Source: a virus
Reading direction: 5' to 3' (one strand)
IMG/VR virus record: IMGVR_UViG_3300035189_000033
Span: 1 to 64,000 of that record
Length of the DNA: 64,000 bases
Part shown: positions 1 through 64,000 of the stretch, in pieces
Layout: each line of letters opens with the position of its first letter
How positions within the stretch are numbered: position 1 is the first letter of the stretch
Translations under genes and position numbers: made by a program
Notes under the pieces: model-generated
What the model was told of the DNA's origin: nothing
What the model saw: the letters and a program-made list of their open reading frames with translations, nothing else
Databases searched by the model: none

Positions 1-2
1 CG

Positions 3-290
3 CCGAATCTGCGGGCGAGGAATGCACCCGCACCAAAGGTCACCTTGCCGCCGATTCAAAGGACTGAACCGCCCCTCGCGCCCCCTCGGGAGGCACCCCA
101 AGCGCCGGTTGTGATCTTCAAGCCCCGCCCGCCCGCCCGCTGCACGTGGCCCATGTGGGGCGCCAAGACCAAGTTCGACGACGACGGCAACCCGCTGCTT
201 TGCGGCGATCCCGCGACGGAGGGGCCGTACTGCGAGGAGCACCGCAAGGTGGCCTTCGTGCGGGCGCCCAGGGCAAGGGCGATGGCGTGA
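3..290 (+). CDS. GcrA-like cell-cycle regulator, C-terminal part (5' truncated)
   Basis: CTWPMWG...LCGDPATEGPYCEEHRKVAF matches the GcrA C-terminal CxWP...CG...PYCxxH motif; the frame is open to the window start. Confidence 0.75.
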   Translation, partial: PNLRARNAPAPKVTLPPIQRTEPPLAPPREAPQAPVVIFKPRPPARCTWPMWGAKTKFDDDGNPLLCGDPATEGPYCEEHRKVAFVRAPRARAMA

Positions 291-745
291 TGGTCGCCTA
301 CAGCTTCAACCCCATCTTCGTCCATCCGATCCTCGCCGGCACCAAGCGCCAGACCATCCGCGCCGAACGAAAGCGCCACGCGCGGCCGGGCGAGGCGATG
401 CAACTCTACACCGGCATGCGGACCAAGCAGTGCGCGCTGATCGCCCTGGCAACGTGCGAGCGCGTGCTGCCGATCCGCCTGCGGATCTCGGATGCGCCAT
501 ACGCGGCGGTTGACGGACGCTTGCTCGGGCTGCTGGCTGGCCTCGATGACTTCGCCCGGTCTGATGGCTTTGAGGACTTTCGTGCCATGCGGCGCTTCTG
601 GGACGTGCACCACCCCAAGGTCGAGGTTTTCTCCGGCGTGCTGCTCCTGTGGGGCGAGCTGGTCGTGCGGGGAGCACGCCTCCGGCATGACGCCGCGGCG
701 AGACCCGCGCAAGAGATGCGCACGACTAGCGCGGCCGTGTCATGA
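290..745 (+). CDS. ASCH-domain protein
   Basis: YSFNPIFVHPILAGTKRQTIR (GxKxxTxR motif), later FARSDGF; its ATG overlaps the upstream TGA. Confidence 0.8.
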   Translation: MVAYSFNPIFVHPILAGTKRQTIRAERKRHARPGEAMQLYTGMRTKQCALIALATCERVLPIRLRISDAPYAAVDGRLLGLLAGLDDFARSDGFEDFRAMRRFWDVHHPKVEVFSGVLLLWGELVVRGARLRHDAAARPAQEMRTTSAAVS

Positions 746-960
746 GCGACGCATTCGTGGTCAACCGTCTCCGCGCAAAGCCGGTCGAATACACGGTGAA
801 GATCAGTCATTACGTATCAGGTGGCGAGTGGGTGATGGGCGTGAGCGTGCATGACCTGTCCGCGCCTGACGAAGTGCAGAAGGAGCGTGTCGCCGCCGAT
901 TTGCGTTATGCGGCTGAACTTCTGGAAACCGGCGAATGGAGTGAATCCAATGCCGGGTGA
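742..960 (+). CDS. hypothetical protein
   Basis: ATGA-coupled 72-aa ORF. Confidence 0.6.
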   Translation: MSDAFVVNRLRAKPVEYTVKISHYVSGGEWVMGVSVHDLSAPDEVQKERVAADLRYAAELLETGEWSESNAG

Positions 961-1017
961 AATTCCAACCCCCGTGAGACCCTCGCCAGACCCGCGCACG
1001 ACCGACGTGGTGCCGCC

Positions 1018-1296
1018 ATGAGCGCGGCCGGCAATGATGCGGTCGCCATCCGCGCCCTTGCTGTGAGGATGGCGCAAGAACTCGACGTTCATGTGGATCG
1101 GGCAGAGGCGGCAGCCCGCAACCTGATCGAGCGTGGCTTGGTCGCCCCGCCGCAGTCCCGGGCTCAGATGCTTATGCTTCTGGCAGCGAAATACATTCGT
1201 AAATATGCCCCCGACCATGCGGTCCACTATGACGAAGCGGACTGCGAAGGTTCCTGCTTGGCCGACGATCTGGAGATCGAGGCTGAGAATGTCTGA
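1018..1296 (+). CDS. hypothetical protein
   Basis: 92-aa ORF within the operon. Confidence 0.55.
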   Translation: MSAAGNDAVAIRALAVRMAQELDVHVDRAEAAARNLIERGLVAPPQSRAQMLMLLAAKYIRKYAPDHAVHYDEADCEGSCLADDLEIEAENV

Positions 1297-1540
1297 CCGT
1301 CGCTCAGGGACCACCGCCCCGGCCAACTACTGCCCCCGGTGCAGCCTGTGGCACGACGGCGGCCCCTGCGACCACAACCCCGAAGCCTCGTGCCTGAACG
1401 CCTGCGGGCGCCAGCGCGGCTTCCGCTGGTTGGGTGATGACCGCGCCGAGGTCAAGCCGCGCACACGTTGCTGGACCTGCTGGGCGGTCGGCATGGGGCT
1501 GATCCAGGCGCCCGCTCACCAATCACCCGCAGCCACATGA
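1289..1540 (+). CDS. Cys-rich (zinc-finger-like) hypothetical protein
   Basis: CPRC, CLNAC and CWTC motifs; overlaps both neighbours. Confidence 0.5.
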   Translation: MSDRRSGTTAPANYCPRCSLWHDGGPCDHNPEASCLNACGRQRGFRWLGDDRAEVKPRTRCWTCWAVGMGLIQAPAHQSPAAT

Positions 1541-1557
1541 CCGCGAAGGGAAAGCGC

Positions 1558-2667
1558 ATGACGAGAAAAGCTGCCGTCGCCGAGCCAACGTTGGAGCTTC
1601 CAGAAGTCAACCCAATTCCGAATCTGGTCTGGGTGCGGACCGATGACCTCTCGCGCAACCCGGAATCGCAAATCCGCATCGAAAGCGACACCTCGCTGGT
1701 GCTCGAGTACGCCGAGGCGATGCTTGAAGGTGCGGAATTCCCGCCGGTGATCATTTTCCAGGACGCCGACGGCTGGAAGTATCTTGCCGATGGTCATCAT
1801 CGCGTTGACGCCGCCGCCCTCGCCGCCCTGAAAGATCCGCGCCGCAAGGCCGAGGTGCTCGCTGAGATCCGGCCGGGCGGGTTTGTGGACGCGCTGCGCT
1901 ACGCGATGGGTGCCAATACCCGGCACGGCAAGCGCTTGAACGAGGCCGACTATCGGCGCGCCATCGGATTGGCAATCACCCACAGGATGCTGACATCGCA
2001 GCATGCGAAAGATGTCGTGCCCGAAATCGTGGCTTTGGTCGGCTGTAGCGTGCGCACCGCGCAACATCACTCGGCCGATTACCGCCGCGAAATGATCGCC
2101 AAGCGCGACCGGCTGATCTGCGCAATGCACCGCGAGGGGCGCAGTCAGGAGGCGATCGGGGCCGCGTTGGAAGTGTCGCAGCAAACGGTTTCGGCCGTCG
2201 TGGACATGTTTACCAAAAAACGCAGCGCTGCGTTTTCTGGTGAAACCACGCTTCCGGAGGCGCCAAAAGTCGATTGGCCCGAGGCGGATGATCCCGATGA
2301 CGCCGAGGAGGATGAGGCGCCTGCCGACGACGAGGCCGCTCCGACGCTCAAGTTCGACATGTCGCCCTATCTGCCGCTGCTCGAAAAGATGCGCCCCATC
2401 GACGAAGGCGGCGACGACACGGAAAGCGGAGCCGTGGGGCTTCTGGAGGATGTCGAGGCCGAGGAGCCCGATCCTGTGGCGCTCGCCCTGCTGGCGAAGA
2501 TGGCCGCACGCACCACGGCCTTCCTCAAAATCATGGAGCGTCGGACGGAACGGCTGGCCAAGCATCGTTTCTCCGCCAGCGCATGCGGCCCGCTGATCGA
2601 ACAACTCGACCTCGCCCTGGACTTCTTCGATGCGCTGAAGGCCTACCTGGAGGAGACGGCACCATGA
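1558..2667 (+). CDS. ParB/Srx-like N-terminal domain protein with HTH (alternative start 1537)
   Basis: FPPVIIF...LADGHHRVDAA and ANTRHG; HTH-like SQEAIGAALEVSQQTVS. Confidence 0.8.
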   Translation: MTRKAAVAEPTLELPEVNPIPNLVWVRTDDLSRNPESQIRIESDTSLVLEYAEAMLEGAEFPPVIIFQDADGWKYLADGHHRVDAAALAALKDPRRKAEVLAEIRPGGFVDALRYAMGANTRHGKRLNEADYRRAIGLAITHRMLTSQHAKDVVPEIVALVGCSVRTAQHHSADYRREMIAKRDRLICAMHREGRSQEAIGAALEVSQQTVSAVVDMFTKKRSAAFSGETTLPEAPKVDWPEADDPDDAEEDEAPADDEAAPTLKFDMSPYLPLLEKMRPIDEGGDDTESGAVGLLEDVEAEEPDPVALALLAKMAARTTAFLKIMERRTERLAKHRFSASACGPLIEQLDLALDFFDALKAYLEETAP

Positions 2668-3113
2668 ACACGGCACTGGAACCGTATCGCCGCGCCATCA
2701 TCCGACCGTTGCTCAGCAGCGAGACGATGCTCACCGCGAAAGACCGCCAGGCGGCGATCACTGCGACTGTCGCGCTTTGGGGCATCGATATCAAAGCCGA
2801 GGAAGACAATCCCGCCAAACTGTATAGCGCCACGATGGCCGCCGGGCTGTTGGTCTTGGATCAGGCGCCGCAATGCCTGAAGCGGATCGAAAAGAACACT
2901 TTAACCCCGCATCAACTCGAACTGCTGAACGAGACCTATGACATCGATGGCATAAGGTTGCGGCTGGGCAACATGACGCCGCGCCAAGCCACCGACATCA
3001 TCCTGGCCAAGCTGGTCGAGCAGCAACACGCGCTCGCAACGCAGATCCGCCAGATCAAACGGTTGCTGAAACGCTGCCTCCACGAAGACCGGCTGATTTC
3101 CGAGCAAATCTAG
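2664..3113 (+). CDS. hypothetical protein coupled to the ParB-like gene
   Basis: GGAGGAG SD and ATGA overlap. Confidence 0.7.
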   Translation: MNTALEPYRRAIIRPLLSSETMLTAKDRQAAITATVALWGIDIKAEEDNPAKLYSATMAAGLLVLDQAPQCLKRIEKNTLTPHQLELLNETYDIDGIRLRLGNMTPRQATDIILAKLVEQQHALATQIRQIKRLLKRCLHEDRLISEQI

Positions 3114-3117
3114 GTCG

Positions 3118-4476
3118 ATGAGCACCCGCCTCATCATCGGCGACTGCCGGGACGTGCTGCCAACGCTGGCCGCGGGCTCGGTGCAGTGCGTGGTGACCTC
3201 GCCGCCGTATTTCGGCCTGCGCGACTATGGCACGGGCGAATGGGCCGGCGGCGATCCGGCCTGCGATCACACCGACCGGGCTTATGGCAAGGGGCGCGGC
3301 GACGGTAAGTGGTTCGATGGTGGCAAGCCGCGCGAACTTGCCGAAGGACGCCCGTCGCTGGGCAGGAGTTGTCCGCGCTGTGGTGCGCAGCGTATCGACA
3401 GCCAGATCGGGCTGGAAGCGACGCCGGCGGAATACGTGGCGGAGATTGTTGCGGTGTTCCGGGAGGTTTGGCGGGTGCTGCGCGACGACGGCACGTGCTG
3501 GCTGAACCTGGGGGATAGCTACTCGAACGACACGAAATGGGGCGGGAGTACGAGCGGCAAGCATGTGACCGCCATGCACGGCGACACCGGCATCGGGCGA
3601 ACCAAGAAGACCACGGGCATGAAGCCGAAAGACCTGATGGGGATGCCCTGGCGCGTCGCCTTGGCGCTGCAAGCCGACGGCTGGTATCTGCGCCGCGACA
3701 TCATCTGGGCCAAGCCCAACCCGATGCCGGAATCAGTCACCGACCGCCCGACCACCGCGCATGAATACGTGTTCCTGCTGACCAAACGGGCGAAGTATTT
3801 CTACGACGCCGAGGCGGTGCGGGAAGATGCTGCGCCCGAAACTGCGACAAGATATGCGGCGGGATACAAAGTATTCGGGAGGGGTCAGTTCGAGGCAAGC
3901 CCCACTGATAAACGCGAGGCAAAGTCTATCCCAGCCGAAAAGTTGGCTCATATTGCCGGCCGCAACCTGCGCTCCGTCTGGACGATTACCACCGCGCCGT
4001 TCGCCGAGGCGCATTTCGCCACCTTCCCGCCGAAGCTCGCCGAGACCTGCATCCTGGCCGGTACGTCCGAACGCGGCGCCTGCCCGCAATGCGGCGCGGC
4101 CTGGGCGCGCGTGACAGAACGGACGACAGTTACCCCGGTCGATTACGAGGGCAAATACCTCGCTGCGGATAAGCAATCGTCAGGCCGTCGTGCCACGGCC
4201 AATGTCCGCGCAAGGCGCATGGCCGGTCAGGGGCACCACGACAATCCGTTCCCGACACCAAAGACCATCGGCTGGCGCCAGACCTGCCACTGCCCGCCCG
4301 CAGATCCCGTCCCCTGCGTCGTGCTCGACCCCTTCTCAGGCGCCGGCACCGTCGGGCTGGTCGCCGATCGCCTGCAACGCAACGCCATCCAGATCGAACT
4401 GAACGCCGACTACGCCGCCATGACCGAACAGCGCATCGTCCGCGACGCCGGCCTGTTCGCCGAGGTGGCGTCATGA
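3118..4476 (+). CDS. DNA methyltransferase, N4C/N6A family (beta class), with Zn-finger-like insertions
   Basis: VTSPPY catalytic motif near the N-terminus; HFATFP; VLDPFSGAGT SAM-binding motif near the C-terminus. Confidence 0.93.
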   Translation: MSTRLIIGDCRDVLPTLAAGSVQCVVTSPPYFGLRDYGTGEWAGGDPACDHTDRAYGKGRGDGKWFDGGKPRELAEGRPSLGRSCPRCGAQRIDSQIGLEATPAEYVAEIVAVFREVWRVLRDDGTCWLNLGDSYSNDTKWGGSTSGKHVTAMHGDTGIGRTKKTTGMKPKDLMGMPWRVALALQADGWYLRRDIIWAKPNPMPESVTDRPTTAHEYVFLLTKRAKYFYDAEAVREDAAPETATRYAAGYKVFGRGQFEASPTDKREAKSIPAEKLAHIAGRNLRSVWTITTAPFAEAHFATFPPKLAETCILAGTSERGACPQCGAAWARVTERTTVTPVDYEGKYLAADKQSSGRRATANVRARRMAGQGHHDNPFPTPKTIGWRQTCHCPPADPVPCVVLDPFSGAGTVGLVADRLQRNAIQIELNADYAAMTEQRIVRDAGLFAEVAS

Positions 4477-4478
4477 CC
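4453..4478 (+). repeat. 26-bp direct repeat, copy 1 (left of the radical SAM gene)
   Basis: CTGTTCGccGAGGTGGCGTCATGACC; 24/26 identical to 5355-5380. Confidence 0.85.
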
Positions 4479-5378
4479 GGCTATTCCCTCGGCTCGTGGC
4501 CGGACGGGCTCGCCGAATGGACCGAGGGCGACACCGCCTTTCTGTCGATCGCGTTCACCTGGAAGCTCGATGATGCCTGGAGCAAGGCCGTCTACTACAA
4601 GGCGCTTGGCTATCGCGTCCGCGCCGGCGGGCCCGGCATCTTCACCCGCAGACATTACCTCGCGGATGTGGCGGAACTCGGCGGCGAGATCCCCGACGCC
4701 ATCGGCCGGCACAACCCCATGGCGACGATCGCCAGCCGCGGCTGCCCGGTGGGCTGCTGGTTCTGCATCGTGCCGAAGATGGAAGGGCGCGGATTCACGT
4801 TGCTGCCCGACTTCCCGGTGCGCCCGGTGCTCTGCGACAACAACCTGTCGGCGCTGCCGGCCGACTATCAGGATCACATCGTCGCCCGCTACCACGCCGC
4901 TGGCGTGCCGCTGCTCGATGCCAACTCGGGCTATGAGCCACGCACCTTCGATGCCGAGGTGCTGGCTCGCTGGGCGCCGATCAATCGCGGCCCCTGGCGC
5001 TTCGCCTATGACGACGCCGCCGACGGCCAACACGTCGCCCGCGTGATGCAGATGCTCGACCGGGCGGACGTCCCGGCCCGCCGCCGCCAGGTCTATGTGC
5101 TGATCGGCAATGAGCCGTTCGAGGCGTGCATGCACCGCATCCGCCAAGTCATCGGCTGGGGCGGCGAACCGTATGTGCAGCCGTACATGAAGCTGAACGC
5201 GCTGGTGCAACGCCCGCATGTCCGCTTCGACTGGACCGAGGCGCGCCTGAAAGCCGTGCAGCGGTGGGTCAACGGTCGGTTCTGGCGATACACTGATTTC
5301 AACGGATACAACTCGTCCGCTAAATCCGCGCCGACCGAACACATCACGGCTGATCTGTTCGATGAGGTGGCGTCATGA
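4473..5378 (+). CDS. Radical SAM-like protein
   Basis: ASRGCPVGCWFC (CxxxCxxC), then DNN and RFAYD; short N-terminal S-x-x-FTW...GG domain. Confidence 0.8.
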   Translation: MTGYSLGSWPDGLAEWTEGDTAFLSIAFTWKLDDAWSKAVYYKALGYRVRAGGPGIFTRRHYLADVAELGGEIPDAIGRHNPMATIASRGCPVGCWFCIVPKMEGRGFTLLPDFPVRPVLCDNNLSALPADYQDHIVARYHAAGVPLLDANSGYEPRTFDAEVLARWAPINRGPWRFAYDDAADGQHVARVMQMLDRADVPARRRQVYVLIGNEPFEACMHRIRQVIGWGGEPYVQPYMKLNALVQRPHVRFDWTEARLKAVQRWVNGRFWRYTDFNGYNSSAKSAPTEHITADLFDEVAS

Positions 5379-5380
5379 CC
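5355..5380 (+). repeat. 26-bp direct repeat, copy 2 (right of the radical SAM gene)
   Basis: CTGTTCGatGAGGTGGCGTCATGACC. Confidence 0.85.
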
Positions 5381-5695
5381 CGCTGGACCCCCGAACTCAT
5401 CGCGCAGATCCGCGCCCTCGCCGCACTCGGCTATTCGGCCAAGCAGGTGTCCTTCATCACCCGCACCAACCTCGGCACGCTCAACCACCAATGTCAGGAC
5501 AACGCCATCAGTTTCCAGCGCCTGCCGGCCAGCCGGAGGCCGAAGATCACACCCGACCAGATGCAGTCCGTCGATCCTGTGCTGACGTCGGAGGAGCGGC
5601 TGAGACGCCTCGCCCGCGCCGACCTCGACCACGAGATCGCCCTGGCCCGCGCCGAGGCCGCCACCGCGCCGCTGTTCCGCGGGGGCTTGCAATGA
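5375..5695 (+). CDS. HTH protein resembling the GcrA N-terminal domain
   Basis: MTRWTPELIAQIRALAALGYSAKQVS resembles the GcrA WTxE...GxSAxQI N-terminus. Confidence 0.6.
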   Translation: MTRWTPELIAQIRALAALGYSAKQVSFITRTNLGTLNHQCQDNAISFQRLPASRRPKITPDQMQSVDPVLTSEERLRRLARADLDHEIALARAEAATAPLFRGGLQ

Positions 5696-6819
5696 AAACC
5701 AAGCCCTCGGCCTGGATGCCGCTCTATGTCGGCGATTACCTGCGCGACACCGCGCACCTCTCGACCAGCGAGCACGGCGCGTATTTCCTGATGCTCATGC
5801 ACGCCTGGACGCACGGCGGCGAGCTGCCCGGCGACGGGCCGCGTCTGTGCATCATTACCAAGATGAGTGCGAAGGACTGGCGTCATTCGGGTGACATCCT
5901 GATGGCGTTTTTCCAGCGCCACGGCGCCATGCTGCGCCACAAGCGTCTCGATCTCGAACTCGCCAACGCCACGACGCTCACCGAGAGACGGCGAACGGCG
6001 GGGCGGCTGTCAGCAGAGGCTCGCGGCCGTCACCGGCAGAACGGAGAGACCCCACCATCACCCGAAAATAAGGAGGAAAAAATGAATATCTCTAGGAAGC
6101 AAAGCGACCGGGCCGAAAACATCCCTAACGTTAAATTGTGCGAACGATCAGCAAACGGCCAGCAAACCGTCAGCAAAACACGCGAAAAACGTGAACAAAA
6201 CGCCAGACCTTCACCTTCACCTTCACCAAGAAAGAAAGAAAAGAGGGCGGGACTTCGTCCCGTGGTCACCCTGGCGGGCGACCGACACGGAACCGACCCG
6301 CCTGCGAATCGATCGCGTTCGGGTGGCAATCGCGACGAAACCGAAGCCGTCGCCGGACTCGTGCTGCGTCCGCCGGACGCACCGGCGGCCCGCGCCGGCC
6401 CCGGACCGACCGCGATCCTCGAATGGGCGGTCGGCGTCTGGAACCGCGTCTGCGGCGGGCGGCTGAGCCCGGTGGTCAAGATCACCAATGCCCGCCGGGA
6501 TGCGTTCCTGCGACGCTGGCGCGACGATTTCGCCGAGGACGCGCAAGCCTGGGAACGGTTCTGCGAGCGCGTTGCGGCCTCGCCGTTCCTCACCGACGCC
6601 GAGGGCAAAAACCGCGCAAGATGGCGGGCAAACTTCGATTTCGTGCTGGAGCCGCGCAACCTCGTGCGCATCGAGGAAGGCCTCTGGGACCGCGCCGCAG
6701 ACCCGGAAAAAGCCGATCCGTGGGCGATCTTCGACGGAACGCCGGGCGAACCCGAACCCGATTACGACCTGGAGATGACCCGCGATGAGCATGGCGCTTT
6801 CCGCCCCCGCACGCACTGA
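5692..6819 (+). CDS. DUF1376/YdaU-family phage replication initiator
   Basis: WMPLYVGDYLRDTAHLSTSEHGAY N-terminus; PSPSP linker; C-terminal WRANFDFVL...IEEG. Confidence 0.85.
   Translation: MKTKPSAWMPLYVGDYLRDTAHLSTSEHGAYFLMLMHAWTHGGELPGDGPRLCIITKMSAKDWRHSGDILMAFFQRHGAMLRHKRLDLELANATTLTERRRTAGRLSAEARGRHRQNGETPPSPENKEEKMNISRKQSDRAENIPNVKLCERSANGQQTVSKTREKREQNARPSPSPSPRKKEKRAGLRPVVTLAGDRHGTDPPANRSRSGGNRDETEAVAGLVLRPPDAPAARAGPGPTAILEWAVGVWNRVCGGRLSPVVKITNARRDAFLRRWRDDFAEDAQAWERFCERVAASPFLTDAEGKNRARWRANFDFVLEPRNLVRIEEGLWDRAADPEKADPWAIFDGTPGEPEPDYDLEMTRDEHGAFRPRTH
6060..6245. promoter_or_regulatory. Putative replication origin (iteron-like repeats inside the initiator gene)
   Basis: A-rich patch with CAGCAAA at 6149, 6160 and 6171 (11-bp period), followed by further A-tracts. 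Confidence 0.5.
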
Positions 6820-7537
6820 GACCCTTCCCGCGCTCGCCTCAGTGCCGTCCCTGTCGGGATCGCTGGCCTACTACGTCGGCGGCGACACCGTCATCGACGG
6901 CGATCTGCATCCCGTCCAAGGCAGCCCAGGCCCGGGCGATGTTGCCGAGGCGCGCCGCGTGCTGCCCCAGGTGCAGCACCTGTGCCGCCCGCCCAGCATC
7001 GCCCTGATCGCCGCATGGTGCCGCAAAATCTCGCCCCACCTGCCGCGCGCGCCGCTCGACGAGCAGGCCGTGCTGGTCGCCGTGCAGGGCTTCGCTGTGG
7101 CCTGCTGCGACCTGCCCTATGCGGTGTGGACGGGCGAGAGTGCAACCGAGGCGCTGCGCACGTACAAATGGTGGCCAACACCCGCCGAGGTGCTCGCGCT
7201 GCTGCGACCTTACGGCGCCCGCTACACCCGGCTGCGGGACCGGCTGACGGCGATTATCGCGGCGGCCGATCGCGCCACCGCACCGCCGCGCAAGCCGCAA
7301 GACCCCACGCCGGAGGCGGTCGAGCATGTCGCTGCGGTGGTGTCAGCGTTCGTCGCAGAGCGGGGTTTCAACGACCCGGCGCACGCGGACGGCCGCAAGC
7401 CGCCCCGGGCCAGGACGCTGGCGCCTGGGCATCTGCTTGCGGTTTACGAGGCTTGGGCGGCCAGCGGCCAACCCGGAGCGGACGCTGCGGCGCAGCGGGC
7501 GGCGCTGATCCGGTCGGAAATGATATGGGCGAAATGA
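6785..7537 (+). CDS. hypothetical replication-associated protein (helicase-loader position)
   Basis: Follows the initiator; DLPY...WWPTPAEV motif typical of phage replication partner proteins. Confidence 0.6.
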   Translation: MSMALSAPARTETLPALASVPSLSGSLAYYVGGDTVIDGDLHPVQGSPGPGDVAEARRVLPQVQHLCRPPSIALIAAWCRKISPHLPRAPLDEQAVLVAVQGFAVACCDLPYAVWTGESATEALRTYKWWPTPAEVLALLRPYGARYTRLRDRLTAIIAAADRATAPPRKPQDPTPEAVEHVAAVVSAFVAERGFNDPAHADGRKPPRARTLAPGHLLAVYEAWAASGQPGADAAAQRAALIRSEMIWAK

Positions 7538-7584
7538 AAAAAACAGGGCATTTTTTTGCGAAACGATTTCATTCGTTGCGATTA

Positions 7585-7605
7585 GTTTGGGGGTGTTTTC
7601 CAAAC
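7585..7605. terminator. Putative hairpin terminator between convergent operons
   Basis: GTTTGG-N9-CCAAAC in an AT-rich convergent spacer. Confidence 0.35.
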
Positions 7606-7784
7606 CATCGTTGCGATTAAAAACGGCCGGTCGTTGCGCGAAGGTTTTCCTACTTCCGCACCTGTCGTTTCGTCTCGGTCCCCGCCCGCAGGTCGATTGG
7701 ATCGCGTTCTGCCTCGCTCATCAGTGGATGAACAGCTTCACGGCGATGGCCACCTGGAACGCCAGCACCACGTCGTTTCTCGCT

Positions 7785-7925
7785 CTACGCTTCTACTTCG
7801 TCAGACCAGTCGGGATACGGATCGCTCTCGGTCGGATACCACCGCGCCCGACGCCGCCGTTCGCGCGCCTCGGCCATGTCGGCTTGTGCGTCGCTGTCGC
7901 CATACTCGCGTTCGTCGTCATCCAT
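7785..7925 (-). CDS. small acidic hypothetical protein
   Basis: MDDDEREYG...; coupled to the upstream minus-strand ORF. Confidence 0.45.
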   Translation of the reverse strand: MDDDEREYGDSDAQADMAEARERRRRARWYPTESDPYPDWSDEVEA

Positions 7926-8092
7926 CACTGATCTCCGTCCGCGTCTTCTTCGTCCGGCTCGTCGCTGTCGCACATCGGGCAGTTCGCCGGGCCGGGGCAG
8001 CGCCCTGGCATCTCACCGTGACACTGGCACGCGGAACCCTGACCCGGCATCCGGCCGTAGTCGTCCAATTGATCCTCAGGACACCAACTCAT
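7925..8092 (-). CDS. small Cys-rich hypothetical protein
   Basis: CQCH, C and CPMC motifs; ATGA overlap. Confidence 0.5.
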   Translation of the reverse strand: MSWCPEDQLDDYGRMPGQGSACQCHGEMPGRCPGPANCPMCDSDEPDEEDADGDQ

Positions 8093-8352
8093 GGCAGCAT
8101 CACCTCGAACATACGCAGCGTGCAGCACGACTCGTCGCTGTCATCGCGCCAGACCTGCAAGCGGTTGTCCCACTCGGCCAGCCCGTCGTGATGCTGGTCC
8201 AGCCGCACCATCGCCACCACATCGCGGGCCGTGGGGTCGACCTCGACCAGCACGCCCGTCAGCCCCGTCTGGAAGATGTCGATCGGGAAAATCTCGATCG
8301 GTGCCGCGATCCGGACGCGCGTGCCGATCGGGGTTGAAAGTGTCAGGCTCAC
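8089..8352 (-). CDS. hypothetical protein (SH3-like beta fold possible)
   Basis: IGTRVRI...GLTGVLVEV; GGAAAGGA SD. Confidence 0.65.
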   Translation of the reverse strand: MSLTLSTPIGTRVRIAAPIEIFPIDIFQTGLTGVLVEVDPTARDVVAMVRLDQHHDGLAEWDNRLQVWRDDSDESCCTLRMFEVMLP

Positions 8353-8681
8353 AGTGCGTCCCTTTCCGTCGTGGTCAGTGCCGCGCGCAGATGCGCCAGC
8401 TCGCGCTCGTACCGGTCGATATCAATCTCGCCGTGCGCGTGCCGGTCGTGCACCTCGGCGTATTGTTTCGTCGCGCGGGCCTCGTCCCGGGCGGCTGCGA
8501 TCCGCAGGTAGCGTGCCGACGACAGATCCGGGCACGTCCGCGCCATGGCATCGAGGACAGCCAAGACAGGCGTTATGTGGGCGAGGGCGCAGCCGTCCCG
8601 GCGCACCCCGGCGGCGATCCGCTCGCGCTCGCACGCGGCCAGGACAGCGGCCAGGATCGGGTTTCGGTTCGGGTGGCTCAT
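8349..8681 (-). CDS. hypothetical protein
   Basis: 110-aa ORF in the coupled minus-strand operon. Confidence 0.55.
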   Translation of the reverse strand: MSHPNRNPILAAVLAACERERIAAGVRRDGCALAHITPVLAVLDAMARTCPDLSSARYLRIAAARDEARATKQYAEVHDRHAHGEIDIDRYERELAHLRAALTTTERDAL

Positions 8682-8706
8682 CGCGCCGCCCTGATTTCGT
8701 CGTCCA

Positions 8707-8859
8707 TCAGATCCTCCCACGCCGTTCGAGTTCGAGGCAGCGCCGGACCTCGGCCATCTCCGCCTGGAAATCTTCGCGCCGACATGCCTCTTGTTCGCGA
8801 TATTGCACCCATTGCACGGCGAACCAGACGGCGCCGATGAGTCCGAGCACGGTCAGCAT
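8707..8859 (-). CDS. small membrane-anchored hypothetical protein
   Basis: MLTVLGLIGAVWFAVQW...; GGAGG SD; translated by hand. Confidence 0.5.
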   Translation of the reverse strand: MLTVLGLIGAVWFAVQWVQYREQEACRREDFQAEMAEVRRCLELERRGRI

Positions 8860-8862
8860 CTT

Positions 8863-9126
8863 TTACCCTCCAATCAGTTTGACAAAGCCGGCACCCGCCG
8901 CGAATAGCGCCGCGCCTGCGCCTAGCAGCGTCGCCGCCAGGGACCAGGGCAGGATCGCCCGGTCGCGCCCCAGCTTCGCCGCCTCGGCCCGCATCTTGGC
9001 CTCCTCGGCGATCAGCTTGCGCTGTTCAGCGATGAATTTCTCGCTTTCGGCCCGCAGCTTCGATTGTTCGGCGAGGTCGCGATCGATGCGCGCGACAATC
9101 CCTTGAAGCGTGGTGGCGTCGCTCAT
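8863..9126 (-). CDS. coiled-coil protein with C-terminal TM helix
   Basis: KL(R/I)AE heptads followed by a hydrophobic tail. Confidence 0.7.
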   Translation of the reverse strand: MSDATTLQGIVARIDRDLAEQSKLRAESEKFIAEQRKLIAEEAKMRAEAAKLGRDRAILPWSLAATLLGAGAALFAAGAGFVKLIGG

Positions 9127-9347
9127 CACGCCTCCCCCCGCGCCGCGCGTATCGCAGCCTCGACGTCAAACTTCTCGATGCCGTTCTCGGTGCGCGTGGC
9201 GATCAGCATCTTGGTTTCGCGGCCGTATTTGCACCACCACGCCTGCGCCCCCACAGGGCGCCGCTTGAGTGCTGCCAGCACGCCCGCCTCGGTCGCGTAG
9301 ACCGGACGGGTGTGCTCGCCGTGCAGCAGCCTGATCACGTAGGCCAT
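9126..9347 (-). CDS. hypothetical protein
   Basis: GGAGG SD; coupled ORF. Confidence 0.6.
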   Translation of the reverse strand: MAYVIRLLHGEHTRPVYATEAGVLAALKRRPVGAQAWWCKYGRETKMLIATRTENGIEKFDVEAAIRAARGEA

Positions 9348-9847
9348 CAGGCGACCTCCTCCGGGAAGATGTCTGCCAAGGTGCAGCCTGTCACCGTGAT
9401 CTTGCCGACGCCATCGTCGGACACCGCGTAGTGGCTGCCGAGCGTGGGGTGGCGGCCAATCATGCGCTGCGGCCAGTTCTGCGCCGTCCAGATCGAGGGG
9501 AAGCTGCGCGTCTCCGATACGCCGTCAATCGACTGATACCGCACCGTGATCGGCTCGGCCGCACCCTTCGGCATCAGCGCGGCCTCGGTCTGTGCGACCA
9601 CCAGAGACGCCCGGTAATCCGTCGTGGGGTAGTTGTCGCCGACGAAGCTGGTGAACGTGGCGCCCGGCTTCACCGTGTGGAACGCGCCGGATGCCTCAGT
9701 GATCGCGATCGGCCACGCCTTGACCAAGATGCCAACCACGCCTTCGGACGCCACCACCAGCACATCCCCGTCGTGGATGGCGTCGTCACACTGGCTTTCG
9801 TCGTACGCCTCGCCAGTGCTGTCAAACCGGTGAATTTCAACTGCCAT
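9347..9847 (-). CDS. hypothetical protein
   Basis: 166-aa ORF, first gene of the minus-strand operon. Confidence 0.7.
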   Translation of the reverse strand: MAVEIHRFDSTGEAYDESQCDDAIHDGDVLVVASEGVVGILVKAWPIAITEASGAFHTVKPGATFTSFVGDNYPTTDYRASLVVAQTEAALMPKGAAEPITVRYQSIDGVSETRSFPSIWTAQNWPQRMIGRHPTLGSHYAVSDDGVGKITVTGCTLADIFPEEVA

Positions 9848-10028
9848 TTTCGTATTCCAACCCCAGGATCGGCGAGGCGCCCGTTACCGATCTGTCAACT
9901 AGGCGCGTCACGCACCACATTCAAGACCGAAATGGTGTCACGTAAACCGGCGCTTTGCTTGCTAAGACAATGGCGTGCTGACTATTGTCGCGTGTTCGAT
10001 CAACCGGCTAAACACTCAGGAGAGCATC

Positions 10029-10211
10029 ATGGCGGGGCCACTCGGCACACCATCCCAGGGCGGCACGAAAGCGCCGGAGCAGACCAGCGCGACGCAGGGC
10101 ACGTCGGTCGGCAGCGGCTCGCGCCCAGGCGCAGCGAAGATGCCCATCGAGACCAGCGCCCCACCCGACGCGCACAAGATCAGGCCACCGCCGGACGGCT
10201 GGCTGAAGTAG
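10029..10211 (+). CDS. hypothetical protein
   Basis: AGGAG SD; 60 aa. Confidence 0.6.
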   Translation: MAGPLGTPSQGGTKAPEQTSATQGTSVGSGSRPGAAKMPIETSAPPDAHKIRPPPDGWLK

Positions 10212-10231
10212 CACCGAGTAGTCATCGTTGC

Positions 10232-10504
10232 ATGGCTGGCAGCAAGCCGGGAGAGCGCAGAGGCGGTCGCGCTCCCGGCGTTCCGAACAAAAAAACCGCT
10301 GATGTCGCCGAGAAGCTTGCCGCGCTGGGCTGCGATCCGATTACCGGCATGGCGCACATCGCGATGGACAACAAAAATCCCCTCGATATTCGCGCGCGGA
10401 TGTATAGCGAACTGGCGCAGTACATCGCGCCCAAGCGCAAGGCGCTGGAACACTCGGCGCAGCCGGGCTTGATCGAGGCGCTGCTGGCGCGGATCGACGA
10501 CTGA
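10232..10504 (+). CDS. terS: putative terminase small subunit
   Basis: GERRGGRAPGVPNKKT...ELAQYIAPKRKALEH; lies upstream of TerL. Confidence 0.65.
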   Translation: MAGSKPGERRGGRAPGVPNKKTADVAEKLAALGCDPITGMAHIAMDNKNPLDIRARMYSELAQYIAPKRKALEHSAQPGLIEALLARIDD

Positions 10505-10530
10505 CGGAGTAGACTGAGGAGCTGACACCG

Positions 10531-10698
10531 ATGTCCCTGCTGCTGATAATTGTCGTGCTGTTGCTGCTGTTCGGCGGAGGTGGCTTCTACGGCTACCGAT
10601 CGGGGTATTTCGGCGGCGTCAGTCCGCTGGCGATTGTGCTGGTGGTGGTGGTGCTGCTGCTGGTGTTCGGCGGCATCGGCTACCGGGGCGGCTGGTGA
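10531..10698 (+). CDS. DUF3309-like small membrane protein, copy 1
   Basis: MSLLLIIVVLLLLFGGGGFYGYRSGYFGG...; GAGGAG SD; 2 TM segments; absent from the ORF track. Confidence 0.75.
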   Translation: MSLLLIIVVLLLLFGGGGFYGYRSGYFGGVSPLAIVLVVVVLLLVFGGIGYRGGW

Positions 10699-10985
10699 TG
10701 TCCCTGCTGCTCATCATTGTCGTGCTGCTGCTGCTGTTCGGCGGTGGCGGTTTCTACGGCTACCGCTCAGGCTGGTATGGCACGCCACCACCGCCGCCGC
10801 TGCCGCCCTATCCCGGCACCCAGACGCAGCCGCTGCCCGGCACCGCGCAGCCGCCGCCGTTGCCTGACAACCGCTACGGCGGCGAGGGCGGCATCAGTCC
10901 GGTCCTGGTGATCCTGCTCGTGCTGCTGCTGCTCGTGCTGCTGGGCGGTGGCTACGGGCTGTTTTATCACCGGGGGATGTACTGA
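10698..10985 (+). CDS. DUF3309-like small membrane protein, copy 2 (Pro-rich loop)
   Basis: First 25 residues identical to copy 1. Confidence 0.75.
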   Translation: MSLLLIIVVLLLLFGGGGFYGYRSGWYGTPPPPPLPPYPGTQTQPLPGTAQPPPLPDNRYGGEGGISPVLVILLVLLLLVLLGGGYGLFYHRGMY

Positions 10986-10986
10986 G

Positions 10987-11220
10987 ATGCCTGTTCAATA
11001 CATAGCCAGCATGATGTGGTCGACTGACGCGCCAGCTGTGACGACGTGGCACGGCCCCGGCACGCTGGCGACTGTATCGGCTGACGGCGCCGTCGCGATT
11101 GACTGGCCCGCCGTCGAGGCCACCGCCGAAGATCCTGCGTCCGACAAGATCACCTGGGGCGTCGCTAAACTGCTGCTGGCGGCGCGGGACGGCACCGCGA
11201 AACCGCTCGAAGCCCAATGA
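10987..11220 (+). CDS. hypothetical protein
   Basis: MPVQYIASMMW...; coupled ORF. Confidence 0.55.
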   Translation: MPVQYIASMMWSTDAPAVTTWHGPGTLATVSADGAVAIDWPAVEATAEDPASDKITWGVAKLLLAARDGTAKPLEAQ

Positions 11221-11257
11221 GCAAGGATTTGGCGCCCGACGAACTCGCGCGGCTGCT

Positions 11258-12838
11258 GTGACGGCGAGTGACACCGACGCCGCGCTGGTCCGCCGGCTCC
11301 GCCGCCTGCGTGGCGACCTGCCGCTCTACGCCGCCGAGTGTCTGCGCATCCGCGACAAAGCCGGCGCGCTGGTGCCGCTCGAACTGAACGCCGCACAGCG
11401 CTTCCTCCACGCGCGGATGGAGGACCAAAAGCGGCGCACCGGCAAAGTGCGGTGCCTGATCGGCAAAGGGCGACAGACCGGCGGATCAACCTATGTCGGC
11501 GCGCGGTTCTATCACCGCACCTCGATGCGCCCGGGCGTCAAATGCTACATCCTCTGCCACGAGCAGGAAGCGTCCGACACGCTGTTCGACATGGTCGACT
11601 GTTTCCACGCCAACAACCCCCTGGCCCCGTCCACGGGCGCCTCCAACGCCAAGGAACTGATCTTCAATAAGCTGGGCAGCGGCTATTCCGTCGGCACCGC
11701 CGGCACCAAGGCGGCCGGGCGCAGCTCGACCAACCATCTGCTGCACTGGTCCGAGGTCGCCTACTCGCCGAACGCCGCAGGCCACTCCGCCGGGCTGGTG
11801 CAGACCGTGCCCGACCTGCCCGGCACCGAGATCGTCAAGGAGAGCACCGGCAACGGGCCCGAGGGCGAATTCTACGAGTCCTGGCAGGTCGCGGAAGCCG
11901 GGATGGGCGACTACGAGGCGCTGTTTCTGCCGTGGTTCTGGAGCGAGGATTACGCGCGCGACGTCGAGACAGGGTGCCATCTCGACGAAGAAGAACGCCG
12001 CTACGCCGGCCTGCACAAGCTGTCGCTGGGACAAATGGCGTGGAGAAGGGCGAAGATTTCCGAACTGAAAAGCGAGATCCTGTTTCGGCGGGAATATCCA
12101 GCCACCGCGACCGAGATGTGGGCAGCGACTGGCCGACAATCCTACATCGACCCCGAAACCGTGCTGACCGCGCGCAAGCACAGTGCCGAGGGGCTCGGCC
12201 CGCTGGTGATCGGCGTCGACCCCGCGAGATTCGGGGATGACCGATTCAGCGTGGCATGGCGGCGCGGGCGCAAGGTCAGCAAAGTGGAAAGCCGGATCCA
12301 CATCGGCACGACTGAGGCTTTAGCTTGGCTGCGCGACATCATCGACCAGGACAAACCCGCGCGCATGTTCATCGATGCGGGCGGCGGCGGTGACCGGCTG
12401 TTCGACCTGCTGCACGCCTGGGGCAAGCCGTATTCCGACGTGGTCGTGCTGGTGAACTTCGGATCGAGCCCGCAGACCGAGGTCTTGATCGCCGAGGACG
12501 GCACGCGCCGGGCCGGGCCGAAGAACCGGCGCGCGGAGATGTGGATGCGACTCAAGGAGTGGCTGGGCCAGACCGGCGGTGCCGACATCCCCGACAGCGA
12601 CGCGCTCCAGGCCGACGCGATCGGGCCGGGCTATCACTACTCGACCACCGACCAGCGCCTCGTGCTGGAGAGCAAGGAACAGATGCGGGCGCGCGGCGTG
12701 CGAAGCCCGGACGAGGCCGATGCGGTGGTGCTGACGTTCGCCGAACCGGTGAAGGAACGACCGGCCGACCGACGGCCGCCGATGGTGCGCACCGTGCAGG
12801 CATCGGGCGAGGCGTCAACCGCGTGGCTGGGGGCGTAG
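11258..12838 (+). CDS. terL: Terminase large subunit
   Basis: LNAAQ, KGRQTGGST (Walker A), LHWSEVAY (Walker B), ESTGNG, GVDPARFGDD nuclease motif, SPDEADAVVLTF. Confidence 0.95.
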   Translation: MTASDTDAALVRRLRRLRGDLPLYAAECLRIRDKAGALVPLELNAAQRFLHARMEDQKRRTGKVRCLIGKGRQTGGSTYVGARFYHRTSMRPGVKCYILCHEQEASDTLFDMVDCFHANNPLAPSTGASNAKELIFNKLGSGYSVGTAGTKAAGRSSTNHLLHWSEVAYSPNAAGHSAGLVQTVPDLPGTEIVKESTGNGPEGEFYESWQVAEAGMGDYEALFLPWFWSEDYARDVETGCHLDEEERRYAGLHKLSLGQMAWRRAKISELKSEILFRREYPATATEMWAATGRQSYIDPETVLTARKHSAEGLGPLVIGVDPARFGDDRFSVAWRRGRKVSKVESRIHIGTTEALAWLRDIIDQDKPARMFIDAGGGGDRLFDLLHAWGKPYSDVVVLVNFGSSPQTEVLIAEDGTRRAGPKNRRAEMWMRLKEWLGQTGGADIPDSDALQADAIGPGYHYSTTDQRLVLESKEQMRARGVRSPDEADAVVLTFAEPVKERPADRRPPMVRTVQASGEASTAWLGA

Positions 12839-12856
12839 TGACAAGTCAGTAGCTGT

Positions 12857-13117
12857 TCATTTCTGGCCTTTCCTGTCGGCACGGCACGCATCGACGCCGG
12901 CCCGAATTTCCGATCGACGCCAGCGCGGACATCGCTTCGAAACGTAATAAGCTGGTGGTACCACGCCGGCCTTGACGTCGCGCCAGAACGTGCTCAATGC
13001 CTGGCGCCGTTCGACCGCGGACTCCTCTGGTGTCAACAGCGGGTCATCGGGCACGTATTTGGGCTTGCGCCGAGCGGGTTTGTCATCGATCGGTGCAGGA
13101 GTATCGTCCTCGTCCAT
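12857..13117 (-). CDS. AlpA-family/excisionase-like DNA-binding protein
   Basis: LLTPEE...STFWRDVKAGVVPPAYYVSKRCPRWRRSEI. Confidence 0.75.
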   Translation of the reverse strand: MDEDDTPAPIDDKPARRKPKYVPDDPLLTPEESAVERRQALSTFWRDVKAGVVPPAYYVSKRCPRWRRSEIRAGVDACRADRKGQK

Positions 13118-13429
13118 GTTGGGATCACTGCGTTCATTTGAACGCAGATACCTATGTTTAAGTTTTCAAATGTGCCAGATAGAATAATGCGGCCTTTAGC
13201 GACCGCTAACGCGCCATTTTCTCCCTACGGGAACTACCAAATCTACCGAACAGGACTCCGTCCCTGAATATTTTTGCTACCTTCAGCGCCCTGTTGGCTC
13301 GTTGGGACCACCGGGTTCAACGGACGCGGATCTGATTATGCGTCATTCTCCGTCGGATCGGTGTGGTGTAATTCGGGCTTTTTGCCACATGCCGTGCCCC
13401 ATTTCTCCCGGCCGAAACTGTACGACGAT

Positions 13430-13624
13430 ATGAATCCCACTAACCGACCTGCTGCGAAACATCCCTGGCCGTTCCCGCGTCGGATGCAGGTGACCGACCA
13501 CCGAACGGGCGTCTCGCAACGTTTGGAAATGGATCGGAACGGGATAACCACGGTGGTCGAGACGTGGGACAAGGAACGCCGGTGCTGGATACCCGCCGTT
13601 GACTCGGGAATGTCCACACGTTGA
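13430..13624 (+). CDS. hypothetical protein
   Basis: Short ORF whose stop falls in the 22-bp tandem duplication. Confidence 0.35.
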   Translation: MNPTNRPAAKHPWPFPRRMQVTDHRTGVSQRLEMDRNGITTVVETWDKERRCWIPAVDSGMSTR

Positions 13625-13640
13625 CTCGGGAATGTCCACA
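13597..13640 (+). repeat. 22-bp perfect tandem duplication
   Basis: CGTTGACTCGGGAATGTCCACA x2. Confidence 0.9.
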
Positions 13641-13691
13641 CGCAGCGTAACGAAACGCCAAGGCACAGCCGACCGCACCGGCGGGGGGGGG

Positions 13692-13988
13692 TCAGGTTTC
13701 ACGCGTTTCGGCAGTTCGGCGGCGTCCGCCCATAACCAAGGGCGCGGCGGCCAGCTTCGCGTATGCGACCTCGAACAACTTCTTCGTTTCGATCACGGCT
13801 TTCCCGTTCACGTGCCGCGTCGGGAGCGGCCAAGCCTCAAGAGTGCGAGGCGAGACTGGAAAGATGTGTTCAGATACAAGTCCAGCACCTTTGTGCCTGG
13901 CGACACGGGGTGGCTGCTTCGCCAAAACTTCTAGCAGCTCGGGCGGCAGTGTCTCAGTTCCAGAAAGCCGCGTTTCACAATCGGTCAT
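13692..13988 (-). CDS. excisionase-like DNA-binding hypothetical protein
   Basis: FPVSPRTLEAWPL...VNGKAV, winged-HTH-like. Confidence 0.55.
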   Translation of the reverse strand: MTDCETRLSGTETLPPELLEVLAKQPPRVARHKGAGLVSEHIFPVSPRTLEAWPLPTRHVNGKAVIETKKLFEVAYAKLAAAPLVMGGRRRTAETRET

Positions 13989-14042
13989 ATGGGTCAGTCC
14001 CGTTACGTTGCTCAACGCCACGCAATCTGCCGATGCATTTCC

Positions 14043-14112
14043 TTGTCGCTATTTGTCGTTTGTCGGAATTTGTCGGAATCTGTCGCCGGGGCATCCGAAG
14101 CCGCACCGACAA
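14043..14112. repeat. TTGTCG direct-repeat cluster plus one inverted copy
   Basis: (T/C)TGTCG at 14043, 14053, 14060, 14070 and 14080; CGACAA at 14107. Confidence 0.7.
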
Positions 14113-14183
14113 CCTTAAATTGCGGAAATGGCGGGCAAATGCTACCGGATCAGGCCACGTAACGGCGCGATAGGTGCTCAACG

Positions 14184-14408
14184 ATGCCAGCCGCCTACCT
14201 CAAAGCCCCGGCCGTCGAGCCGCCGCCTGCGCCGCCAGACTTCTGCGACGCGGGCATTCAATACCCGACAGCGATGCACGCCACGCGCATCGCGCGCACC
14301 CGGCCGGGCCGCAGCAACCGCCGCAAACCCGCCGTCTATCTCTGCGACAAGTGCGACAGCTACCACATCGGCGTCGGGTGGGTGATCGATCTGGACGGGG
14401 ACAACTGA
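14184..14408 (+). CDS. small Zn-finger phage protein
   Basis: C...YLCDKCDSYHIG; the stop overlaps the portal ATG. Confidence 0.6.
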   Translation: MPAAYLKAPAVEPPPAPPDFCDAGIQYPTAMHATRIARTRPGRSNRRKPAVYLCDKCDSYHIGVGWVIDLDGDN

Positions 14409-16804
14409 TGCCGCAAGACACCGCCCGCCCGCGCGACGACGGCCGCATCCGGATGCCCCCCGTCGATGGCGCGATGAACAAGATCGCCCCGCCGTTCAAG
14501 GTGGACGACAAAGGAACGATGCTGGGCGCGCCGAAGGGCGAGAAGGCCAAAGACGAAAAACTGCTGGAGCGCGTGCGCAAGCGGATGGAGCGCGCAATCG
14601 CCGCTGAATCCGACAACCGCAAGGCCGGCATGGATGACCGCCAGTTCGTCGGCGGCAACCAGTGGCCGTCCGATATCGTCGCACAGCGCAACCTCGACAA
14701 GCGGCCCTGCCTCACGTTCAACAAATTCCCCACGCTGATCGCGCAGATCACCAACGCGCAGCGCCAGTCGCGGCCCTCGATCAACGTCAGCGCCACGGGC
14801 GAGCGGGGCGATGTGCAGGTCGCCAAGATGTACCGCGGCATGATCCGGTTCATTGAACGAGATTGCGGCGCGAACAGCCCGAACGGGCCGTATGACACGG
14901 CGTTCGCCGACGCCGTGACGATGGGCTGGGGCTACTGGCGCATCCTGACCGAATGGGAGTCGCCCACCAGCTTCAACCTCGTGCTCGTCGTCAAGCGCAT
15001 CCGCAACCCGCTCTCGGTCTACCTCGACCCGTCGGCACAGGAGATCGACGGCGCGGACGCCAAATGGGGCGTCGTGTCCGAAATGATACCGCGCGACGAG
15101 TTCAAGCAGAAATACCCCAAAGCCGACCCGATGCCGTTCACCCAGGGCGGCATCGGCGAGGGGGCGAAGCAGTGGATCACCAACGACGAAATCCGCGTCG
15201 CCGAGTATTTCGAGGTCGAATACAAGACGCGCACGCTGATCGAACTCTCCAACGGGCACACCGGCTGGGCGGATGAGCTGGACGAGATCACGCTCGCCTA
15301 TATCGACCGTGGCAAACTGCGCATCACCGACGAACGCGAAAGCCGGGTGCCCGAGGTGATGTGGTATAAAGTCACCGCCAAAGACGTGCTGATGCGGCGC
15401 GAGTGGCTGGGCTCGACCATCCCGATTGTCAAAGTGACGGGCCGCGAACTCGACATCGAAGGGCGGGTGAAGCTGAAAGGCATCGTGCGCGACGCCAAGG
15501 ATGCGCAGCGTATGATAAACTATTGGGATACCAAAAAGACCGAAGCGGTCGCGCTCGCCCCGAACACCCCCTACATCGGCGAAGAGGGGCAATTCGAGGG
15601 CCACGAGGACGAATGGTTAATGTCCAACGTCCGCTCGACCCCGTATCTCAGCTACAAGGGAACGTCGATCGCCGGCACGCCGGCCCCGCCGCCGCAGCGC
15701 GTGCCGTTCGCTGGCGTCCCTGCGGGCATCGTCGAGGCGTCGCAGTCCGCGCAGCAGCATCTGATGGGCATCACCGGCATAAGGTTCGATTCGACGCTGC
15801 AAGAGCGAACCCAGGACGAGTCCGGCAAGGCGCTGCGGGAGCTGCGCCAGTCCGGCGACATCGGGGCGTTTGATTTCATCGACAATCTGACCCAGTCGCT
15901 GCGCCGGACGGGCGAAATCCTGCTCGAAATGATCCCCAAGATCTACAGCGATGCCCGCGTCGTGACGATCCTGCGGGAAGACGACCAGGAGGAGCAGGTC
16001 AAGATCGACCCGGCCGCGCCGAAGGCGATGGGCGAAATCGCCAAGCCCGACGGCAAGAAGATGAAGGTTTTCAACCCGATCATCGGCAAATACGGTGTCA
16101 CGGTCACGATCGGGCCGAACTTCGCGACCAAGCGCATCGAGGCCGGCGAGAACATGATCGCCTTCGCCAAGGCGCTGCCGCAGACGGCGGGAATGATCGC
16201 CGATCTGATCGCGAAGAACATGGACTGGCCGGGCGCCGAAGAGATCGCCACACGGCTGGCCAAGACGCTGCCGCCGCAACTGCTGATGCCGGACCAGAAA
16301 GACCTCTCGCCGCAGGTGCAGGCGCTGCTGTCCTCGATGGACCAGCAGATCAAGCAACTGACCGAACAACTCAAGCAGGCGATGGCCGCCGTCACCGACA
16401 AGACGGCGGACCGCGCGGTTGTCGCCGACAAGGTCAACAAGGACTTCGAGGCCAAACTGCTGAAAATCGTGGCCGATCTGGAAGCCAAGATGGCGGCGAC
16501 CGAGGAAGCGGCCACGTCGAACTTCAACACGCATATTGGCGCGCAGGTGCGTGAACTGGGGACCGACACGGCGGCGATGATGCAGGCGCTGGAGCATCCG
16601 CCGAAGGGCGAGACCGCAAGCCCCGGGGGCGAGGCCGACGCCGCCGGCCCGGGAGGACAGGCTGCGGCGGCGGGTGGCGCGACGCCCGAACAAACGCCGC
16701 CTCCAGCCGCGCTTCTACACCTCAAGGAAGGCCGCAACACCACCTTTGCGAACGGGCAGACCTGGACACTTTCGAACGGCCAGCCGGTGCAGGTCAAAGC
16801 ATGA
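14408..16804 (+). CDS. Portal protein (P22-like)
   Basis: DDRQFVGGNQW, RPCLTFNK, GWGYWRI, GIVRDAKDAQRMINYW, ESGKAL, GKYGVTVTIGPNFATKR, MDWPGAEEIATRL. Confidence 0.93.
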   Translation: MPQDTARPRDDGRIRMPPVDGAMNKIAPPFKVDDKGTMLGAPKGEKAKDEKLLERVRKRMERAIAAESDNRKAGMDDRQFVGGNQWPSDIVAQRNLDKRPCLTFNKFPTLIAQITNAQRQSRPSINVSATGERGDVQVAKMYRGMIRFIERDCGANSPNGPYDTAFADAVTMGWGYWRILTEWESPTSFNLVLVVKRIRNPLSVYLDPSAQEIDGADAKWGVVSEMIPRDEFKQKYPKADPMPFTQGGIGEGAKQWITNDEIRVAEYFEVEYKTRTLIELSNGHTGWADELDEITLAYIDRGKLRITDERESRVPEVMWYKVTAKDVLMRREWLGSTIPIVKVTGRELDIEGRVKLKGIVRDAKDAQRMINYWDTKKTEAVALAPNTPYIGEEGQFEGHEDEWLMSNVRSTPYLSYKGTSIAGTPAPPPQRVPFAGVPAGIVEASQSAQQHLMGITGIRFDSTLQERTQDESGKALRELRQSGDIGAFDFIDNLTQSLRRTGEILLEMIPKIYSDARVVTILREDDQEEQVKIDPAAPKAMGEIAKPDGKKMKVFNPIIGKYGVTVTIGPNFATKRIEAGENMIAFAKALPQTAGMIADLIAKNMDWPGAEEIATRLAKTLPPQLLMPDQKDLSPQVQALLSSMDQQIKQLTEQLKQAMAAVTDKTADRAVVADKVNKDFEAKLLKIVADLEAKMAATEEAATSNFNTHIGAQVRELGTDTAAMMQALEHPPKGETASPGGEADAAGPGGQAAAAGGATPEQTPPPAALLHLKEGRNTTFANGQTWTLSNGQPVQVKA

Positions 16805-17418
16805 GCGCAACGCTTTCTGCAAACGATCCCTGGAAGCCGCTGCACCACGCGGACGCGGCGAGCCCGGCGTGGAAGCCGAAGGTCGTCACTGACAAGAAGC
16901 CGGACAACAGCGAGGGCGGACCGAACGAACCGGTCAAGAAGAGCAAAGCGATTGGGGCTGAGCCCGAAGCGGACGACAGCGCCACAAAGATGCAAGCGCG
17001 GCTCACCGTTTCCAGCCCGATGGACGTCCAACTGATGGTGCCGGCAAAACTGGTGCAGGAAATGGCCGCCCTCGCCGCCGCGCAGCGCGAGCTGTCCGAT
17101 CAGGTGGCTGCGCTGGTGACCAAACTGGCAGACTGGACCGGCGACGTGCACGCAACGATGCACACCGCCCAGCAGCCCGTGATCGAGGCGATGCAGACAA
17201 CGCAGGCCAAGGTCATCGACGGGCAGCGCGTGCTGAGTGATCAGGTCAAGGCGCTGGCCGAGGCGCAACCCGCCCTGATGCGCAGCATCGGCACATGGTC
17301 GCAGAACATCGAGGCCGCCATCCGCGCGCCCCGCCACGTCAACCTCGAACGCGGCGCGGACGGGCTGGCGACCGGCGCGGTGTCCACCGTCGTTTCACCA
17401 AGGAGATCCCCGTCGTGA
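16801..17418 (+). CDS. hypothetical helical protein
   Basis: ATGA-coupled to the portal gene. Confidence 0.65.
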   Translation: MSATLSANDPWKPLHHADAASPAWKPKVVTDKKPDNSEGGPNEPVKKSKAIGAEPEADDSATKMQARLTVSSPMDVQLMVPAKLVQEMAALAAAQRELSDQVAALVTKLADWTGDVHATMHTAQQPVIEAMQTTQAKVIDGQRVLSDQVKALAEAQPALMRSIGTWSQNIEAAIRAPRHVNLERGADGLATGAVSTVVSPRRSPS

Positions 17419-18509
17419 CCGTTCATGCCGACGAAATCAACATCTACGGGTCGGCCAACATGCCCGAAGCCGACGGCGTCACGGTCGGCGGCGCGGTCGA
17501 CCTGACCAAATCGATCACGTTCTCGGACCTCGCGGCGAACGGAACGATCGATTTCCTGTCTTCATCGGCATCCGACACCGCAACCCGGATCCAGGTGGCC
17601 GGGCGCGACGGGGCGGGCATTATCCAGACACCGGCCTATGTGACATTGACCGGCACAACCAAGGTGCTGGGAGCGCAGACCTTTGGCCGCCTGCTGTACG
17701 GCGCGACCTCGGGCGCCAGCGCCAACGGACCGCTGTCCAACCCGGGCGGCACCGCAGCGGTGGGCGACGTGGCGGCCATGGCGCACACGCTCACGATCAC
17801 CGCGCACACCTGTCAGGCCGGATCGGCGAACCATTCAGGCGTCACGCCGCCGACGATCAAGCTCCAGGCGGGCGACGGCGCCTCGATCACGCTGGGCATG
17901 ATCATCCACCTGACCGGCGGGACCGGATCGGGGCAGATCAGGCAGGCGTGCAGCCTGTCGGGCACCGCGTCGGGGCAATACGGAACCGACGTGATCGCGG
18001 TCAACCGCGACTGGACCACGGTGCCGGACGCGACCACGACGTATGAGGTGGCGACGGGGATGCTGTTCCCGATCCTGCCCAACCCCGTGACGGCGGTGAT
18101 CCGCCCGTTCGCCACCGCCGCGTCGGATGTCGTCGGCGGATCGACGCGGATTTACTATGAAAAAGGCTTCGTGCTGAACACCGACACCGCCACCGCGCTG
18201 ACGTCACAGACGCTGATCAAGCAGATCGACCCGGCCGGGCTGTATTCGGGCGGCGGCGCGCTGGATATCGCCCCGTGCACGACGCTGAATGACACGGTGA
18301 CCGCAACCAACCGCCAGACCGCTCCAGGCTCGGGCGTCGGGTCGTACTCGAGCGGGGCGGCACCGCAGACGGTCACACCGCCAGCGCAGACGGCCGCCGC
18401 GAACGCCGCGTCACAGGCGCAAGGCTTCTGGCTGCGCCTGACGCTGCCGCCCGCGCTGGCCCCGGCCAACGGGTATTTCGATCTGCGGTCGTACGGCACC
18501 TCCACCTGA
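17415..18509 (+). CDS. putative virion structural protein
   Basis: AAGGAG SD plus GTG; Thr/Gly/Ala-rich beta protein; GTGSGQIR...WTTVPDATTTY. Confidence 0.7.
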   Translation: MTVHADEINIYGSANMPEADGVTVGGAVDLTKSITFSDLAANGTIDFLSSSASDTATRIQVAGRDGAGIIQTPAYVTLTGTTKVLGAQTFGRLLYGATSGASANGPLSNPGGTAAVGDVAAMAHTLTITAHTCQAGSANHSGVTPPTIKLQAGDGASITLGMIIHLTGGTGSGQIRQACSLSGTASGQYGTDVIAVNRDWTTVPDATTTYEVATGMLFPILPNPVTAVIRPFATAASDVVGGSTRIYYEKGFVLNTDTATALTSQTLIKQIDPAGLYSGGGALDIAPCTTLNDTVTATNRQTAPGSGVGSYSSGAAPQTVTPPAQTAAANAASQAQGFWLRLTLPPALAPANGYFDLRSYGTST

Positions 18510-18535
18510 TCTAGCCGCCAAGCGGGGGGATCACC

Positions 18536-21500
18536 GTGGCGAACACATACGTCGACCGGGCGCGCATGAGCACCGCCACCACCGGCACCGGGACAATGAC
18601 CCTGGGATCGGCGGCGACCGCCTATCAGACGTTCGCGGCGGCGGGCGTGACCACGGGCGAGACGGTCGAATATCTGATCGAGGACGGCACCGCCTGGGAG
18701 ATCGGCACCGGCACTTACAACGCGACCGGGCCGACGCTGTCGCGCTCGCTGCGCAGTTCATCGACCGGTTCGCTCCTGGTGCTGGACGGCGCGGCGATCG
18801 TGACGGTGGTGCTAACGGCGCAGACGATTGCAAACCTGGCGCCGCTCGCCTCACCGATCTTCACCGGGTCCGTCGTGATCCCGGGCGGGTCGGTGGATGG
18901 CACGACGGTTGGGCTGACGAACCCCAGCACCGGGGCGTTCACCACGCTTTCGAGCATCGTGGCGCCGGTGTGGGCGGCCGGCGCGGGGGGGATCAATGGT
19001 GTCGGTGGTAGCGCGAAGGGCGTCTGCTTTGGCGGTGGCACCTTCGTCGCGGTCGGATACACCGGCAATCCAATCACCGGATCGGGCACCCAGGCTGCGT
19101 ACTCGACCAATGGCGGCAGCACCTGGACCGCCGCGACACTGCCCGCCGCACGCCGCTGGGTCGGCGTCGCCTACGGTGCAGCCACCTTTGTCGCCATTGC
19201 CGCGACCAGCGGCACCATTGCGGCCTATTCGACCAACGCAGGCGCCACATGGACCACCGCAAACCTGCCAACGACGGCCACATGGGGGGCTGTGACTTAT
19301 GGCGGCGCGCTCTTTGTGGCCACGGCCACGAACAACGCCGCGGCGGCTTACTCCTCGGACGGCATCACCTGGACGGCGGCGACGCTGCCGGCCTCCGCCA
19401 GCGGAGTCACCTATGGGAATGGGGTGTTTGTCGCGGTTGGCACCGGCACCGGAACCGCTGCGATGTATTCGACCAACGGCAGCACCTGGACCGCGGCGAC
19501 ACTGCCCGTCAGTCAAAACTGGAGCAGTGTCGCCTACGGTAACGGGGTGTTCGTGGCGGTGGCCAGCAGCGGTAGCGCCGTGGCCGCCTACTCGACCAAC
19601 GGCATCACCTGGACCGCCGCGACGCTGCCGGCCGGTCTGGGGTGGATCGCGGTCGCCTACGGTAACGGGGTGTTTGTCGCCATCAGCAACGACGAAGCGG
19701 GGACACCCGCGTATTCGACTGATGGCATTCACTGGGCCTGCATAGCCCCAAGTGCGGTGTTGTCGGTTTCTTCTACGCCCGCAATCGCCTACGGAAACGG
19801 CAGTTTCGTTGCCGTTGGCGCTATGTCCTTCCCCGCCATGATCGCCACGCTCTCAGGCATCACCGCGGCGCTCGCGTCGTGCTCGGTGTTGATTGCCACC
19901 AGCGACATCCAGATCGGCACCGGCGGCACGACGCTCACCGGGCCGTTGCTGCAAGCGACCGGATCGTCGGCCAACACGCAAGAAATCGCGGTCCAGAACC
20001 TGCTCAACGGCGCCAATTCCAGCAGCGATTTCGTCGCCACCGCCGACGACGGCACCGCGACCACCAATTTCGTGGATCTCGGCATCAATTCGTCGGGCTA
20101 TTCGGACGTCACGTTCACGGTCTGCGGGCCGAACGACGGGTACCTCTACACCGAAACGTCGAACCTCGCGATCGGCGCCGGGGCGAGCGGGAAGAACCTG
20201 TTGTTGTTCGCGGGCGGGCAGTTGGCGGCCAACATCGTCGCCACGGTGAGCGCAACCGGTGTTGCGGTGGCAGGCGGGGTTTACGGCAACCCGATCGAGG
20301 CCGGAAGCTCCAGCCTCGCAGCGACGGCGCAGATGACGCTCGCGGCCCTGGCCGGAAACTCGCGCCAGATCGTGTTCTATTCCGGCGCGGCGGCAAGGTG
20401 GGGCATTGCAGCATCCGGCGACACCGAGAGCGGCTCCAACGCAGGCAGCAATCTCGTCATCACCGGCTTCAACGATGCCGGGACGTCCGTCATTGATGTG
20501 ATCACGGTCAACCGCGCGAGCGGCGCCGTCGCGCTGCCCGGGGCGCTGGCGGTGGGCGGCACGACCACGCTGAGCGGGGCGACCAGGATAAACCTCAATG
20601 CCAGCCCCACCGCTGGCGGCGCGCTGGCATCGGGAACCACGCTGCAACTGACTGGGCCGGATACCACCTTCAACCGGATCATATTGGACGCCTTTGGCGC
20701 CAATTCTTCGGTCATCTTTCGTCGCGCAGATGGCACCGGAGCGGCACCGACCGCGCTGCTAGCCAACGAGAGCATCGGCAGCCTTAACTGGGTCGGGTAC
20801 GGCGCAACGGGTTACGGCGGCGGGAGATTATTTATCAATGGCTTTGCCGCCGCCGCCTGGACGGACACCGCGCAAGCGGCCTATTTGACCTTCCAAACAA
20901 CACCGCTCGGCACCGTCACTTCGATCGAGCGGATGCGTATTCAGGCTTCGGGTAACGTCTCCATCGGCAGCGCGACCGATGACGGCGTTAATGCCCTTCA
21001 AGTCACGGGATCGGGCATATTCTCGGGCGGCCTCACCGTCACCGGCGAAGTAACCCTGGGCGCAGGCAACGCCGGTCAGACCACCATCGGCGGGTCCGGC
21101 TCGTTCATCGGCTCAAACGCGATCTATTCGGGCGGTTGGAAATACATCGCCACCGACTATGCGTGGTTCCTCCGGGGCGATGGCGCCACGAGCGATGTGG
21201 TGTCTCTCTATGTGGCACCGTCCGGCACGGCAGGGGCGGCCATGTCGCAGGTGGCGGCATTCACCGCGAGCCAGGCCGGTTTGATGACGTTCCCGAACGG
21301 CATCAGTGTCAGTGGCAGCGCATCCGTGGCCGCTTTAACTGCAAGCGGCATCACCACGCTCAACAACAACGTGTTTGTCAACTCCAGCAGTGGTACAGCG
21401 CTGATAGTGCAAAATACCGGTTGCGGTTATGTTGCTCTGGCACCAGGGCTTAGCACCAATACTGGCTATCTTGCGTTCTACAATGCAGCGGGTGCGCGCC

Positions 21501-22291
21501 AAGGTTATGTGGGATTTGCTGCCGCATCTGGGCTGATACAGCTTGAGAGCGAAGGCACCGCAACTGGCTATAATGTAACTGGTACGTTGACAGCAGCAGG
21601 CGGTATCATCAGCACGGCGATCGGGGCTTCATCGCCCTCAACTGGCGCGTTCACCACGCTTTCCGCCAGCACCAGCCTCACACTCGGTTCGAACACCGCC
21701 GCCGCCTCCGAAATCATCATGGTCAACGCCGCCGCCGGCCAGACCAAGGGCGTTGAATTCCTGACCGGCGGCGTAGAACGGTGGCTGCTGCAATGCACCA
21801 ATGATGCGGAAACCGGCAGCAATGCCGGCAGCAACCTGATCCTGCTGGGCGTCAACGACACCAACAGCGCGATCACCGCCCAGCTCACCATCAACCGCGC
21901 CAGCGGGCTCGCGACATTCGCAGGGGCGGTGACGGCGGCCGGAACGCTGACCAATGGCGGCGTGCGCATCGACACCGCCACCGCCACCGCGACACCGACA
22001 ACCGGCGGGACGGTGGCGATCGCCGCGGGTGTCTCGAAGCAGATCATCAATCCGGCCGGCACGCTGGCAACCTTGACGGTGACCAGCCCGCCCGCGCCGT
22101 CGAACGCCGCCGGCAGCATCCAGACGCTCGAAATCACCTTCACCCGCGCCATCACCGCGATCACCTGGACGTCGGGCTCGGGCGCGAGCTACGCCGGTGC
22201 CACGATGCCGACAACGGTCGCCGTGGGCGCGCTGGTGCGGCTGTGGTGGGTGCAGAGCCTGTCGAGCTGGATGCACATGGTCCCGGTCTGA
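18536..22291 (+). CDS. Fibre/receptor-binding protein with a BNR-like beta-propeller
   Basis: N-terminal TTGTGTMTL...WEIGTGTY; about six repeats of TWTAATLP..W..VAYGNGVFVAV..AAYSTNG; ERMRI fibre motif. Confidence 0.8.
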   Translation: MANTYVDRARMSTATTGTGTMTLGSAATAYQTFAAAGVTTGETVEYLIEDGTAWEIGTGTYNATGPTLSRSLRSSSTGSLLVLDGAAIVTVVLTAQTIANLAPLASPIFTGSVVIPGGSVDGTTVGLTNPSTGAFTTLSSIVAPVWAAGAGGINGVGGSAKGVCFGGGTFVAVGYTGNPITGSGTQAAYSTNGGSTWTAATLPAARRWVGVAYGAATFVAIAATSGTIAAYSTNAGATWTTANLPTTATWGAVTYGGALFVATATNNAAAAYSSDGITWTAATLPASASGVTYGNGVFVAVGTGTGTAAMYSTNGSTWTAATLPVSQNWSSVAYGNGVFVAVASSGSAVAAYSTNGITWTAATLPAGLGWIAVAYGNGVFVAISNDEAGTPAYSTDGIHWACIAPSAVLSVSSTPAIAYGNGSFVAVGAMSFPAMIATLSGITAALASCSVLIATSDIQIGTGGTTLTGPLLQATGSSANTQEIAVQNLLNGANSSSDFVATADDGTATTNFVDLGINSSGYSDVTFTVCGPNDGYLYTETSNLAIGAGASGKNLLLFAGGQLAANIVATVSATGVAVAGGVYGNPIEAGSSSLAATAQMTLAALAGNSRQIVFYSGAAARWGIAASGDTESGSNAGSNLVITGFNDAGTSVIDVITVNRASGAVALPGALAVGGTTTLSGATRINLNASPTAGGALASGTTLQLTGPDTTFNRIILDAFGANSSVIFRRADGTGAAPTALLANESIGSLNWVGYGATGYGGGRLFINGFAAAAWTDTAQAAYLTFQTTPLGTVTSIERMRIQASGNVSIGSATDDGVNALQVTGSGIFSGGLTVTGEVTLGAGNAGQTTIGGSGSFIGSNAIYSGGWKYIATDYAWFLRGDGATSDVVSLYVAPSGTAGAAMSQVAAFTASQAGLMTFPNGISVSGSASVAALTASGITTLNNNVFVNSSSGTALIVQNTGCGYVALAPGLSTNTGYLAFYNAAGARQGYVGFAAASGLIQLESEGTATGYNVTGTLTAAGGIISTAIGASSPSTGAFTTLSASTSLTLGSNTAAASEIIMVNAAAGQTKGVEFLTGGVERWLLQCTNDAETGSNAGSNLILLGVNDTNSAITAQLTINRASGLATFAGAVTAAGTLTNGGVRIDTATATATPTTGGTVAIAAGVSKQIINPAGTLATLTVTSPPAPSNAAGSIQTLEITFTRAITAITWTSGSGASYAGATMPTTVAVGALVRLWWVQSLSSWMHMVPV

Positions 22292-22295
22292 TCTG

Positions 22296-24035
22296 ATGTA
22301 CGGCTCGTCCGGCTACAGCGTCGAATGCTACTCGAACGGGCTGCCGCGGTACATCGTGGTGGTCGACGCGCTGGTGCCGGATTCCAGCCTTGCCAGCGTG
22401 CGCACCGACGCGAACCTGCCGGATTCCAGCAGTGTCAGCGTGGCGGTCACCGGCGCGACGCCGCAGGAACAGGCGGGAACGCCGGCTGGCGCTGTCGTCA
22501 TCACCGACGAACACGCGGCGGCGCTGCGGGGCGACGGCGCAACGTCGCTCGAAGACCTGCAATCACTGGCCCGCGACGCAGCGGCGGACCTCGAACACAC
22601 CGCAGCGCAGCAAACCACCGCCCAGCTTGCGGCCGAATCGCTGGCGGCGCTGCGGGGCGACGCAGCGGCATCGCTCGAAGCCCTGGCCGGGCCGCAATCC
22701 ACCGGCGCAAGCCCGCTGGAAACGCTGGCCGGACTGCGCACCGACGCCAACGAACCGGCCGAAAACCTCGCTGCGGAAGCGACGAACGCAGCGATCGGGC
22801 AGGAAAACACCGGCACCGTTCGCGGTGACGAAGCGATCCCGCTCGAATCGCTGGAGGGCTTGGCGCGCGACAGTCAGCCACCCCTTGAACACCTGATCGG
22901 CGCACAAAGCGACGCAGCGAGCCCAGACGAAGCCAACTCTGCGCAGATATCGACCGGCGCGATCGCGGTTGAGCACCGCGCCAGCGAGCGGGCAGATGCG
23001 ACCGCGCCGCTGGAAAACCTCGGATCGGTCGTCACCGATGCAACCAACCCGCTCGAAAGCAAGGCGGGACTGAGCAGCGACGGGGCCATCGCCGCGGAAC
23101 AGAGCGCGGCGCAGCAGACCACCGGCGCGAGCCCGCTGGAAAGCCTGAGCAACCAGCGCGCCGATGCCGCAGAACCGGCAGAAACACTCGCTGCAGAAGA
23201 AACCGATGCCGCCAGCCCGACAGAGTCCACCCAGGGGCTTGCCACCGATCAGGCATCGCCGATCGAAACCCTGGCGGGCGAACAGACCGACACCGAAGCA
23301 ACGTCGGAAAGCGGGCAGACCGTTGCGGCTGATACAACGACACCGGCCGAGACACTCACCGGGCTGCAAACCACCCAGGTCAATCCGCTGGAATGGACCG
23401 GCTCGGTGGTCGCGGTCAGCACCACGCAATCGATGCCGATCGAATGGACCGGCACGGTCGAGGCCGACGCAGCGACCGGCGCTGAATTTGTTGCATCGAC
23501 GGCCGGGGGCGCGGCGCAACCACTGGAAAGCCTTGCCGCAACCGCAACCGACACCGCGCCATCGCTAGAGTCCTCGGCCGCAGTCACCAAAGACACCGCA
23601 AGCCCGGTGCAGCCCGCCACGACCACGCCGGCCTACGGCGGTGCGACCGATGACACGCTGGCGGAACCGCCGCCCGGCTACCGGCGGATGCTGGACACCA
23701 GCGGGATCAACCTGCGTGAACTGCAAGAACAACGACTTCAGCAGGCGCGCCGTGAAATCGGGCTGTTGCAGGGTGATGAGGTGCCGCTGCTGCCGGCGCC
23801 GATCGCAGCCGTGCCGCTGGCGGAGCGCATCGCGTTTGCCGAATTGCCGGTTATTCAGATCCCGGAACTGCTGCGCGACATGTACGCAGAAGAGATCGCC
23901 GCCGCGCTGCTGGCCGCGATCCGGGCGGATGATGCGGCGGAACTGGCGCGGATCGAGCAGGCGCGTGCGGCGCGGTTACTGCGGATCAATCGTGACGACG
24001 CCGACGTTCTGCTGTTGCTTTCGGCACTGATCTGA
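22296..24035 (+). CDS. 14-residue-repeat fibrous protein
   Basis: About 26 repeats like LESLAGLxxDAAxP; C-terminal DDADVLLLL. Confidence 0.75.
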   Translation: MYGSSGYSVECYSNGLPRYIVVVDALVPDSSLASVRTDANLPDSSSVSVAVTGATPQEQAGTPAGAVVITDEHAAALRGDGATSLEDLQSLARDAAADLEHTAAQQTTAQLAAESLAALRGDAAASLEALAGPQSTGASPLETLAGLRTDANEPAENLAAEATNAAIGQENTGTVRGDEAIPLESLEGLARDSQPPLEHLIGAQSDAASPDEANSAQISTGAIAVEHRASERADATAPLENLGSVVTDATNPLESKAGLSSDGAIAAEQSAAQQTTGASPLESLSNQRADAAEPAETLAAEETDAASPTESTQGLATDQASPIETLAGEQTDTEATSESGQTVAADTTTPAETLTGLQTTQVNPLEWTGSVVAVSTTQSMPIEWTGTVEADAATGAEFVASTAGGAAQPLESLAATATDTAPSLESSAAVTKDTASPVQPATTTPAYGGATDDTLAEPPPGYRRMLDTSGINLRELQEQRLQQARREIGLLQGDEVPLLPAPIAAVPLAERIAFAELPVIQIPELLRDMYAEEIAAALLAAIRADDAAELARIEQARAARLLRINRDDADVLLLLSALI

Positions 24036-24065
24036 TCGCAAAACCGATACGCTCGCGGCAACATA

Positions 24066-24094
24066 TTGACGACACACGATGATATCCCATAAGA
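24066..24094 (+). promoter_or_regulatory. putative sigma70-type promoter for scaffold/coat genes
   Basis: TTGACG-N16-CATAAG in the intergenic gap. Confidence 0.45.
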
Positions 24095-24139
24095 GTCGCT
24101 CCGCGAACCTACGACGCGACCCGATGGAGACCTGTTTCC

Positions 24140-25297
24140 GTGGCATCTACTGCCGTTTCGCGACCGCCTGACATCCTGATCCGCGCCGCGCCGGCGCTGT
24201 CGGCGACGGCGGACGGGCCGCTGGAACAGGCTCCACGGCCGCCCATTTCTGCGTCGAACCATGCGGACGACCAGGACGCGGGCATCCCGGCGGAGATGAC
24301 GCTGGAAGAGAAAGCCGCCGCAGACGCCGCCAGAACCACCCCGGCGCTAAGCGCCAACAACCCTAAGAAGCAAAGCGACTGGCCTGAACCGGGATCGGAG
24401 CCAGGACGCGAACCGGCCGCGAAGCCTGGAGACAAGCCCGCAGCGGAATCGCAAAACGCGACGGAAGACGACGACGTCGATGTGTCGGACCTGCCGCCCG
24501 AAACGCAGGCTTTCGCGGTGCGCGAAATTTCCAACGCGCGCAAGGCCGCACGCGCAAAGGTCAGGGAAGCCACCGCTGCGGCGGACGCTGCCAGGGCTGC
24601 CGCCGAAGCCGCACAGGCCGAACTCGCCGAGATGCGCGCCAAGATTGCTGACGCCAGGCCGGCCGAACCGCCGAAGCTGGATCCGCGTCCGACGCGAGAC
24701 GGTTTTGACGATCCCGACAGCTACGACAGCGCGCTGACCGACTGGGCCGAGCGCGAGGGTGCGCGCAAGGCGGAGGCGAAGATCGCCGCAGAGGCCGCCG
24801 CCGCCCGCGCGGCCCAGGAAACCGCCGCACAGGCCGCACAGGCTGCCGCCGCCGAAGCGCAACGTGAGGCGCTGAACGCGGACTGGACCGCCAAAGTCGC
24901 CGCTGCCTCCGCCAAATATCCCGATTATATCGCCGTCGCCGAGGGCAATCATCCGGTCTCCATGCCGATGGCCGAAGCGATCATGCGAGCCGATAACGGC
25001 GCGGACATCGCCTATTACCTCGGCAAGAACCCCGAAGAGTCGGCGCGGATCGCCGCGTTGCCCTACTTCGCGAGTCAGATCACCGAGATCGGCAAAATCT
25101 CCGCCCAGCTTGCCGCCCCACAAAGCCGCCGGACGCGATCGCGCCCGATCGAACCGGTCGAGAGCGGCGCCGCGCCAGCCGACATCGGCACGCGCGAGCC
25201 GTCGATGGACGAATGGGGTGCCAAGCGGACGAAAGAAATTCTCTCTGCCCGACGGCCGTTCTTCCAGGTGGCAGAGCAGATCGCTAACCGGCACTGA
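24140..25297 (+). CDS. Capsid scaffolding protein
   Basis: Acidic/Ala coiled coil; P..DGFDD..SYDSAL; GADIAYYLGKNPEES..IA; immediately upstream of the coat gene. Confidence 0.85.
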   Translation: MASTAVSRPPDILIRAAPALSATADGPLEQAPRPPISASNHADDQDAGIPAEMTLEEKAAADAARTTPALSANNPKKQSDWPEPGSEPGREPAAKPGDKPAAESQNATEDDDVDVSDLPPETQAFAVREISNARKAARAKVREATAAADAARAAAEAAQAELAEMRAKIADARPAEPPKLDPRPTRDGFDDPDSYDSALTDWAEREGARKAEAKIAAEAAAARAAQETAAQAAQAAAAEAQREALNADWTAKVAAASAKYPDYIAVAEGNHPVSMPMAEAIMRADNGADIAYYLGKNPEESARIAALPYFASQITEIGKISAQLAAPQSRRTRSRPIEPVESGAAPADIGTREPSMDEWGAKRTKEILSARRPFFQVAEQIANRH

Positions 25298-25308
25298 CGC
25301 CGTGAGGG

Positions 25309-25441
25309 CCGAACCGGACGGCATATTCCGGGTGGCTGAAGCCTAAAACCCGAACCGGACGGGATATTCCGGGTGGCTGACGCCTGAAAACGCCACCGGC
25401 GCGACGAAGCCGGGACCGCCACCGGGGCATATCCCGGGTCG
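25309..25441 (+). repeat. Tandem ~41-bp repeats plus two degenerate copies, each a hairpin
   Basis: CCGAACCGGACGG(C/G)ATATTCCGGGTGGCTGA(A/C)GCCT x2, then ACCGG..CCGGG x2. Confidence 0.85.
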
Positions 25442-25507
25442 AGGAACCATCACTCATGCAAACAACCAGATAGCCGCTCCGCGTGCGGGGCGCGCAGGAG
25501 TTTAACC

Positions 25508-26692
25508 GTGGCCTCGAACGCCCTTCTCACGCCTGCCCTGATCTCCAAGGAAACTCTGGTGATCCTGGAAAACAATCTGGTTGCGGCTGGCAAGGTGAAC
25601 CGCCAGTTCGAAAATCAGTTCGTCAAAATCGGCACCACGCTCACCATACGCAAGCCGAACCGGTTCAAGATCAGCCTCGGACCCGCGCTCCAGATCCAGG
25701 ACATCAGCGAGCCCTCGACCTCGATCGCCATCTCGACCCAGGCGCACGTCGATTTCCAGTTCTCCAGCCAGGAACTGACGCTGACGATCGAGGAATACAG
25801 CGAGCGCTACTGCAAGCCGGCAGCCGTCACCATCGCCAACACGATCGACGTGTCCGTTCTGGCGAACTTCACCTCGGTCTACAACGAAGTCGGCACGCCC
25901 GGCACCTTGCCGGCGAACTTCCCCGCACTCGCCGCCGTCGGCCAGCGGCTCGATGAATCCGCCGCTCCGCAGGACGGGCGCGTGCTGATCCTCAACCCCG
26001 CCGCGTACTGGTCACTGGCGAGCGGGCTGTCGAACCTGTTCACCCGTTCGGTTGCCGAACCGGCGCTAAAAGGCTTCCTGGCCGCGATCGCCAACTTCGA
26101 AATCTACGAAGACCAGAACGTCCAGTCGCAGACCGTCGGCGCACAGGGCGGCACACCGACCGTCAACGGCGCCGGCCAGACCGGGGCATCGCTGATCACC
26201 CAGGGATGGTCGAACAACATCACCGGTCTGCTGAACGTCGGTGATGTGTTCACCATCGCCGGCGTCTACGCGATCAATCCGCAAAGCCGTCAGTCCACCG
26301 GCACGCTGATGAACTTCGTCGTCACCACGGCGGCCAATTCATCGGGCGGCGGTGCGGCGACGCTGGCCATCGCGCCGGCGATCACCACCACCGGCGCCTA
26401 TCAGAACGTCTCGGCTGCACCGGCCAACAACGCCGCGATCACCGTGTTCGGCACAGGTGGATCGACGTATTTCCAGAACATCGGATTTACCCGCGATGCG
26501 TTCGGTCTGGTGAGCGTGCCGATGGAGCTGCCGGGCGGTGTCGACTTCGCGGCGCGCGAGATGTGGAAAAACATCTCGATGCGGATCGTTCGGGCGTTCG
26601 ACATTTTCAACGACGTCACCCCGTGCAGAATCGACGTCCTGTTCGGAACTTCCTGTTTTTACCCTGAGTTGGCTTGCAGGCTGACCAACTGA
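25508..26692 (+). CDS. Major capsid protein (P22 coat gp5 family)
   Basis: NALLTP..ISKETL..LENNLV, KIGTTLTIRKP, RDAFGLVSVPM, RIDVLFG...PELACR; AGGAG SD. Confidence 0.93.
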   Translation: MASNALLTPALISKETLVILENNLVAAGKVNRQFENQFVKIGTTLTIRKPNRFKISLGPALQIQDISEPSTSIAISTQAHVDFQFSSQELTLTIEEYSERYCKPAAVTIANTIDVSVLANFTSVYNEVGTPGTLPANFPALAAVGQRLDESAAPQDGRVLILNPAAYWSLASGLSNLFTRSVAEPALKGFLAAIANFEIYEDQNVQSQTVGAQGGTPTVNGAGQTGASLITQGWSNNITGLLNVGDVFTIAGVYAINPQSRQSTGTLMNFVVTTAANSSGGGAATLAIAPAITTTGAYQNVSAAPANNAAITVFGTGGSTYFQNIGFTRDAFGLVSVPMELPGGVDFAAREMWKNISMRIVRAFDIFNDVTPCRIDVLFGTSCFYPELACRLTN

Positions 26693-26695
26693 GCC

Positions 26696-27004
26696 ATGAC
26701 CAGCCGCCAGATACGCCGCCTGCGCCGCCAGTTCGCCGAACAGGTGGACCGCGAACGCAACGGCGCGCCAATTCCGGGCGATATCCTCGAACGGATGACC
26801 AAGCCGAAGTCGCCGGATGTGTTGTTTCAGGTGGTGGTGACGGTGCGCGAGAACCGCGCGCTGTTGCCGGTTGGTCCGGCGATGAACCGCGACGCCTGCG
26901 GCTTGATGGCGGAAGCGGTCAACAAGCAGATTGCGCTAGGCCGCGAACGCACCTGGATGAATGCCGCCGTCGTTCCCCTTACCCCGATAACAGGAGTACA
27001 CTGA
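26696..27004 (+). CDS. hypothetical protein
   Basis: Follows the coat gene in the operon. Confidence 0.6.
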   Translation: MTSRQIRRLRRQFAEQVDRERNGAPIPGDILERMTKPKSPDVLFQVVVTVRENRALLPVGPAMNRDACGLMAEAVNKQIALGRERTWMNAAVVPLTPITGVH

Positions 27005-27007
27005 GCC

Positions 27008-27316
27008 ATGTCCGGTTCAAACAACGAACCCGTCACCGTGGGCACCGTCACCACCACGACCAACGCGCGGAACCTGTCGGACGGCAACCCGGTCGGCACC
27101 GTGTTCGGCCTGAGCCCGACCGATCTGATCAGCCATTACGGGGCGGCAGCGGTGCCGCAGTTCAGCCAGCCGGGTGCGCCCAACACCACGACCGGGGCGG
27201 CGGGCAGCGTGACGGCGGCGTTCACCAACACCACCTTCACCGGCGGCATCGGCACCTCCGCCTACAGCATCGGCGACATCGTGACGGCGCTGAAGCGATA
27301 CGGGCTGCTGGCGTAA
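27008..27316 (+). CDS. putative minor capsid/decoration protein
   Basis: AGGAG SD; FG...ISHYG...IVTALKRYGLLA. Confidence 0.65.
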   Translation: MSGSNNEPVTVGTVTTTTNARNLSDGNPVGTVFGLSPTDLISHYGAAAVPQFSQPGAPNTTTGAAGSVTAAFTNTTFTGGIGTSAYSIGDIVTALKRYGLLA

Positions 27317-27412
27317 CCCGGCCGAAACGCGAGGGGAGCCTGGCGGGTGTGCCTACCAAGCGCCCGCCGGTTGCGGTAATCGTGTCTGGATTGACACGGG
27401 GACGAGGCGGCA

Positions 27413-27787
27413 ATGGGCACGGTCGAGATGGTGGCGCGGGCGATGTGCTTCTCGGAAGGCGAAGACCCGGACACGCCGCTGGTGCCGTGGCATGTGCCGA
27501 TCATTGGCCCGCGCGGCTATTGCGTGGCACCGCCAAACGAACAGGTGATTGCGGCGTGGATGGTCTACGCGCGTCAGGCACGCGCCGCCATCGAAGCGAT
27601 GCACGAACCGTCCGGGGCGATGATCGAGGCCGGCATGAGAGCGATTCTGCTGCGGAACACGGGGGAGTCCGGCGAGGTGGTGCGTGAGGTCTGGCGCGCG
27701 ATGACCGCTGCCATGATGGAACAGCCAACCAAGCCGGGCGAGGCGCCGGACCGGGGCTTCGGCATACGAGAAAAGGCTGCGGGATGA
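27413..27787 (+). CDS. hypothetical protein
   Basis: VEMVARAM...ARAAIEAMHEPSGAMIEAG...WRAM, a common alphaproteobacterial phage motif. Confidence 0.65.
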   Translation: MGTVEMVARAMCFSEGEDPDTPLVPWHVPIIGPRGYCVAPPNEQVIAAWMVYARQARAAIEAMHEPSGAMIEAGMRAILLRNTGESGEVVREVWRAMTAAMMEQPTKPGEAPDRGFGIREKAAG

Positions 27788-27963
27788 AGAAACCACCACC
27801 CAAGAAACCGTTGGCCGCGGCAAAACCGCCGAGTATTCCGATAAACCAACGATACGACGCGCAAGCGGCATTGCCCCGCATTCGGGCGGGCTTGGCTCGC
27901 CGCAACCGAATGCGTAGAACACACTCAAACGTGCGCATGAGATCAAGCAAGATCCGAAACTAA
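27784..27963 (+). CDS. small basic hypothetical protein
   Basis: ATGA-coupled; 59 aa; translated by hand. Confidence 0.35.
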   Translation: MKKPPPKKPLAAAKPPSIPINQRYDAQAALPRIRAGLARRNRMRRTHSNVRMRSSKIRN

Positions 27964-28030
27964 TGCACCACGTACGCTTGCACGCCAAGCAAGAAAGAGC
28001 GGCGTTAACCAAGGTCATCGGGAGAAAGTA

Positions 28031-28969
28031 ATGGCGATCCTACAGCAGCACGCAGACGCAATTGTTCGAGGCGCACCGCCGGAACGGGTGCACCAGAAAT
28101 ACCCGCGGCACATGACGCATCCGGCCTATACGCCGGGCTCGATCGGCACTGAGGTCAAGTCGCCGGGCGGCTTCACCTATCATGTCGGCGGCACACCGAT
28201 CCGCTACGCGCCGGTGCTCGTTATGGATGAGGGCCAGGAAGAATACTACAAGTCACAGGGGTATGTGACCCAGGGCGAATCTGATCCGGCCGCGTTCGCC
28301 GCTGCCGTCGCCACGATGCGCCCGGCGGGCGAGGAATACGAACCGCAGGAATATCCGAAATGGGTCGGCGGCAAGCTGGTGCAGAACGCCGAAGAGGAGG
28401 CGCGGGCGGCGCGTGAGCGGCGGGTGCAGTTGGGCATCGAAGAACCGGCTGAGAAACCGGGCGACGATCCGACGCCAAAGGAGCCACCTCCGCAAGAGTC
28501 CACACCACCAGCGCCCGAAAAGACGACCCCGCCGGACGAGCCCGAGCCGCAGCCAGCCGCCGCGCAGTCTGCGGTCACTGAGCGCATTGCCGCGCTGGAG
28601 GGATCGCTGTCGGAGATCAAGCTGATGCTACGCGCTCTGACACGGTCGGCGGCAGAAGCCGACCAGCCGGTGCAGGTGCTGGCGGCTCAGGGCCCGGGGC
28701 CGCAATCCGCGCCGGTTGCGCCGCCTTGGGACGAACCCGCCGGTGCCAATGAACCGACCGACGTGACGGCGGAAAAACCCCCCGAAATAGCGGAAAAACC
28801 CCCCGAAAAGACTGCAAAACCCGAGAAAAATGCGGTCGCAGCACATGACAAACCCATCAAACAGCGCAAGGCCCGCCCGCCCTCAAAGCGCAAGATGGAG
28901 GAGCAGCACCGCGCGCAGGACGCCGCCCGCCGGGTCGCCGCGGTCATGCACCCCTCGCACGCGCACTGA
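28031..28969 (+). CDS. hypothetical head-associated protein
   Basis: GGAG SD; KYPR and EYPKW...LVQNAEEE motifs. Confidence 0.7.
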   Translation: MAILQQHADAIVRGAPPERVHQKYPRHMTHPAYTPGSIGTEVKSPGGFTYHVGGTPIRYAPVLVMDEGQEEYYKSQGYVTQGESDPAAFAAAVATMRPAGEEYEPQEYPKWVGGKLVQNAEEEARAARERRVQLGIEEPAEKPGDDPTPKEPPPQESTPPAPEKTTPPDEPEPQPAAAQSAVTERIAALEGSLSEIKLMLRALTRSAAEADQPVQVLAAQGPGPQSAPVAPPWDEPAGANEPTDVTAEKPPEIAEKPPEKTAKPEKNAVAAHDKPIKQRKARPPSKRKMEEQHRAQDAARRVAAVMHPSHAH

Positions 28970-28987
28970 TCGGCGGTCTAAGCAACG

Positions 28988-29713
28988 ATGACCACCGCGC
29001 TTGATCTGATCCAGGACAGCCTCGAAATGCTCGGCGTCTACGGCCCGGGCGATACCATCAGTGCGGCCGACCTCGACCGCTCATTGACCGCACTGAACGA
29101 CATGATCGACTCGTGGTCCAACGAGTCGATGACGTGCTTTGCGTGGCAGCAACTGAGCTTCGCGCTGCAACCCAACATCACGCAATACACCTGCGGCACC
29201 GGCGGCTCGATCAGCACGATCCGCCCGCTGCGGGTGTCCGACGCCGCAGGGTCCGCCTACCTGCTCGATGCGGACAACAACAAATACCCGATGGACGTGC
29301 TGGGTCAGCTCGCGTTCAATCTGCGCACCACGGCGGCAGTGAGTTCCAATCTGCCGGACACGCTGTTCTACGATCCGCAGTTTCCGCTTGGGATCGTCAA
29401 CATCTGGCCGACGCCCTGCCAGGTTTATCAGTGCTATTTCTACTCGTACCTGCAACTCGGCGACTTTCCGACGCCCGAAACCAACGTGTTGCTGCCGCCC
29501 GGCTACAATCTGGCGATCAAGACCAATCTGGCGATCGCACTCAAGCCCTATTTCACCGCCGCCCAGCTTGATCCCATCGTGGTCAGCCGCGCGGCGGAAT
29601 CGAAGGGCAACGTCAAGCGCAACAACAACCGCACGCAGCGGTCGGTGTTCGATCCGGAAATCATCGCCCGCGGGCAATCGACCTATAACATCAGAAGTGA
29701 CCGGAACTACTAG
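28988..29713 (+). CDS. Head-tail adaptor (P22 gp4-like)
   Basis: MTTALDLIQDSLEMLGV...ALNDMIDSW; LPPGYNLAIKTNLAIAL. Confidence 0.8.
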   Translation: MTTALDLIQDSLEMLGVYGPGDTISAADLDRSLTALNDMIDSWSNESMTCFAWQQLSFALQPNITQYTCGTGGSISTIRPLRVSDAAGSAYLLDADNNKYPMDVLGQLAFNLRTTAAVSSNLPDTLFYDPQFPLGIVNIWPTPCQVYQCYFYSYLQLGDFPTPETNVLLPPGYNLAIKTNLAIALKPYFTAAQLDPIVVSRAAESKGNVKRNNNRTQRSVFDPEIIARGQSTYNIRSDRNY

Positions 29714-29731
29714 CGTTTTGAATGGGTTAAC

Positions 29732-32065
29732 GTGGCGCAATCCCCGATCCTCGGCGGCTTCTCCAGGTCGCGCTCAACTTCGGCCAGCGATAACGAGGCC
29801 TACAACCTGTATCTGGAAGTGATTGAAACCAAGGACGGCAAGGTTCCCGGCGCGCTGTATCTGACCGCCGGGCTCGACCTGATCGGCACCCTCGGGCCCG
29901 GCCCGGTCCGCGGCGTGAAACGCCTCAAGGACGTGCTCTACGTGGTGTCCGGCAACGAGGTCTACAGCCTGACACCGAACGGCACCGCCACTCTGCTAGG
30001 GCAGGTGGTGATCGGCAGCGCCCCCGTTTCGATGTTCGAGAACGGCCAGCAGATCATGATCGTCGATGGCGTCGGCGGCTGGCTCGCACCCGGCGGCTAT
30101 CCGGTCACCGGCGGCACTATCACCGGCCAGACGACCAATCCCTCGACCGGTGCGAAGGTGACCCTGACCGGCCTCGCCGGCGGGCTCTATGCGGTGGATG
30201 ACACGATCACCCTGCAATCGGCAAGCGGCACACAGACCAGCTATCCAATCCTCACCGTGACCGCGGTCGCCAACAATCCGGTCACCGTCTACACGCTGGT
30301 CAATCCCGGCACGACATACGCCAGCACGGCCAGCGCCAGCACCACCGGCATTAACGGCCAGGTCGGCGCCGGTAGCGGCCTGACCCTCAATGTCACCGCA
30401 GCCGACGGGGTTGTGACGGCGGCCACGGCCGCCGCAGGCGGCGCCGGCTATGCCGTGGGTGACACCGGGCTGATCAATGTCTACTCGGAGGATGCCGTCT
30501 ACCAGGTGACCGCCGAAAGCGGCGGCGCCGTCAGCGCCGTGCAGATCATCTACGGCGGGACCGAGTACGGCACCGCCAGCGCCCAGGCGACCAAGGCCGC
30601 CCCCGGCGTGCCGGCCAGCGTCGGCACCGGCCTGACGTTCGCTATCACCGCCAGTTCGGGGCCGATCACCGCCTCATCGATCGTCAGCGGCGGCAAGAAC
30701 TACGTCATCGGCAATGTGGGCAAGATCAACGGCGGATCCGCCGATGCGATCTACCGGGTGAGCGCGGTGGGCGCGACCGGCATGGTGACCGGCTTCACCG
30801 TCACCCAAGGCGGCACGGTCAACGACAAGGCCGCCACCTTCACACAGAAATCGACCTCGGGATCGGGTGCGGGCCTGACCCTGACAGCCCCGACTTATGG
30901 CGCGTGGCTGGGCCTCGTGCCGGTCATGCTGCCGTTCGCCAACCCCCTTGTGGGGGGCATCTCGGACGGCTTCGGCGTGCTGGTGTTCCAGGGCACGCAG
31001 TATCTGGCCTCGTCCGACGAACTGGACCTCTCGACCTGGGAAGCGCTGGCCTACGGGGTGTCTGACTCATCGCCCGATCAGTGCATGTCGCTCGCGGTGA
31101 TCCATGACGAAATCTACCTGATCAAAGAAAAGCATACGGAGATCTGGATCGATGCGGGCCTCGTGCCGTTCCCCTTCCAACTGGTCACGTCGGCGCGGAT
31201 GGAGTCTGGCACCATCGCGCCGTTCTCTGCGGCGGCTCTCGGCGAACATCTCTTTTTCCTGTCGCGCAATGACCAGGGCCAGGGCATCGTGGTGCGCGCG
31301 CAAGGCTACAATCTGGTGCCGGTTTCGACGCAGGCGCTGATTGCTGAATTTGACACCTATCCGAACCTCGGCGATGCCATCGGCTACGGCCGCCAGCAGG
31401 GCGGGCATCAGTTCTATGTGCTGACCTTCCCCGAGGCGAACAAGACCTGGGTGCATGACCTGACCGCGAGCGAGATGGCCGGGTTTCCGCTGTGGCACCG
31501 GATCGCCGCCTGGACCGACGGGGCATGGAACCGCCACGCGGGCAACTGCTTCACGCCCTGGCAGGGCGCGGTCACGCGGGTCAACACCACGACCGCCTAT
31601 CAGGCGCAGTCGGTCAAACTGACCACCGAGACGCTGGCCACGGCATCGGGGCTGGTGGGGCTGCCGACAGCGTTCTTCAGCGCGGTGTTCTCGGTCTGGC
31701 TCAATCTGCCCGACACCGGCGCGGCCGGTGTGGTGTTCTCCAATCAGGGCGGATCGGCAACACCCGGCTTGTCCCTCACCATCAAGAACGACGCCGCCGG
31801 ATCGCCGCAGATCACGGTCGAGGCGTGGGACTCTGCTGCCGCGCCGATCGTCGCGGCAACGTATGATTTCACCAATTGGGTCGCCTGGGTGAACATCCTG
31901 ATCTCGATCGACACCGCCACGCAGCAGTTGCAGGTCTACGCCAACACGCTGGTTGCCAACGTGCTGACCGAAACGCTGCTGACGGCGGCCTCGATCACGT
32001 GGTCATCCTCGCACGCGATTGCGCCAGCGGCCACGCAACCGTGGTCACTGGTGGCGGTGGCATGA
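29732..32065 (+). CDS. P22 gp10-like tail hub, N-terminal part with inserted domains
   Basis: GPVRG..LYVVSGNEVY, SPD..., TEIW, VSTQAL, QQGGHQFYVLTFPEANKTWVHD...WHR; lacks the gp10 C-terminus. Confidence 0.85.
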   Translation: MAQSPILGGFSRSRSTSASDNEAYNLYLEVIETKDGKVPGALYLTAGLDLIGTLGPGPVRGVKRLKDVLYVVSGNEVYSLTPNGTATLLGQVVIGSAPVSMFENGQQIMIVDGVGGWLAPGGYPVTGGTITGQTTNPSTGAKVTLTGLAGGLYAVDDTITLQSASGTQTSYPILTVTAVANNPVTVYTLVNPGTTYASTASASTTGINGQVGAGSGLTLNVTAADGVVTAATAAAGGAGYAVGDTGLINVYSEDAVYQVTAESGGAVSAVQIIYGGTEYGTASAQATKAAPGVPASVGTGLTFAITASSGPITASSIVSGGKNYVIGNVGKINGGSADAIYRVSAVGATGMVTGFTVTQGGTVNDKAATFTQKSTSGSGAGLTLTAPTYGAWLGLVPVMLPFANPLVGGISDGFGVLVFQGTQYLASSDELDLSTWEALAYGVSDSSPDQCMSLAVIHDEIYLIKEKHTEIWIDAGLVPFPFQLVTSARMESGTIAPFSAAALGEHLFFLSRNDQGQGIVVRAQGYNLVPVSTQALIAEFDTYPNLGDAIGYGRQQGGHQFYVLTFPEANKTWVHDLTASEMAGFPLWHRIAAWTDGAWNRHAGNCFTPWQGAVTRVNTTTAYQAQSVKLTTETLATASGLVGLPTAFFSAVFSVWLNLPDTGAAGVVFSNQGGSATPGLSLTIKNDAAGSPQITVEAWDSAAAPIVAATYDFTNWVAWVNILISIDTATQQLQVYANTLVANVLTETLLTAASITWSSSHAIAPAATQPWSLVAVA

Positions 32066-32094
32066 CCACACGTAGTGGGAATAGGTATTAAACC

Positions 32095-33126
32095 ATGGGT
32101 ATCTACTTTGTCGGGGCCGAGGATTGTGACTTCCTGAATTTTGGCGGTGGGGTGGTCACCACCGATGGCAGCCATTTCCGTTCCGCCTATGCCCGATGCG
32201 CCTTGCAGATCAACGTCACGACACCGACGAGTTATGGGCTGTCGTCCTACTGGGCGTCACCAACTGGTGCTTTTACGCAATCGTCATTCTGGATGACCGC
32301 CCGCTACTACGACGCTTCAATTTCAAATGGAGGCGATGCTGGCTATCTCGTCCGCTGGAATGATTCCTCCGGGAACGCCCGCCTCCTCGTCGGCTATGAC
32401 TGTCAGAGCAATGACACCGGACCATCGACGTGGCTGTATCAATTAAAAACCGTGGACAGTTCAGGGAATGTCACCATCCTCGCCAATTCGGTAGCCGGTA
32501 TCAACAGTGGCTATGTCGCCAAGCTGGATTTTTATGTCGATTATGCCAGTGCCGGCTCATTCCAAATGTATGTTGATGGCGTGCCGTTCCTCTCCTACAC
32601 CGGCAACCTCACCACCAACGGGCTGACCACGTTGGCTGGCTTCAATCTCGGGCAATCCACACAGGGTAATGATAATGCGGGAATCGTGGCATGGTCGGAA
32701 GTGATCGTATCGTCATCAGACACCCGCTCCATGTCGCTTGAGACGCTTCCGCCGAATGGACAGGGCGCGACCTCGCAATGGACCGGTGATGCGACCGGCA
32801 ATTCCGTCAATGAAGTGGTGCTGAATGACAGCAGCGGGATCTCCTCGGACACCGCCGATCAGATCGAACTCTTTACCCAGCCCGGCACCTCTGTTGCCCC
32901 GTTCATCGCCGCCGTCGCTGTTACCGCCAGGGCGATGACGGCGTCCGGTGCCCCGCAGAACATTGGTCTCCTGCTCCGTTCGGGCGGTGTCACCGGCAGC
33001 TCACCGCCAGAGGCACTGGCAAATTCGTTTGGCTTCCATCAGTACATCTGGACGACCGATCCCGCGACCGGAAATCCCTTTGCCAGCCTCTCTACCGTGC
33101 AGACTGGCATTGAAAGCCTGGCGTAA
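32095..33126 (+). CDS. putative tail/receptor-binding beta protein (lower GC), inserted between the gp10 halves
   Basis: 343 aa, Ser/Thr/Gly-rich, with more A/T-ending codons than its neighbours. Confidence 0.75.
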   Translation: MGIYFVGAEDCDFLNFGGGVVTTDGSHFRSAYARCALQINVTTPTSYGLSSYWASPTGAFTQSSFWMTARYYDASISNGGDAGYLVRWNDSSGNARLLVGYDCQSNDTGPSTWLYQLKTVDSSGNVTILANSVAGINSGYVAKLDFYVDYASAGSFQMYVDGVPFLSYTGNLTTNGLTTLAGFNLGQSTQGNDNAGIVAWSEVIVSSSDTRSMSLETLPPNGQGATSQWTGDATGNSVNEVVLNDSSGISSDTADQIELFTQPGTSVAPFIAAVAVTARAMTASGAPQNIGLLLRSGGVTGSSPPEALANSFGFHQYIWTTDPATGNPFASLSTVQTGIESLA

Positions 33127-33950
33127 TGACCGGCGTTGGCGTCAGCAAACTCAACACCTACGCCGCCATCGTTCCGCAGATCACAAGTCTGTCGAAATTC
33201 AACACTTACATCATCGGCAGCACCATGGCGCCGCCACCCGTCACAATCGCCGATCTGTTCTTCACGCCGACCGCGGAATTCGTCGATCTGACCGTGCTGG
33301 CGAACCGCCGCGCCTTCATCTCGGCCGCCGGCGGGGCACAGCTCCTTAGAGCGGACGGATCAGCCCCGTTCGGCGTCACCCCGCCGGTGTTCCTCACCTC
33401 GAACGGCACGCCTGCCACCTTCGCCGACAACAACGGCCGCGGCGGCGCCTTCTCGATCTCGGGCGGGACTCTGACAGCAGGCCCATCCAACCCGCCCGGA
33501 TCGTCGCAGACCGTCGTCACGTCGCAACAGAACTCGCCCGGCGCCGGCGTGCTGGGCGACTACGCCTCGGGCAACCTCTATGCGTTCAATGTCAACAGCC
33601 TGACCGACAACGGCATCCGCCGCCGCTGGCTCCGCCGCTGGCGGGCGCTGCCCAAAGCCAGCATGGCCGCTGACCGGTTCTACTCGCTGTCGGTGGCGAT
33701 GCAGACCGGCCAGGGTGTGCCGAACGGCGTCGAACCGCAGGTGGTGCTGCGGTGGAGCGATGACGGCGGGCGAACCTGGTCCGATGAACGCATCGTCGCG
33801 GCCGGGCCGCTGGGTGCGACGACGCAGACCGTGAAGTTCAACCGGCTGGGCGCGACGCGGCGGTTTGGCGGATCGGACAGGATTTTTGAACTGTCATCCT
33901 CGGACCTGTTCCTGGTAGCGATCCTGGACGCAGATGTGGACGTCGGATGA
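33126..33950 (+). CDS. P22 gp10-like tail hub, C-terminal part
   Basis: GDYASGNLY...TDNG, MQTGQG, PQVVLRWSDDGGRTWS, FNRLG..RIFELSSSD. Confidence 0.85.
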   Translation: MTGVGVSKLNTYAAIVPQITSLSKFNTYIIGSTMAPPPVTIADLFFTPTAEFVDLTVLANRRAFISAAGGAQLLRADGSAPFGVTPPVFLTSNGTPATFADNNGRGGAFSISGGTLTAGPSNPPGSSQTVVTSQQNSPGAGVLGDYASGNLYAFNVNSLTDNGIRRRWLRRWRALPKASMAADRFYSLSVAMQTGQGVPNGVEPQVVLRWSDDGGRTWSDERIVAAGPLGATTQTVKFNRLGATRRFGGSDRIFELSSSDLFLVAILDADVDVG

Positions 33951-34534
33951 TGCCAATCCCGTTTCTGATCACCGGACTGCCGCGCTCGCGGACGGCCTGG
34001 ATGGCGGCGGCGGCGTCCAACGACCTGTCTATCTGCATCCATGAACCGCTGCGCTATGTCGAACGCTGGCAGCATGTGTTCGAGACCGTATGGGGCATGT
34101 CGGGTTTCCGGTATGTCGGCGCCTCTGACCATGGCCTGGGCTTCCATCTGCCTGAAATCTTCCGGCGCCTGACCCCGCGCACCCTGATCATCGAACGCCC
34201 GATCGCCGAGGTCGAGGCGTCGCTCGCGCGGATCGGCATTCCAGGGAGCAATTTCTGCGAGCTGCTGATGGAGGCGCTGAACGGGTTTGATCATCCACTG
34301 ATCATGCGCGTGCCCTATGCCGATCTGGCGGACACAGAGGTCGTGGGGCGCTGCCTTGCCCACCTGATGCCGTTCAATCCCGTCTCAGCGGCGCGCATCG
34401 AGGCACTGCAGAAGATGAATATCCAGGCACCGAACCTGAATGCGGTGGTCGCGGAGGGCATTCGGCGCGGCCAGCAAGGCGATGCCGCCGCGCTGGTCGG
34501 TGAGGATGTTGTGGCGCGGATCCGCCTGCATTGA
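33947..34534 (+). CDS. sulfotransferase-like P-loop protein
   Basis: FLITGLPRSRTAW...HEP; IIERPIAEVEASL. Confidence 0.6.
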   Translation: MMPIPFLITGLPRSRTAWMAAAASNDLSICIHEPLRYVERWQHVFETVWGMSGFRYVGASDHGLGFHLPEIFRRLTPRTLIIERPIAEVEASLARIGIPGSNFCELLMEALNGFDHPLIMRVPYADLADTEVVGRCLAHLMPFNPVSAARIEALQKMNIQAPNLNAVVAEGIRRGQQGDAAALVGEDVVARIRLH

Positions 34535-35307
34535 CCGAAAAGCCCGTCATCCTCGCCCCGCGCGAGCCGCTCGTCGACCGCTCCGGCCAGATTTCGCGGT
34601 CCTGGTGGCGCGCATTGAACGGGCTGTTTGAGCAGTCCGGCACCTTGGCAAAGGCGCTGGTAACCAATCCCTCCGCGGTGCTGGCCTCGGTCGACGTCAG
34701 CAGCGGCGGCACGATTTCCGCACCCGACCTCGCCGCGAAAAGCCTGATCGGCAATCCGGCCGACACCACGGCGCAACCCGTGGCAATCGCGGTATCTGAC
34801 TCGTTCGCGCTCAATTCCGGCACGCTCGATCTCGCCTCGCTGGCGGCTGGCACGCTGTCGGGCAACGGCGGGCTGTTCAGCGCCCCACCCGGGGCTGTCA
34901 GGGTCGGCAGCAACCTCACCCTCGCCAACGGCACGCTCGACGTGTCCTCGACCAGCGACATGACAGACCAGACCTATGCCTATTCGATCCGCGACACGCG
35001 CGGGCCGGTCAACACCGCCGACCGGGCTGCGGCCGATGCGCTGACCCTCGCACTGCTGGGGGGATCGACATCATCACCGAGCGCGGCGCCGATCACCGTG
35101 GCCGCCGACAGCCTGTTCGGTAACGCCGGCACGGTGGCCGCCAGCGGCAGCAGTATCGCCGTCGGCACCGGCCTGACGCTCTCGCCCGCCGGCACGCTCT
35201 CGGCCACCGGCGGCGGGATCTACGCCCCGCTGGTCAACGGCGACCTGCCAAGCCCGGGGCTGATCGCCGATCCGTTCGGCCAGTGCATCATGGTGCAAAT
35301 CCGATGA
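34531..35307 (+). CDS. tail protein (needle position)
   Basis: APREPLVDRSGQISRSWWRAL N-terminus, typical of genes that follow gp10. Confidence 0.65.
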   Translation: MTEKPVILAPREPLVDRSGQISRSWWRALNGLFEQSGTLAKALVTNPSAVLASVDVSSGGTISAPDLAAKSLIGNPADTTAQPVAIAVSDSFALNSGTLDLASLAAGTLSGNGGLFSAPPGAVRVGSNLTLANGTLDVSSTSDMTDQTYAYSIRDTRGPVNTADRAAADALTLALLGGSTSSPSAAPITVAADSLFGNAGTVAASGSSIAVGTGLTLSPAGTLSATGGGIYAPLVNGDLPSPGLIADPFGQCIMVQIR

Positions 35308-35822
35308 CCTCCAGCATTCTCACCGACTATCTCGGCCAAGGGCCTGCGGCATCGCGGCCGGCGACGCCACCGATCGGCACTGCGGCGCTGGCGTTCTACT
35401 ACGCCGACGATACCGGCGTGCTGTCGCTGTGGGACACCGCGACCAGCGCCTGGGTAACGGCGGGCGGCGCCGGCCTGTCGACCTCCAACACCTGGACGGC
35501 GGCACAGATCGGCGCCGTCGTGACGCTGACCGACGGCGCGACGATCACCGCGAATTTCAGTCTGGGCAACAACTTCGCGGTCACGCTTGGCGGTAACCGC
35601 ACGCTGGCCAATCCATCCAGCGTCAATGCCGGGCAGGGCGGGCAGATCGTCGTCACCCAGGACGGCACCGGCGGCCGGACGCTCGCCTATGGCTCGGACT
35701 GGAAATTCCCCGGCGGCACGGCTCCTGTGCTGTCGACCGCGGCCGGTGCGACCGACATCCTGAGCTATTACGTCGTCAGCTCGACGTTTATTGCTGTCAG
35801 TCCGGCGCTGGCCTTCGCTTAA
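35304..35822 (+). CDS. tail-fibre-like protein
   Basis: LTDGATI...TLGGNRTLANP...QDGTGGRTLAYGSDWKFPGGTAPVLST fibre domain. Confidence 0.75.
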   Translation: MTSSILTDYLGQGPAASRPATPPIGTAALAFYYADDTGVLSLWDTATSAWVTAGGAGLSTSNTWTAAQIGAVVTLTDGATITANFSLGNNFAVTLGGNRTLANPSSVNAGQGGQIVVTQDGTGGRTLAYGSDWKFPGGTAPVLSTAAGATDILSYYVVSSTFIAVSPALAFA

Positions 35823-36298
35823 TGGCCGCGCACCGTTACTGGCGGATCAATATAACCGCGGTGCTGCCAAGTGCGACCAACGTCAATCTTGCTGAGATAC
35901 AAATGGCATCTTCGGTCGGGGGCGCCGATCTGTTCGGCTCAGGCACGGCTTTGGCGTCGTCTACGCAGGGCGGTATCTATGAGCCGTCTGCCGCCTGTGA
36001 TGGCAATCTAACGACATTCTGGAGCAGTGCGCCCGCGGATTCGTTGCCTCAATGGTGGGGCTATGACTTCGGCGCGGGCAACAGCGTGGTGGTGAATGAG
36101 GTTCGGATCTACCCGCTCGACTACAGTAGCGTTCTCTACGCACCCACCGCCTTCACGCTGGACTATTCGGACGACGCATCGGCCTGGACGGCGGTGCAAG
36201 CCTTCACCACGGCCGGCTGGTCGGTCGACACGTGGCAGAGCTTTGACGTGACCGTGGCGCCGGCTGCGGTAAGGTTTCGCGGCTTGTTGGGGTTCTAG
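35822..36298 (+). CDS. discoidin/F5-8-like domain tail protein
   Basis: RYWRINIT, ASS...ACDGNLTTFWSS, WWGYDFG, YSDD...WT. Confidence 0.7.
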   Translation: MAAHRYWRINITAVLPSATNVNLAEIQMASSVGGADLFGSGTALASSTQGGIYEPSAACDGNLTTFWSSAPADSLPQWWGYDFGAGNSVVVNEVRIYPLDYSSVLYAPTAFTLDYSDDASAWTAVQAFTTAGWSVDTWQSFDVTVAPAAVRFRGLLGF

Positions 36299-36317
36299 CG
36301 TCGTAAGGGGACTTTCC

Positions 36318-36659
36318 GTGACCGTTCAAGTCATTCAGATGTTCACCCCGACCGTGCTGACCACCACGGCGGCGACGCTGTACACGGTCGACACCGGCAA
36401 CGTCGCCACGGTGCTGGCGCGCGGGCGGATCCGCTTCACCAACACCTCGGCGTCGGCGGTGACGGTCACCGCCTACGGTGTGCCAAGCGCCGGCACGGCG
36501 GGCAGCGGCAACGACTTCTGCCCGGCGCTGACTGTTCCGCCGAGCAGCAACCTCGACATCGACGTGCCGGTGCTGTCGACCGGCGGGCTTATTCAGGCGC
36601 TTGCCTCGACCGCCGGCGTGGTGGTGGCGCACGCGATGGATGGGGTGCTGTTCAGCTAG
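36318..36659 (+). CDS. small virion protein
   Basis: LTTTAATLYT...FTNTSASAVTVT...LIQALAS. Confidence 0.7.
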   Translation: MTVQVIQMFTPTVLTTTAATLYTVDTGNVATVLARGRIRFTNTSASAVTVTAYGVPSAGTAGSGNDFCPALTVPPSSNLDIDVPVLSTGGLIQALASTAGVVVAHAMDGVLFS

Positions 36660-37042
36660 TGCGTCAACAGGCGGAACAGCACGCCCGCCGTCAGCACGAG
36701 GTTGGTGCCGCACATCCAACGCAACAGGTTGATTTCACCGCGGACTTTGGCGAATTCCTGATCCACGCGGGCAAACTTCTGGTCAACGCCAGCAAACCCC
36801 TCGCGCATCTCGCCGCGCACCTTGGCGAACTCCTGATCCACGCGGGCAAACCCCTCGCGCATCTCGCCGCGCACCTTGGCGAACTCCTGATCCACGCGGG
36901 CAAACCCCTCGCGTATCTCGGAGCGCAAGCCTGAGAACTCTGCGTTGTAAGCGGCCAGTTCCTCCGCCGCCGCGGCGGCTTTCGCCTCTGGCACGTTCGC
37001 CGCGAGGAACGCATCCCGGACCGCACCCAACTGCAATGCCAT
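36656..37042 (-). CDS. DUF1640/CCDC90-like coiled-coil membrane protein (moron)
   Basis: AFLAANVPEAKAAAAAE; EMREGFARVDQEFAKVRG repeats; LLRWM followed by a TM segment. Confidence 0.75.
   Translation of the reverse strand: MALQLGAVRDAFLAANVPEAKAAAAAEELAAYNAEFSGLRSEIREGFARVDQEFAKVRGEMREGFARVDQEFAKVRGEMREGFAGVDQKFARVDQEFAKVRGEINLLRWMCGTNLVLTAGVLFRLLTH
36792..36914. repeat. 54-bp intragenic tandem repeat
   Basis: Two perfect copies plus partial copies. Confidence 0.85.
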
Positions 37043-37253
37043 TACGCGAACGCCTCGATAATCAATGGTGCCACGCCGCCAATCCCGTAGTATCGGCACC
37101 GTTTCGGTGATTTCACATACCGCGAGGCCGAGGGCACGGCAAATCGCAATAAAGTATGGACCTCGCGCTGTTCAGCTAGAAGTTGTGGGATCGTTGCGGC
37201 TCACAGCCCGAGGGTGCTAGTCCTGTCAGTGTCTTAGCGCAGGAAGGTGTGTC

Positions 37254-38096
37254 ATTCCCTACATCGCTGCCTCGATCCTGGGCGCTGGTGCTCTCTCTTC
37301 CGGCGGATCACTGCTTTCCGGCCTGATGGGATCGAACGCCTCCAAACAGGCGGCCAACGCGGAGCAATCCGCCTACGCCCGCGCCACCGGGCTTGAGCAG
37401 GCCAACTACGAGCAGGCGCAGGGCCAGTTCGCGCCCTATGTGGCGGCTGGCGGCAATGCGCTCAGCGCACTGCAGAAGCTGCTGGGCATCGGACCCGGCA
37501 CCAGCGGCGGTGCCACCAACCCCATTCTGCAAATGCTGGGCATCGGGGGCGCGGGCGGCGGCGGCACCGGGAGCATCAATCCGGCGACGTTCCAGGCCTC
37601 GCCGGGCTACCAGTATGCGTTGCAGCAGGGGATGCAGGGGGTGACCAATCAGGCCGCCACGCAAGGCGGGCTCGGCGGCAATCAGTTGAAGGCGTTGCAA
37701 GCCACCGGGCAGGGGATGGCGAACCAGAACTTCAACCAGTATCTGAACAACGCGAACTCTGCCTATCAGGGGCTGGTCGGCAACGTGTCGAATCTGGCAT
37801 CCAACGGCCAGAACGCGGTCGGCACGCTGGCGGGGCTTGGCGCCAACGTGGGCGCGCTGGAGGGCGCCAACGCGATCGGCGCGGGCAGCGCGCAGGGATC
37901 GGGCATCATGGGCTCGGTCAACGCTCTGACGGGCGGGATAAACCAGGCGGTGGGCAACGCCGGCAGCACCGGCATCTACGGCACCGACAACCCCGGTTTG
38001 GCGAACAACCAGAACATGATCGCCGCGCTTATGTCGTTGTTCGGCAGCGGCGGGGGCGGGTCGGGCGGATACGGCTCAATGGGCGGCGCGGCCTGA
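37254..38096 (+). CDS. DNA ejection/pilot protein (P22 gp7-like); probable ATT start (first ATG at 37326)
   Basis: SNASKQAANAEQSA, APYVAAGGNAL, FQASPGYQYALQQG, Gly/Asn-rich; SD at 37241 precedes ATT. Confidence 0.8.
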   Translation: MPYIAASILGAGALSSGGSLLSGLMGSNASKQAANAEQSAYARATGLEQANYEQAQGQFAPYVAAGGNALSALQKLLGIGPGTSGGATNPILQMLGIGGAGGGGTGSINPATFQASPGYQYALQQGMQGVTNQAATQGGLGGNQLKALQATGQGMANQNFNQYLNNANSAYQGLVGNVSNLASNGQNAVGTLAGLGANVGALEGANAIGAGSAQGSGIMGSVNALTGGINQAVGNAGSTGIYGTDNPGLANNQNMIAALMSLFGSGGGGSGGYGSMGGAA

Positions 38097-38099
38097 TCC

Positions 38100-40235
38100 A
38101 TGGGCCTCGATCCGACCCTCGTGCACGGGTTCCAGCCGACGCAGAATGTCGGGCCGAACCTCGGCGGCATGCTGCAAGACGCGAACTCGATGCTGCAAAT
38201 CGGCGAGCAGAAGCGGGTGTTGCAGCAGCAGAACGCGCTGCGCGGCATCCTGGGGACGCCGGACGCGCTCGATGCGCAGGGCAATCCGACCGACGCCACG
38301 CTGAAGCGGGTTTCGGGCGTGGACCCCGCGATGGGCATGCAGTTGCGCCAGAACATGCTGGTCTCGCAGCAGCGGCAGCTTCAGACCGAGTCGATGCAGA
38401 GCAAGGCCATGCAGGACAAGATGGAGCTGCTGGCCAAGACGTATGAGCCGATTTGGGACGACTACAATGACGCGATCAAGCATGGCGCCACGCCCGAGGA
38501 GGCGAAGCGGGCGGCGCAGGAGGGGGTGACCGAGGGCAACAAATTTCTGACGCAGCACGGGCTTCTGGCGCCGCATGAGGTCGCCAACCTGCCGACTCAA
38601 TTTGACCCCATCCAGTTCGGGCATTTCATCAAAGGATCGCAGACTTACCGCGAGGATATGACGGCGCGGGCGGCTGCGGAGCAGAAGGCGAGAACCGAGC
38701 AACAGCGCGAGCGGCAGCTCGATATTGAGCAGCAGCGGGCGGATCAGGAAAAAAGCAAAGAACAGCCCACAATGGGGCCTGATCCAAATGACCCGAGCAA
38801 GCTGGTGCCGGGTGTCGTGCGGAGCAACGCCGGCAGCAACGACCCGCCGGTCTTCATTCCTTATCCGACCGGCGTGCAGGCGCCGGCCGGCAAAACCGCC
38901 CCAGCAGGATCAGTTGCGGCGGAGCGGTCAACACGGTTCGAGGAAGAAAAGCGCAACCAGCAGGCCGCCGGGACCTATAAGAACGACAGCGGGGTCTACG
39001 ACGTCGTCGATGCGAAGCTGAAGACGATCAAGGATAACCACTTCCCGCCCGGCACCGCGAAAGTTCTCGTCCAGCGCGCGCTTGCCGGCGATTTTTCAGG
39101 CATGACCGGCTTTAGCCGCTCGCCCGGGCTTTTGGTGGAACTCGACACCGAGCTTGCCAAGCAGATGGCGGAGCACGATCCGCCGCTGACCGGCTTGGAT
39201 CTGGCGCGAATGAGGGCCGGATTTGCCGCCTACACGCAGGGCGTCAAAGCGTTCGAGGCGGGCGGCAAGCTGGAACAGCCGGTGCGCAGCCTGTCGGTCG
39301 CGGTGGATCACCTGGACCTGCTGAAACATGCGGCGACGGCGGTTTCCCAGCATGACAGCGCGACGCTCAACAGACTCCAGAACGCGCTGAAGACAGAGTT
39401 TGGTTACACCGGGCCACCGACGTTGGACGCGATCAGGGGCACGGTTGCGGCCGAAATCGAGAAGGCCGTATCGGGCAGCGCTGGTGCTGTGTCAGACCGC
39501 GAAGACCTGAAGGCCAACCTCAACAAATCGCTGCCCCCTGCCGCGCTGATGAGTGTGATCGACGGCTACGAGGGGCTGATGAGCGGCCAGCTTGGCGGCT
39601 TCCGGAAGACCTATCAACGGCTGCAAGGGATCGAGCAAGGCAGCGGTGAGGATTTTGACAAGAAATTCCTCAGTGACCGGGCGACCGCGGTCCTGACCAG
39701 ACGCGGACAGATGGGCGCCGCGGGCGGCACGAATGAGAAGCCCCCCGCTGCGACCGCGCCGGCGGCAAAGGCAGATCAAGCCGCGATTGCCGTTCCGACA
39801 ACGCCGGCCGAACTTGCCGCACTGCCGCCAGGGACCAAATACCGCAGACCGACCGATGCGCCTGGCGTGGTTCGGCATGCGGCGGCGGCGACTGCGACGC
39901 CGGAGGCGGCCAAGCCAGCCGCCGCGGCGCCCGCAGCAGCAGCGGCACCCGCAGCAGCGACGCCGGCAGCCGCGCCCCCGCCCGGAGCCTACACGGTGCC
40001 GAAATCTCGCGCGGACGATCCGGACGGCACCACTTACAACAACGGCAAGCTGGTCAAACAGGGTGGCTTCATCGTGCCGGTGAAACCGGCCGAGGCCGCA
40101 CGCAAGGATGCAACGCCGCCTGCGGGCGGTCGACCGCTGCCGAAGTCGCGGGCCAGCGATCCCGACGGCACGACCTATAACGACGGAAAGTGGGTCAAGC
40201 GGGGCGATTTTGTCGTTCCTGTAGGAGCACAATAA
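38100..40235 (+). CDS. DNA ejection protein (gp20 position)
   Basis: Helical, Gln/Ala-rich; follows the pilot gene; two C-terminal repeats. Confidence 0.7.
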   Translation: MGLDPTLVHGFQPTQNVGPNLGGMLQDANSMLQIGEQKRVLQQQNALRGILGTPDALDAQGNPTDATLKRVSGVDPAMGMQLRQNMLVSQQRQLQTESMQSKAMQDKMELLAKTYEPIWDDYNDAIKHGATPEEAKRAAQEGVTEGNKFLTQHGLLAPHEVANLPTQFDPIQFGHFIKGSQTYREDMTARAAAEQKARTEQQRERQLDIEQQRADQEKSKEQPTMGPDPNDPSKLVPGVVRSNAGSNDPPVFIPYPTGVQAPAGKTAPAGSVAAERSTRFEEEKRNQQAAGTYKNDSGVYDVVDAKLKTIKDNHFPPGTAKVLVQRALAGDFSGMTGFSRSPGLLVELDTELAKQMAEHDPPLTGLDLARMRAGFAAYTQGVKAFEAGGKLEQPVRSLSVAVDHLDLLKHAATAVSQHDSATLNRLQNALKTEFGYTGPPTLDAIRGTVAAEIEKAVSGSAGAVSDREDLKANLNKSLPPAALMSVIDGYEGLMSGQLGGFRKTYQRLQGIEQGSGEDFDKKFLSDRATAVLTRRGQMGAAGGTNEKPPAATAPAAKADQAAIAVPTTPAELAALPPGTKYRRPTDAPGVVRHAAAATATPEAAKPAAAAPAAAAAPAAATPAAAPPPGAYTVPKSRADDPDGTTYNNGKLVKQGGFIVPVKPAEAARKDATPPAGGRPLPKSRASDPDGTTYNDGKWVKRGDFVVPVGAQ

Positions 40236-43200
40236 TGCCACTCGACGGTGCTGATGACGGCGCATGGCTGGTGCCGGATAAGCCGGTTGGCAAAGCACCG
40301 CGAGCGCCGGACTTCGACCTGATCCCCGACCCGCCGGCGAAACAGGCGGCAGCGGATGATTCGGGGGATTGGCTCGTGCCGGATCGGCCGCGAGCGGCCG
40401 TCGCGCAACCGGCGGCGCAGCCAGCCGCACTCGCACCGGCACAGCCCGCAGCGCGCCCTGCATCAGCACAGACAGCCCCGGTTCAGCAGATGCCGCCGCT
40501 CGATGAGTTGGGTATCGGCCAACTCGGACCGCAAACCGGCGCACCGCCAGGGCAGAAACCGGTCGAGGTGGGACAACCGGGCGTCAATATGCTCGCCGCG
40601 ATCGCGCAGGGCGCCAAAGCGGGCTGGCAGGGCGGCGCGTTCCAGGAACAGCCGGGCCTGGTTGACGCTGAACTTCAAACCCTGAAAACGCCGGTCTATG
40701 GCTCCGGTCCGACGGCTATGCCGGGCTTCGCTGCTGTCCCCGCCGTGACTGGCCTAGCCGGGCACGTCATCAACCAAGCGCTCGGCGCACTCGGCGGTGG
40801 CTTCACGTCTGGCGTCGTGCAAGCTGGCGAAGAAGTCGGGCCGAAACTGGGCGGACCGCAACTCGCACGAGACTATCTCGGCTACCTACAGGCAATCGGC
40901 AATGAGATCGGCATGGGGGGCGTGTTCGCGCCCAAAACGATAGCCGAAGCGGAATCAGGTGCGAACACGCGGATCTTCCGGGGTGGAAGCCCCGGGCCAG
41001 GCGATTCGCCTGGGCGGGTGCTCAATTGGGATGTGATCGAACAACGGCCGCCGGCGCCGCCAGCGCGTTCTGTGCCCGGCGTCAAACGGAGCGAAGTAGA
41101 CATTCAGCTTGAGTCTGATGCGTTCCTGATCGCCCATCCTGAAACCGCGGCGATCTACGACAAATACCATGGCGAAGGTGCCGCACAGAAGGTGCTCGAC
41201 GCCGCTGCCAAGAAGCCCGAGGGCGGCAAGCCGCAGGCGACGACGCCGACTGCCGCGAGCGCGGCCCCCGCGAAACCAGCCGAAGAACCGCCGAAACCCT
41301 CTGCGTCCGACGATACGGTTAAAACAGCCACCAAACCCACCGGTCCAACGGCGCCCAAAATCCGCACGATCTCGCAAATCCAGAAGGAAGACGGCGTCGG
41401 CTACAACGAGGCGGCGCGCCGCCGGGATGCTGAAAAGCTGGTGGCACAGCTGGTCTCGTCCGCCGCCGCGCCGACCGCAGCAGATGCAGGCACCCCTGCG
41501 CCGGATGGTGCGCCTGCCGCTGGCGACACCGGAACTGTGACCACTAGCGAAACACGACCCACCAAACTTAAACCGGGGCAACGATTTCACGAGTACCCGG
41601 ACTCCGCGCTTGTGGCTGATGGGCTGCGTGAAGGCGACGAGATAACCACCAGCGCAGGAGATAAATTCACCGTACTTGGGGTCTTCGCCCATAACAGGAA
41701 TCGGCCTGACTTGGGCAACAGGATCGACATCCGCTGGGATAATGGAAAAGAAGTCTCCTTCAAACCACGCGACCTCGAATCCGTCCTCGTGCCGCACTAT
41801 TATTACGACGCCAACACTGGCGAGCGAAAGCTGGGCGAGGGAGCGACGATCCAGCGGGCCAAGGCTGCGGCCGAAGACGCGGCTACTGGCGGCAAGGGCA
41901 CGTCCGATGAACCGCCTGTGGCGACGGCCGCCGATTCCGCCACCACGGCACCGGCCCCGGCAGATGCAGGCACCGCACCGCCCGCTCCTAGACCCGTCAG
42001 CCAGATCCAGGCCGAGGACGGCGTTCCGCTCGGGACGGCGGTGCAAACCCATGAGGCGGAGAAGCTGGCAGCCGAACAGGCGCTCACCACAACCGAACAG
42101 CCCAAAGCCGATGAGCCCGACCTCGAAAACGCCCATGAGGGACCATGGGAAGCCGCCGGCACCAACGCCGAGGGCGAGACGGTCTACCGCAACCCCAAGG
42201 GCCGGCTGGCGACATTCGATGCCGGCGTGCCGTGGCTGGGTGCGGCGGACGGCTCGGACGACGACAACAAGCGGCTGAAGGTGGTCAAGCCCGTTGAGGC
42301 GGCGGCGGCACCAGAACCCCGCCCGGTCGAGCAGATCCAGGCCGAGGACGGTGTTGGCCTCGGTGCTGCGGTGCAGACGCACGAGGAGGAGAAGGAAGCG
42401 GCGAAGAAGGCTGAACAGGAGGCGGCAGGCGAAACCGAAAAGCCCGAGAAGAAGCCCGCGGCGAAGAAAGCCAAGCCCGCCGCGGCCGAACCGGAGGATG
42501 AGGCGCCCGCCGAACCGGCCGCCGAACCATCCGGCGATCAAAAGACTCCGGGAAAATCCGGGATTAAAGCGAACGAGAAACCGCAACAAACGCAGCCCGC
42601 CCAGTCGCCCTCGGGCTCCTTAGTGATGGCGCCGATCGGGGACGACTATTTCCCGCCCGTCCAGTCGGGGCAGAAGTTGCGCACACAATCGGGCCGCGAC
42701 ATCACGGTCCCGACGTTCAGCAGCGGGTCAAACCGGGCGGACAATCTCGCCCGCCGCAAGCTCAACGCCTGGCTGGCGGACGAGACGCGCAAGGAAGTCG
42801 CCGCGAGCGGGGCTGACAGCTATCTGGCCGGCATTGTGGCCGGAATGAACCCCAAGAACATGTCGCAAACCGACCGCGACACCGCGAGCGATATCCTGTT
42901 CGGGGCGGATGGTCCGAAAGCCGCTCCCAAGGCGGAACCGGCCAAGAAACCGGCGGCTGCACCCGAAGCCGCAGCGCCGGCGACGCCGGTCACGAAACCC
43001 TTCACGTCGCAAGACATCGGAACGAAGGTGCGGCCGAAGCCGGGCAGTGGCCTCGATCCGGTCAAGAACGCGGGCATTATCTCGCACGTCCAGACATCGC
43101 CGCAGGGGCCGAAAATTTCGGTCAACGGCGGCCCGCACTTCCTGGGATCGGACTTCGAGCGCGTGCCGGAAGCGATCCCTGTGACACCCGAGGCGCTGCA

Positions 43201-46200
43201 CGACCGTATCATCGCCCAGCTTCAGGCCGACACCAGGCTGCAAGCGGTTTTGTCGAACGCCGAGGAAAGCCCCGATGGCGCGCGCGAGACGGTTCGCAAG
43301 GCATACCGCGCCGCGCTGGGCCAGATGCTGGCCGACGCGGATATGCCAGACCTGCACGCTATCGCTGCCGCGTCGGATGCGTTGCGCGACAGGCCGATCG
43401 GCATGGATGACGTGCGCGAGATCACGGCGGCCCGCCCGGGAGCCGCACCCGAACCGGCTGCAGAAGCCACCGGCACGCCGACCACCGACGCGAAACCCGC
43501 CGCACCCGCGCCAGCCGCAACGCGCACGATCACACCCGAAGAGCCAACTTACGATCCCAAAGACGAAGATCAGCGGAACGCCCCGGTTGGGGAGTTTGGC
43601 TGGAGAGACCTCGGGGGAGGATACGATTATCGCTTTGGCGAAACGGGTGATGATCGTGTCCGGCGCCGATTTATCCAGGTCAGAATTCTCGACAACTACA
43701 ACGACCCAACCGATTGGTTCACTTGGAACACGGTTCGCGCGGAATCGCTCGACATGACACTTCAGGCGCCCCTGGTGCACAGCTACGTGCGCAAGGGTCG
43801 GGACGGCGAGATGGAGCCGGATGAGGTCTGGCCGGAGCACGGCCCGGAGATCGAGCACCGTTTACGCGAAGCGGCGAAGCAACAAGGTGACCAGCAAGGT
43901 CTACCCGCACCTGATTTGCAAACGCCGGGCGGAAGCGCCATATCGGAAACTCAGGAGTCCGCAGATGGCGATCGACCCGACAGTGCTGAAGTGGGTGAAC
44001 CGACAGGTGGCGGACCTCGCGCATCGGGGGCTGGTGCCCGGAAGCCCAAGGGAAACCGACCTGCTGCAACACTGGCTCCAGAATCGGCCGAAGATGATGC
44101 ACCGGCTGGACTCAGCGGGGATGGCGGAGAAGCTGGCGTTCGTCCTGGATCAGAAGCGGTGGGAGGCGCGCCAGCAGTACATAGCGGCGGGGATGCCGCC
44201 ACCGGACGCGGAGGAACAGGCGATGAGGGAGTGGTGCCTGATGGAGCCGGAGGACGAACCCCAAACCCAGCCGTTACCCGCCCCAATTTCCACATTGACG
44301 ACCCAAAGCGAATAATCGGCGGCACTGGACCTAAGCAGCGTTTCGCCCGCAACCGGGCCGCTTTAAAGGCGCTTGAAGACATCCAGGCAGAAGGCCGCGA
44401 TCCGACCCAGGAAGAATTGGAGACCATGGCCGGGTTCATCGGCTGGGGCTCGTTTGGCCAGGAGGTCTTCCAGGGCAGTTTCGAACGGCAACCCTACCGC
44501 GATGGATGGGAAGAAGAAGGCCGTTGGCTGCGCGAGCACCTGGGCAAAGAGGCGTGGGACAGTGCCCGCGACTCCATCCGCAACGCCCATTACACCGACC
44601 CGCCCACCGTCGCCGCGATGTGGGACATGGTTCGCCACATGGGTTTCTGGGGCGGGCGGGTGCTCGAACCGTCCATGGGCGTCGGCAACTTCTTCGGCCT
44701 GATGCCGCGCGACCTGATGGGTCAAAGCGATCTGACCGGCATCGAGAAGGAAAAAACCACCGGCGAAATGGCTAAGCTGCTGTATCCGCACGCCGGTATC
44801 CACGTGCGGGGCTACGAGGAAAGCAAAACCGCAGATAATTTCTACGATCTGGTTATCGGGAACTGGCCGTTCGCTGCGCAAAGCCCGCCCGACCGACGCT
44901 ATGACAGGCTCTCGCCAAGCCTGCACAATTACTTCTTCCTCAAGGCGCTGGATCAGGTCCGCCCCGGCGGGCTCGTGGTCGGCATCACCAGCAACGGGAC
45001 GATGGACAGCGCCGGCCGCGCCGCCCGGCTGGAAATGGCGAAGAAGGGCAAGCTGATTGCCGCGTTCCGCCTGCCGTCTGGCGCGTTCAAGGATTACGCC
45101 GGGACTAGCGTCGTCGCCGACATCATCATCCTGCAGAAGCGGGCGCAACCGCTGGCGAATGCCGTCGATGAGCCATGGATCGATGCCACGGAGATGAGCA
45201 CCGGGCACGGCGACATCCGGGTGAACCGGTATTTCCAGGATCACCCCGAAAACGTGCTGGGCACCCTCGATTGGGGCCACGGCACCACCTCGGGGCGCCC
45301 GGGGATGATCGTGCATCGTCCGGACGACCTGGAGCAACGGCTGCAAGCTCTGGCGGCAACGCTGCCAACAGACGCCTATCAGCCAGTGATCCGGGGCAAG
45401 GAACCGCGCTTTCTGGTCAACAACACGACCGACCGGCACGGCAGCATCGTCATTGGCGACGACGGCCATCTCTACCAAGTCCAGGGTGAGCGGCTGACCC
45501 GGCTTGACGACCTGAAAAGCGGGATGACAACAGGGCCGGCCAAGGTGGTGAAGGCGCGCGAAGATCAGGTTCGCCGCATGGTCGCGATGCGCAAGGCGTA
45601 TGGCGCGCTGATCGACGCCGAGCGGGACGGCAAGCCGGAAGCCGACACGCTGCGCAAGTCGCTGAAGGCGCAGTACGACCAGTTCCGCGCCGAGCACGGC
45701 CCGATCGGTAAATCCGATGGCTTGCGTGTGCTTGACCGGATGAAAGACCCTGGCCGTTCGGCGGTTGAATCGCTGGAACGGCCGGACGGGACGCCTTCAC
45801 CCATTCTGACCGAGCCGACGGTGCGTTCGAGGCGGAGCCTGGAAAACCCCTCGATCGCCGACGCATTTGTCCTGGCGCGAAACGAGCAGGCAAATTTCGA
45901 CCTCGACCGCGTCGCCGAACTGACCGCCAAGCCGCGCGCCGCGGTTGAGGATGTGTTGCTCGACCAGGGCGCCATCATGCGAACGCCGGGCGGCGGTTTT
46001 GAGGCGACCGACGATTATTTGTCAGGCAACGTCCGGCGCAAACTGCGTGAGGCCAAGGAAGCCCTGGCCGCTGGCGATGAGAAAATGCAGCCGTCGATCG
46101 ATGCGCTGACCAAAGTTCTGCCGCCAGATACGCCGTATTACAACATCGAGGCGAAGCTGGGCGCCACCTGGGTCGGCGATGACGCCTACCGGTCGTTTAT

Positions 46201-49200
46201 CGGCGACCTGTTGAACCTGACACCCGATCAGCGCGCGGGCGTCGATGTCCGCTTCACCGGGAGCCGCTGGCGGGTGCGGTTCGGTGACCGTGCCATCAAC
46301 GGCAAGGCCGAGGCCAGGACTGTCCACGGGCACGAAGATTACCCGTTCAACCAGTTGATCATGGCGGCGATGGGCAACCGCTCCGTCAAAATCACGTACC
46401 GGGACGATGACAACGTCAAGCACACCGACGACAAGGCGACCGAAGAGGTCAACGCCAAAGTCCAGGATCTGAAAGAGAAGTTCACCGACTGGGCGTGGTC
46501 GGACCCGGAACGCAAGGTGGCGTTCGAACAAGCCTTCAACGAGACGATGAACGCCATCGCCAAGCCGCGCTTTGACGGCTCGTTCATGGATATGTCGGGG
46601 ATGGCGCTGCGCCGCGGCAATGACCCGTTTTCCATGCGGCGGCATCAGCTTAACGCCATCTGGCGCGGCGTGGCGCTTGGGCGCGGACTGTTCGCCCATG
46701 AGGTCGGCACCGGCAAGAGCTACACCATGGCCGGGATCGCTGTTGAAGGCCGCCGCTATGGCAAATTTCGCAAGCCCGTGGTGTTCGCGCACGGCGCCAA
46801 CAGCGCCGCCGTCGCCCAAGAGTTCCAGGACATGTATCCGGGCGGCAAGTTCTTCTACATCAGCACGCTAAAGCCCGACCAGATCGCCACCAGCCTGCGC
46901 CGCATCGCCAACGAGGACTGGGATGCGGTGATCATGCCGCACAGCCTGATCGACCGCATGGCGCTGACCAAGCCGACCCTGGTGGCATTGGCGGCGGAGC
47001 AAATTGCCGAACTGGAAAACGCGGCGATCGAGGCGGCGGCGGAAGATGACATTACGCTTACGCCCGAAGAAATTTACAGCCTGATCGAAGAGTCCAAAAC
47101 GGACAAAAAGGCGATGGGCCGTCTGCGCAGCCCGACCGCGAAGGATGTTGTCCGGCAAATCCAGTCGCTTCTGAACAACATCGAGAAGCAGGCCAGCCGT
47201 GCCTCGAAAGAGGACGCCGTGCCGTTCGAGCAACTGGGCATCGACGCAATTCTTGTCGACGAAGCGCACGAGTTTAAAAAGCCGCCGTTCGCCACGGCGA
47301 TGAAGATGCGCGGGCTGAACACCCAGTCCAGCGACCGCTCCATCGCGCTGGACTTCCTGACCAAATACGTCAAGGCCAACAATGCCGGGAAGGGCGTGTT
47401 CCTGTTCACCGGGACGCCGGTGACCAACACGTTGAACGAAATCTTCAACATGGCTCGCTACTTCATGGATGACCGGATGGCAGATGCCGGCATCAAGGAG
47501 TGGGACGCATGGTTTAACACTTTCGCCGACGCGACCAACGACATCGAACTGACCAGCACCGGCGAGATTGAGCCGGTGAAACGGCTGGCCGCGTTCAACA
47601 ACGTCGATGAACTGGTGCGCCAGATGTCGGAGTTTGTTGACGTCGTCCAGGCCAAGGACATGCCCGAGTTCAAGCCGCGACCGACGCCGTCGGGCAAGAC
47701 CCTGACATCGCCCGACCTCACCGCGGAAGAGCTTGATTTCCTGATGAACGGCCGGACCCTCAAGCCCGAGGGCCGCCCCTACGTCAAGGTGATGACCGAC
47801 GTCGGCGAGATGTCGCCCGCCCAGGTGGACATCCTCGACGAACTGCGTGAACTGGCCCGAGAGTTCAAGACTGCTGACGGGAAGCAGAAAAAGGAGTGGA
47901 TGCAGGAGGGTGACGAGCGGGTGCCGATCCGCATCGAAACCAACTCCGCCAACACTGGTATCGACCCGAGGCTGTACAACCCGGACGCGCCGGACACCGA
48001 AGACAGCAAGATCAACCGCATTGTGCGCAACGTGCTGCGCCACTATGGCGAGCCGGACGCCGCGCAGGCGATCTTCCTCGATCGCGGCTTCAATCCTGTG
48101 AAGTCGTCCGAGGGGCGGGCGAGCCGTTTCGTGGTGGTCGATGAACTGATCGCCAAGCTGGTCGAGGGGGGCATCCCGCGCGAGCAAATCGCCGTCGTCG
48201 CAGGCGGGATGAAAGCGGAGAAGAAGAAAGAGATCGCCGACGGCATGAACTCGGGCAAGTACCGGATTGCCATCGGCCAAAGCGGCACGTTGGGCGTTGG
48301 CGTGAACATGCAGGAACGGCTGCGCGCCATCCACCACTTTGATGCGCCCTGGCGTCCGGGCGATCTGGAGCAGCGCAACGGCCGCATGAACCGCCAGGGC
48401 AACACCTGGAACATGGCCTACGAATACCGCTACGTGACCGAAGGCATCGACGGCCGCCGCTGGCAGGTTCTTCAGGTTAAAGACAAGTTCATCAAGGCGT
48501 TCATCGCCGCGTTCAACGACACCAGCGGCAAGCGCATCGGCAATATTGAGGGCGATGCGGCGGATATGTCGGAAGATGAGGACTTCTCGAAGACCTTGTC
48601 GGCCGCTGCCGGCGATCCGAGGATTATGATCAGGGCCAAATACAAGGCCGATGTGGAGCGTTTGCAGCGCCGCGAGCGGTTGCACACCAGGGGTCAGGCC
48701 GAGGCGATACAGCTTGCCCGCAGTCGGCGGCCGATCGCCCAGCGTTTGCAAGAGCAGGCCGCAGCGCAAGGCCGTTACGCCGATCGCTGGGAAGCATCGG
48801 TTGCCCGTGCGGCGAAGGCTGCGGAGGCCGATGGAGACGACCGCAAGTGGTATGAGATTGACGGCGACAAAGCCCAGGCGGCGGCCAAAATCGCTAACCT
48901 GGAAACATCGCTCGCGGGTTGGGACGATCAAATCGCCAAGGCGCGGAAGGCGCTGCAAGAGGCGAAGACGGCAAACAATCGGTTCGAACATATCGAACGG
49001 CGCCTTGACCGGCTGATTGGCGCCAAAAACCGGGCGCAGGCCGCTGTTGAGACCGTCAGGTCCACCGGGCGCTGGTTTGATACCGGCGCCGATCTTCAGG
49101 ATACGCTTGACAAGGCGATCACTGAGGTCGCCAGGGGCGAGAAGCGGAAACTCGCGACCGTGGGCGGTTTTGATATCGTCGGTAACTGGAGCAGCCCGTT

Positions 49201-52200
49201 CAACTTCTTCGAGGCGCCGCGCATTGAGATCTACGACCCCGCAAGCGGGGAAGTGGTAGACTGGGTAACCGGATTGACGGTGCTGCGCATCGCCAATGAA
49301 CTGAACCAGCGGCGCCAAAAACAACAATCCTGGGCGACTGACGCCGCCGAGAAAATGGCGTCGATCCCCGCGCTGGAAGCCGCTGGCAAGCAGGATTTCC
49401 CGCAGCAGGAAAAGCTGACCAAGTTGCGCCAGCAGCTTGCCAAGCTGGAAGACGACCTACAGGCCAATCCAAACCCGCCGCCGTCCTGGCTGCGCAACGG
49501 CGCGCCGATCGACACCGATATCTACGTGGATGGAGAGCCCCGCACGGTGCGTGGGCATCGGGTGGTGGACGACTATTTCCTGGTCACCGACGAGGGCGAA
49601 GTGCCCTACCTGGCGGCGATGGACGCCAACGGGCTGCGGATGTTCACGGTTCACGAGCCGCCGCAGGTCGTGTCGCGGGAAACGCCAGACTGGGTGAAGC
49701 CGCATCTCGAAGCGACCAAGGGCGTCTCCGAGGGTGACCCGCATGTCTGGCACGGCGAACTGGTCTGGCACAACCGCGACCTGGCGCTGATAAGGGGCAC
49801 CACGAACCTGTGGGGGCCGGACGAAACGGCGTTCCTGGGGTTCAAGAAGGGCGTTCCTGCCGAGCCGGGCCGCAACCTCATCGGCATGATGTCGCCGAAG
49901 GGTTTCAAGCCGCAGGAGTGGGAGCGGCTGGGTGAAGCGCGCGACGACTACGTTGCCCGCGAGGCGAACAAGGCGGCGCTGGCGGCCGCGGCACAGCCGA
50001 CGCCCGCGAGCGGGTTCCAGCCGACGCCGGGCCTGGACTGGACGGTGGATGAGACTGAGCGTTGGGTGCGCGGGCTGCCGCGGGGCGGGCTGGCCGAGGG
50101 ATCTGGGGGCATCTCCGTGCCGCTCTACAGCGCGGTGCAGCGGGCGGCCGACGCGCTGAAGCAGGCCAAGGGCACCGGCCAGCAGATGCTGGCGCAGATC
50201 GTCAAGACGCCCGGGGTGAAGCCGGAAGAGATCGAGTGGATGGGGCTCGATGATTGGCTGAAGTCGCAGCCCAGCGTGACCAAGCAGCAGATCCAGGATT
50301 TCGTCGCGGCGAACCGGCTGGAGGTGCGGGAAGTCACCAAAGGCGACTATCGGGCCCGGCTTGAACCGGCGCACACAGCGGTCAGTGAAGCTGCCGACCG
50401 GCGACAGATCGCGGCCGAACGGCTGGAGCGCGGCGTGGATCAGAACGGCTACACGGTCGAGATCGACGGCGAGCGCTTGTATCATGACGAGATCATGCGC
50501 GGGCTTGCTGATGGCGCAATCAAGCCGGGCGATTTGCCCGTGGCGCACGGGTTACGTTCCCGTGCCGCGCTTTTTGTCGAGGCTGTCGCCGACGAAGCGC
50601 AGGCCGAGGCCAAGCTGAAGCAGGCGCAAGAGCGGGTCAGAGCCAACCCAGACCCAACCAAGTTCGGAGGCTGGCTGGCGCCGTTCCAGCCCACGGACCA
50701 ATACCGCGAGATCGTATTCACTTTGCCGGCGCCAGAACCGTCGCCTGCTGGCGACATTGAGAGGCTACAGAACGGTAAGTTTCGGGTTACTTACGGCGGA
50801 TCGGGTGACGTGTTTGCTACGCGGGCTGAAGCCGAAGCGGAAACCCGGCGACTGGGCGAAATCTTCAACAAAACAAATGATTCACGGGTTTTTCGTGGTG
50901 GGCATTGGAGCGAACGGAACGTCGTGGCGCATGTCCGCTTCGATGTAGTCGAGGCGCCGGACGGCGCGCGCGTGCTGATGGTCCACGAGGTGCAAAGCGA
51001 TTGGCATCAGGCGGGTCGAAAGAAAGGCTACCAGACTGGCGAAAAGCCCAAGGGCGCGGGCAATTTCATGGACTGGACCGCGCGCCAGGGGATCAGCGCG
51101 GACGACGCGGGCCGGATCTGGGAATACCGAGAAAAGGGCGACCCCAACACGCCTGACAACGTGATCTACGCGCGCTGGCGGCAAGAGAGCGACGCGGCGA
51201 TCGCCGCCATCGATCGCTGGAACCATGCGGTGCCGGATGCGCCATACAAGACCACGTGGCCTACGCTGGTGATGCGGCGGACGATCAAATACGCCGTGGA
51301 CAACGGCTTCGACCGGATCGCGTGGTCGCCGGGTGCGGTGCATGCGGATCGCTACGACCTGTCCAAGCAGATCAGCCGCGTCGAATATGACCAAAGCCCC
51401 AACAACCCCGAGGGGGGCTCATTCAAGGCGTTCGATAAGAGCGGCAGAGCGGTTATCAACCGCTACGCCAAGACGGCCGAACTGCCAGACATGATCGGCA
51501 AGGCGGCGGCTGACAAACTGCTGGCGCAAAAGCCCGAAGGCGACGGCATCACACGGGGCAACAGTCTGAAGCGAACGCTTCGCGGCCTCGATCTGAAAGT
51601 CGGCGGCGAGGGGATGACCGGCTTCTACGACGACATTCTGCCCAAGACGGTGCAGAAGATCGTCGGCAAATACGGCGCCAGGGTGGGCAAGAGCGAGATA
51701 CCGACGGGCGGCGGCAATGCTGCGGCGCGTGCCGAGTATGCCCAGGAGATTGAGGACATCGAGGCCGCTATCGTCCACAACGAAGCGGCCGGCGCCGAAG
51801 AGCACTACCTCGACCAACTGCGGGACCAGTTGGCAGAGGTTGAAGCCCAGATGATGCAGGACACAATGGATCGTTCCGCGCAGCCCGGCGCGTCCGCCGT
51901 CCACTCCTTCGACATCACGCCGGCGCTGCGTGACGCGGTGCGGACTGAGGGGATGGCGCTGTTCGAGCGCAAGCCGGGTGGTGCGGATAGGCCAGCCAGC
52001 CCGGCGCCGGCGACGAAACCAACCTGGGCGACGCCGCTGGCCAGCGATATCAACGGCACTGTGGCATGGCAGAGCAAGGGGCTGGCGCTAATCCAAGGGC
52101 ACTCGATCAGCGGCAAACGCATCTACGTGCCGGCCAAGGAAGGCATCGGCCGCGCCAGCGTGGATCTCGACAGCTACACCGGGAAGCACTTCACGCCGGA

Positions 52201-53284
52201 CGAACTTGCCCGCCTGAAAGCGGCGCGTGACAAGGTCGCCGCCGCCGAAGCAAGGCAATTGGCGAAACGCCAGTCAGCCAGCAACCGCGTTTCGCCATGG
52301 CCCGACGGTGGCGCCAACTTCACCGATCTGCTGCATGAAGCGCCCGAGCAGGGCCACGGCGAAGCCGGTGACTGGACCCGCCAGAAGGGCATCGACACCA
52401 ACCACGAGCACATCGCGGTGGTGGATAATGCGACTGGGCGGATTGTGCATGCCGGGACGAACAATCAGCGCCGTGAGGTGGATTTTCCGCACGCCAATGT
52501 CGCCGGCACCACCGACACCGTCACCCTGCATCACAACCATCCGAACAGCACGGGACAGTCGCGGGAAGATACCGTGTTCATGGCAAACCCCGGCGTGAGC
52601 CACATGGTTGTGCATGGGCACGACGGATCAACATCGATCACGACGCTGGGGCCGAATGCCGGGTTTGTGCGGTCCGCTGATGATATCGCCGCGAACGGCA
52701 AGACCCTGGGTGCGGCGTATGACCGGGCTGACGCGACATCCCACCAAGTGCTGCGCGAGCGGGTTATCGCGGGCGACGTCAGCGAAGATGTGGCCGGACA
52801 GTTCCGCGCGGAAGTTGCCAACCGCTTGCTGAACGCAGAGGGTATAATCAGCTACGTGTCTACCCGAGAACTGGTGCCCGCGATCAAACTGGCTGTGGGC
52901 AAGAAACTAAGGAGTCTAGGCTACGATGAGCGGCAGATTGATCGATCCACCGGACGAGTTCGCCCCGAAGAGCGAGTTGCAAGCCTTCCTCGACCAGTAC
53001 AAGGCGGACCCGGACCCGAACGTGAAGCGGATGGTGCAGCAGGTAACGGGGTACTTGCAGGACAAGGACAAACCGATGTCGCAGCGCCGCCAGATCAGCC
53101 CAGCAGACCAGATGCAGCCCCGCAAGAGGCGGTAGGCGGCGACAAAAGCGGTATCCGCAACGCGCTGCGCTGGATCACCGGCCGTGCGCCGAAGCGTGGC
53201 GGGCTTGCCGAGACGCCGAACGCCCTGGCCGCTATAGCCGCACGCCCGGCGCGTCCCTCGAACAATGCCCTCGCGAGGCTGTGA
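40235..53284 (+). CDS. Giant (~4,350 aa) DarB-like polyvalent virion protein: adenine MTase, SNF2-type helicase and C-terminal effector domains
   Basis: NAHYT, VLEPSMGVGNF, IGNWPF (MTase); HEVGTGKS, VDEAHEFK, TGTPVTN, PWRPGDLEQRNGR (helicase); EVQSDWHQ domain; HNHP..S..D JAB-like domain; AGGAG SD. Confidence 0.9.
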   Translation: MPLDGADDGAWLVPDKPVGKAPRAPDFDLIPDPPAKQAAADDSGDWLVPDRPRAAVAQPAAQPAALAPAQPAARPASAQTAPVQQMPPLDELGIGQLGPQTGAPPGQKPVEVGQPGVNMLAAIAQGAKAGWQGGAFQEQPGLVDAELQTLKTPVYGSGPTAMPGFAAVPAVTGLAGHVINQALGALGGGFTSGVVQAGEEVGPKLGGPQLARDYLGYLQAIGNEIGMGGVFAPKTIAEAESGANTRIFRGGSPGPGDSPGRVLNWDVIEQRPPAPPARSVPGVKRSEVDIQLESDAFLIAHPETAAIYDKYHGEGAAQKVLDAAAKKPEGGKPQATTPTAASAAPAKPAEEPPKPSASDDTVKTATKPTGPTAPKIRTISQIQKEDGVGYNEAARRRDAEKLVAQLVSSAAAPTAADAGTPAPDGAPAAGDTGTVTTSETRPTKLKPGQRFHEYPDSALVADGLREGDEITTSAGDKFTVLGVFAHNRNRPDLGNRIDIRWDNGKEVSFKPRDLESVLVPHYYYDANTGERKLGEGATIQRAKAAAEDAATGGKGTSDEPPVATAADSATTAPAPADAGTAPPAPRPVSQIQAEDGVPLGTAVQTHEAEKLAAEQALTTTEQPKADEPDLENAHEGPWEAAGTNAEGETVYRNPKGRLATFDAGVPWLGAADGSDDDNKRLKVVKPVEAAAAPEPRPVEQIQAEDGVGLGAAVQTHEEEKEAAKKAEQEAAGETEKPEKKPAAKKAKPAAAEPEDEAPAEPAAEPSGDQKTPGKSGIKANEKPQQTQPAQSPSGSLVMAPIGDDYFPPVQSGQKLRTQSGRDITVPTFSSGSNRADNLARRKLNAWLADETRKEVAASGADSYLAGIVAGMNPKNMSQTDRDTASDILFGADGPKAAPKAEPAKKPAAAPEAAAPATPVTKPFTSQDIGTKVRPKPGSGLDPVKNAGIISHVQTSPQGPKISVNGGPHFLGSDFERVPEAIPVTPEALHDRIIAQLQADTRLQAVLSNAEESPDGARETVRKAYRAALGQMLADADMPDLHAIAAASDALRDRPIGMDDVREITAARPGAAPEPAAEATGTPTTDAKPAAPAPAATRTITPEEPTYDPKDEDQRNAPVGEFGWRDLGGGYDYRFGETGDDRVRRRFIQVRILDNYNDPTDWFTWNTVRAESLDMTLQAPLVHSYVRKGRDGEMEPDEVWPEHGPEIEHRLREAAKQQGDQQGLPAPDLQTPGGSAISETQESADGDRPDSAEVGEPTGGGPRASGAGARKPKGNRPAATLAPESAEDDAPAGLSGDGGEAGVRPGSEAVGGAPAVHSGGDAATGRGGTGDEGVVPDGAGGRTPNPAVTRPNFHIDDPKRIIGGTGPKQRFARNRAALKALEDIQAEGRDPTQEELETMAGFIGWGSFGQEVFQGSFERQPYRDGWEEEGRWLREHLGKEAWDSARDSIRNAHYTDPPTVAAMWDMVRHMGFWGGRVLEPSMGVGNFFGLMPRDLMGQSDLTGIEKEKTTGEMAKLLYPHAGIHVRGYEESKTADNFYDLVIGNWPFAAQSPPDRRYDRLSPSLHNYFFLKALDQVRPGGLVVGITSNGTMDSAGRAARLEMAKKGKLIAAFRLPSGAFKDYAGTSVVADIIILQKRAQPLANAVDEPWIDATEMSTGHGDIRVNRYFQDHPENVLGTLDWGHGTTSGRPGMIVHRPDDLEQRLQALAATLPTDAYQPVIRGKEPRFLVNNTTDRHGSIVIGDDGHLYQVQGERLTRLDDLKSGMTTGPAKVVKAREDQVRRMVAMRKAYGALIDAERDGKPEADTLRKSLKAQYDQFRAEHGPIGKSDGLRVLDRMKDPGRSAVESLERPDGTPSPILTEPTVRSRRSLENPSIADAFVLARNEQANFDLDRVAELTAKPRAAVEDVLLDQGAIMRTPGGGFEATDDYLSGNVRRKLREAKEALAAGDEKMQPSIDALTKVLPPDTPYYNIEAKLGATWVGDDAYRSFIGDLLNLTPDQRAGVDVRFTGSRWRVRFGDRAINGKAEARTVHGHEDYPFNQLIMAAMGNRSVKITYRDDDNVKHTDDKATEEVNAKVQDLKEKFTDWAWSDPERKVAFEQAFNETMNAIAKPRFDGSFMDMSGMALRRGNDPFSMRRHQLNAIWRGVALGRGLFAHEVGTGKSYTMAGIAVEGRRYGKFRKPVVFAHGANSAAVAQEFQDMYPGGKFFYISTLKPDQIATSLRRIANEDWDAVIMPHSLIDRMALTKPTLVALAAEQIAELENAAIEAAAEDDITLTPEEIYSLIEESKTDKKAMGRLRSPTAKDVVRQIQSLLNNIEKQASRASKEDAVPFEQLGIDAILVDEAHEFKKPPFATAMKMRGLNTQSSDRSIALDFLTKYVKANNAGKGVFLFTGTPVTNTLNEIFNMARYFMDDRMADAGIKEWDAWFNTFADATNDIELTSTGEIEPVKRLAAFNNVDELVRQMSEFVDVVQAKDMPEFKPRPTPSGKTLTSPDLTAEELDFLMNGRTLKPEGRPYVKVMTDVGEMSPAQVDILDELRELAREFKTADGKQKKEWMQEGDERVPIRIETNSANTGIDPRLYNPDAPDTEDSKINRIVRNVLRHYGEPDAAQAIFLDRGFNPVKSSEGRASRFVVVDELIAKLVEGGIPREQIAVVAGGMKAEKKKEIADGMNSGKYRIAIGQSGTLGVGVNMQERLRAIHHFDAPWRPGDLEQRNGRMNRQGNTWNMAYEYRYVTEGIDGRRWQVLQVKDKFIKAFIAAFNDTSGKRIGNIEGDAADMSEDEDFSKTLSAAAGDPRIMIRAKYKADVERLQRRERLHTRGQAEAIQLARSRRPIAQRLQEQAAAQGRYADRWEASVARAAKAAEADGDDRKWYEIDGDKAQAAAKIANLETSLAGWDDQIAKARKALQEAKTANNRFEHIERRLDRLIGAKNRAQAAVETVRSTGRWFDTGADLQDTLDKAITEVARGEKRKLATVGGFDIVGNWSSPFNFFEAPRIEIYDPASGEVVDWVTGLTVLRIANELNQRRQKQQSWATDAAEKMASIPALEAAGKQDFPQQEKLTKLRQQLAKLEDDLQANPNPPPSWLRNGAPIDTDIYVDGEPRTVRGHRVVDDYFLVTDEGEVPYLAAMDANGLRMFTVHEPPQVVSRETPDWVKPHLEATKGVSEGDPHVWHGELVWHNRDLALIRGTTNLWGPDETAFLGFKKGVPAEPGRNLIGMMSPKGFKPQEWERLGEARDDYVAREANKAALAAAAQPTPASGFQPTPGLDWTVDETERWVRGLPRGGLAEGSGGISVPLYSAVQRAADALKQAKGTGQQMLAQIVKTPGVKPEEIEWMGLDDWLKSQPSVTKQQIQDFVAANRLEVREVTKGDYRARLEPAHTAVSEAADRRQIAAERLERGVDQNGYTVEIDGERLYHDEIMRGLADGAIKPGDLPVAHGLRSRAALFVEAVADEAQAEAKLKQAQERVRANPDPTKFGGWLAPFQPTDQYREIVFTLPAPEPSPAGDIERLQNGKFRVTYGGSGDVFATRAEAEAETRRLGEIFNKTNDSRVFRGGHWSERNVVAHVRFDVVEAPDGARVLMVHEVQSDWHQAGRKKGYQTGEKPKGAGNFMDWTARQGISADDAGRIWEYREKGDPNTPDNVIYARWRQESDAAIAAIDRWNHAVPDAPYKTTWPTLVMRRTIKYAVDNGFDRIAWSPGAVHADRYDLSKQISRVEYDQSPNNPEGGSFKAFDKSGRAVINRYAKTAELPDMIGKAAADKLLAQKPEGDGITRGNSLKRTLRGLDLKVGGEGMTGFYDDILPKTVQKIVGKYGARVGKSEIPTGGGNAAARAEYAQEIEDIEAAIVHNEAAGAEEHYLDQLRDQLAEVEAQMMQDTMDRSAQPGASAVHSFDITPALRDAVRTEGMALFERKPGGADRPASPAPATKPTWATPLASDINGTVAWQSKGLALIQGHSISGKRIYVPAKEGIGRASVDLDSYTGKHFTPDELARLKAARDKVAAAEARQLAKRQSASNRVSPWPDGGANFTDLLHEAPEQGHGEAGDWTRQKGIDTNHEHIAVVDNATGRIVHAGTNNQRREVDFPHANVAGTTDTVTLHHNHPNSTGQSREDTVFMANPGVSHMVVHGHDGSTSITTLGPNAGFVRSADDIAANGKTLGAAYDRADATSHQVLRERVIAGDVSEDVAGQFRAEVANRLLNAEGIISYVSTRELVPAIKLAVGKKLRSLGYDERQIDRSTGRVRPEERVASLPRPVQGGPGPEREADGAAGNGVLAGQGQTDVAAPPDQPSRPDAAPQEAVGGDKSGIRNALRWITGRAPKRGGLAETPNALAAIAARPARPSNNALARL
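43916..43944 (+). promoter_or_regulatory. internal sigma70-like promoter for nested ORF 1
   Basis: TTGCAA-N17-CATATC, then AGGAG (43953) and ATG (43965). Confidence 0.55.
43965..44315 (+). CDS. Nested +1-frame gene 1 (116 aa, TnpV/DUF1896-like helical protein)
   Basis: AGGAG SD; mostly G/C-ending codons; globular-looking sequence while the host frame is low complexity. Confidence 0.75.
   Translation: MAIDPTVLKWVNRQVADLAHRGLVPGSPRETDLLQHWLQNRPKMMHRLDSAGMAEKLAFVLDQKRWEARQQYIAAGMPPPDAEEQAMREWCLMEPEDEPQTQPLPAPISTLTTQSE
52926..53135 (+). CDS. Nested +1-frame gene 2 (69 aa, candidate immunity protein)
   Basis: TAAGGAG SD at 52908; TATAAT at 52843; G/C-ending codons; LIDPPDEFAPKSELQAFL. Confidence 0.7.
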   Translation: MSGRLIDPPDEFAPKSELQAFLDQYKADPDPNVKRMVQQVTGYLQDKDKPMSQRRQISPADQMQPRKRR

Positions 53285-53318
53285 ATAACGCCGGCGACGG
53301 CGAGCCGGTCGAGGCGGC

Positions 53319-53735
53319 TTAGCCGTCCGCTATCGCCTCGTCGAACGTCCACGGGCACTGGGCCGGGAAGGTGCCTTCCGCCAGTCCGGTCTCGCGTTCC
53401 GCGATCATCACTGCATCGCCGTAGGCATCGGTGATGATGGCATCGAGAACGCCGCGCAGGCCGGGGTTCTGCGCCAGCACACGAGCGGCCCGGCGGCGCT
53501 GTTCGCGGATGGTGAGCCGCCAGATGTTGCCGCGCAGTCCCGGCTGGAACTGCCACTTCAGGAGATGCGCAAGCAGCACGGCGAGGCGGTTGGTCAACTG
53601 GTTCCGCTCGCTGCGGCCCATGCTCTCGATCTCCTCGGCAATGTTGGACCAGTCCAGTTCCGCGGCCTGCCCGGCGCGCAGCAGATGCGCCTGCTCGATG
53701 GTCCAACTGTAGAAATCGTCGTCATAGCTGGGCAT
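53319..53735 (-). CDS. DUF29 family protein
   Basis: YDDDFYSWTIEQAHLLR...LDWSNIAEEIESMGRSE...HLLKWQFQP...FPAQCPW; AGGAG SD. Confidence 0.9.
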   Translation of the reverse strand: MPSYDDDFYSWTIEQAHLLRAGQAAELDWSNIAEEIESMGRSERNQLTNRLAVLLAHLLKWQFQPGLRGNIWRLTIREQRRRAARVLAQNPGLRGVLDAIITDAYGDAVMIAERETGLAEGTFPAQCPWTFDEAIADG

Positions 53736-53822
53736 ATTTGAGAACTCCTGGCGCTTGCTGTCGGTGTCGGCGCGCAACTGCTCCTGCTGGATGCGCAGCG
53801 TGGTCGGCAGGAGAGGTGGCGC

Positions 53823-54191
53823 TCAAGGCAGTTTCCCCAGGATCGCGGCCAGCGTTTGCTCGATCCCGCCGAGCCGCTGGTCGATCGCGCCGAGCCGCTT
53901 GTCGATCGCGCCGAGCCGCTGGTCGATCGCGTCGAGGCGAACCGTGTGCTCCGATTGCGTGTCGGCAATTCGCATGATGGCCAGCGTATGAGCGCCTTGC
54001 CCGGCATACAGCGCCGACAGCCGCGCCTCGATGCCAACCAGCCGGCCCTCGACACTGCCCATTCGGATCTCGATGCCGCCCAGCCGATGACCGGCCTCGG
54101 ATTCCAGCAGTTTCGCCGACGCTGCGGCTGCCTCTGCCGCATGCTGCGCCTTTTGCAGTATGAGCAGGGGTAAATCCACGAGATCGCTCAT
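53823..54191 (-). CDS. coiled-coil hypothetical protein with 21-bp (DQRLGAI) repeats
   Basis: GGAGG SD; heptad repeats. Confidence 0.7.
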   Translation of the reverse strand: MSDLVDLPLLILQKAQHAAEAAAASAKLLESEAGHRLGGIEIRMGSVEGRLVGIEARLSALYAGQGAHTLAIMRIADTQSEHTVRLDAIDQRLGAIDKRLGAIDQRLGGIEQTLAAILGKLP

Positions 54192-54260
54192 CGTCCCTCC
54201 AAAACGGTAATATCGCCCAATCCCGTTGTTTCTCCTACTCACAAGACGCAAAGTTGCCCG

Positions 54261-57200
54261 ATGTCCGAGACCGATAGCATCCCGACCATGACGATCCGCC
54301 CCCGGCCCAAACAGGAGGGCGATGGCGGCACCAGCCCAACCGGCAAGCTGTCCTACGGCAACATGGTCCAGAAATGGAAAGCCCTCGGCTACTCCGACGG
54401 CGGGGCCCGCGGCATAGCCGACAACATGACCCGCGAGTCCGGCGGCGACCCCACCGCGATCGGCCCGGGCGGGGCGGCCATCGGCCTGTTCCAGCACGAA
54501 GGCCCACGCCGCGAGGCACTGGAGAAATTCGCCAAGGACCGTGGCACCAAGCCGACCGACCCCGACACGCAGATCGCGTTCGCCGATAACGAACTGAAAA
54601 CCGATTACCCGACGCTGCGGGAGCAACTGCAGAAGTCCACCGACCGCGCCGCCTCGGAAAACAGCTTCAAGCGGGTGTTCGAGCGGCCGAAATCGGTGCT
54701 GTGGGGCGAGCGGCCAAAGACCGAAACGCCCGATTTCCGGTTCTCGCCCTATGCCATGGCCGAGCACGCCAAGCGGCCGAACACCGACGTCGTGCTGATG
54801 GCGCCGGATGATTACCTCGACCTCGCACCGGCGCTGGGCGGGCGGCCGTTCGCCAATCCGGCCGGGCGCTCGCTGCTGGCCTCGGTGGACAAAGGCGAGC
54901 CGATCGAGGCGATCCCGACGCTGGATGTGGACGTCAAGGGCAACACCGGCACGGTGACCGACCAGGACGGGCGGCACCGGGCGTTGCTCGCCAAGCATGC
55001 GGGTGTCGATGCGATCCCGGTGGCGATCCAGAAGAACGGTGAGGGTGAGCCGACCGAACTGGCGGGCATGTCGGGGAAGGTGCTGCCCAATCGCTTTCCG
55101 AAGGTGCAGCAGCAGAAGCCCCAGCAGCGTTCGCTGCTTCAGCGCGCCGGAGACGCGATCATCCCGCGCGCCGAGGCGGCGGAACCGTCTGCCGGCGCGA
55201 CTGGACCGGCGGCAGAGGCATGGCCGGACGATCCGATCGTTGAGGGCGGCCCGCAGCAAGGCGCTGCTCCGCATGCGCCGGCTCCAGACAGCAACGAGCA
55301 ATGGCCGGATGATCCAATCGTTGAGGGCGGCGACAGCGCGGCGGCGGCCAAACCCGACGGGATGGCCCTCTCAGCGCTCAAGGGCGCGGGCTACGGTGTG
55401 GGCAAGACGGCGCTCGCCGGGCAGGAACTGCTGGGCGAGGGCTTGCGGGCGGTGGGCGTATCGAGCGTGGGCGGCTGGCTGGTCGACGATGCGCGCAAGG
55501 GCATGAAGCAGCTCGACCAGGACATCGCTCCGGATCAGGCGGCGCATCCCTACGCGACCGGCGCGGGCGAATTCGCCGGCGGCATGGCGGTGCCGATGGG
55601 TGCCGTCGGGCTTGGCGGCAAACTGCTTGGCCGCTATGCGCCCGCTATCGCGCGTGCCGGCGGCAATGCTCTCAAAGGCGCCGCGGCCGGCGGGGTGGTT
55701 GGCGCGCTGCAACCGGGCGATCCGGAGCATTACTGGGCCGACAAGGCCGGCGAAACCGCCCTCGGCGCTGGCCTCGGCGCGGCCGGCAACGCGCTGGCGG
55801 CGCAGGCATCCAGGCTGATCGCGCCGCGCATGCGACCAATCTATGAGTTCGTCGAGCGCGTCACTGGCAAACCCGCGTCGAAAAGCCCGGGCGCGATGTC
55901 GGTGATCAAGCGCATGGAGAGCGACCAGCGAGCCGGCGGGTCGACGGCGCAGGACATGCTCGACCTCGCGAACCAGACACCGGATAAGCCGCTGACCCTG
56001 GCTGATCTCGGCGGCCCGGAGGTGCGGGCGCTGGCGGGGCGTGTCGCCCGAGGACCAGGGGATGGCCGGGCGGTGATGACCAACTTCCTCAATGAGCGCG
56101 ATCGGGGCGCTGGCGCGCGGCTGGCGGGCGACGTCGACCGCGAAATCCAGCGCAAGTCAGCCTATGAGCAGGGCAAAGCCCTCGATCGCAGCCGTAAGAT
56201 CGCGGCGCAACCGCTTTACGACGGGGCGTACGCGCATCCGCCGATCAATCCCGATGAGATGCAGGGCAACGGGCGCATCGGCCGGCTGATGAACCGCCCG
56301 TCGTTCCGCGCAGGGATGCAGAATGCCATCAAGATATCGGCCGAAGAGGGGGTGCCGTTGAAGACGCTCGGGATTGATCTCGATGCGCAAGGCGTGCCGT
56401 TCTTCACCGAGGTTCCAACCTGGCGCACGCTCGATTACGTCAAGCGCGGGATGGATGACGTGATCGAGGAGTTCCGCAGTGACGTGACCGGCAGGCTGAA
56501 ACTGGACACCTATGGCCGCGCCGCAAACAACACCCGGACCGATTTCCGGGACACCCTGCGCGACCTCAATGGACCCTATGCCGCCGCTCTCGACGCTTAC
56601 TCAGGCCCCTCCACCAGCCTCGATGCGTTGCACGCCGGACAGGACTTTTTGCTGCGCAGCCCGGAAGAAATCGCCGACCGGATTGGGCGCTTCGGCGCAG
56701 GCGACCGCGAGTTTTTCAAGATCGGGGCGGCCGATACACTGCGCACCCGGATGGAAAAGAAGGGGGTTACGGCTGACGAAGCCAAGGCGATCGTGAACAG
56801 CCCGTACATGGCCCGCCAACTTAGACCCTTGTTCGAGAGCGATGCCGCGTTTAAGCGGTTCACGAACGCGGTGCAGGCAGAGGCTAAGATGTACGCCACC
56901 CGCTTCGATGTGCTGGGCGGATCGCAGACCGCCGCCCGCCGGGGCGAGGACACCTCGCCGGACCTCGAAGCGCTGGTCCAAATCGGGCGGGGCGCCCTGC
57001 ATGCCAAGACCGGCAACCTGCCCGCCGCCATGCAAAGCCTTTGGCGCGGGGCGAAAGCCTGGAAGTCCGGGCGTGATCCTGCGGTCAATGCCGGCATCGC
57101 CGATATCCTGACTCACCCCATCGCATCCGGCACAACCGGGCAGCGGATGAACGACTTCAAGACGTTCATGGCGGCGCTGCCGACCACCCGGGCGCACATG

Positions 57201-57320
57201 ACGCGGAACGCCTTGGCGGACATGACGCGCGCCGCCGGGCCGGCTGCCGGGGTTGGTCTCGCGCAGATCCCGTCTATGACGGTGCGGCCGGGTGACCAGC
57301 AGAATGGTCAGGGTCAGTAA
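54261..57320 (+). CDS. Large virion/ejection protein with phage-tail-lysozyme and ParB-like domains
   Basis: GIADNMTRESG...AIGLFQH..PRR...QIAF...EL (tail lysozyme); IPTL...DQDGRHRA (ParB/Srx); helical C-terminus with PLYDGAY and GGSQTA. Confidence 0.8.
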   Translation: MSETDSIPTMTIRPRPKQEGDGGTSPTGKLSYGNMVQKWKALGYSDGGARGIADNMTRESGGDPTAIGPGGAAIGLFQHEGPRREALEKFAKDRGTKPTDPDTQIAFADNELKTDYPTLREQLQKSTDRAASENSFKRVFERPKSVLWGERPKTETPDFRFSPYAMAEHAKRPNTDVVLMAPDDYLDLAPALGGRPFANPAGRSLLASVDKGEPIEAIPTLDVDVKGNTGTVTDQDGRHRALLAKHAGVDAIPVAIQKNGEGEPTELAGMSGKVLPNRFPKVQQQKPQQRSLLQRAGDAIIPRAEAAEPSAGATGPAAEAWPDDPIVEGGPQQGAAPHAPAPDSNEQWPDDPIVEGGDSAAAAKPDGMALSALKGAGYGVGKTALAGQELLGEGLRAVGVSSVGGWLVDDARKGMKQLDQDIAPDQAAHPYATGAGEFAGGMAVPMGAVGLGGKLLGRYAPAIARAGGNALKGAAAGGVVGALQPGDPEHYWADKAGETALGAGLGAAGNALAAQASRLIAPRMRPIYEFVERVTGKPASKSPGAMSVIKRMESDQRAGGSTAQDMLDLANQTPDKPLTLADLGGPEVRALAGRVARGPGDGRAVMTNFLNERDRGAGARLAGDVDREIQRKSAYEQGKALDRSRKIAAQPLYDGAYAHPPINPDEMQGNGRIGRLMNRPSFRAGMQNAIKISAEEGVPLKTLGIDLDAQGVPFFTEVPTWRTLDYVKRGMDDVIEEFRSDVTGRLKLDTYGRAANNTRTDFRDTLRDLNGPYAAALDAYSGPSTSLDALHAGQDFLLRSPEEIADRIGRFGAGDREFFKIGAADTLRTRMEKKGVTADEAKAIVNSPYMARQLRPLFESDAAFKRFTNAVQAEAKMYATRFDVLGGSQTAARRGEDTSPDLEALVQIGRGALHAKTGNLPAAMQSLWRGAKAWKSGRDPAVNAGIADILTHPIASGTTGQRMNDFKTFMAALPTTRAHMTRNALADMTRAAGPAAGVGLAQIPSMTVRPGDQQNGQGQ

Positions 57321-57498
57321 CGCAGCGACAGGTTTAAGAAGCGAAGCGACTGGCTGGCGCACCACCGGCCAAAACGAAAGGCAAGGCTGGGAAGACCGAG
57401 CGCGATGCGCCGCTGTCGCCGCCGGCGCAATACGTCGAAAACATAAGTGAGCACCCCGCACCCCATCGCTTGCAGGGGCGCCAGCGAGTGAGGATCAG

Positions 57499-57858
57499 AT
57501 GGCATTGTCGAAAATCATCATAGAGTACCTGCCTCAAGACCGGATGCGGTACGACACCACGGGGGATTGGTTTTTCGACGCGGAAGGCAACCTGGTCATC
57601 CAGGTCGTCGGCGGCGATCCATTCGATCAGGATGAGGCGTTTCTGGTCGCCTTGCATGAACTGGTGGAAGTCAAACTGTGCCACTCAGCGGGCATCACTC
57701 AAGGGGCGGTGGACGCCTTTGATTTCACATTCGAAGGAGAGGGCGAGCCCGGCGATCATCCCGACGCGCCGTATCGCGAGCAGCACCGCCGGGCCATGCT
57801 GATCGAGCACCTGATGGCGAACTTCCTGGGCAAGACGGATTACGGCCGCGTGGAGTAA
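57499..57858 (+). CDS. hypothetical protein with a possible metal-binding HE motif
   Basis: GAGG SD; RYDTTGDW, ALHELVE, EPGD..DAPY..QH. Confidence 0.7.
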   Translation: MALSKIIIEYLPQDRMRYDTTGDWFFDAEGNLVIQVVGGDPFDQDEAFLVALHELVEVKLCHSAGITQGAVDAFDFTFEGEGEPGDHPDAPYREQHRRAMLIEHLMANFLGKTDYGRVE

Positions 57859-58043
57859 TCCCGGCCTCGCTGCTGGCGCCTGAGTTCGCACACGTTGCAG
57901 ACCACCGGCTTTGTGCCGTCATCATCGGCATCGGCCATCCAGGTGCCGCCGCAGCGCGGGCAGATATAGCGATAGGGCCGCTCGTTCTGCCCACTTGGCA
58001 CGCGCCAGGGCTTCAGATGATCTTTCGGGGGCGGCTGGCTCAT
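57840..58043 (-). CDS. Zn-ribbon hypothetical protein
   Basis: CPRC...CNVC. Confidence 0.55.
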   Translation of the reverse strand: MSQPPPKDHLKPWRVPSGQNERPYRYICPRCGGTWMADADDDGTKPVVCNVCELRRQQRGRDYSTRP

Positions 58044-58138
58044 CGGTGGGGCCGGCGGATCACGATCAACACGCCAAGGATGATGGCGGCCGTTCCGAGC
58101 CCCAGCATCACGCGGTAGATCAGGTCGAGTGTCGTCAT
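58040..58138 (-). CDS. 32-aa single-TM peptide
   Basis: MTTLDLIYRVMLGLGTAAIILGVLIVIRRPHR; ATGA-coupled. Confidence 0.4.
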   Translation of the reverse strand: MTTLDLIYRVMLGLGTAAIILGVLIVIRRPHR

Positions 58139-58155
58139 CGCCCGTAAGCCCTTAG

Positions 58156-58201
58156 CAGAACTGTCAGGACTGGGGCACCAGAACTGTCAGGACTGGGGCG
58201 C
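58156..58201. repeat. 23-bp intergenic tandem duplication
   Basis: CAGAACTGTCAGGACTGGGGC(A/G)C x2. Confidence 0.85.
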
Positions 58202-58206
58202 CTTTG

Positions 58207-58470
58207 TTACAGCGGGTCGATGTTCTCGCGCAGCGCCATCTTCATCCACTCGTTGATGTTCGCCTGCGTGGTGATTTCTTCGATCTTCGAGCGCAGCGGG
58301 TCAATCATCGGGCCGGCCCAGTCGGCTTGCATCCACTGCCGCAGATAAGCGCGCATGGCGCCGATCTGGTTGGGCGTCATCGGCTCGCGGCGCAGATACG
58401 CCTCGACCGCAGGCCGCAGCACGCCGCTGGTCTCGTTCATCCAGTAGCCGGGAACGATCGGCATCGGCAT
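58207..58470 (-). CDS. hypothetical protein
   Basis: PGYWMNETSGVLRPAVEAYL...IDPL. Confidence 0.7.
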   Translation of the reverse strand: MPMPIVPGYWMNETSGVLRPAVEAYLRREPMTPNQIGAMRAYLRQWMQADWAGPMIDPLRSKIEEITTQANINEWMKMALRENIDPL

Positions 58471-59084
58471 CAGCGGAAGTCCCGGAGCACCGCGGCCTCC
58501 TCGGCGTCGCGTGCCTCGATGGTGCCGTCTCTGATTTCATGCCACTGGCGATCGGAACTGATCGGCGGCGGGAAGATCGTCATGGCGTCGCGGCTGTTCC
58601 AGCGGACGATGGTGGCGATGCCGCCCTTCTCGGCCTGTGAAAGCATGTAAGCGCGAAGCTCCGGCGCGCGGTGCGCGTCCGGGAAGGCCGGATCCACCCA
58701 GACTTGCAGCACCGTGATCTTGGTGCTGACGCCGGTCTCGTGGTTGATCATGGTGATATAATCGTAGGACAGGTCGATGACGTAGTGACAGCGATCCGGG
58801 CGCGGCATTGCGGCGGTGAGCGGGTCCGCGAGCCAGCGGCACGACCATGCCCGGCAGACATTCGGCCGGCGTGCATAGATGGTGCAGCCTTTGCCGTACT
58901 TGGCGTGCTGGCATTTCTTCCCGGCTGGTTTGGTGAGCTGCGGCACCGGCACAAGTTTGCAGCAGAGCGTGCATTCGCCGCACCTGCGTCCGGTGCCCTT
59001 GTTGTCCCAGGTGATGCTGGCGGAGCCGTCGGGGTTTTCGGTCAGCCGCATCTGGTCGCCGGCAAAACTAAGTTTGTCGCTCAT
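58470..59084 (-). CDS. YkgJ-like CxxCxxCC cysteine-cluster protein
   Basis: RCGECTLCCK...CQH...GCTIYARRPNVCRAWSC. Confidence 0.75.
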   Translation of the reverse strand: MSDKLSFAGDQMRLTENPDGSASITWDNKGTGRRCGECTLCCKLVPVPQLTKPAGKKCQHAKYGKGCTIYARRPNVCRAWSCRWLADPLTAAMPRPDRCHYVIDLSYDYITMINHETGVSTKITVLQVWVDPAFPDAHRAPELRAYMLSQAEKGGIATIVRWNSRDAMTIFPPPISSDRQWHEIRDGTIEARDAEEAAVLRDFR

Positions 59085-59266
59085 GCACGCTCCTCCGCCG
59101 CCCGGACTTTGCGGGCCAAGTCGCAGAGCGTCTTGGTTGTGGCATCGCTCTGGCCAGTCAGGACGACCCACATCTCGCGGTCGTACGGTGTCCATTCTCC
59201 GCCGCGATGAAACAGCAGCACCGCCCGCGCAAGCTTTTCCGCGTCGCTGATCGGGGTTTCGCTCAT
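59081..59266 (-). CDS. hypothetical protein
   Basis: ATGA-coupled. Confidence 0.6.
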   Translation of the reverse strand: MSETPISDAEKLARAVLLFHRGGEWTPYDREMWVVLTGQSDATTKTLCDLARKVRAAEERA

Positions 59267-59514
59267 GCCTCTGGCCCGTGGATAATCGCGGCGTTGATCG
59301 GCACCAATTCCCGCACCAGTCCCACGTGACTCGCGAGGATCTTTTCGCGGATGTCATTGGTTGCGGCCGGATTGCCGCGCACGATGTGACCGGCCAAAAA
59401 AGTCGCCAGCAGGTCGGCCAGGATCGCGGATTGAATCTCCGGCGGCCGGCCAGCAAGCACCACGGCGATCATCTTGACGACCGTTGCAAAGTCTTTCGGA
59501 CGGCTATCGCTCAT
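59263..59514 (-). CDS. hypothetical protein
   Basis: ATGA-coupled; GAGG SD. Confidence 0.6.
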   Translation of the reverse strand: MSDSRPKDFATVVKMIAVVLAGRPPEIQSAILADLLATFLAGHIVRGNPAATNDIREKILASHVGLVRELVPINAAIIHGPEA

Positions 59515-59675
59515 CGCGGCTCATCCTCCCGCCGAAGCGCGATTTCGGTCATCCGCTGCTTCACGAGAAGCACGAAATCCCGAGCCTCGTCGTCGGACAC
59601 GTTGTGCATGAGCGCGGCGCGCCATTCCTCCAGGAACAGTTCGAGCGCGATCGGCAGGACGGGCGGAATGGTCAT
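59511..59675 (-). CDS. hypothetical protein
   Basis: MTIPPVLPIALELFLEEW..., 54 aa, coupled at both ends; translated by hand. Confidence 0.55.
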   Translation of the reverse strand: MTIPPVLPIALELFLEEWRAALMHNVSDDEARDFVLLVKQRMTEIALRREDEPR

Positions 59676-59911
59676 CGGGCTTGATCCGGCAAGCTTTGCA
59701 TGATTTTGGCGGCCCAGCGTCGGGCAGCCTCCGCGTCGGGCGGTGGGATCGACACCAGGCCTTCGGCCACGGCCTCGGACTGACCGCCGAACGCCACCGC
59801 CGTTACGAGGGCGATCACCGGGTTACCTGCATCGTCCGTGCCTTGCCACATCCGCACCATCACCTCGTCCGCCATGAAGAAATGTTCGGTCGGTGTGATC
59901 GTCAGTTTCAT
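59672..59911 (-). CDS. hypothetical protein
   Basis: MKLTITPT...RMWQGTDDAG; AGGAG SD. Confidence 0.65.
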   Translation of the reverse strand: MKLTITPTEHFFMADEVMVRMWQGTDDAGNPVIALVTAVAFGGQSEAVAEGLVSIPPPDAEAARRWAAKIMQSLPDQAR

Positions 59912-60258
59912 CGGGTTTGCTCCTGCACCACCACCGCGGCATGCCCGGCCAGCGCCGCCGCATGGGTGTGATAGCGGATCAGCCGGGTCGGCACGCCGTC
60001 GGCGGTGAAACACATGGTTTCAAAACAAATTGGCGGTTCCCCCTCGCGCCTTGCGCTGCAATCGACGCCGAGAAACACCGTGGAGACGACAACGGGCGGA
60101 TCGCCGACAGAACTGAGCGCAAGCTGGCTATCATGATCTCCCATCCACAGCGCCCAATCGACGATATGAGCGGCTTCGGGCTCGTTGTCGGCGTTGAGCA
60201 CGTAAAACCGCGGACGAACGAAGTCGCCAAGCGACCGGCCTTTCGGCGGGACGTCCAT
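59908..60258 (-). CDS. hypothetical phage protein
   Basis: VSTVFLGVD...PICFETMCF...RYHT..AALAGH, a common phage motif. Confidence 0.7.
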   Translation of the reverse strand: MDVPPKGRSLGDFVRPRFYVLNADNEPEAAHIVDWALWMGDHDSQLALSSVGDPPVVVSTVFLGVDCSARREGEPPICFETMCFTADGVPTRLIRYHTHAAALAGHAAVVVQEQTR

Positions 60259-60515
60259 TATTCCCAGCCTTCTGCAGGGGCGTCGCGGAATTCGGCGCGG
60301 TAAGCATCGCGCATGGTCTCGATGTCTTCCAGCCGCACCGGCAGATCGGGCAGAACGCCATGCCGCGCCCCATGACCGGGAATAGCGCGGGCGCAGATGC
60401 CCAGCGCCTCAGTGCGCGAGAACGGCGCCGCTTCGGAGAGTCTGGCGGTGTAGCCATGCCGCTTCAACCACCACATACGATGTTCGACCGACCAGACCAG
60501 ATAGGTTTCTTCCAT
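60258..60515 (-). CDS. hypothetical phage protein
   Basis: YLVWSVEHRMWW...GYT..LSEA..FSRTEA. Confidence 0.65.
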   Translation of the reverse strand: MEETYLVWSVEHRMWWLKRHGYTARLSEAAPFSRTEALGICARAIPGHGARHGVLPDLPVRLEDIETMRDAYRAEFRDAPAEGWE

Positions 60516-60597
60516 CTCGTATCTCCGCCGCTTCCATTCGCTGAGTCGCCCGGTCAGCTTCTGCAGTGGCCGCTGGAATGGCGCTATGCCGGGTCGA

Positions 60598-60906
60598 TTA
60601 TCGTTCCCCAAAAATGCGTCCTATGGCGGCTTGCTCGCGTTCGCTCTGCCGTAATGCCGGTGCGGCTTCCTCCATCGAGGTGAACCGGGTGCGACCGAGT
60701 TCGTACAGCCAGCAATCGCGGGGCGAGTGGCACAGTCCGCACCACGGATCAATCGTACCGCTTCCTATCATCCTCGCGACGTGCGTGCGGAGCGGTTCCA
60801 GCGCCGCCTGTTCGGCAGCGTCCCGATCTTCAGCGACGACAGCCGCGGCCAGGATGGCGTGACGCCTGGGGCCACAGAGGCATTGGGCGATCCAAACCGC
60901 GCTCAT
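60598..60906 (-). CDS. hypothetical protein
   Basis: IAQCLCG..RHAILA...DPWCGLC; GAGG SD. Confidence 0.65.
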   Translation of the reverse strand: MSAVWIAQCLCGPRRHAILAAAVVAEDRDAAEQAALEPLRTHVARMIGSGTIDPWCGLCHSPRDCWLYELGRTRFTSMEEAAPALRQSEREQAAIGRIFGER

Positions 60907-61127
60907 TTGCCGTCCTCTTTGCGGGGGGGAATTTCCGTGCACTCTCTCGCGCGGCGGATATGTCGGCCGAGTGACCAGATCACGCGATCAAGCGAGTGTG
61001 CGCCATCGCGCAGATCGCACCTCAAATCATGGGAGGCGTTCTCGCAGAGCGGTTGCACCGTGCGCACGATCGCCAGGGCATCTTCCAGCCGTCTATAGGC
61101 GGAGAGCCATTCGCTTTCGTGGCTCAT
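60903..61127 (-). CDS. hypothetical protein
   Basis: Coupled ORF. Confidence 0.5.
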   Translation of the reverse strand: MSHESEWLSAYRRLEDALAIVRTVQPLCENASHDLRCDLRDGAHSLDRVIWSLGRHIRRARECTEIPPRKEDGK

Positions 61128-61235
61128 GACATACCGAGCCTGCGCAGGCGGCCGGGAACGCGCGCATCACGTTGTGAGTCCGCGCTCCATACCGCTTCGG
61201 TTACGGCTGTGATAGGATAAGGGTTAGAGAAGGGG

Positions 61236-61281
61236 GAGTGCCTGAGTGCCTGAGTGCCTGAGTGCCTGAGTGCCTGAGTGC
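61236..61281. repeat. 8-bp microsatellite (GAGTGCCT)x5 plus a partial copy
   Basis: Read directly from the sequence. Confidence 0.95.
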
Positions 61282-61524
61282 ACATCCGAGACCAACGGCT
61301 TGGCCGCACGCTCGCAACAGGGGGGCAAAGGTAGGCACGCATCGGGCTTCCCTCCCAGGCAGAAAGATACTCATACGAGTATCATTCGTTACGCCGTCGC
61401 TGATCGGTTGCGGCGGCGGTGTTCGGCACTACCAAAACGGCAAAGTCACCGAACTGTCAAGTCCGGATCTGTCGAATATCACACATGCCAAAGCCGTGAT
61501 CGGGTCTTGCGAAGTCGAAATTGT

Positions 61525-61749
61525 TTAATTGTCCGTTATGACTTCGCCCGGCTCCAGCCCCGCCTCGATGGCCTGCTGGATCAGGCTTAAAGCCTCATCG
61601 ACCATCAGCCGCCGCGCGCGGCCGGGTGCGGGCAACGGGCGCTTGCACCAGAATTCGCCGCGTCCGCTGAAGCCCGAGATCCGCACGCAGACGGCGTCGG
61701 TGGACGGGTCATAGTAGCGAACCGACTGCCAAGCGTTCATGGACGGCAT
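61525..61749 (-). CDS. hypothetical protein
   Basis: 74-aa ORF in the operon. Confidence 0.55.
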   Translation of the reverse strand: MPSMNAWQSVRYYDPSTDAVCVRISGFSGRGEFWCKRPLPAPGRARRLMVDEALSLIQQAIEAGLEPGEVITDN

Positions 61750-62061
61750 TCACTCGTCCGGCCACGTGCGCTCGGTATAGGTGGTTTCCATGCGACGAAT
61801 GAGGCCGAGAACGTGATGCTCCTCGCCATCCGCCCATGCCTTGGACGCCTCGATGCACTTCTGGCGGTTGCCGTCCTCGGTTTCGATAGTGGCCACGATG
61901 GCATAGCCGGCGACCTTGCCGGCACGCGCCTCGGCGATCAGCCATATCAGCGTAGATATGAAGTTGGTGTCGTCGGGCTCGGGCGGGGTGTTCAGCACCG
62001 AGATCGAGGCGCCGCCGGTCTTGTAAGTGACCTTACTGATCCGAACGCGCGCGGCGCTCAT
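61750..62061 (-). CDS. hypothetical protein
   Basis: LIAEARAGKVAGYAIVA; coupled. Confidence 0.65.
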   Translation of the reverse strand: MSAARVRISKVTYKTGGASISVLNTPPEPDDTNFISTLIWLIAEARAGKVAGYAIVATIETEDGNRQKCIEASKAWADGEEHHVLGLIRRMETTYTERTWPDE

Positions 62062-62309
62062 GCCGCGCTCAATGGCCCGCCGGGCCGCATCGGCTGGTCG
62101 GGGGCGAGCATCAGCGCCTTGATCCGGTCGATCAGCCAGTTGCATTGCGCCATTGTCAGATCGCTGTCGAGGAACACAAGGCTGCCGTCGGCCAGCTCGG
62201 ACAGCACCAGCACGTTGGGCAGGTCCATCCGCTGGGCGACGGCCAGCACATCGACGACGCTGTGAAACTGACGCGGCACCCGCAGCAGCGTCACCTCGCC
62301 GTCACTCAT
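62058..62309 (-). CDS. hypothetical protein
   Basis: ATGA-coupled. Confidence 0.6.
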   Translation of the reverse strand: MSDGEVTLLRVPRQFHSVVDVLAVAQRMDLPNVLVLSELADGSLVFLDSDLTMAQCNWLIDRIKALMLAPDQPMRPGGPLSAA

Positions 62310-62500
62310 TGCAGTGTGCCGGCGATCTCTCGCGCGCCCATGCGGAGCTTCCGCAACCGTTCCTGCAACGCCGCGTGCTCTTCCGTGACAGCCTGGCGCA
62401 ATCGCCCGTACGACGCCGCAACCTCGGCCATCTGATCGATGTCCAACTGGGTCGGTTCGCGCCATTCGTCGGTCTGGATGTCGTAAATCCGCAGCGCCAT
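62306..62500 (-). CDS. hypothetical protein
   Basis: GAGGAGG SD. Confidence 0.6.
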   Translation of the reverse strand: MALRIYDIQTDEWREPTQLDIDQMAEVAASYGRLRQAVTEEHAALQERLRKLRMGAREIAGTLQ

Positions 62501-62599
62501 GCTCGCCTCCTCTGTGCCGGGTTTCGCCCAGCCGCAATAGACGCATGTTTTTGCGTTCGAGCGGTACAGGCACCAGCTATTGCACCGCTCGATCCGCAC

Positions 62600-62761
62600 T
62601 CACATTTTCTGTGTCTGGCTCGGCTTGCCGTAGCGCTGCTTCATGTCGACCTGCGGCACCTTTGCCTTTGTGACCGGCATGTTGATGCCGGAACCCGTGT
62701 GCGCCTGCTTGCGCTCCTTGGTCGACTTGCCGCCGCCCTTCTTGTCCGCATTCTTCTTCAT
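62600..62761 (-). CDS. small Lys-rich protein
   Basis: MKKNADKKGGGK..., 53 aa; translated by hand. Confidence 0.5.
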   Translation of the reverse strand: MKKNADKKGGGKSTKERKQAHTGSGINMPVTKAKVPQVDMKQRYGKPSQTQKM

Positions 62762-62937
62762 GACAGATCCCCTAGCTTGTTGCGCATCGTCGACGGCTTC
62801 TTGCCGCCACCCAAACCCGCGGCAATCGATTGGTCCTGTCGCGTTTCGTCCCGCATCATCTTGCCGGGCGTCGGCATTTTCGGGACCGGGCCTTTGATGG
62901 GGGCCGCGCGCTTGGGCTTGTGTATTCCCTTCTTCAT
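62758..62937 (-). CDS. small Lys/Pro-rich protein
   Basis: AGGAG SD; MKKGIHKPK..., 59 aa; translated by hand. Confidence 0.55.
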   Translation of the reverse strand: MKKGIHKPKRAAPIKGPVPKMPTPGKMMRDETRQDQSIAAGLGGGKKPSTMRNKLGDLS

Positions 62938-62965
62938 GTCGGCTGTTCTCCTGCTGGTGGCGCGT

Positions 62966-63334
62966 TTATCGGCGCCGCGGGTTTGACGACGCTTTTGCCG
63001 GGATCTTGCCTTTGTTGATCATCGCGAGCGCGTTCGGGCCAAGCTTGGCGACGGCGGCCTTCTTGACGACGTATTCGCCCTTTTTGGCAGGGATCATGCC
63101 GTCGTCCTTGCCGACCTTGGGGCCCGCCACCTTGCGGATAAGGCCGCCTTTGGCCTTGCCATCTCCGGCCATCGCTTTCGCCGCGTTGTCCAAAAACATC
63201 TGCTTCATCTTTGGATCGGTTTCTTGTGCGGCTTGACCCTTGAGGAATCGCTGCACGTCTGGGTCCGCACGGTAGGTTCCGCCAGCGGCGCGAAACTCAG
63301 TTTCGATCTCATCGTCAGGAGGTTTTCTTGCCAC
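62966..63334 (-). CDS. small basic protein with a tape-measure-C-terminal-like motif
   Basis: AKGGLI..VAGP...DD..IPAKKGEYVV..AAV..LG...L..INKG. Confidence 0.65.
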   Translation of the reverse strand: MARKPPDDEIETEFRAAGGTYRADPDVQRFLKGQAAQETDPKMKQMFLDNAAKAMAGDGKAKGGLIRKVAGPKVGKDDGMIPAKKGEYVVKKAAVAKLGPNALAMINKGKIPAKASSNPRRR

Positions 63335-63340
63335 GGGGCT

Positions 63341-63691
63341 TTATCCTTTTCCGATGACTTCCAGCTGGTCTTTTGGTGTGTATCCGGCCTCGAACGCTTC
63401 CTTCGGCGAGACGGAGCAAAACCCGTCGGCGTAGACGACTGCATAGCCGCCAATCTCGGCGCGGGCGGCCATTGCCGGTTCGGACGGATAGAACCGTTCG
63501 ACCCGGTCATCGCCGTAGGGTTTGACCAGGATGGCAACGCCGCTGTCCCCGACCCCGCATTCGGGTCGGCCTAAGCCGTGGATGACCGCCGCTGCCACGA
63601 TCTTGTGGGAAACGTAGCGTGGCCAAAGTTGAAACTGCGCTTTGGCTCGGGTGTCGTCATCGGGCTGATAAGCCAACGGCTCGATGGACAT
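63341..63691 (-). CDS. conserved phage protein (GY.V.Y.DG..S.SP..FE.GY family)
   Basis: YVSHKIVAA...GGYAVVYADGFCSVSPKEAFEAGY. Confidence 0.75.
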   Translation of the reverse strand: MSIEPLAYQPDDDTRAKAQFQLWPRYVSHKIVAAAVIHGLGRPECGVGDSGVAILVKPYGDDRVERFYPSEPAMAARAEIGGYAVVYADGFCSVSPKEAFEAGYTPKDQLEVIGKG

Positions 63692-63779
63692 AGCGGGCAC
63701 GCCTTTCGCGATCGTCGATAAGTCATTGCTAACAGAGCGCTTGCGCGCTCGCAAGAAAACGGTCTGGCGTCAGACAGGC

Positions 63780-64000
63780 TCACCGGCGCCGCATTTCATC
63801 TTCCAGTTTGCTGATGCGCTGACTGAGCGTGAGGTTTTCTTGCAGTCCGTACAGCACATGCGCCCGCGTGGTGTCGGCATCGGTTCGCAGCGCCGGCATC
63901 TTATCGAGGATATCGTCCAGCTTGTTGTTCAGTTGCTCGCGCAGCCGGGTTTGCTCGGCTTCCACCGCCACCATGCGGGTTTCAACGCGGCTAAGGCGTT
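63780..64000 (-). CDS. coiled-coil hypothetical protein (5' end outside the window)
   Basis: Frame open to the window end; LSQRISKLED. Confidence 0.55.
   Translation of the reverse strand, partial: RLSRVETRMVAVEAEQTRLREQLNNKLDDILDKMPALRTDADTTRAHVLYGLQENLTLSQRISKLEDEMRRR

Follow-up and report, generated by a model that had tools for sequence, protein, structure and literature searches.

A P22 gp10-type tail hub encoded as two polypeptides in a peat-soil phage and its relatives

Described hubs and their interrupted relatives

The P22 gp10-type tail hub is a hexameric ring in the virion and is plugged by the needle. P22 gp10, Sf6 gp8 and the hubs of Pam1 and Pan3 belong to this family (PF11134, Phage_stabilise; PHROG 578, "head closure Hc3"). 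In solved hubs the C-terminal part supplies the apical, adaptor-binding domain (Sf6 and Pa223 papers); this domain is made of residues 2-46 and 403-512 in the hub of Pseudomonas phage Pa223 (bioRxiv 10.1101/2025.06.11.659172), and it is likewise formed by N- and C-terminal extensions in Sf6 (Sf6 paper). An extension of the last propeller blade in Pa223, just before the C-terminal apical arm, provides an outward loop (residues 354-387) that projects from the hexamer and recruits tail fibres (bioRxiv 10.1101/2025.06.11.659172). Two interrupted hubs have been described. In Pseudoalteromonas phage phiRIO-1 the tubular tail B is split into gp44 and gp40, with other genes between them and no intron; both products are separate in SDS-PAGE of virions, and the authors found splits to be uncommon in tubular tail B alignments (Hardies et al., PMC4819975). 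In Vibrio phage VpV262 a 911-aa main hub part with a substituted C-terminus (ORFN), a 359-aa protein (ORFO) and a detached C-terminal piece of 98 aa (ORFP) follow one another (VpV262 paper).

The window analysed here, a stretch of 64,000 nucleotides from a peat-soil phage, has the same three-gene order as VpV262. As in phiRIO-1, one hub protein of the same superfamily is covered by two ORFs whose parts complement each other without overlap, and the interrupting segment is protein-coding and not an intron (there is no Rfam match, and its product belongs to a stand-alone family). Unlike the window, phiRIO-1 has its homology group in the Zobellviridae, with a T7/SIO1-like tubular tail B, and neither an insert domain nor a series of variable modules, both present here, is described for it (PMC4819975); the split form also dominates a large metagenomic clade here (122 clusters). 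VpV262 differs in that its lineage is very distant, its detached piece is much shorter and no insert domain is known at its break. Because phiRIO-1 and VpV262 are published precedents, the split hub is an unusual, widespread variant and not a new kind of system. Compared with P22 gp10, Sf6 gp8 and the Pam1 and Pan3 hubs, the family, the fold (Z 33-39 for the unsplit relative tested) and the gene position directly after an adaptor-like gene are the same, but here the hub is two polypeptides that carry a Gly/Thr-rich insert and, in the last blade, a ~220-aa domain that hosts, or once hosted, a variable module.

Complementary halves of one hub

ORF1 (29732-32065, 777 aa), ORF2 (32095-33126, 343 aa) and ORF3 (33126-33950, 274 aa) lie on the plus strand, as do all features below, and in three different frames, as an earlier note on this DNA had read them. 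The gene just upstream (28988-29713) probably encodes a P22 gp4-like head-to-tail adaptor, the docking site for the hub, judging by its matches to phrog_12985 (E 7.2e-34) and, weakly, to phrog_637 "head-tail adaptor Ad3" (E 3.4e-5); that gene has the equivalent position in the related loci L002, L003 and L004. With tail-fibre-like genes downstream, the hub genes occupy a morphogenesis-module position.

Profile searches place ORF1 and ORF3 on consecutive parts of the 486-position PHROG 578 profile: ORF1 residues 412-615 correspond to positions 150-345 (E 2.4e-53), with a further match over an N-terminal stretch, and ORF3 residues 142-272 correspond to positions 345-468 (E 2.1e-12). In Rhodoferax phage P26218 and other unsplit phage relatives the equivalents of ORF1 residue ~612 and ORF3 residue ~139 abut within one gene. 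ORF1 matches the solved "Stabilization protein" 9vyg_M, and the hub C part of ORF3 (33540-33950, aa 139-274), which contains an Asp-box (LRWSDDGGRTWS), matches residues 309-409 of 7eeq_1 as well as sialidase Asp-boxes. PF11134 is annotated on nearly all ORF3 homologs in precomputed data; a local Pfam scan of ORF1 and ORF3 themselves gave no match at E <= 0.1. The stop of ORF1 has the same position in relatives that are 73-77% identical, the N-fragments of a 50%-identity library terminate at that same residue, and no second gp10 C part was found elsewhere in the phage genome. The earlier note's observation that a P22 gp10-type hub is divided here between two complementary chains is confirmed.

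The fold was tested on an AlphaFold2 model of an unsplit relative, P0157, which is 61% identical to ORF1, and not on a complex of ORF1 and ORF3. Its N part (1-410) and C part (935-1069) are modelled at pLDDT >90, and the model (range 1..1069) aligns with the Pan3 hub 9vyg_M (Z 38.7, 425 residues aligned), P22 gp10 8eap_D (Z 36.1, rmsd 2.5, 440 of 471 residues), Pam1 7eeq_1 (Z 34.3), Sf6 gp8 (Z 33.4) and the Pa223 hub 9nwi_Y (Z 25.0). The predicted fold is an interrupted six-bladed beta-propeller, and both termini build the apical domain. The alignment of WD40 propellers covers P0157 residues 43..951; the insert therefore belongs to the last blade, and 952-1069 is left as the C-terminal arm. 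ORF1 comprises the N-terminal apical arm, the propeller almost in full and ~165 aa from the start of the insert domain; the C part of ORF3 contributes the strand(s) that close the last blade, together with the C-terminal apical arm.

The inserted domain is all-beta and ~220 aa long, and the chain break falls inside it. Its first part, L1 (31568-32062, ORF1 aa 613-777), and its second, L2 (33228-33539, ORF3 aa 35-138), which opens with an IADLFF strand, match consecutive segments of two proteins that have contiguous copies of the domain: P0006 (20-128, E 1e-6, for L1; 143-225, E 3e-15, for L2) and P0405 (442-545, E 5e-13; 578-657, E 2e-10). These matches support the earlier note's reading that ORF3 completes a domain begun in ORF1. 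A third protein, P0273, has the domain intact at the same site, and L1 is kept in nine loci with a mean column identity of 68%. In the P0157 model the L1-equivalent region forms nine beta strands at pLDDT 74-88, confidence is low for L2 (pLDDT ~43-60), and the nested module, below 35, is effectively unmodelled, so the fold of the insert and the complementation of L1 by L2 are read from sequence homology. Contiguous copies of the domain had no match in Pfam, and the L1 profile found nothing significant in the PDB. As to a LamG/concanavalin-A-like jelly-roll, the P0157 model displays beta strands only and sequence comparisons gave no match; hhalign of L1 against the ORF2 family gave a probability of 4%.

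Age of the split and the gene in the gap

Of 240 clusters of ORF3 homologs in this search, stand-alone C-fragments account for 122; a further 8 are unsplit and have the insert, and 101 are unsplit but lack it. In eight distinct split loci (L002, L008, L012, L013, L016, L017, L019 and L116), viral or metagenomic and 51-78% identical to the N part of ORF1, the halves are in different frames. Six of the eight have no gene between the halves (the junction tally leaves out L116), and the second chain, with a fused module, begins at the stop of the first, by an ATGA overlap in L002, L008, L013, L017 and L019 and after a 4-nt gap in L016; in L012, as in the window, genes lie between the halves, one of them tail-fibre-like. 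Minimal C-fragments of 236-240 aa have no module and begin exactly at the start of L2, unsplit relatives (1069-1425 aa) have a nested module at the same loop as the break, and one relative's genome has a second, orphan C-fragment. The split is older than ORF2, and these comparisons indicate that it is old and selected for. A nine-codon ORF, MTTRSGNRY followed by a stop (32062-32091, read from the sequence), whose ATG overlaps the ORF1 stop (ATGA), is probably what is left of the coupled start that the second chain had in an ancestor. The leader of ORF3 (33126-33227, aa 1-34), whose ATG overlaps the ORF2 stop (TAATG), is common only to P0001 (98% identical); its motif FNTYIIGS..PPP resembles by eye the pre-PP-linker segment in unsplit P0123, P0124 and P0133 and in P0010, and the leader is possibly what remains of the last strand of a lost module.

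ORF2 matches phrog_6368 over its full length (E 1.4e-32). Its AlphaFold2 model (pLDDT 86.8, pTM 0.88) is a two-domain, lectin-fold protein made of a ConA/LamG-like jelly-roll and a beta-sandwich, with lectins, polysaccharide lyases and carbohydrate-binding domains as PDB neighbours. The predicted fold of the N-terminal domain is that of concanavalin-A-like lectins/glucanases (Foldseek probability 1.00), with matches to glucuronan lyase 2zzj (E 1.3e-6, TMt 0.60), the calreticulin and Aap lectin domains, TeNT Hc and legume lectins. Full-length phage matches in BFVD have TM 0.74-0.79; among full-length structural matches is VpV262 protein Q8LT51 (TM 0.78), which we equate with ORFO by its equal length alone. 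Comparison by hhalign makes ORFO a remote homolog of ORF2 (probability 97%, E 1.2e-10), and no relation to ORF2 was detected for the intervening phiRIO-1 proteins gp42 and gp43.

The lower GC content that the earlier note ascribed to the 343-aa middle gene is evident (57.3% in ORF2, against 65.8% in ORF1 and 67.9% in ORF3 past its leader), as it is at third codon positions (67% against 84-85%); the spacer between ORF1 and ORF2 has 44.8% GC and the ORF3 leader 52.9%. This distinct composition argues that ORF2 was acquired separately. The same note had the hub split by an inserted gene, and here the relatives do not support it: with gene-free junctions in six of eight split loci, C-fragments that lack any module, and an ORF2 family that is always stand-alone (320-383 aa), never fused to a C-fragment and found also elsewhere in structural modules (L089, L106), ORF2 is a secondary, compositionally foreign arrival in a pre-existing gap.

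The alternative that the hub is two-chained and ORF2 a mere passenger, an independently mobile virion or moron gene (e.g. for decoration or an accessory lectin) that entered a permissive intergenic gap and is tied to the hub neither physically nor functionally, is a serious one, which we rate at somewhat less than an even chance. Its unfused family and its own GC and GC3 fit this, and the closest viral homolog (L089, 54% identical) sits between capsid genes and the adaptor gene, so that its position here may be incidental; another homolog directly follows the tape-measure gene of a Brevundimonas siphophage. On the other hand the family recurs beside hub genes (as the next gene after unsplit gp10 in L106, and no more than a few kb away in L100 and L108), the remote VpV262 homolog separates the main tubular tail B gene from the detached C-terminal piece, the corresponding gap of L012 contains a tail-fibre-like gene, and the stop of ORF2 overlaps the ORF3 start.

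A single hub polypeptide made across ORF2 by RNA splicing (an intron), programmed frameshifting or ribosomal bypassing is very improbable. The ORFs are tightly packed, an ATG overlaps the ORF1 stop and unsplit single-chain relatives exist, but no Rfam family, group I/II introns included, matches 29000-35000 at E <= 1, so no intron-like RNA was detected there, and what fills the gap is a complete gene whose product is predicted to fold well and has many stand-alone homologs. In the window, the frame entered at the ATGA overlap meets a stop after 9 codons; by inspection there is no slippery heptamer at the ORF2/ORF3 junction, and there the open ORF3 frame extends only 4 codons upstream of its ATG. 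Gap content differs entirely among relatives, from nothing to 1.85 kb, and the phiRIO-1 pieces run separately on gels (PMC4819975).

Less probable still is a decaying hub gene (ORF1 or ORF3 a non-functional remnant) or an assembly artefact or chimera, since, although the window is a metagenome assembly and L125 has frameshifts typical of poor sequence, the layout recurs without indels in separate, independent samples from more than one study, deeply diverged relatives keep both halves, in which many residues are invariant (122 C-fragment clusters; N-fragments as low as 51% identical), and no other gp10 C part is present in the genome to form the apical domain that depends on it in solved hubs. 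Misassembly is ruled out by contigs of two other studies, one of peat (X2) and one of lake water (X7), that bridge both gene junctions with zero indels, and by an independent JGI contig (L115) with the same layout and an ORF2 that is 99.1% identical. One metatranscriptome contig also spans the ORF2/ORF3 junction, which is no proof of transcription or protein.

Modules at the break and a proposed assembly

We favour, with a probability of about 0.8, a hub in which each protomer is built of two polypeptides and the break lies in a pedestal-like insert domain with swappable modules. ORF1 would give the N-terminal apical arm, nearly the whole six-bladed propeller and the first two-thirds of the insert domain, which sits in a loop of the last blade; ORF3 would give the rest of that domain, the propeller-closing strand(s) and the C-terminal arm of the apical (adaptor-binding) domain. 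We infer that the chains co-assemble and lock non-covalently by beta-strand complementation in the insert domain, the last blade and the apical domain. The break coincides with the insert-domain loop where a variable module is nested in the unsplit relatives, and in split relatives the module is the free N-terminus of the second chain; because modules are placed in these ways, the insert domain is probably an outward-facing pedestal where the Pa223 hub has its fibre-attachment loop, a likeness of position judged by residue proportions and not by superposed coordinates. Unlike the ~34-residue Pa223 loop, which binds a separate fibre, the structure here is an entire domain that bears modules, nested or appended, and the chain is broken within it. 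Modules could be exchanged by recombination with the essential hub body untouched. In the window the fused module would have been lost save for the 34-aa leader, and ORF2, acquired separately, fills the gap, translationally coupled to ORF3; its product is probably a separately encoded virion binding protein that might contact the hub.

Pfam names the modules of 11 of the 93 C-fragments: FN3 in nine, F5/8C in one and a DNA methylase, which may be a gene-call fusion, in one. HAF-repeat names and cadherin-like Pfam hits occur in precomputed annotation of C-fragment N-termini, some of these N-termini are apparently SPRY-like by eye, and P0006 has an extra copy of the insert domain there. This supports the break site as a hot spot for swappable, adhesin-like modules, "adhesin" being a generalisation, as only those 11 are named. 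Judged by their domain types and location, these modules most likely serve in adhesion or receptor binding. The earlier note's two-chain platform for swappable receptor-binding domains therefore stands as regards the complementary chains and the variable FN3, F5/8C and HAF-type modules at the break, and its receptor-binding role stays presumptive.

The ~280-aa Gly/Thr insert that had been noticed in ORF1 is real: it spans about 280-285 aa (30104-30964, aa ~125-411), is missing from plain gp10 proteins and is shorter in P0157. By eye it looks like three tandem ~85-aa units, a reading by inspection only since self-BLAST of the insert listed no repeat pairs. ORF1 aa 148-374, within this insert, match phrog_6005 "virion structural protein" (E 0.0027).

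Two complementary pieces of a gp10-type tail hub

The three plus-strand genes at 29732-33950, in a window that is included in an 86.5-kb IMG/VR virus record, are tightly packed and lie in three different frames: ORF1 (29732-32065) encodes 777 aa, ORF2 (32095-33126) 343 aa and ORF3 (33126-33950) 274 aa, and an adaptor-like gene is found upstream of ORF1. ORF1 amino acids 412-615 match positions 150-345 of PHROG 578 (the P22 gp10 family, 486 positions) and ORF3 amino acids 142-272 match its positions 345-468; the two proteins thus map to complementary parts of the gp10 profile, in agreement with the earlier note's claim of a tail hub split into two chains. Among solved hubs, ORF1 also matches that of cyanopodophage Pan3 (9vyg_M, named "Stabilization protein"), and ORF3, which includes a sialidase-type Asp-box, matches the C-terminal part of the one from cyanophage Pam1 (7eeq_1). 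In unsplit phage genes, for example the one in Rhodoferax phage P26218, the equivalent of ORF3 residue ~139 comes straight after that of ORF1 residue ~612. We consider it likely (probability about 0.8) that ORF1 and ORF3 form a functional two-chain hub.

An ATG at 32062 overlaps the ORF1 stop codon (TGA, 32063-32065) and opens only a nine-codon stub (MTTRSGNRY*); ORF2 starts at 32095, and the last base of its TAA is the first of the ORF3 ATG (33126). Intron, frameshift, pseudogene and misassembly readings of this locus were rejected. Both gene junctions, ORF1/ORF2 and ORF2/ORF3, are bridged without indels in contigs from two other studies, an independent one of peat (X2) and one of lake water (X7), and JGI contig L115 repeats the layout with an ORF2 that is 99.1% identical, all of which contradicts the misassembly that the earlier note had raised. 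A metatranscriptome contig (X19) covers the ORF2/ORF3 junction at 33048-33271, which is not proof of transcription, and a search of 29000-35000 against Rfam gave no hit at E <= 1. Many peat metagenomes also contain the window's DNA, as do metagenomes from lake and permafrost samples; run X3 yielded no contigs despite a word share of 0.85, which may be a false absence.

Amino acids ~125-411 of ORF1 (30104-30964) are Gly/Thr-rich and by eye seem to contain three tandem units of ~85 aa (G.G.GLTL..TA..G.ITA...GG..Y.VGD.G.I....DA.Y.VTA...G.V..F....GG); self-BLAST listed no repeat pairs in this insert, and it is matched weakly by phrog_6005 ("virion structural protein"). On the 3' side of ORF3, the region 33947-36298 begins with a gene that matches phrog_10855 ("hydrolase") and overlaps the stop of ORF3 with its own start, after which come two tail-fibre-like genes and, at 35822-36298, one whose 158-aa product has an F5/8 type C (discoidin) domain; these are candidates for further binding parts adjoining the hub.

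The inserted domain at the break

The gp10 parts are separated by L1 (ORF1 amino acids 613-777) and L2 (ORF3 amino acids 35-138). L1 and L2 match consecutive parts of single-chain copies in the relatives P0006 (20-128, then 143-225) and P0405 (442-545, then 578-657), and judging from these alignments the break falls within one inserted domain. In P0273 (906 aa) the domain is intact at the same hub site, with neither a break nor a nested module. The domain is all-beta in a predicted model of the unsplit relative P0157. Pfam searches of ORF1, ORF3 and unsplit relatives did not recognise it, an L1 profile gave only chance-level matches to PDB sequences, and an hhalign comparison of L1 with the ORF2 family was not significant, so "LamG-like" describes a motif resemblance only. 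We note that P0405 (775 aa) and P0301 (989 aa), from a different gp10 subfamily, have this type of domain in another loop, just before the Asp-box strand, and that in P0301 there seem to be two or three copies. The different loop indicates that the domain entered hub proteins more than once, which suggests a recurrent, portable hub decoration.

P0157 (1069 aa, 61% identical to ORF1) was modelled as a natural fusion of the two chains. The hub N part (1-410) and C part (935-1069) have pLDDT >90, L1 (467-574) 74-88, the nested module (581-835) <35 and L2 (836-930) ~43-60. Superposed over the range 1..1069, the model aligns with the solved hubs of Pan3 (9vyg_M, Z 38.7, 425/445 residues), P22 (gp10, 8eap_D, Z 36.1, 440/471), Pam1 (7eeq_1, Z 34.3, 423/442) and Sf6 (gp8, 7sg7_S, Z 33.4, 436/471). 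Generic WD40 propellers align only within residues 43..951, which places the insert in the last blade. The second chain, or C-fragment, would then supply the closing strand(s) of that blade and the C-terminal arm. The apical, adaptor-binding domain of the Sf6 hub is formed jointly by N- and C-terminal extensions (PMC9728967), as is that of Pa223, whose outward fibre-attachment loop, residues 354-387 of 513, extends the last blade immediately ahead of the C-terminal arm (bioRxiv 10.1101/2025.06.11.659172). By residue proportions, not superposition, the insert appears to occupy the equivalent place. On this picture there would be three sites of interlocking between ORF1 and ORF3, with the insert and its module facing outward at the place used for fibre attachment in other hubs.

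Age of the split and the gene in the gap

The homolog set comprises 240 clusters of ORF3. Stand-alone C-fragments (L2 plus the hub C part, 190-773 aa) make up 122 of these, 8 are unsplit hubs that have both the insert and a module nested in it (1069-1425 aa) and 101 are unsplit hubs without the insert (mostly 470-480 aa), so that the unsplit relatives sought in the earlier note exist in both forms; the uninterrupted site is seen in P0200 (741 aa) as ...NCFTPWGG...GVLGDY. The residue at which ORF1 ends is also the end of N-fragments (ORF1-like chains) of 566-857 aa in a 50%-identity library, and minimal C-fragments (236-240 aa) begin exactly at the IADLWF strand. The halves lie in different frames in eight distinct viral or metagenome loci, over which identity to the ORF1 N-part falls from 78% to 51%. 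The second-chain ATG overlaps the first-chain TGA in L002, L008, L013, L017 and L019, and in L016 the second chain begins 4 nt after the first chain's stop; none of these six has an intervening gene, and in all of them a variable module, fused to L2, forms the start of the second chain. An old and widespread feature, the split does not depend on ORF2, and the earlier note's proposal that the inserted gene caused it finds no support in these six relatives; its two-chain hub and platform for swappable modules stand. Viral contigs scanned with the single sequences of ORF3 and of ORF2 gave no matches.

Locus L012 (2554-7705) is a second case of genes between hub halves, as in the window: an 862-aa N-fragment with an extra C-terminal "WNDGG" repeat tail is followed by a tail-fibre-like gene and an 84-aa ORF, and then by a minimal 236-aa C-fragment. 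In L003 (8331-8560) a GTGA overlap and a short stub follow the N-fragment, and the next gene, starting MALIATEGFGFSTAIADYV, is neither ORF2 nor a known module; the contig ends before any C-fragment. The L003 stub (GTGACCGGCGGCGGCGTG) resembles the start of the window's ORF3 (ATGACCGGCGTTGGCGTC) over 18 nt of GC-rich sequence only, too weak a likeness for argument. The relatives form a natural series from plain hub to insert domain, module nested in the insert, split hub, and split hub with a gap gene, which is useful for studying how an essential assembly protein acquires domains by insertion and how its gene undergoes fission.

ORF2 has a lower GC content (57.3%, GC3 67%) than ORF1 and ORF3 (GC3 84-85%), and the 29-nt spacer 5' of it is 44.8% GC. 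It is covered over its full length by phrog_6368, and its homologs are exclusively stand-alone proteins of 320-383 aa, none fused to a C-fragment. Its AlphaFold2 model (pLDDT 86.8, pTM 0.88) has a concanavalin-A/LamG-type jelly-roll and then a second beta-sandwich. PDB neighbours of the model are polysaccharide lyases, calreticulin and Aap lectin domains, the tetanus-toxin binding domain and legume lectins; the structures that match it over its full length (TM 0.74-0.79) belong to uncharacterised phage proteins, and a weaker match (TM 0.63) is annotated "virion structural protein". Contigs were scanned with a subset of close family members, the full alignment being too variable. A family gene lies right after an unsplit gp10 gene in L106, near gp10 in L100 and L108, between the capsid and adaptor genes in L089, and after the tape-measure gene in a Brevundimonas siphophage. 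We read ORF2 as a probable virion lectin-like protein, inserted secondarily; that it is physically tied to the hub is doubtful, though conceivable.

Tubular tail B of phage phiRIO-1 is split into gp44 and gp40, which run separately on SDS-PAGE, and the intervening segment is not an intron; other splits are uncommon in the alignments of Hardies et al., where the VpV262 arrangement is remarked on (PMC4819975). The phiRIO-1 genome record has gp41-gp43 between the hub pieces, and on comparison gp42 and gp43 were rejected as ORF2 relatives. Vibrio phage VpV262 (L127 9596-13713, minus strand), a very distant podophage, has the same three-gene order as the window: ORFN (main part of tubular tail B), ORFO and ORFP (the detached C-terminal piece). 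Its ORFO (359 aa) is a remote ORF2 homolog (hhalign probability 97%, E 1.2e-10, 278 columns). Hubs in two chains, with other genes separating their coding pieces, are therefore already known from these two phages, which tempers the novelty of the present locus.

Variable modules and a second C-fragment

The tail hubs of short-tailed phages are usually seen as conserved single-chain scaffolds for separate fibres or spikes. In this large environmental clade, predicted binding modules have moved into the hub and the hub gene is cut at that point, making the specificity-bearing half exchangeable, and possibly duplicable, with the rest untouched. Pfam finds FN3 in 9/93 C-fragments and F5/8 type C in 1/93; HAF repeats and cadherin-like domains are further types, known from source annotations and precomputed Pfam hits. 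Other modules are SPRY-like (by eye) or a second copy of the insert domain, and the majority are unnamed. A single-linkage BLAST clustering of the modules was discarded since it merged 96 into one cluster, probably via shared linker or boundary residues. Such mixed modules, turning over at one fixed junction, agree with the swappable platform envisaged in the earlier note and, as far as sequence comparison goes, would be typical of receptor-binding parts; we lean slightly towards the view that they bind receptors.

The 88.4-kb contig IMGVR_UViG_3300047331_000009 carries a normal pair (L004, L010) whose cognate C-fragment has a HAF-repeat module and, ~58 kb away, a complete orphan C-fragment of 585 aa (L015:5948-7705), whose 345-aa module is unique and unrelated and which has no N-fragment close to it. 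In their shared part the two C-fragments have 68% identity. The orphan sits between an ATP-grasp-like gene (function by eye) and a tail-collar fibre gene, whose counterparts in the window's whole genome record (G000; 64429-65703, 84% identity, and 65725-66687, 77% identity) are directly adjacent, the equivalent empty site being 65703/65725. The contig thus represents the window's genome type plus an added insertion, which suggests that one N-fragment could pair with alternative C-fragments. Because this relative encodes both, the split hub might even be a combinatorial host-range device in which one conserved N-fragment and alternative C-fragments with different display modules, whose genes could lie beside it or at other places in the genome, give different or mixed specificities, although we think this unlikely. 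A scan of metagenome contigs (12 loci) revealed no further double case. Several other pairs of C-fragment clusters have longest contigs of equal length, and P0172/P0174, P0044/P0195, P0012/P0164, P0121/P0131 and P0007/P0137 seem to share contigs, a hint of further genomes with two C-fragments.

Our literature search found no paper on the following points, which appear to be new: a split in the gp10-type family whose break falls within a nested display domain; the full unsplit-to-split series, with the split form dominant in a large clade; the turnover of modules at the break site; a second C-fragment that is an orphan; and, in VpV262, an ORF2-family gene that again lies between two pieces of a hub. 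C-fragments of 236-773 aa and N-fragments of 566-862 aa are easily mislabelled as truncated or hypothetical proteins.

One cluster of 732-aa C-fragments, P0198, contains a DNA methylase domain (PF01555, E 5.8e-30) and may be a gene-call fusion.

Follow-up and report, generated by a model that had tools for sequence, protein, structure and literature searches.

Evidence for a conserved small gene read in the +1 frame inside a giant DarB-like phage gene

Results

The window analysed here (64,000 nt, positions 1 to 64,000 of the IMG/VR virus record IMGVR_UViG_3300035189_000033) carries a giant gene for a DarB-like polyvalent virion protein at 40190..53284, on the plus strand like every other feature described below to which a strand is given. 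The gene has 4,364 codons counted from a GTG at 40190, and its first ATG is at 40235. Its product matches phrog_10089 (‘DarB-like antirestriction’) at E=0, as well as phrog_11801 and phrog_62, and gives Pfam matches to Helicase_C, ResIII and Eco57I, i.e., an EcoKI/TaqI-type adenine methyltransferase and an SF2/SNF2 helicase within one very large protein, which is the DarB-like architecture of such polyvalent proteins (PMC5512222). Virion association is known for the relative JC1 only, and not for the window's phage; in JC1 the giant protein was found in virions with 51 unique peptides (PMC9144972).

Inside this gene, in the +1 frame relative to it, lies an ORF at 43965..44315 (ATG at 43965, 116 codons, TAA at 44313-44315; protein P0001). 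It is preceded by a Shine-Dalgarno sequence, AGGAG, at 43953..43957 (7 nt 5′ of the ATG) and by a weak promoter-like element, TTGCAA-17-CATATC, at 43916..43944 (TTGCAA at 43916-43921, a 17-nt spacer, and CATATC at 43939-43944). The earlier note on this DNA had described a nested gene complete with promoter, Shine-Dalgarno sequence, ATG and 116 codons, and all of these are present where it placed them. The predicted product is a protein of ~13 kDa with five helices (AF2 model, pLDDT 77). The giant's own reading of the same DNA (43964..44296, ~residues 1259-1369) is a Gly/Ala/Asp/Arg/Pro-rich spacer, which across loci consists of 22% Gly, 81% G/A/D/E/R/P/S/T and 9% hydrophobic residues, and the methyltransferase and SNF2-type helicase dyad of the giant (44297..48760) begins directly after the nested stop.

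Base composition separates the two readings. Between 43940 and 44239, GC at the first, second and third codon positions of the giant is 0.83/0.69/0.43, and the same DNA in the nested frame gives 0.69/0.43/0.83, as compared to ~0.62/0.45/0.80 in the rest of the giant. The pattern is thus flipped over this stretch, and the nested frame is the one with normal coding composition; the codons ending in G/C that had been noticed in the nested frame, and those ending in A/T in the giant's, are borne out by this per-frame GC3.

Of 80 related IMG/VR loci, 79 have a nested homologue (75 by a first profile and four more by a broader one), and its frame is +1 in every case. Such recurrence in the same frame and place puts the ORF far beyond chance. 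Searches by tblastn and HMM recover homologues in the +1 frame only; the median distance from their ends to the methyltransferase domain that follows is 44 nt. Pseudomonas phage USP_25 has a homologous nested ORF in the same frame and position. The wider set of loci was gathered with the methylase domain as bait; with the nested profile itself as bait, no loci were retrieved from genome contigs, one from viral and four from metagenome contigs. At E<=1e-3 the profile matches 504 database proteins, of 78-275 aa among the matches listed, and tblastn of the window's ORF against plasmids gave no match. A tblastn search of the phage collection with a second +1 ORF of the giant, at 52926..53135, gave no match.

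Two further sub-types of ORF occupy the same slot, one in PEp14, Pavtok, SopranoGao, Itty13, Atu_ph08, POI1126 and VvAW1, and the other in Bcep22-like and Ralstonia phages. The PEp14-type ORF shares both slot and frame with the window's ORF in PEp14, SopranoGao, Atu_ph08, POI1126, VvAW1 and Mwe-JY07 and, judging from profile comparison with the window-type family (hhalign probability 95.7%, E 9e-9), is homologous to it. The Bcep22-type ORF, which takes this place in phages of Burkholderia and Ralstonia, is detected neither by the window-type profile (A3) nor by that of the PEp14-type, and hhalign gives it only 16.6%; it agrees with the other two types in position, frame, size and motif only, and its homology to them is not established. 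The nested gene is annotated in none of the cultured phages checked, as the note had anticipated of standard annotation, and no paper on it was found in the literature.

Selection differs sharply between the two frames. In an OLGenie-type analysis, dN/dS of the nested region is 0.33-0.56 in the +1 frame, depending on the divergence band and with bootstrap intervals below 0.7, and 1.05-1.18 in the giant's frame. The neighbouring methyltransferase region, used as a control, shows the reverse (0.81-0.87 in the +1 frame and 0.13-0.15 in the giant's), and the nested frame is the more conserved of the two in 94% of pairwise identity comparisons. The window's DNA is 61-69% GC and has many long spurious ORFs in other frames, a background against which an open frame arising by chance, an artefact of GC-rich composition or a pair of compensating frameshifts in the assembly might be suspected. 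However, independent assemblies, as well as cultured phages whose GC3 ranges from 0.45 to 0.95, have the ORF in one and the same frame, it is under purifying selection, bounded by stops and provided with a conserved ATG and Shine-Dalgarno sequence, and identical DNA was recovered from several independent peat metagenomes. Chance and artefact are already ruled out by these comparative data, and we leave them a vanishingly small probability.

The giant's frame, for its part, is kept open. Over the nested region of 67 unique loci it contains no stop codon, as opposed to the 242 expected from synonymous resampling, and the third frame has 458. This count bears on another arrangement, namely three separate genes (the N-terminal part, the small gene and the methylase-helicase) with the giant's frame merely happening to be open over the small one. 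Such an arrangement would fit the unconstrained sequence that the giant's frame reads through the nested gene and the three loci (L013, L029 and L005) where a giant-frame stop lies 500-1,900 nt upstream of it, but not the missing stops. In addition, 52 of the 54 loci listed have no interruption of the giant's frame anywhere in the 3 kb upstream, and in the window no conserved methylase start codon was seen behind the nested stop. Three separate genes are, accordingly, very improbable. That the nested ORF is real and that the giant reads through it as a linker, both proposed earlier, are borne out by per-frame dN/dS together with the absence of stops.

The nested gene has start signals of its own, as had been claimed for it. 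Of 71 unique loci, 67 have an ATG no more than a few codons away from profile position 1, and 49 have a Shine-Dalgarno core (GGAG, GAGG or AGGA at -18..-4), against 14% of random windows. The alternative is a programmed +1 ribosomal frameshift, which would produce no separate small protein but a truncated isoform, with the N-terminal part of the giant followed by the nested domain and without the methylase-helicase. Two observations speak for it. In phage PBC5, a 2,185-aa upstream protein shares the frame of the nested domain and ends at the nested stop codon, so the domain could sometimes be made there as a C-terminal extension of the upstream part of the giant. And in three Psychrobacter genomes a 228-aa gene encodes the nested-type domain as its C-terminal half, behind an N-terminal half that USP_25 and PEp14 have in the frame of the giant itself. 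Against it stand the conserved ATG and the enriched Shine-Dalgarno sequence, and the +1-frame stops found within five codons upstream of the ATG in 14 of 70 loci and within ten in 26 of 70, which therefore leave no room for a conserved shift site. Moreover, Atu_ph08, a close relative of PBC5 whose nested protein is almost identical, shows the usual +1 arrangement, and the methylase frame of PBC5 is open from a point 270 nt 5′ of the nested ATG onwards, so that one indel or sequencing error accounts for PBC5. Frameshifting thus retains only a slim chance, and independent internal initiation is the more probable origin of the small protein. The Psychrobacter gene, in which the domain has another polyvalent-protein domain as its fusion partner and adjoins no methylase-helicase, also provides a homologue outside the giant, although as a fused protein.

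Evidence for a promoter of the nested gene's own is weak but not nil. The sequence proposed for it is there, and comparable motifs occur in the same place in loci L007, L005, L011 and L004; it agrees with the sigma-70 consensus in just 7 of 12 positions, however, and is not among the matches reported by a consensus promoter scan. Across loci, the sequence 5′ of the nested ATG shows an excess of promoter-like scores (Mann-Whitney p 5e-8), in windows that are also slightly AT-richer. A 172-nt metatranscriptome contig (43951..44122, run X17), 100% identical to the window and the sole such contig on 43400-44900, is a weak hint of expression, since contig ends do not show RNA ends and DNA carry-over is possible. 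The metatranscriptome and DNA runs were compared as contigs, which carry no transcript start, strand or level, and these contigs contain no variants within the nested ORF.

The nested product had been likened to TnpV and DUF1896-type proteins, and the two resemblances fared differently. TnpV (PF14198) matches neither the window's ORF nor any of 65 family members, nor, at E<=10, anything anywhere in the phage record, but it is the top and only recurrent Pfam match in 20 of 22 PEp14-type members (best E 1.2e-4). Seen individually, these relatives score 15-21 bits, below the Pfam gathering threshold of 27 bits. On these profile scores the similarity of the nested family to TnpV appears real but remote and sub-threshold, and is reached through the PEp14-type sub-family. 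Kinship to DUF1896 (PF08989) is not upheld, as no family member matches its model at E<=1. The best structural neighbour of the nested protein in a wide VIA-align search is 2apl_A (PG0816, which we take to be a DUF1896 protein), but it was rejected as a relative, its Z of 5.5 over 61 residues being within the range of chance helical matches. Pfam and PHROG scans of the window-type protein gave nothing, Foldseek found no match to its model at E<=1e-3 in PDB or BFVD, and a PDB sequence profile search with the window-type family gave nothing below E 0.17.

Discussion

We are highly confident that 43965..44315 is a genuine dual-coding gene inside the giant, directly 5′ of its methyltransferase-helicase module. 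Going by the comparative sequence evidence, the same 350 nt are read two ways, as a spacer in the giant's frame and as a conserved small protein in the +1 frame; the spacer is free to drift in sequence, yet stop codons are disallowed in it, and both readings appear to be kept by selection in well over a hundred related phages. The explanation that best covers these results, and which as a whole we consider very likely, is that of an embedded +1 gene which the giant's frame reads through as a spacer. The template for internal initiation could be the giant's late mRNA or a short transcript from the weak internal promoter. The small gene, being TnpV-like and having a stand-alone relative, would be the older reading, and the giant's linker would have been overprinted on it.

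As to what the small protein does, it may assist the adjacent methylase-helicase, or the whole giant, as an accessory factor, e.g., a chaperone in assembly or packaging, or a regulator of activity in the producing cell; this is a tentative proposal that we would not call probable. The earlier note supposed an ancestral operon of a partner gene and DarB, in which the partner would act as inhibitor or chaperone, and pointed to TnpV-type genes upstream of DarB-like ones in mobile elements. This arrangement was not seen in four plasmids with a separate DarB-like methylase-helicase gene (a non-systematic sample out of 1,334), whose small upstream genes are not TnpV-like. It is nevertheless tempting to speculate, though we think it unlikely, that a TnpV-like partner gene was swallowed as the flanking virion-protein genes fused by out-of-frame read-through, and that one piece of DNA now specifies a 480-kDa injected enzyme's flexible tether as well as the obligatory helper of that enzyme, such as an assembly-time chaperone of, or brake on, the methylase-helicase. 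If true, recombination could never separate the helper from its client, and this would be a general route for building polyvalent phage and plasmid proteins.

Several known systems resemble this one in part. In classical overprinted genes, such as B, K and E of phiX174 or comS inside srfAB, the small gene is usually the newcomer. As here, one stretch of DNA is used in two frames, and one reading is compositionally odd and disordered; unlike them, however, it is the large gene's reading that appears to be the newcomer here, as a linker fusing the flanking modules. In phage P1, Hdf, DarA, DdrA, DdrB and Ulx are needed for the loading of DarB into capsids. Such small accessory proteins, co-expressed with a DarB-type methylase-helicase, offer by analogy a model for the function proposed above, although their genes are separate and not embedded. 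The P1 Dar accessory proteins are mentioned in the work on JC1, where the embedded class of Rz1 (o-spanin) within Rz (i-spanin) is also described (PMC9144972). Rz1, in the +1 frame of Rz in lambda and Bcep22-like phages, is likewise an entire gene, equipped with start signals of its own, that lies within a larger phage gene on the same strand. Both Rz and Rz1 products are made, whereas the second product is predicted here; the host gene here is a 13-kb polyvalent virion protein gene overlapped in a spacer of unconstrained sequence, the embedded gene looks older, and the two products are not known partners. TnpV itself is a small protein of mobilisable transposons of the Tn4451/Tn4453 type, postulated to be Xis-like, its function being unproven (PMC3158075). 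It shares with the nested product size, helical character and the motif W/L-K-x-x-x-P-x-x-y-x-x-L-x-x-x-G-x-L followed by a second helix, but its context is a serine-recombinase transposon and not a virion protein gene.

The GenBank records of well-studied therapeutic-candidate phages (Bcep22-like Burkholderia phages and phages of Ralstonia, Klebsiella, Erwinia, Pseudomonas, Agrobacterium and Vibrio) lack this conserved gene, which has therefore not been sought in proteomic or knock-out work. A mutation, deletion or truncation in this part of the DarB-like gene would affect two proteins at once, the second of them predicted. The locus is also a statistically strong natural case of dual coding, because the reading free of constraint is that of the large gene, and it suggests that separate modules can fuse into giant polyvalent proteins by means of a linker overprinted on the gene that lay between them.

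Results

The giant gene of this phage, 40190..53284 (+) (4,364 codons, first ATG at 40235), encodes a DarB-like polyvalent protein (phrog_10089 'DarB-like antirestriction', E=0, together with methyltransferase and SNF2/SF2 helicase), and its source record is an 86.5-kb phage genome with a completeness rating of complete. In phage JC1 the giant protein has been shown to be associated with virions, by 51 unique peptides (PMC9144972). The presence of an ORF nested within it is confirmed: 116 codons in the +1 frame relative to the giant, from the ATG at 43965 to the TAA at 44313-44315, preceded by TTGCAA (43916-43921), a 17-nt spacer, CATATC (43939-43944) and AGGAG (43953-43957), all as an earlier note made from the sequence alone had described. 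The same note's claim of G/C-ending codons in the nested frame, with a switch in the giant's frame, is borne out by the codon-position profile, in which GC at codon positions 1/2/3 of 43940-44239 is 0.83/0.69/0.43 in the giant's frame and 0.69/0.43/0.83 in the nested one; the latter matches the giant's own pattern everywhere else, and the coding signature changes frame precisely at the nested ORF.

A similar frame flip is seen at the C-terminal end of the giant (52790-53284; giant-frame values about 0.8/0.6/0.5), with a 69-codon +1 ORF (52926..53135, +) where the giant's frame becomes low-complexity; tblastn of this ORF gave no match in the phage collection.

Partitioning substitutions by an OLGenie-type method, according to the divergence of pairs, gave a +1-frame dN/dS over the nested region of 0.33, 0.39 and 0.56 for the closest, intermediate and all pairs, with giant-frame values of 1.05, 1.07 and 1.18; in the adjacent methylase region, used as control, the corresponding figures were 0.81-0.87 and 0.13-0.15. 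Among 67 unique loci the giant's frame has no stop over the nested region, against 242 expected when the nested protein's codons are resampled synonymously, and the third frame has 458. The giant's reading of this region is 22% Gly, 81% G/A/D/E/R/P/S/T and 9% hydrophobic, the hydrophobic share being 29% in the nested protein versus 32% in the globular methylase. Taken together, dN/dS, absence of giant-frame stops and composition show that the nested reading is under constraint at the protein level and that of the giant solely in having to remain open, as expected of a flexible spacer.

The 116-aa product has a tblastn match in Pseudomonas phage vB_PaeM_USP_25, in the +1 frame inside its 4,899-codon giant gene, stopping just 5′ of the HIxxP..GG motif with which the methylase region begins, as in the window. 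A search baited with the N-terminal 300 residues of the methylase region retrieved 80 IMG/VR loci (52-96% identity), of which 75 have an upstream match to the nested-protein profile and four more to a broader one, the upstream DNA of the 80th being too short for testing. All these matches are in the +1 frame and end a median of 44 nt (range -19 to 344 nt) before the start of the methylase alignment. Ten close homologues were called as short genes on fragmented metagenome contigs, the layout of their DNA being that of the window, and searching 1.8 billion proteins with the profile gave 504 matches (78-275 aa among the matches listed). One metagenome protein, P0009, has 74 residues in the nested frame before it passes into the giant's (..PNFHIDGPER..), which points to an indel at contig level in its assembly.

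DNA near-identical to 43400-44900 occurs in peat, permafrost and lake metagenomes of many separate studies (sequencing runs X1-X16), at least 12 of which contain no less than half of the words sampled; the phage is thus widespread in peat-type habitats.

Start signals and expression

The start, a few codons at most from position 1 of the profile, is ATG in 67 of 71 unique loci and GTG in the other four, and a GGAG/GAGG/AGGA core lies 4-18 nt 5′ of it in 49 of the 71, compared to 14% of random windows. A programmed frameshift from the upstream part of the giant could in principle produce the nested domain, and in Sinorhizobium phage PBC5 (AF448724 / NC_003324) the upstream protein does continue in frame into it. 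However, 14 of 70 loci have a +1-frame stop no more than five codons 5′ of the ATG, and 26 have one no more than ten codons away; these stops, together with the conserved ATG and SD, argue for independent initiation, by which the nested protein would be made from its own ATG. PBC5 is the single exception. The annotation splits its giant into two genes, of which the first ends at the nested stop, but its methylase frame is open from 270 nt 5′ of the nested ATG, and in the closely related Atu_ph08 the small protein is nearly identical and the layout is the usual +1 one; the simplest reading is therefore that this 2002 record probably contains a single indel or sequencing error.

As to the promoter proposed earlier, TTGCAA-17-CATATC is present but matches the consensus at 7 of 12 positions and was not reported by a consensus promoter scan. 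Several relatives have a similar motif at the matching place, and promoter-like scores 5′ of the nested ATG exceed those at other places in these loci (p 5e-8), in windows that are also slightly AT-richer. The sole metatranscriptome contig on 43400-44900 (172 nt, 43951-44122, 100% identical) has ends that prove nothing. All this is only a hint of an internal promoter, which is not required for expression since the mRNA of the giant itself can supply this SD and ATG for initiation.

Relatives in cultured phages and bacteria

The same slot is occupied in cultured phages by a second type of ORF, beginning MNLNNW...HWKEhxP and named after Erwinia phage PEp14; its other carriers are Pavtok and Stean (both Erwinia), SopranoGao, LASTA and SJM3 (Klebsiella), Itty13 (Pseudomonas), Atu_ph08 (Agrobacterium), POI1126 (Ochrobactrum), VvAW1 (Vibrio) and Mwe-JY07 (Microcystis). 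By profile comparison it is homologous to the window-type (hhalign 95.7%, E 9e-9), and it is +1 to the annotated giant CDS in all six phages compared (PEp14, SopranoGao, Atu_ph08, POI1126, VvAW1 and Mwe-JY07). In Itty13 (NC_070969 5006..8467) the CDS annotated over the nested-gene region is on the strand opposite to the DarB-like frame, and the frame lying one base behind that of the nested ORF stays open over the entire fetched stretch; its giant gene is probably mis-annotated. Bcep22 and Ralstonia phage Eline show a matching composition flip just 5′ of the methylase domain, with a 107-codon +1 ORF kept in 10 Burkholderia and 31 Ralstonia phage records; it is at most a putative homologue of the other two types. 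The small gene is annotated in none of these cultured-phage records, just as the earlier note expected of standard annotation; it goes unmentioned in the polyvalent-protein survey (PMC5512222) and the JC1 paper (PMC9144972), and a literature search found no publication on it.

Among the profile matches, a cluster of stand-alone 222-228-aa Psychrobacter genes (in strain R86515, 228 aa at 7980-8666 of locus L087; also loci L088 and L089) carries the nested-type domain following, in frame, a domain that the USP_25 and PEp14 giants carry in their own frame (an N-terminal polyvalent-protein domain, phrog_10089 positions 1265-1363). It is flanked not by a DarB-like gene but by a type IIL restriction-modification gene resembling MmeI and by a type I Zorya system (ZorA-D-like; MotB_plug/OmpA, EH_Signature, SNF2), placing a phage-type domain within a bacterial defence island.

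Nature of the small protein

AlphaFold2 (65 sequences) models five helices (pLDDT 77, pTM 0.58) and then a low-confidence tail, acidic in the window's sequence; structure searches gave no convincing neighbour, and a search for a solved relative found none. The likeness to TnpV proposed earlier stands in part. The window-type family has no Pfam match, but TnpV (PF14198) is the only recurrent one of the PEp14-type (20 of 22 members, best E 1.2e-4), with individually shown scores of about 15-21 bits, under the 27-bit cut-off, and is also the top, weak match of the Bcep22-type. It seems reasonable to regard this as a remote relationship rather than demonstrated membership, and the function of TnpV itself is unproven (PMC3158075). 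DUF1896 finds no support in the Pfam comparison of the family, and the TnpV-type genes that the earlier note placed upstream of DarB-like genes were not seen in four sampled plasmids with separate DarB-like genes, where the small upstream genes are not TnpV-like.

In conclusion, there is strong support for a real nested gene, missed by annotation, which serves as a linker in the giant's own reading. Its origin could lie in an operon fused by overprinting, the giant's frame perhaps being the later one, and the small protein may act as a partner of the giant, be it inhibitor or chaperone.
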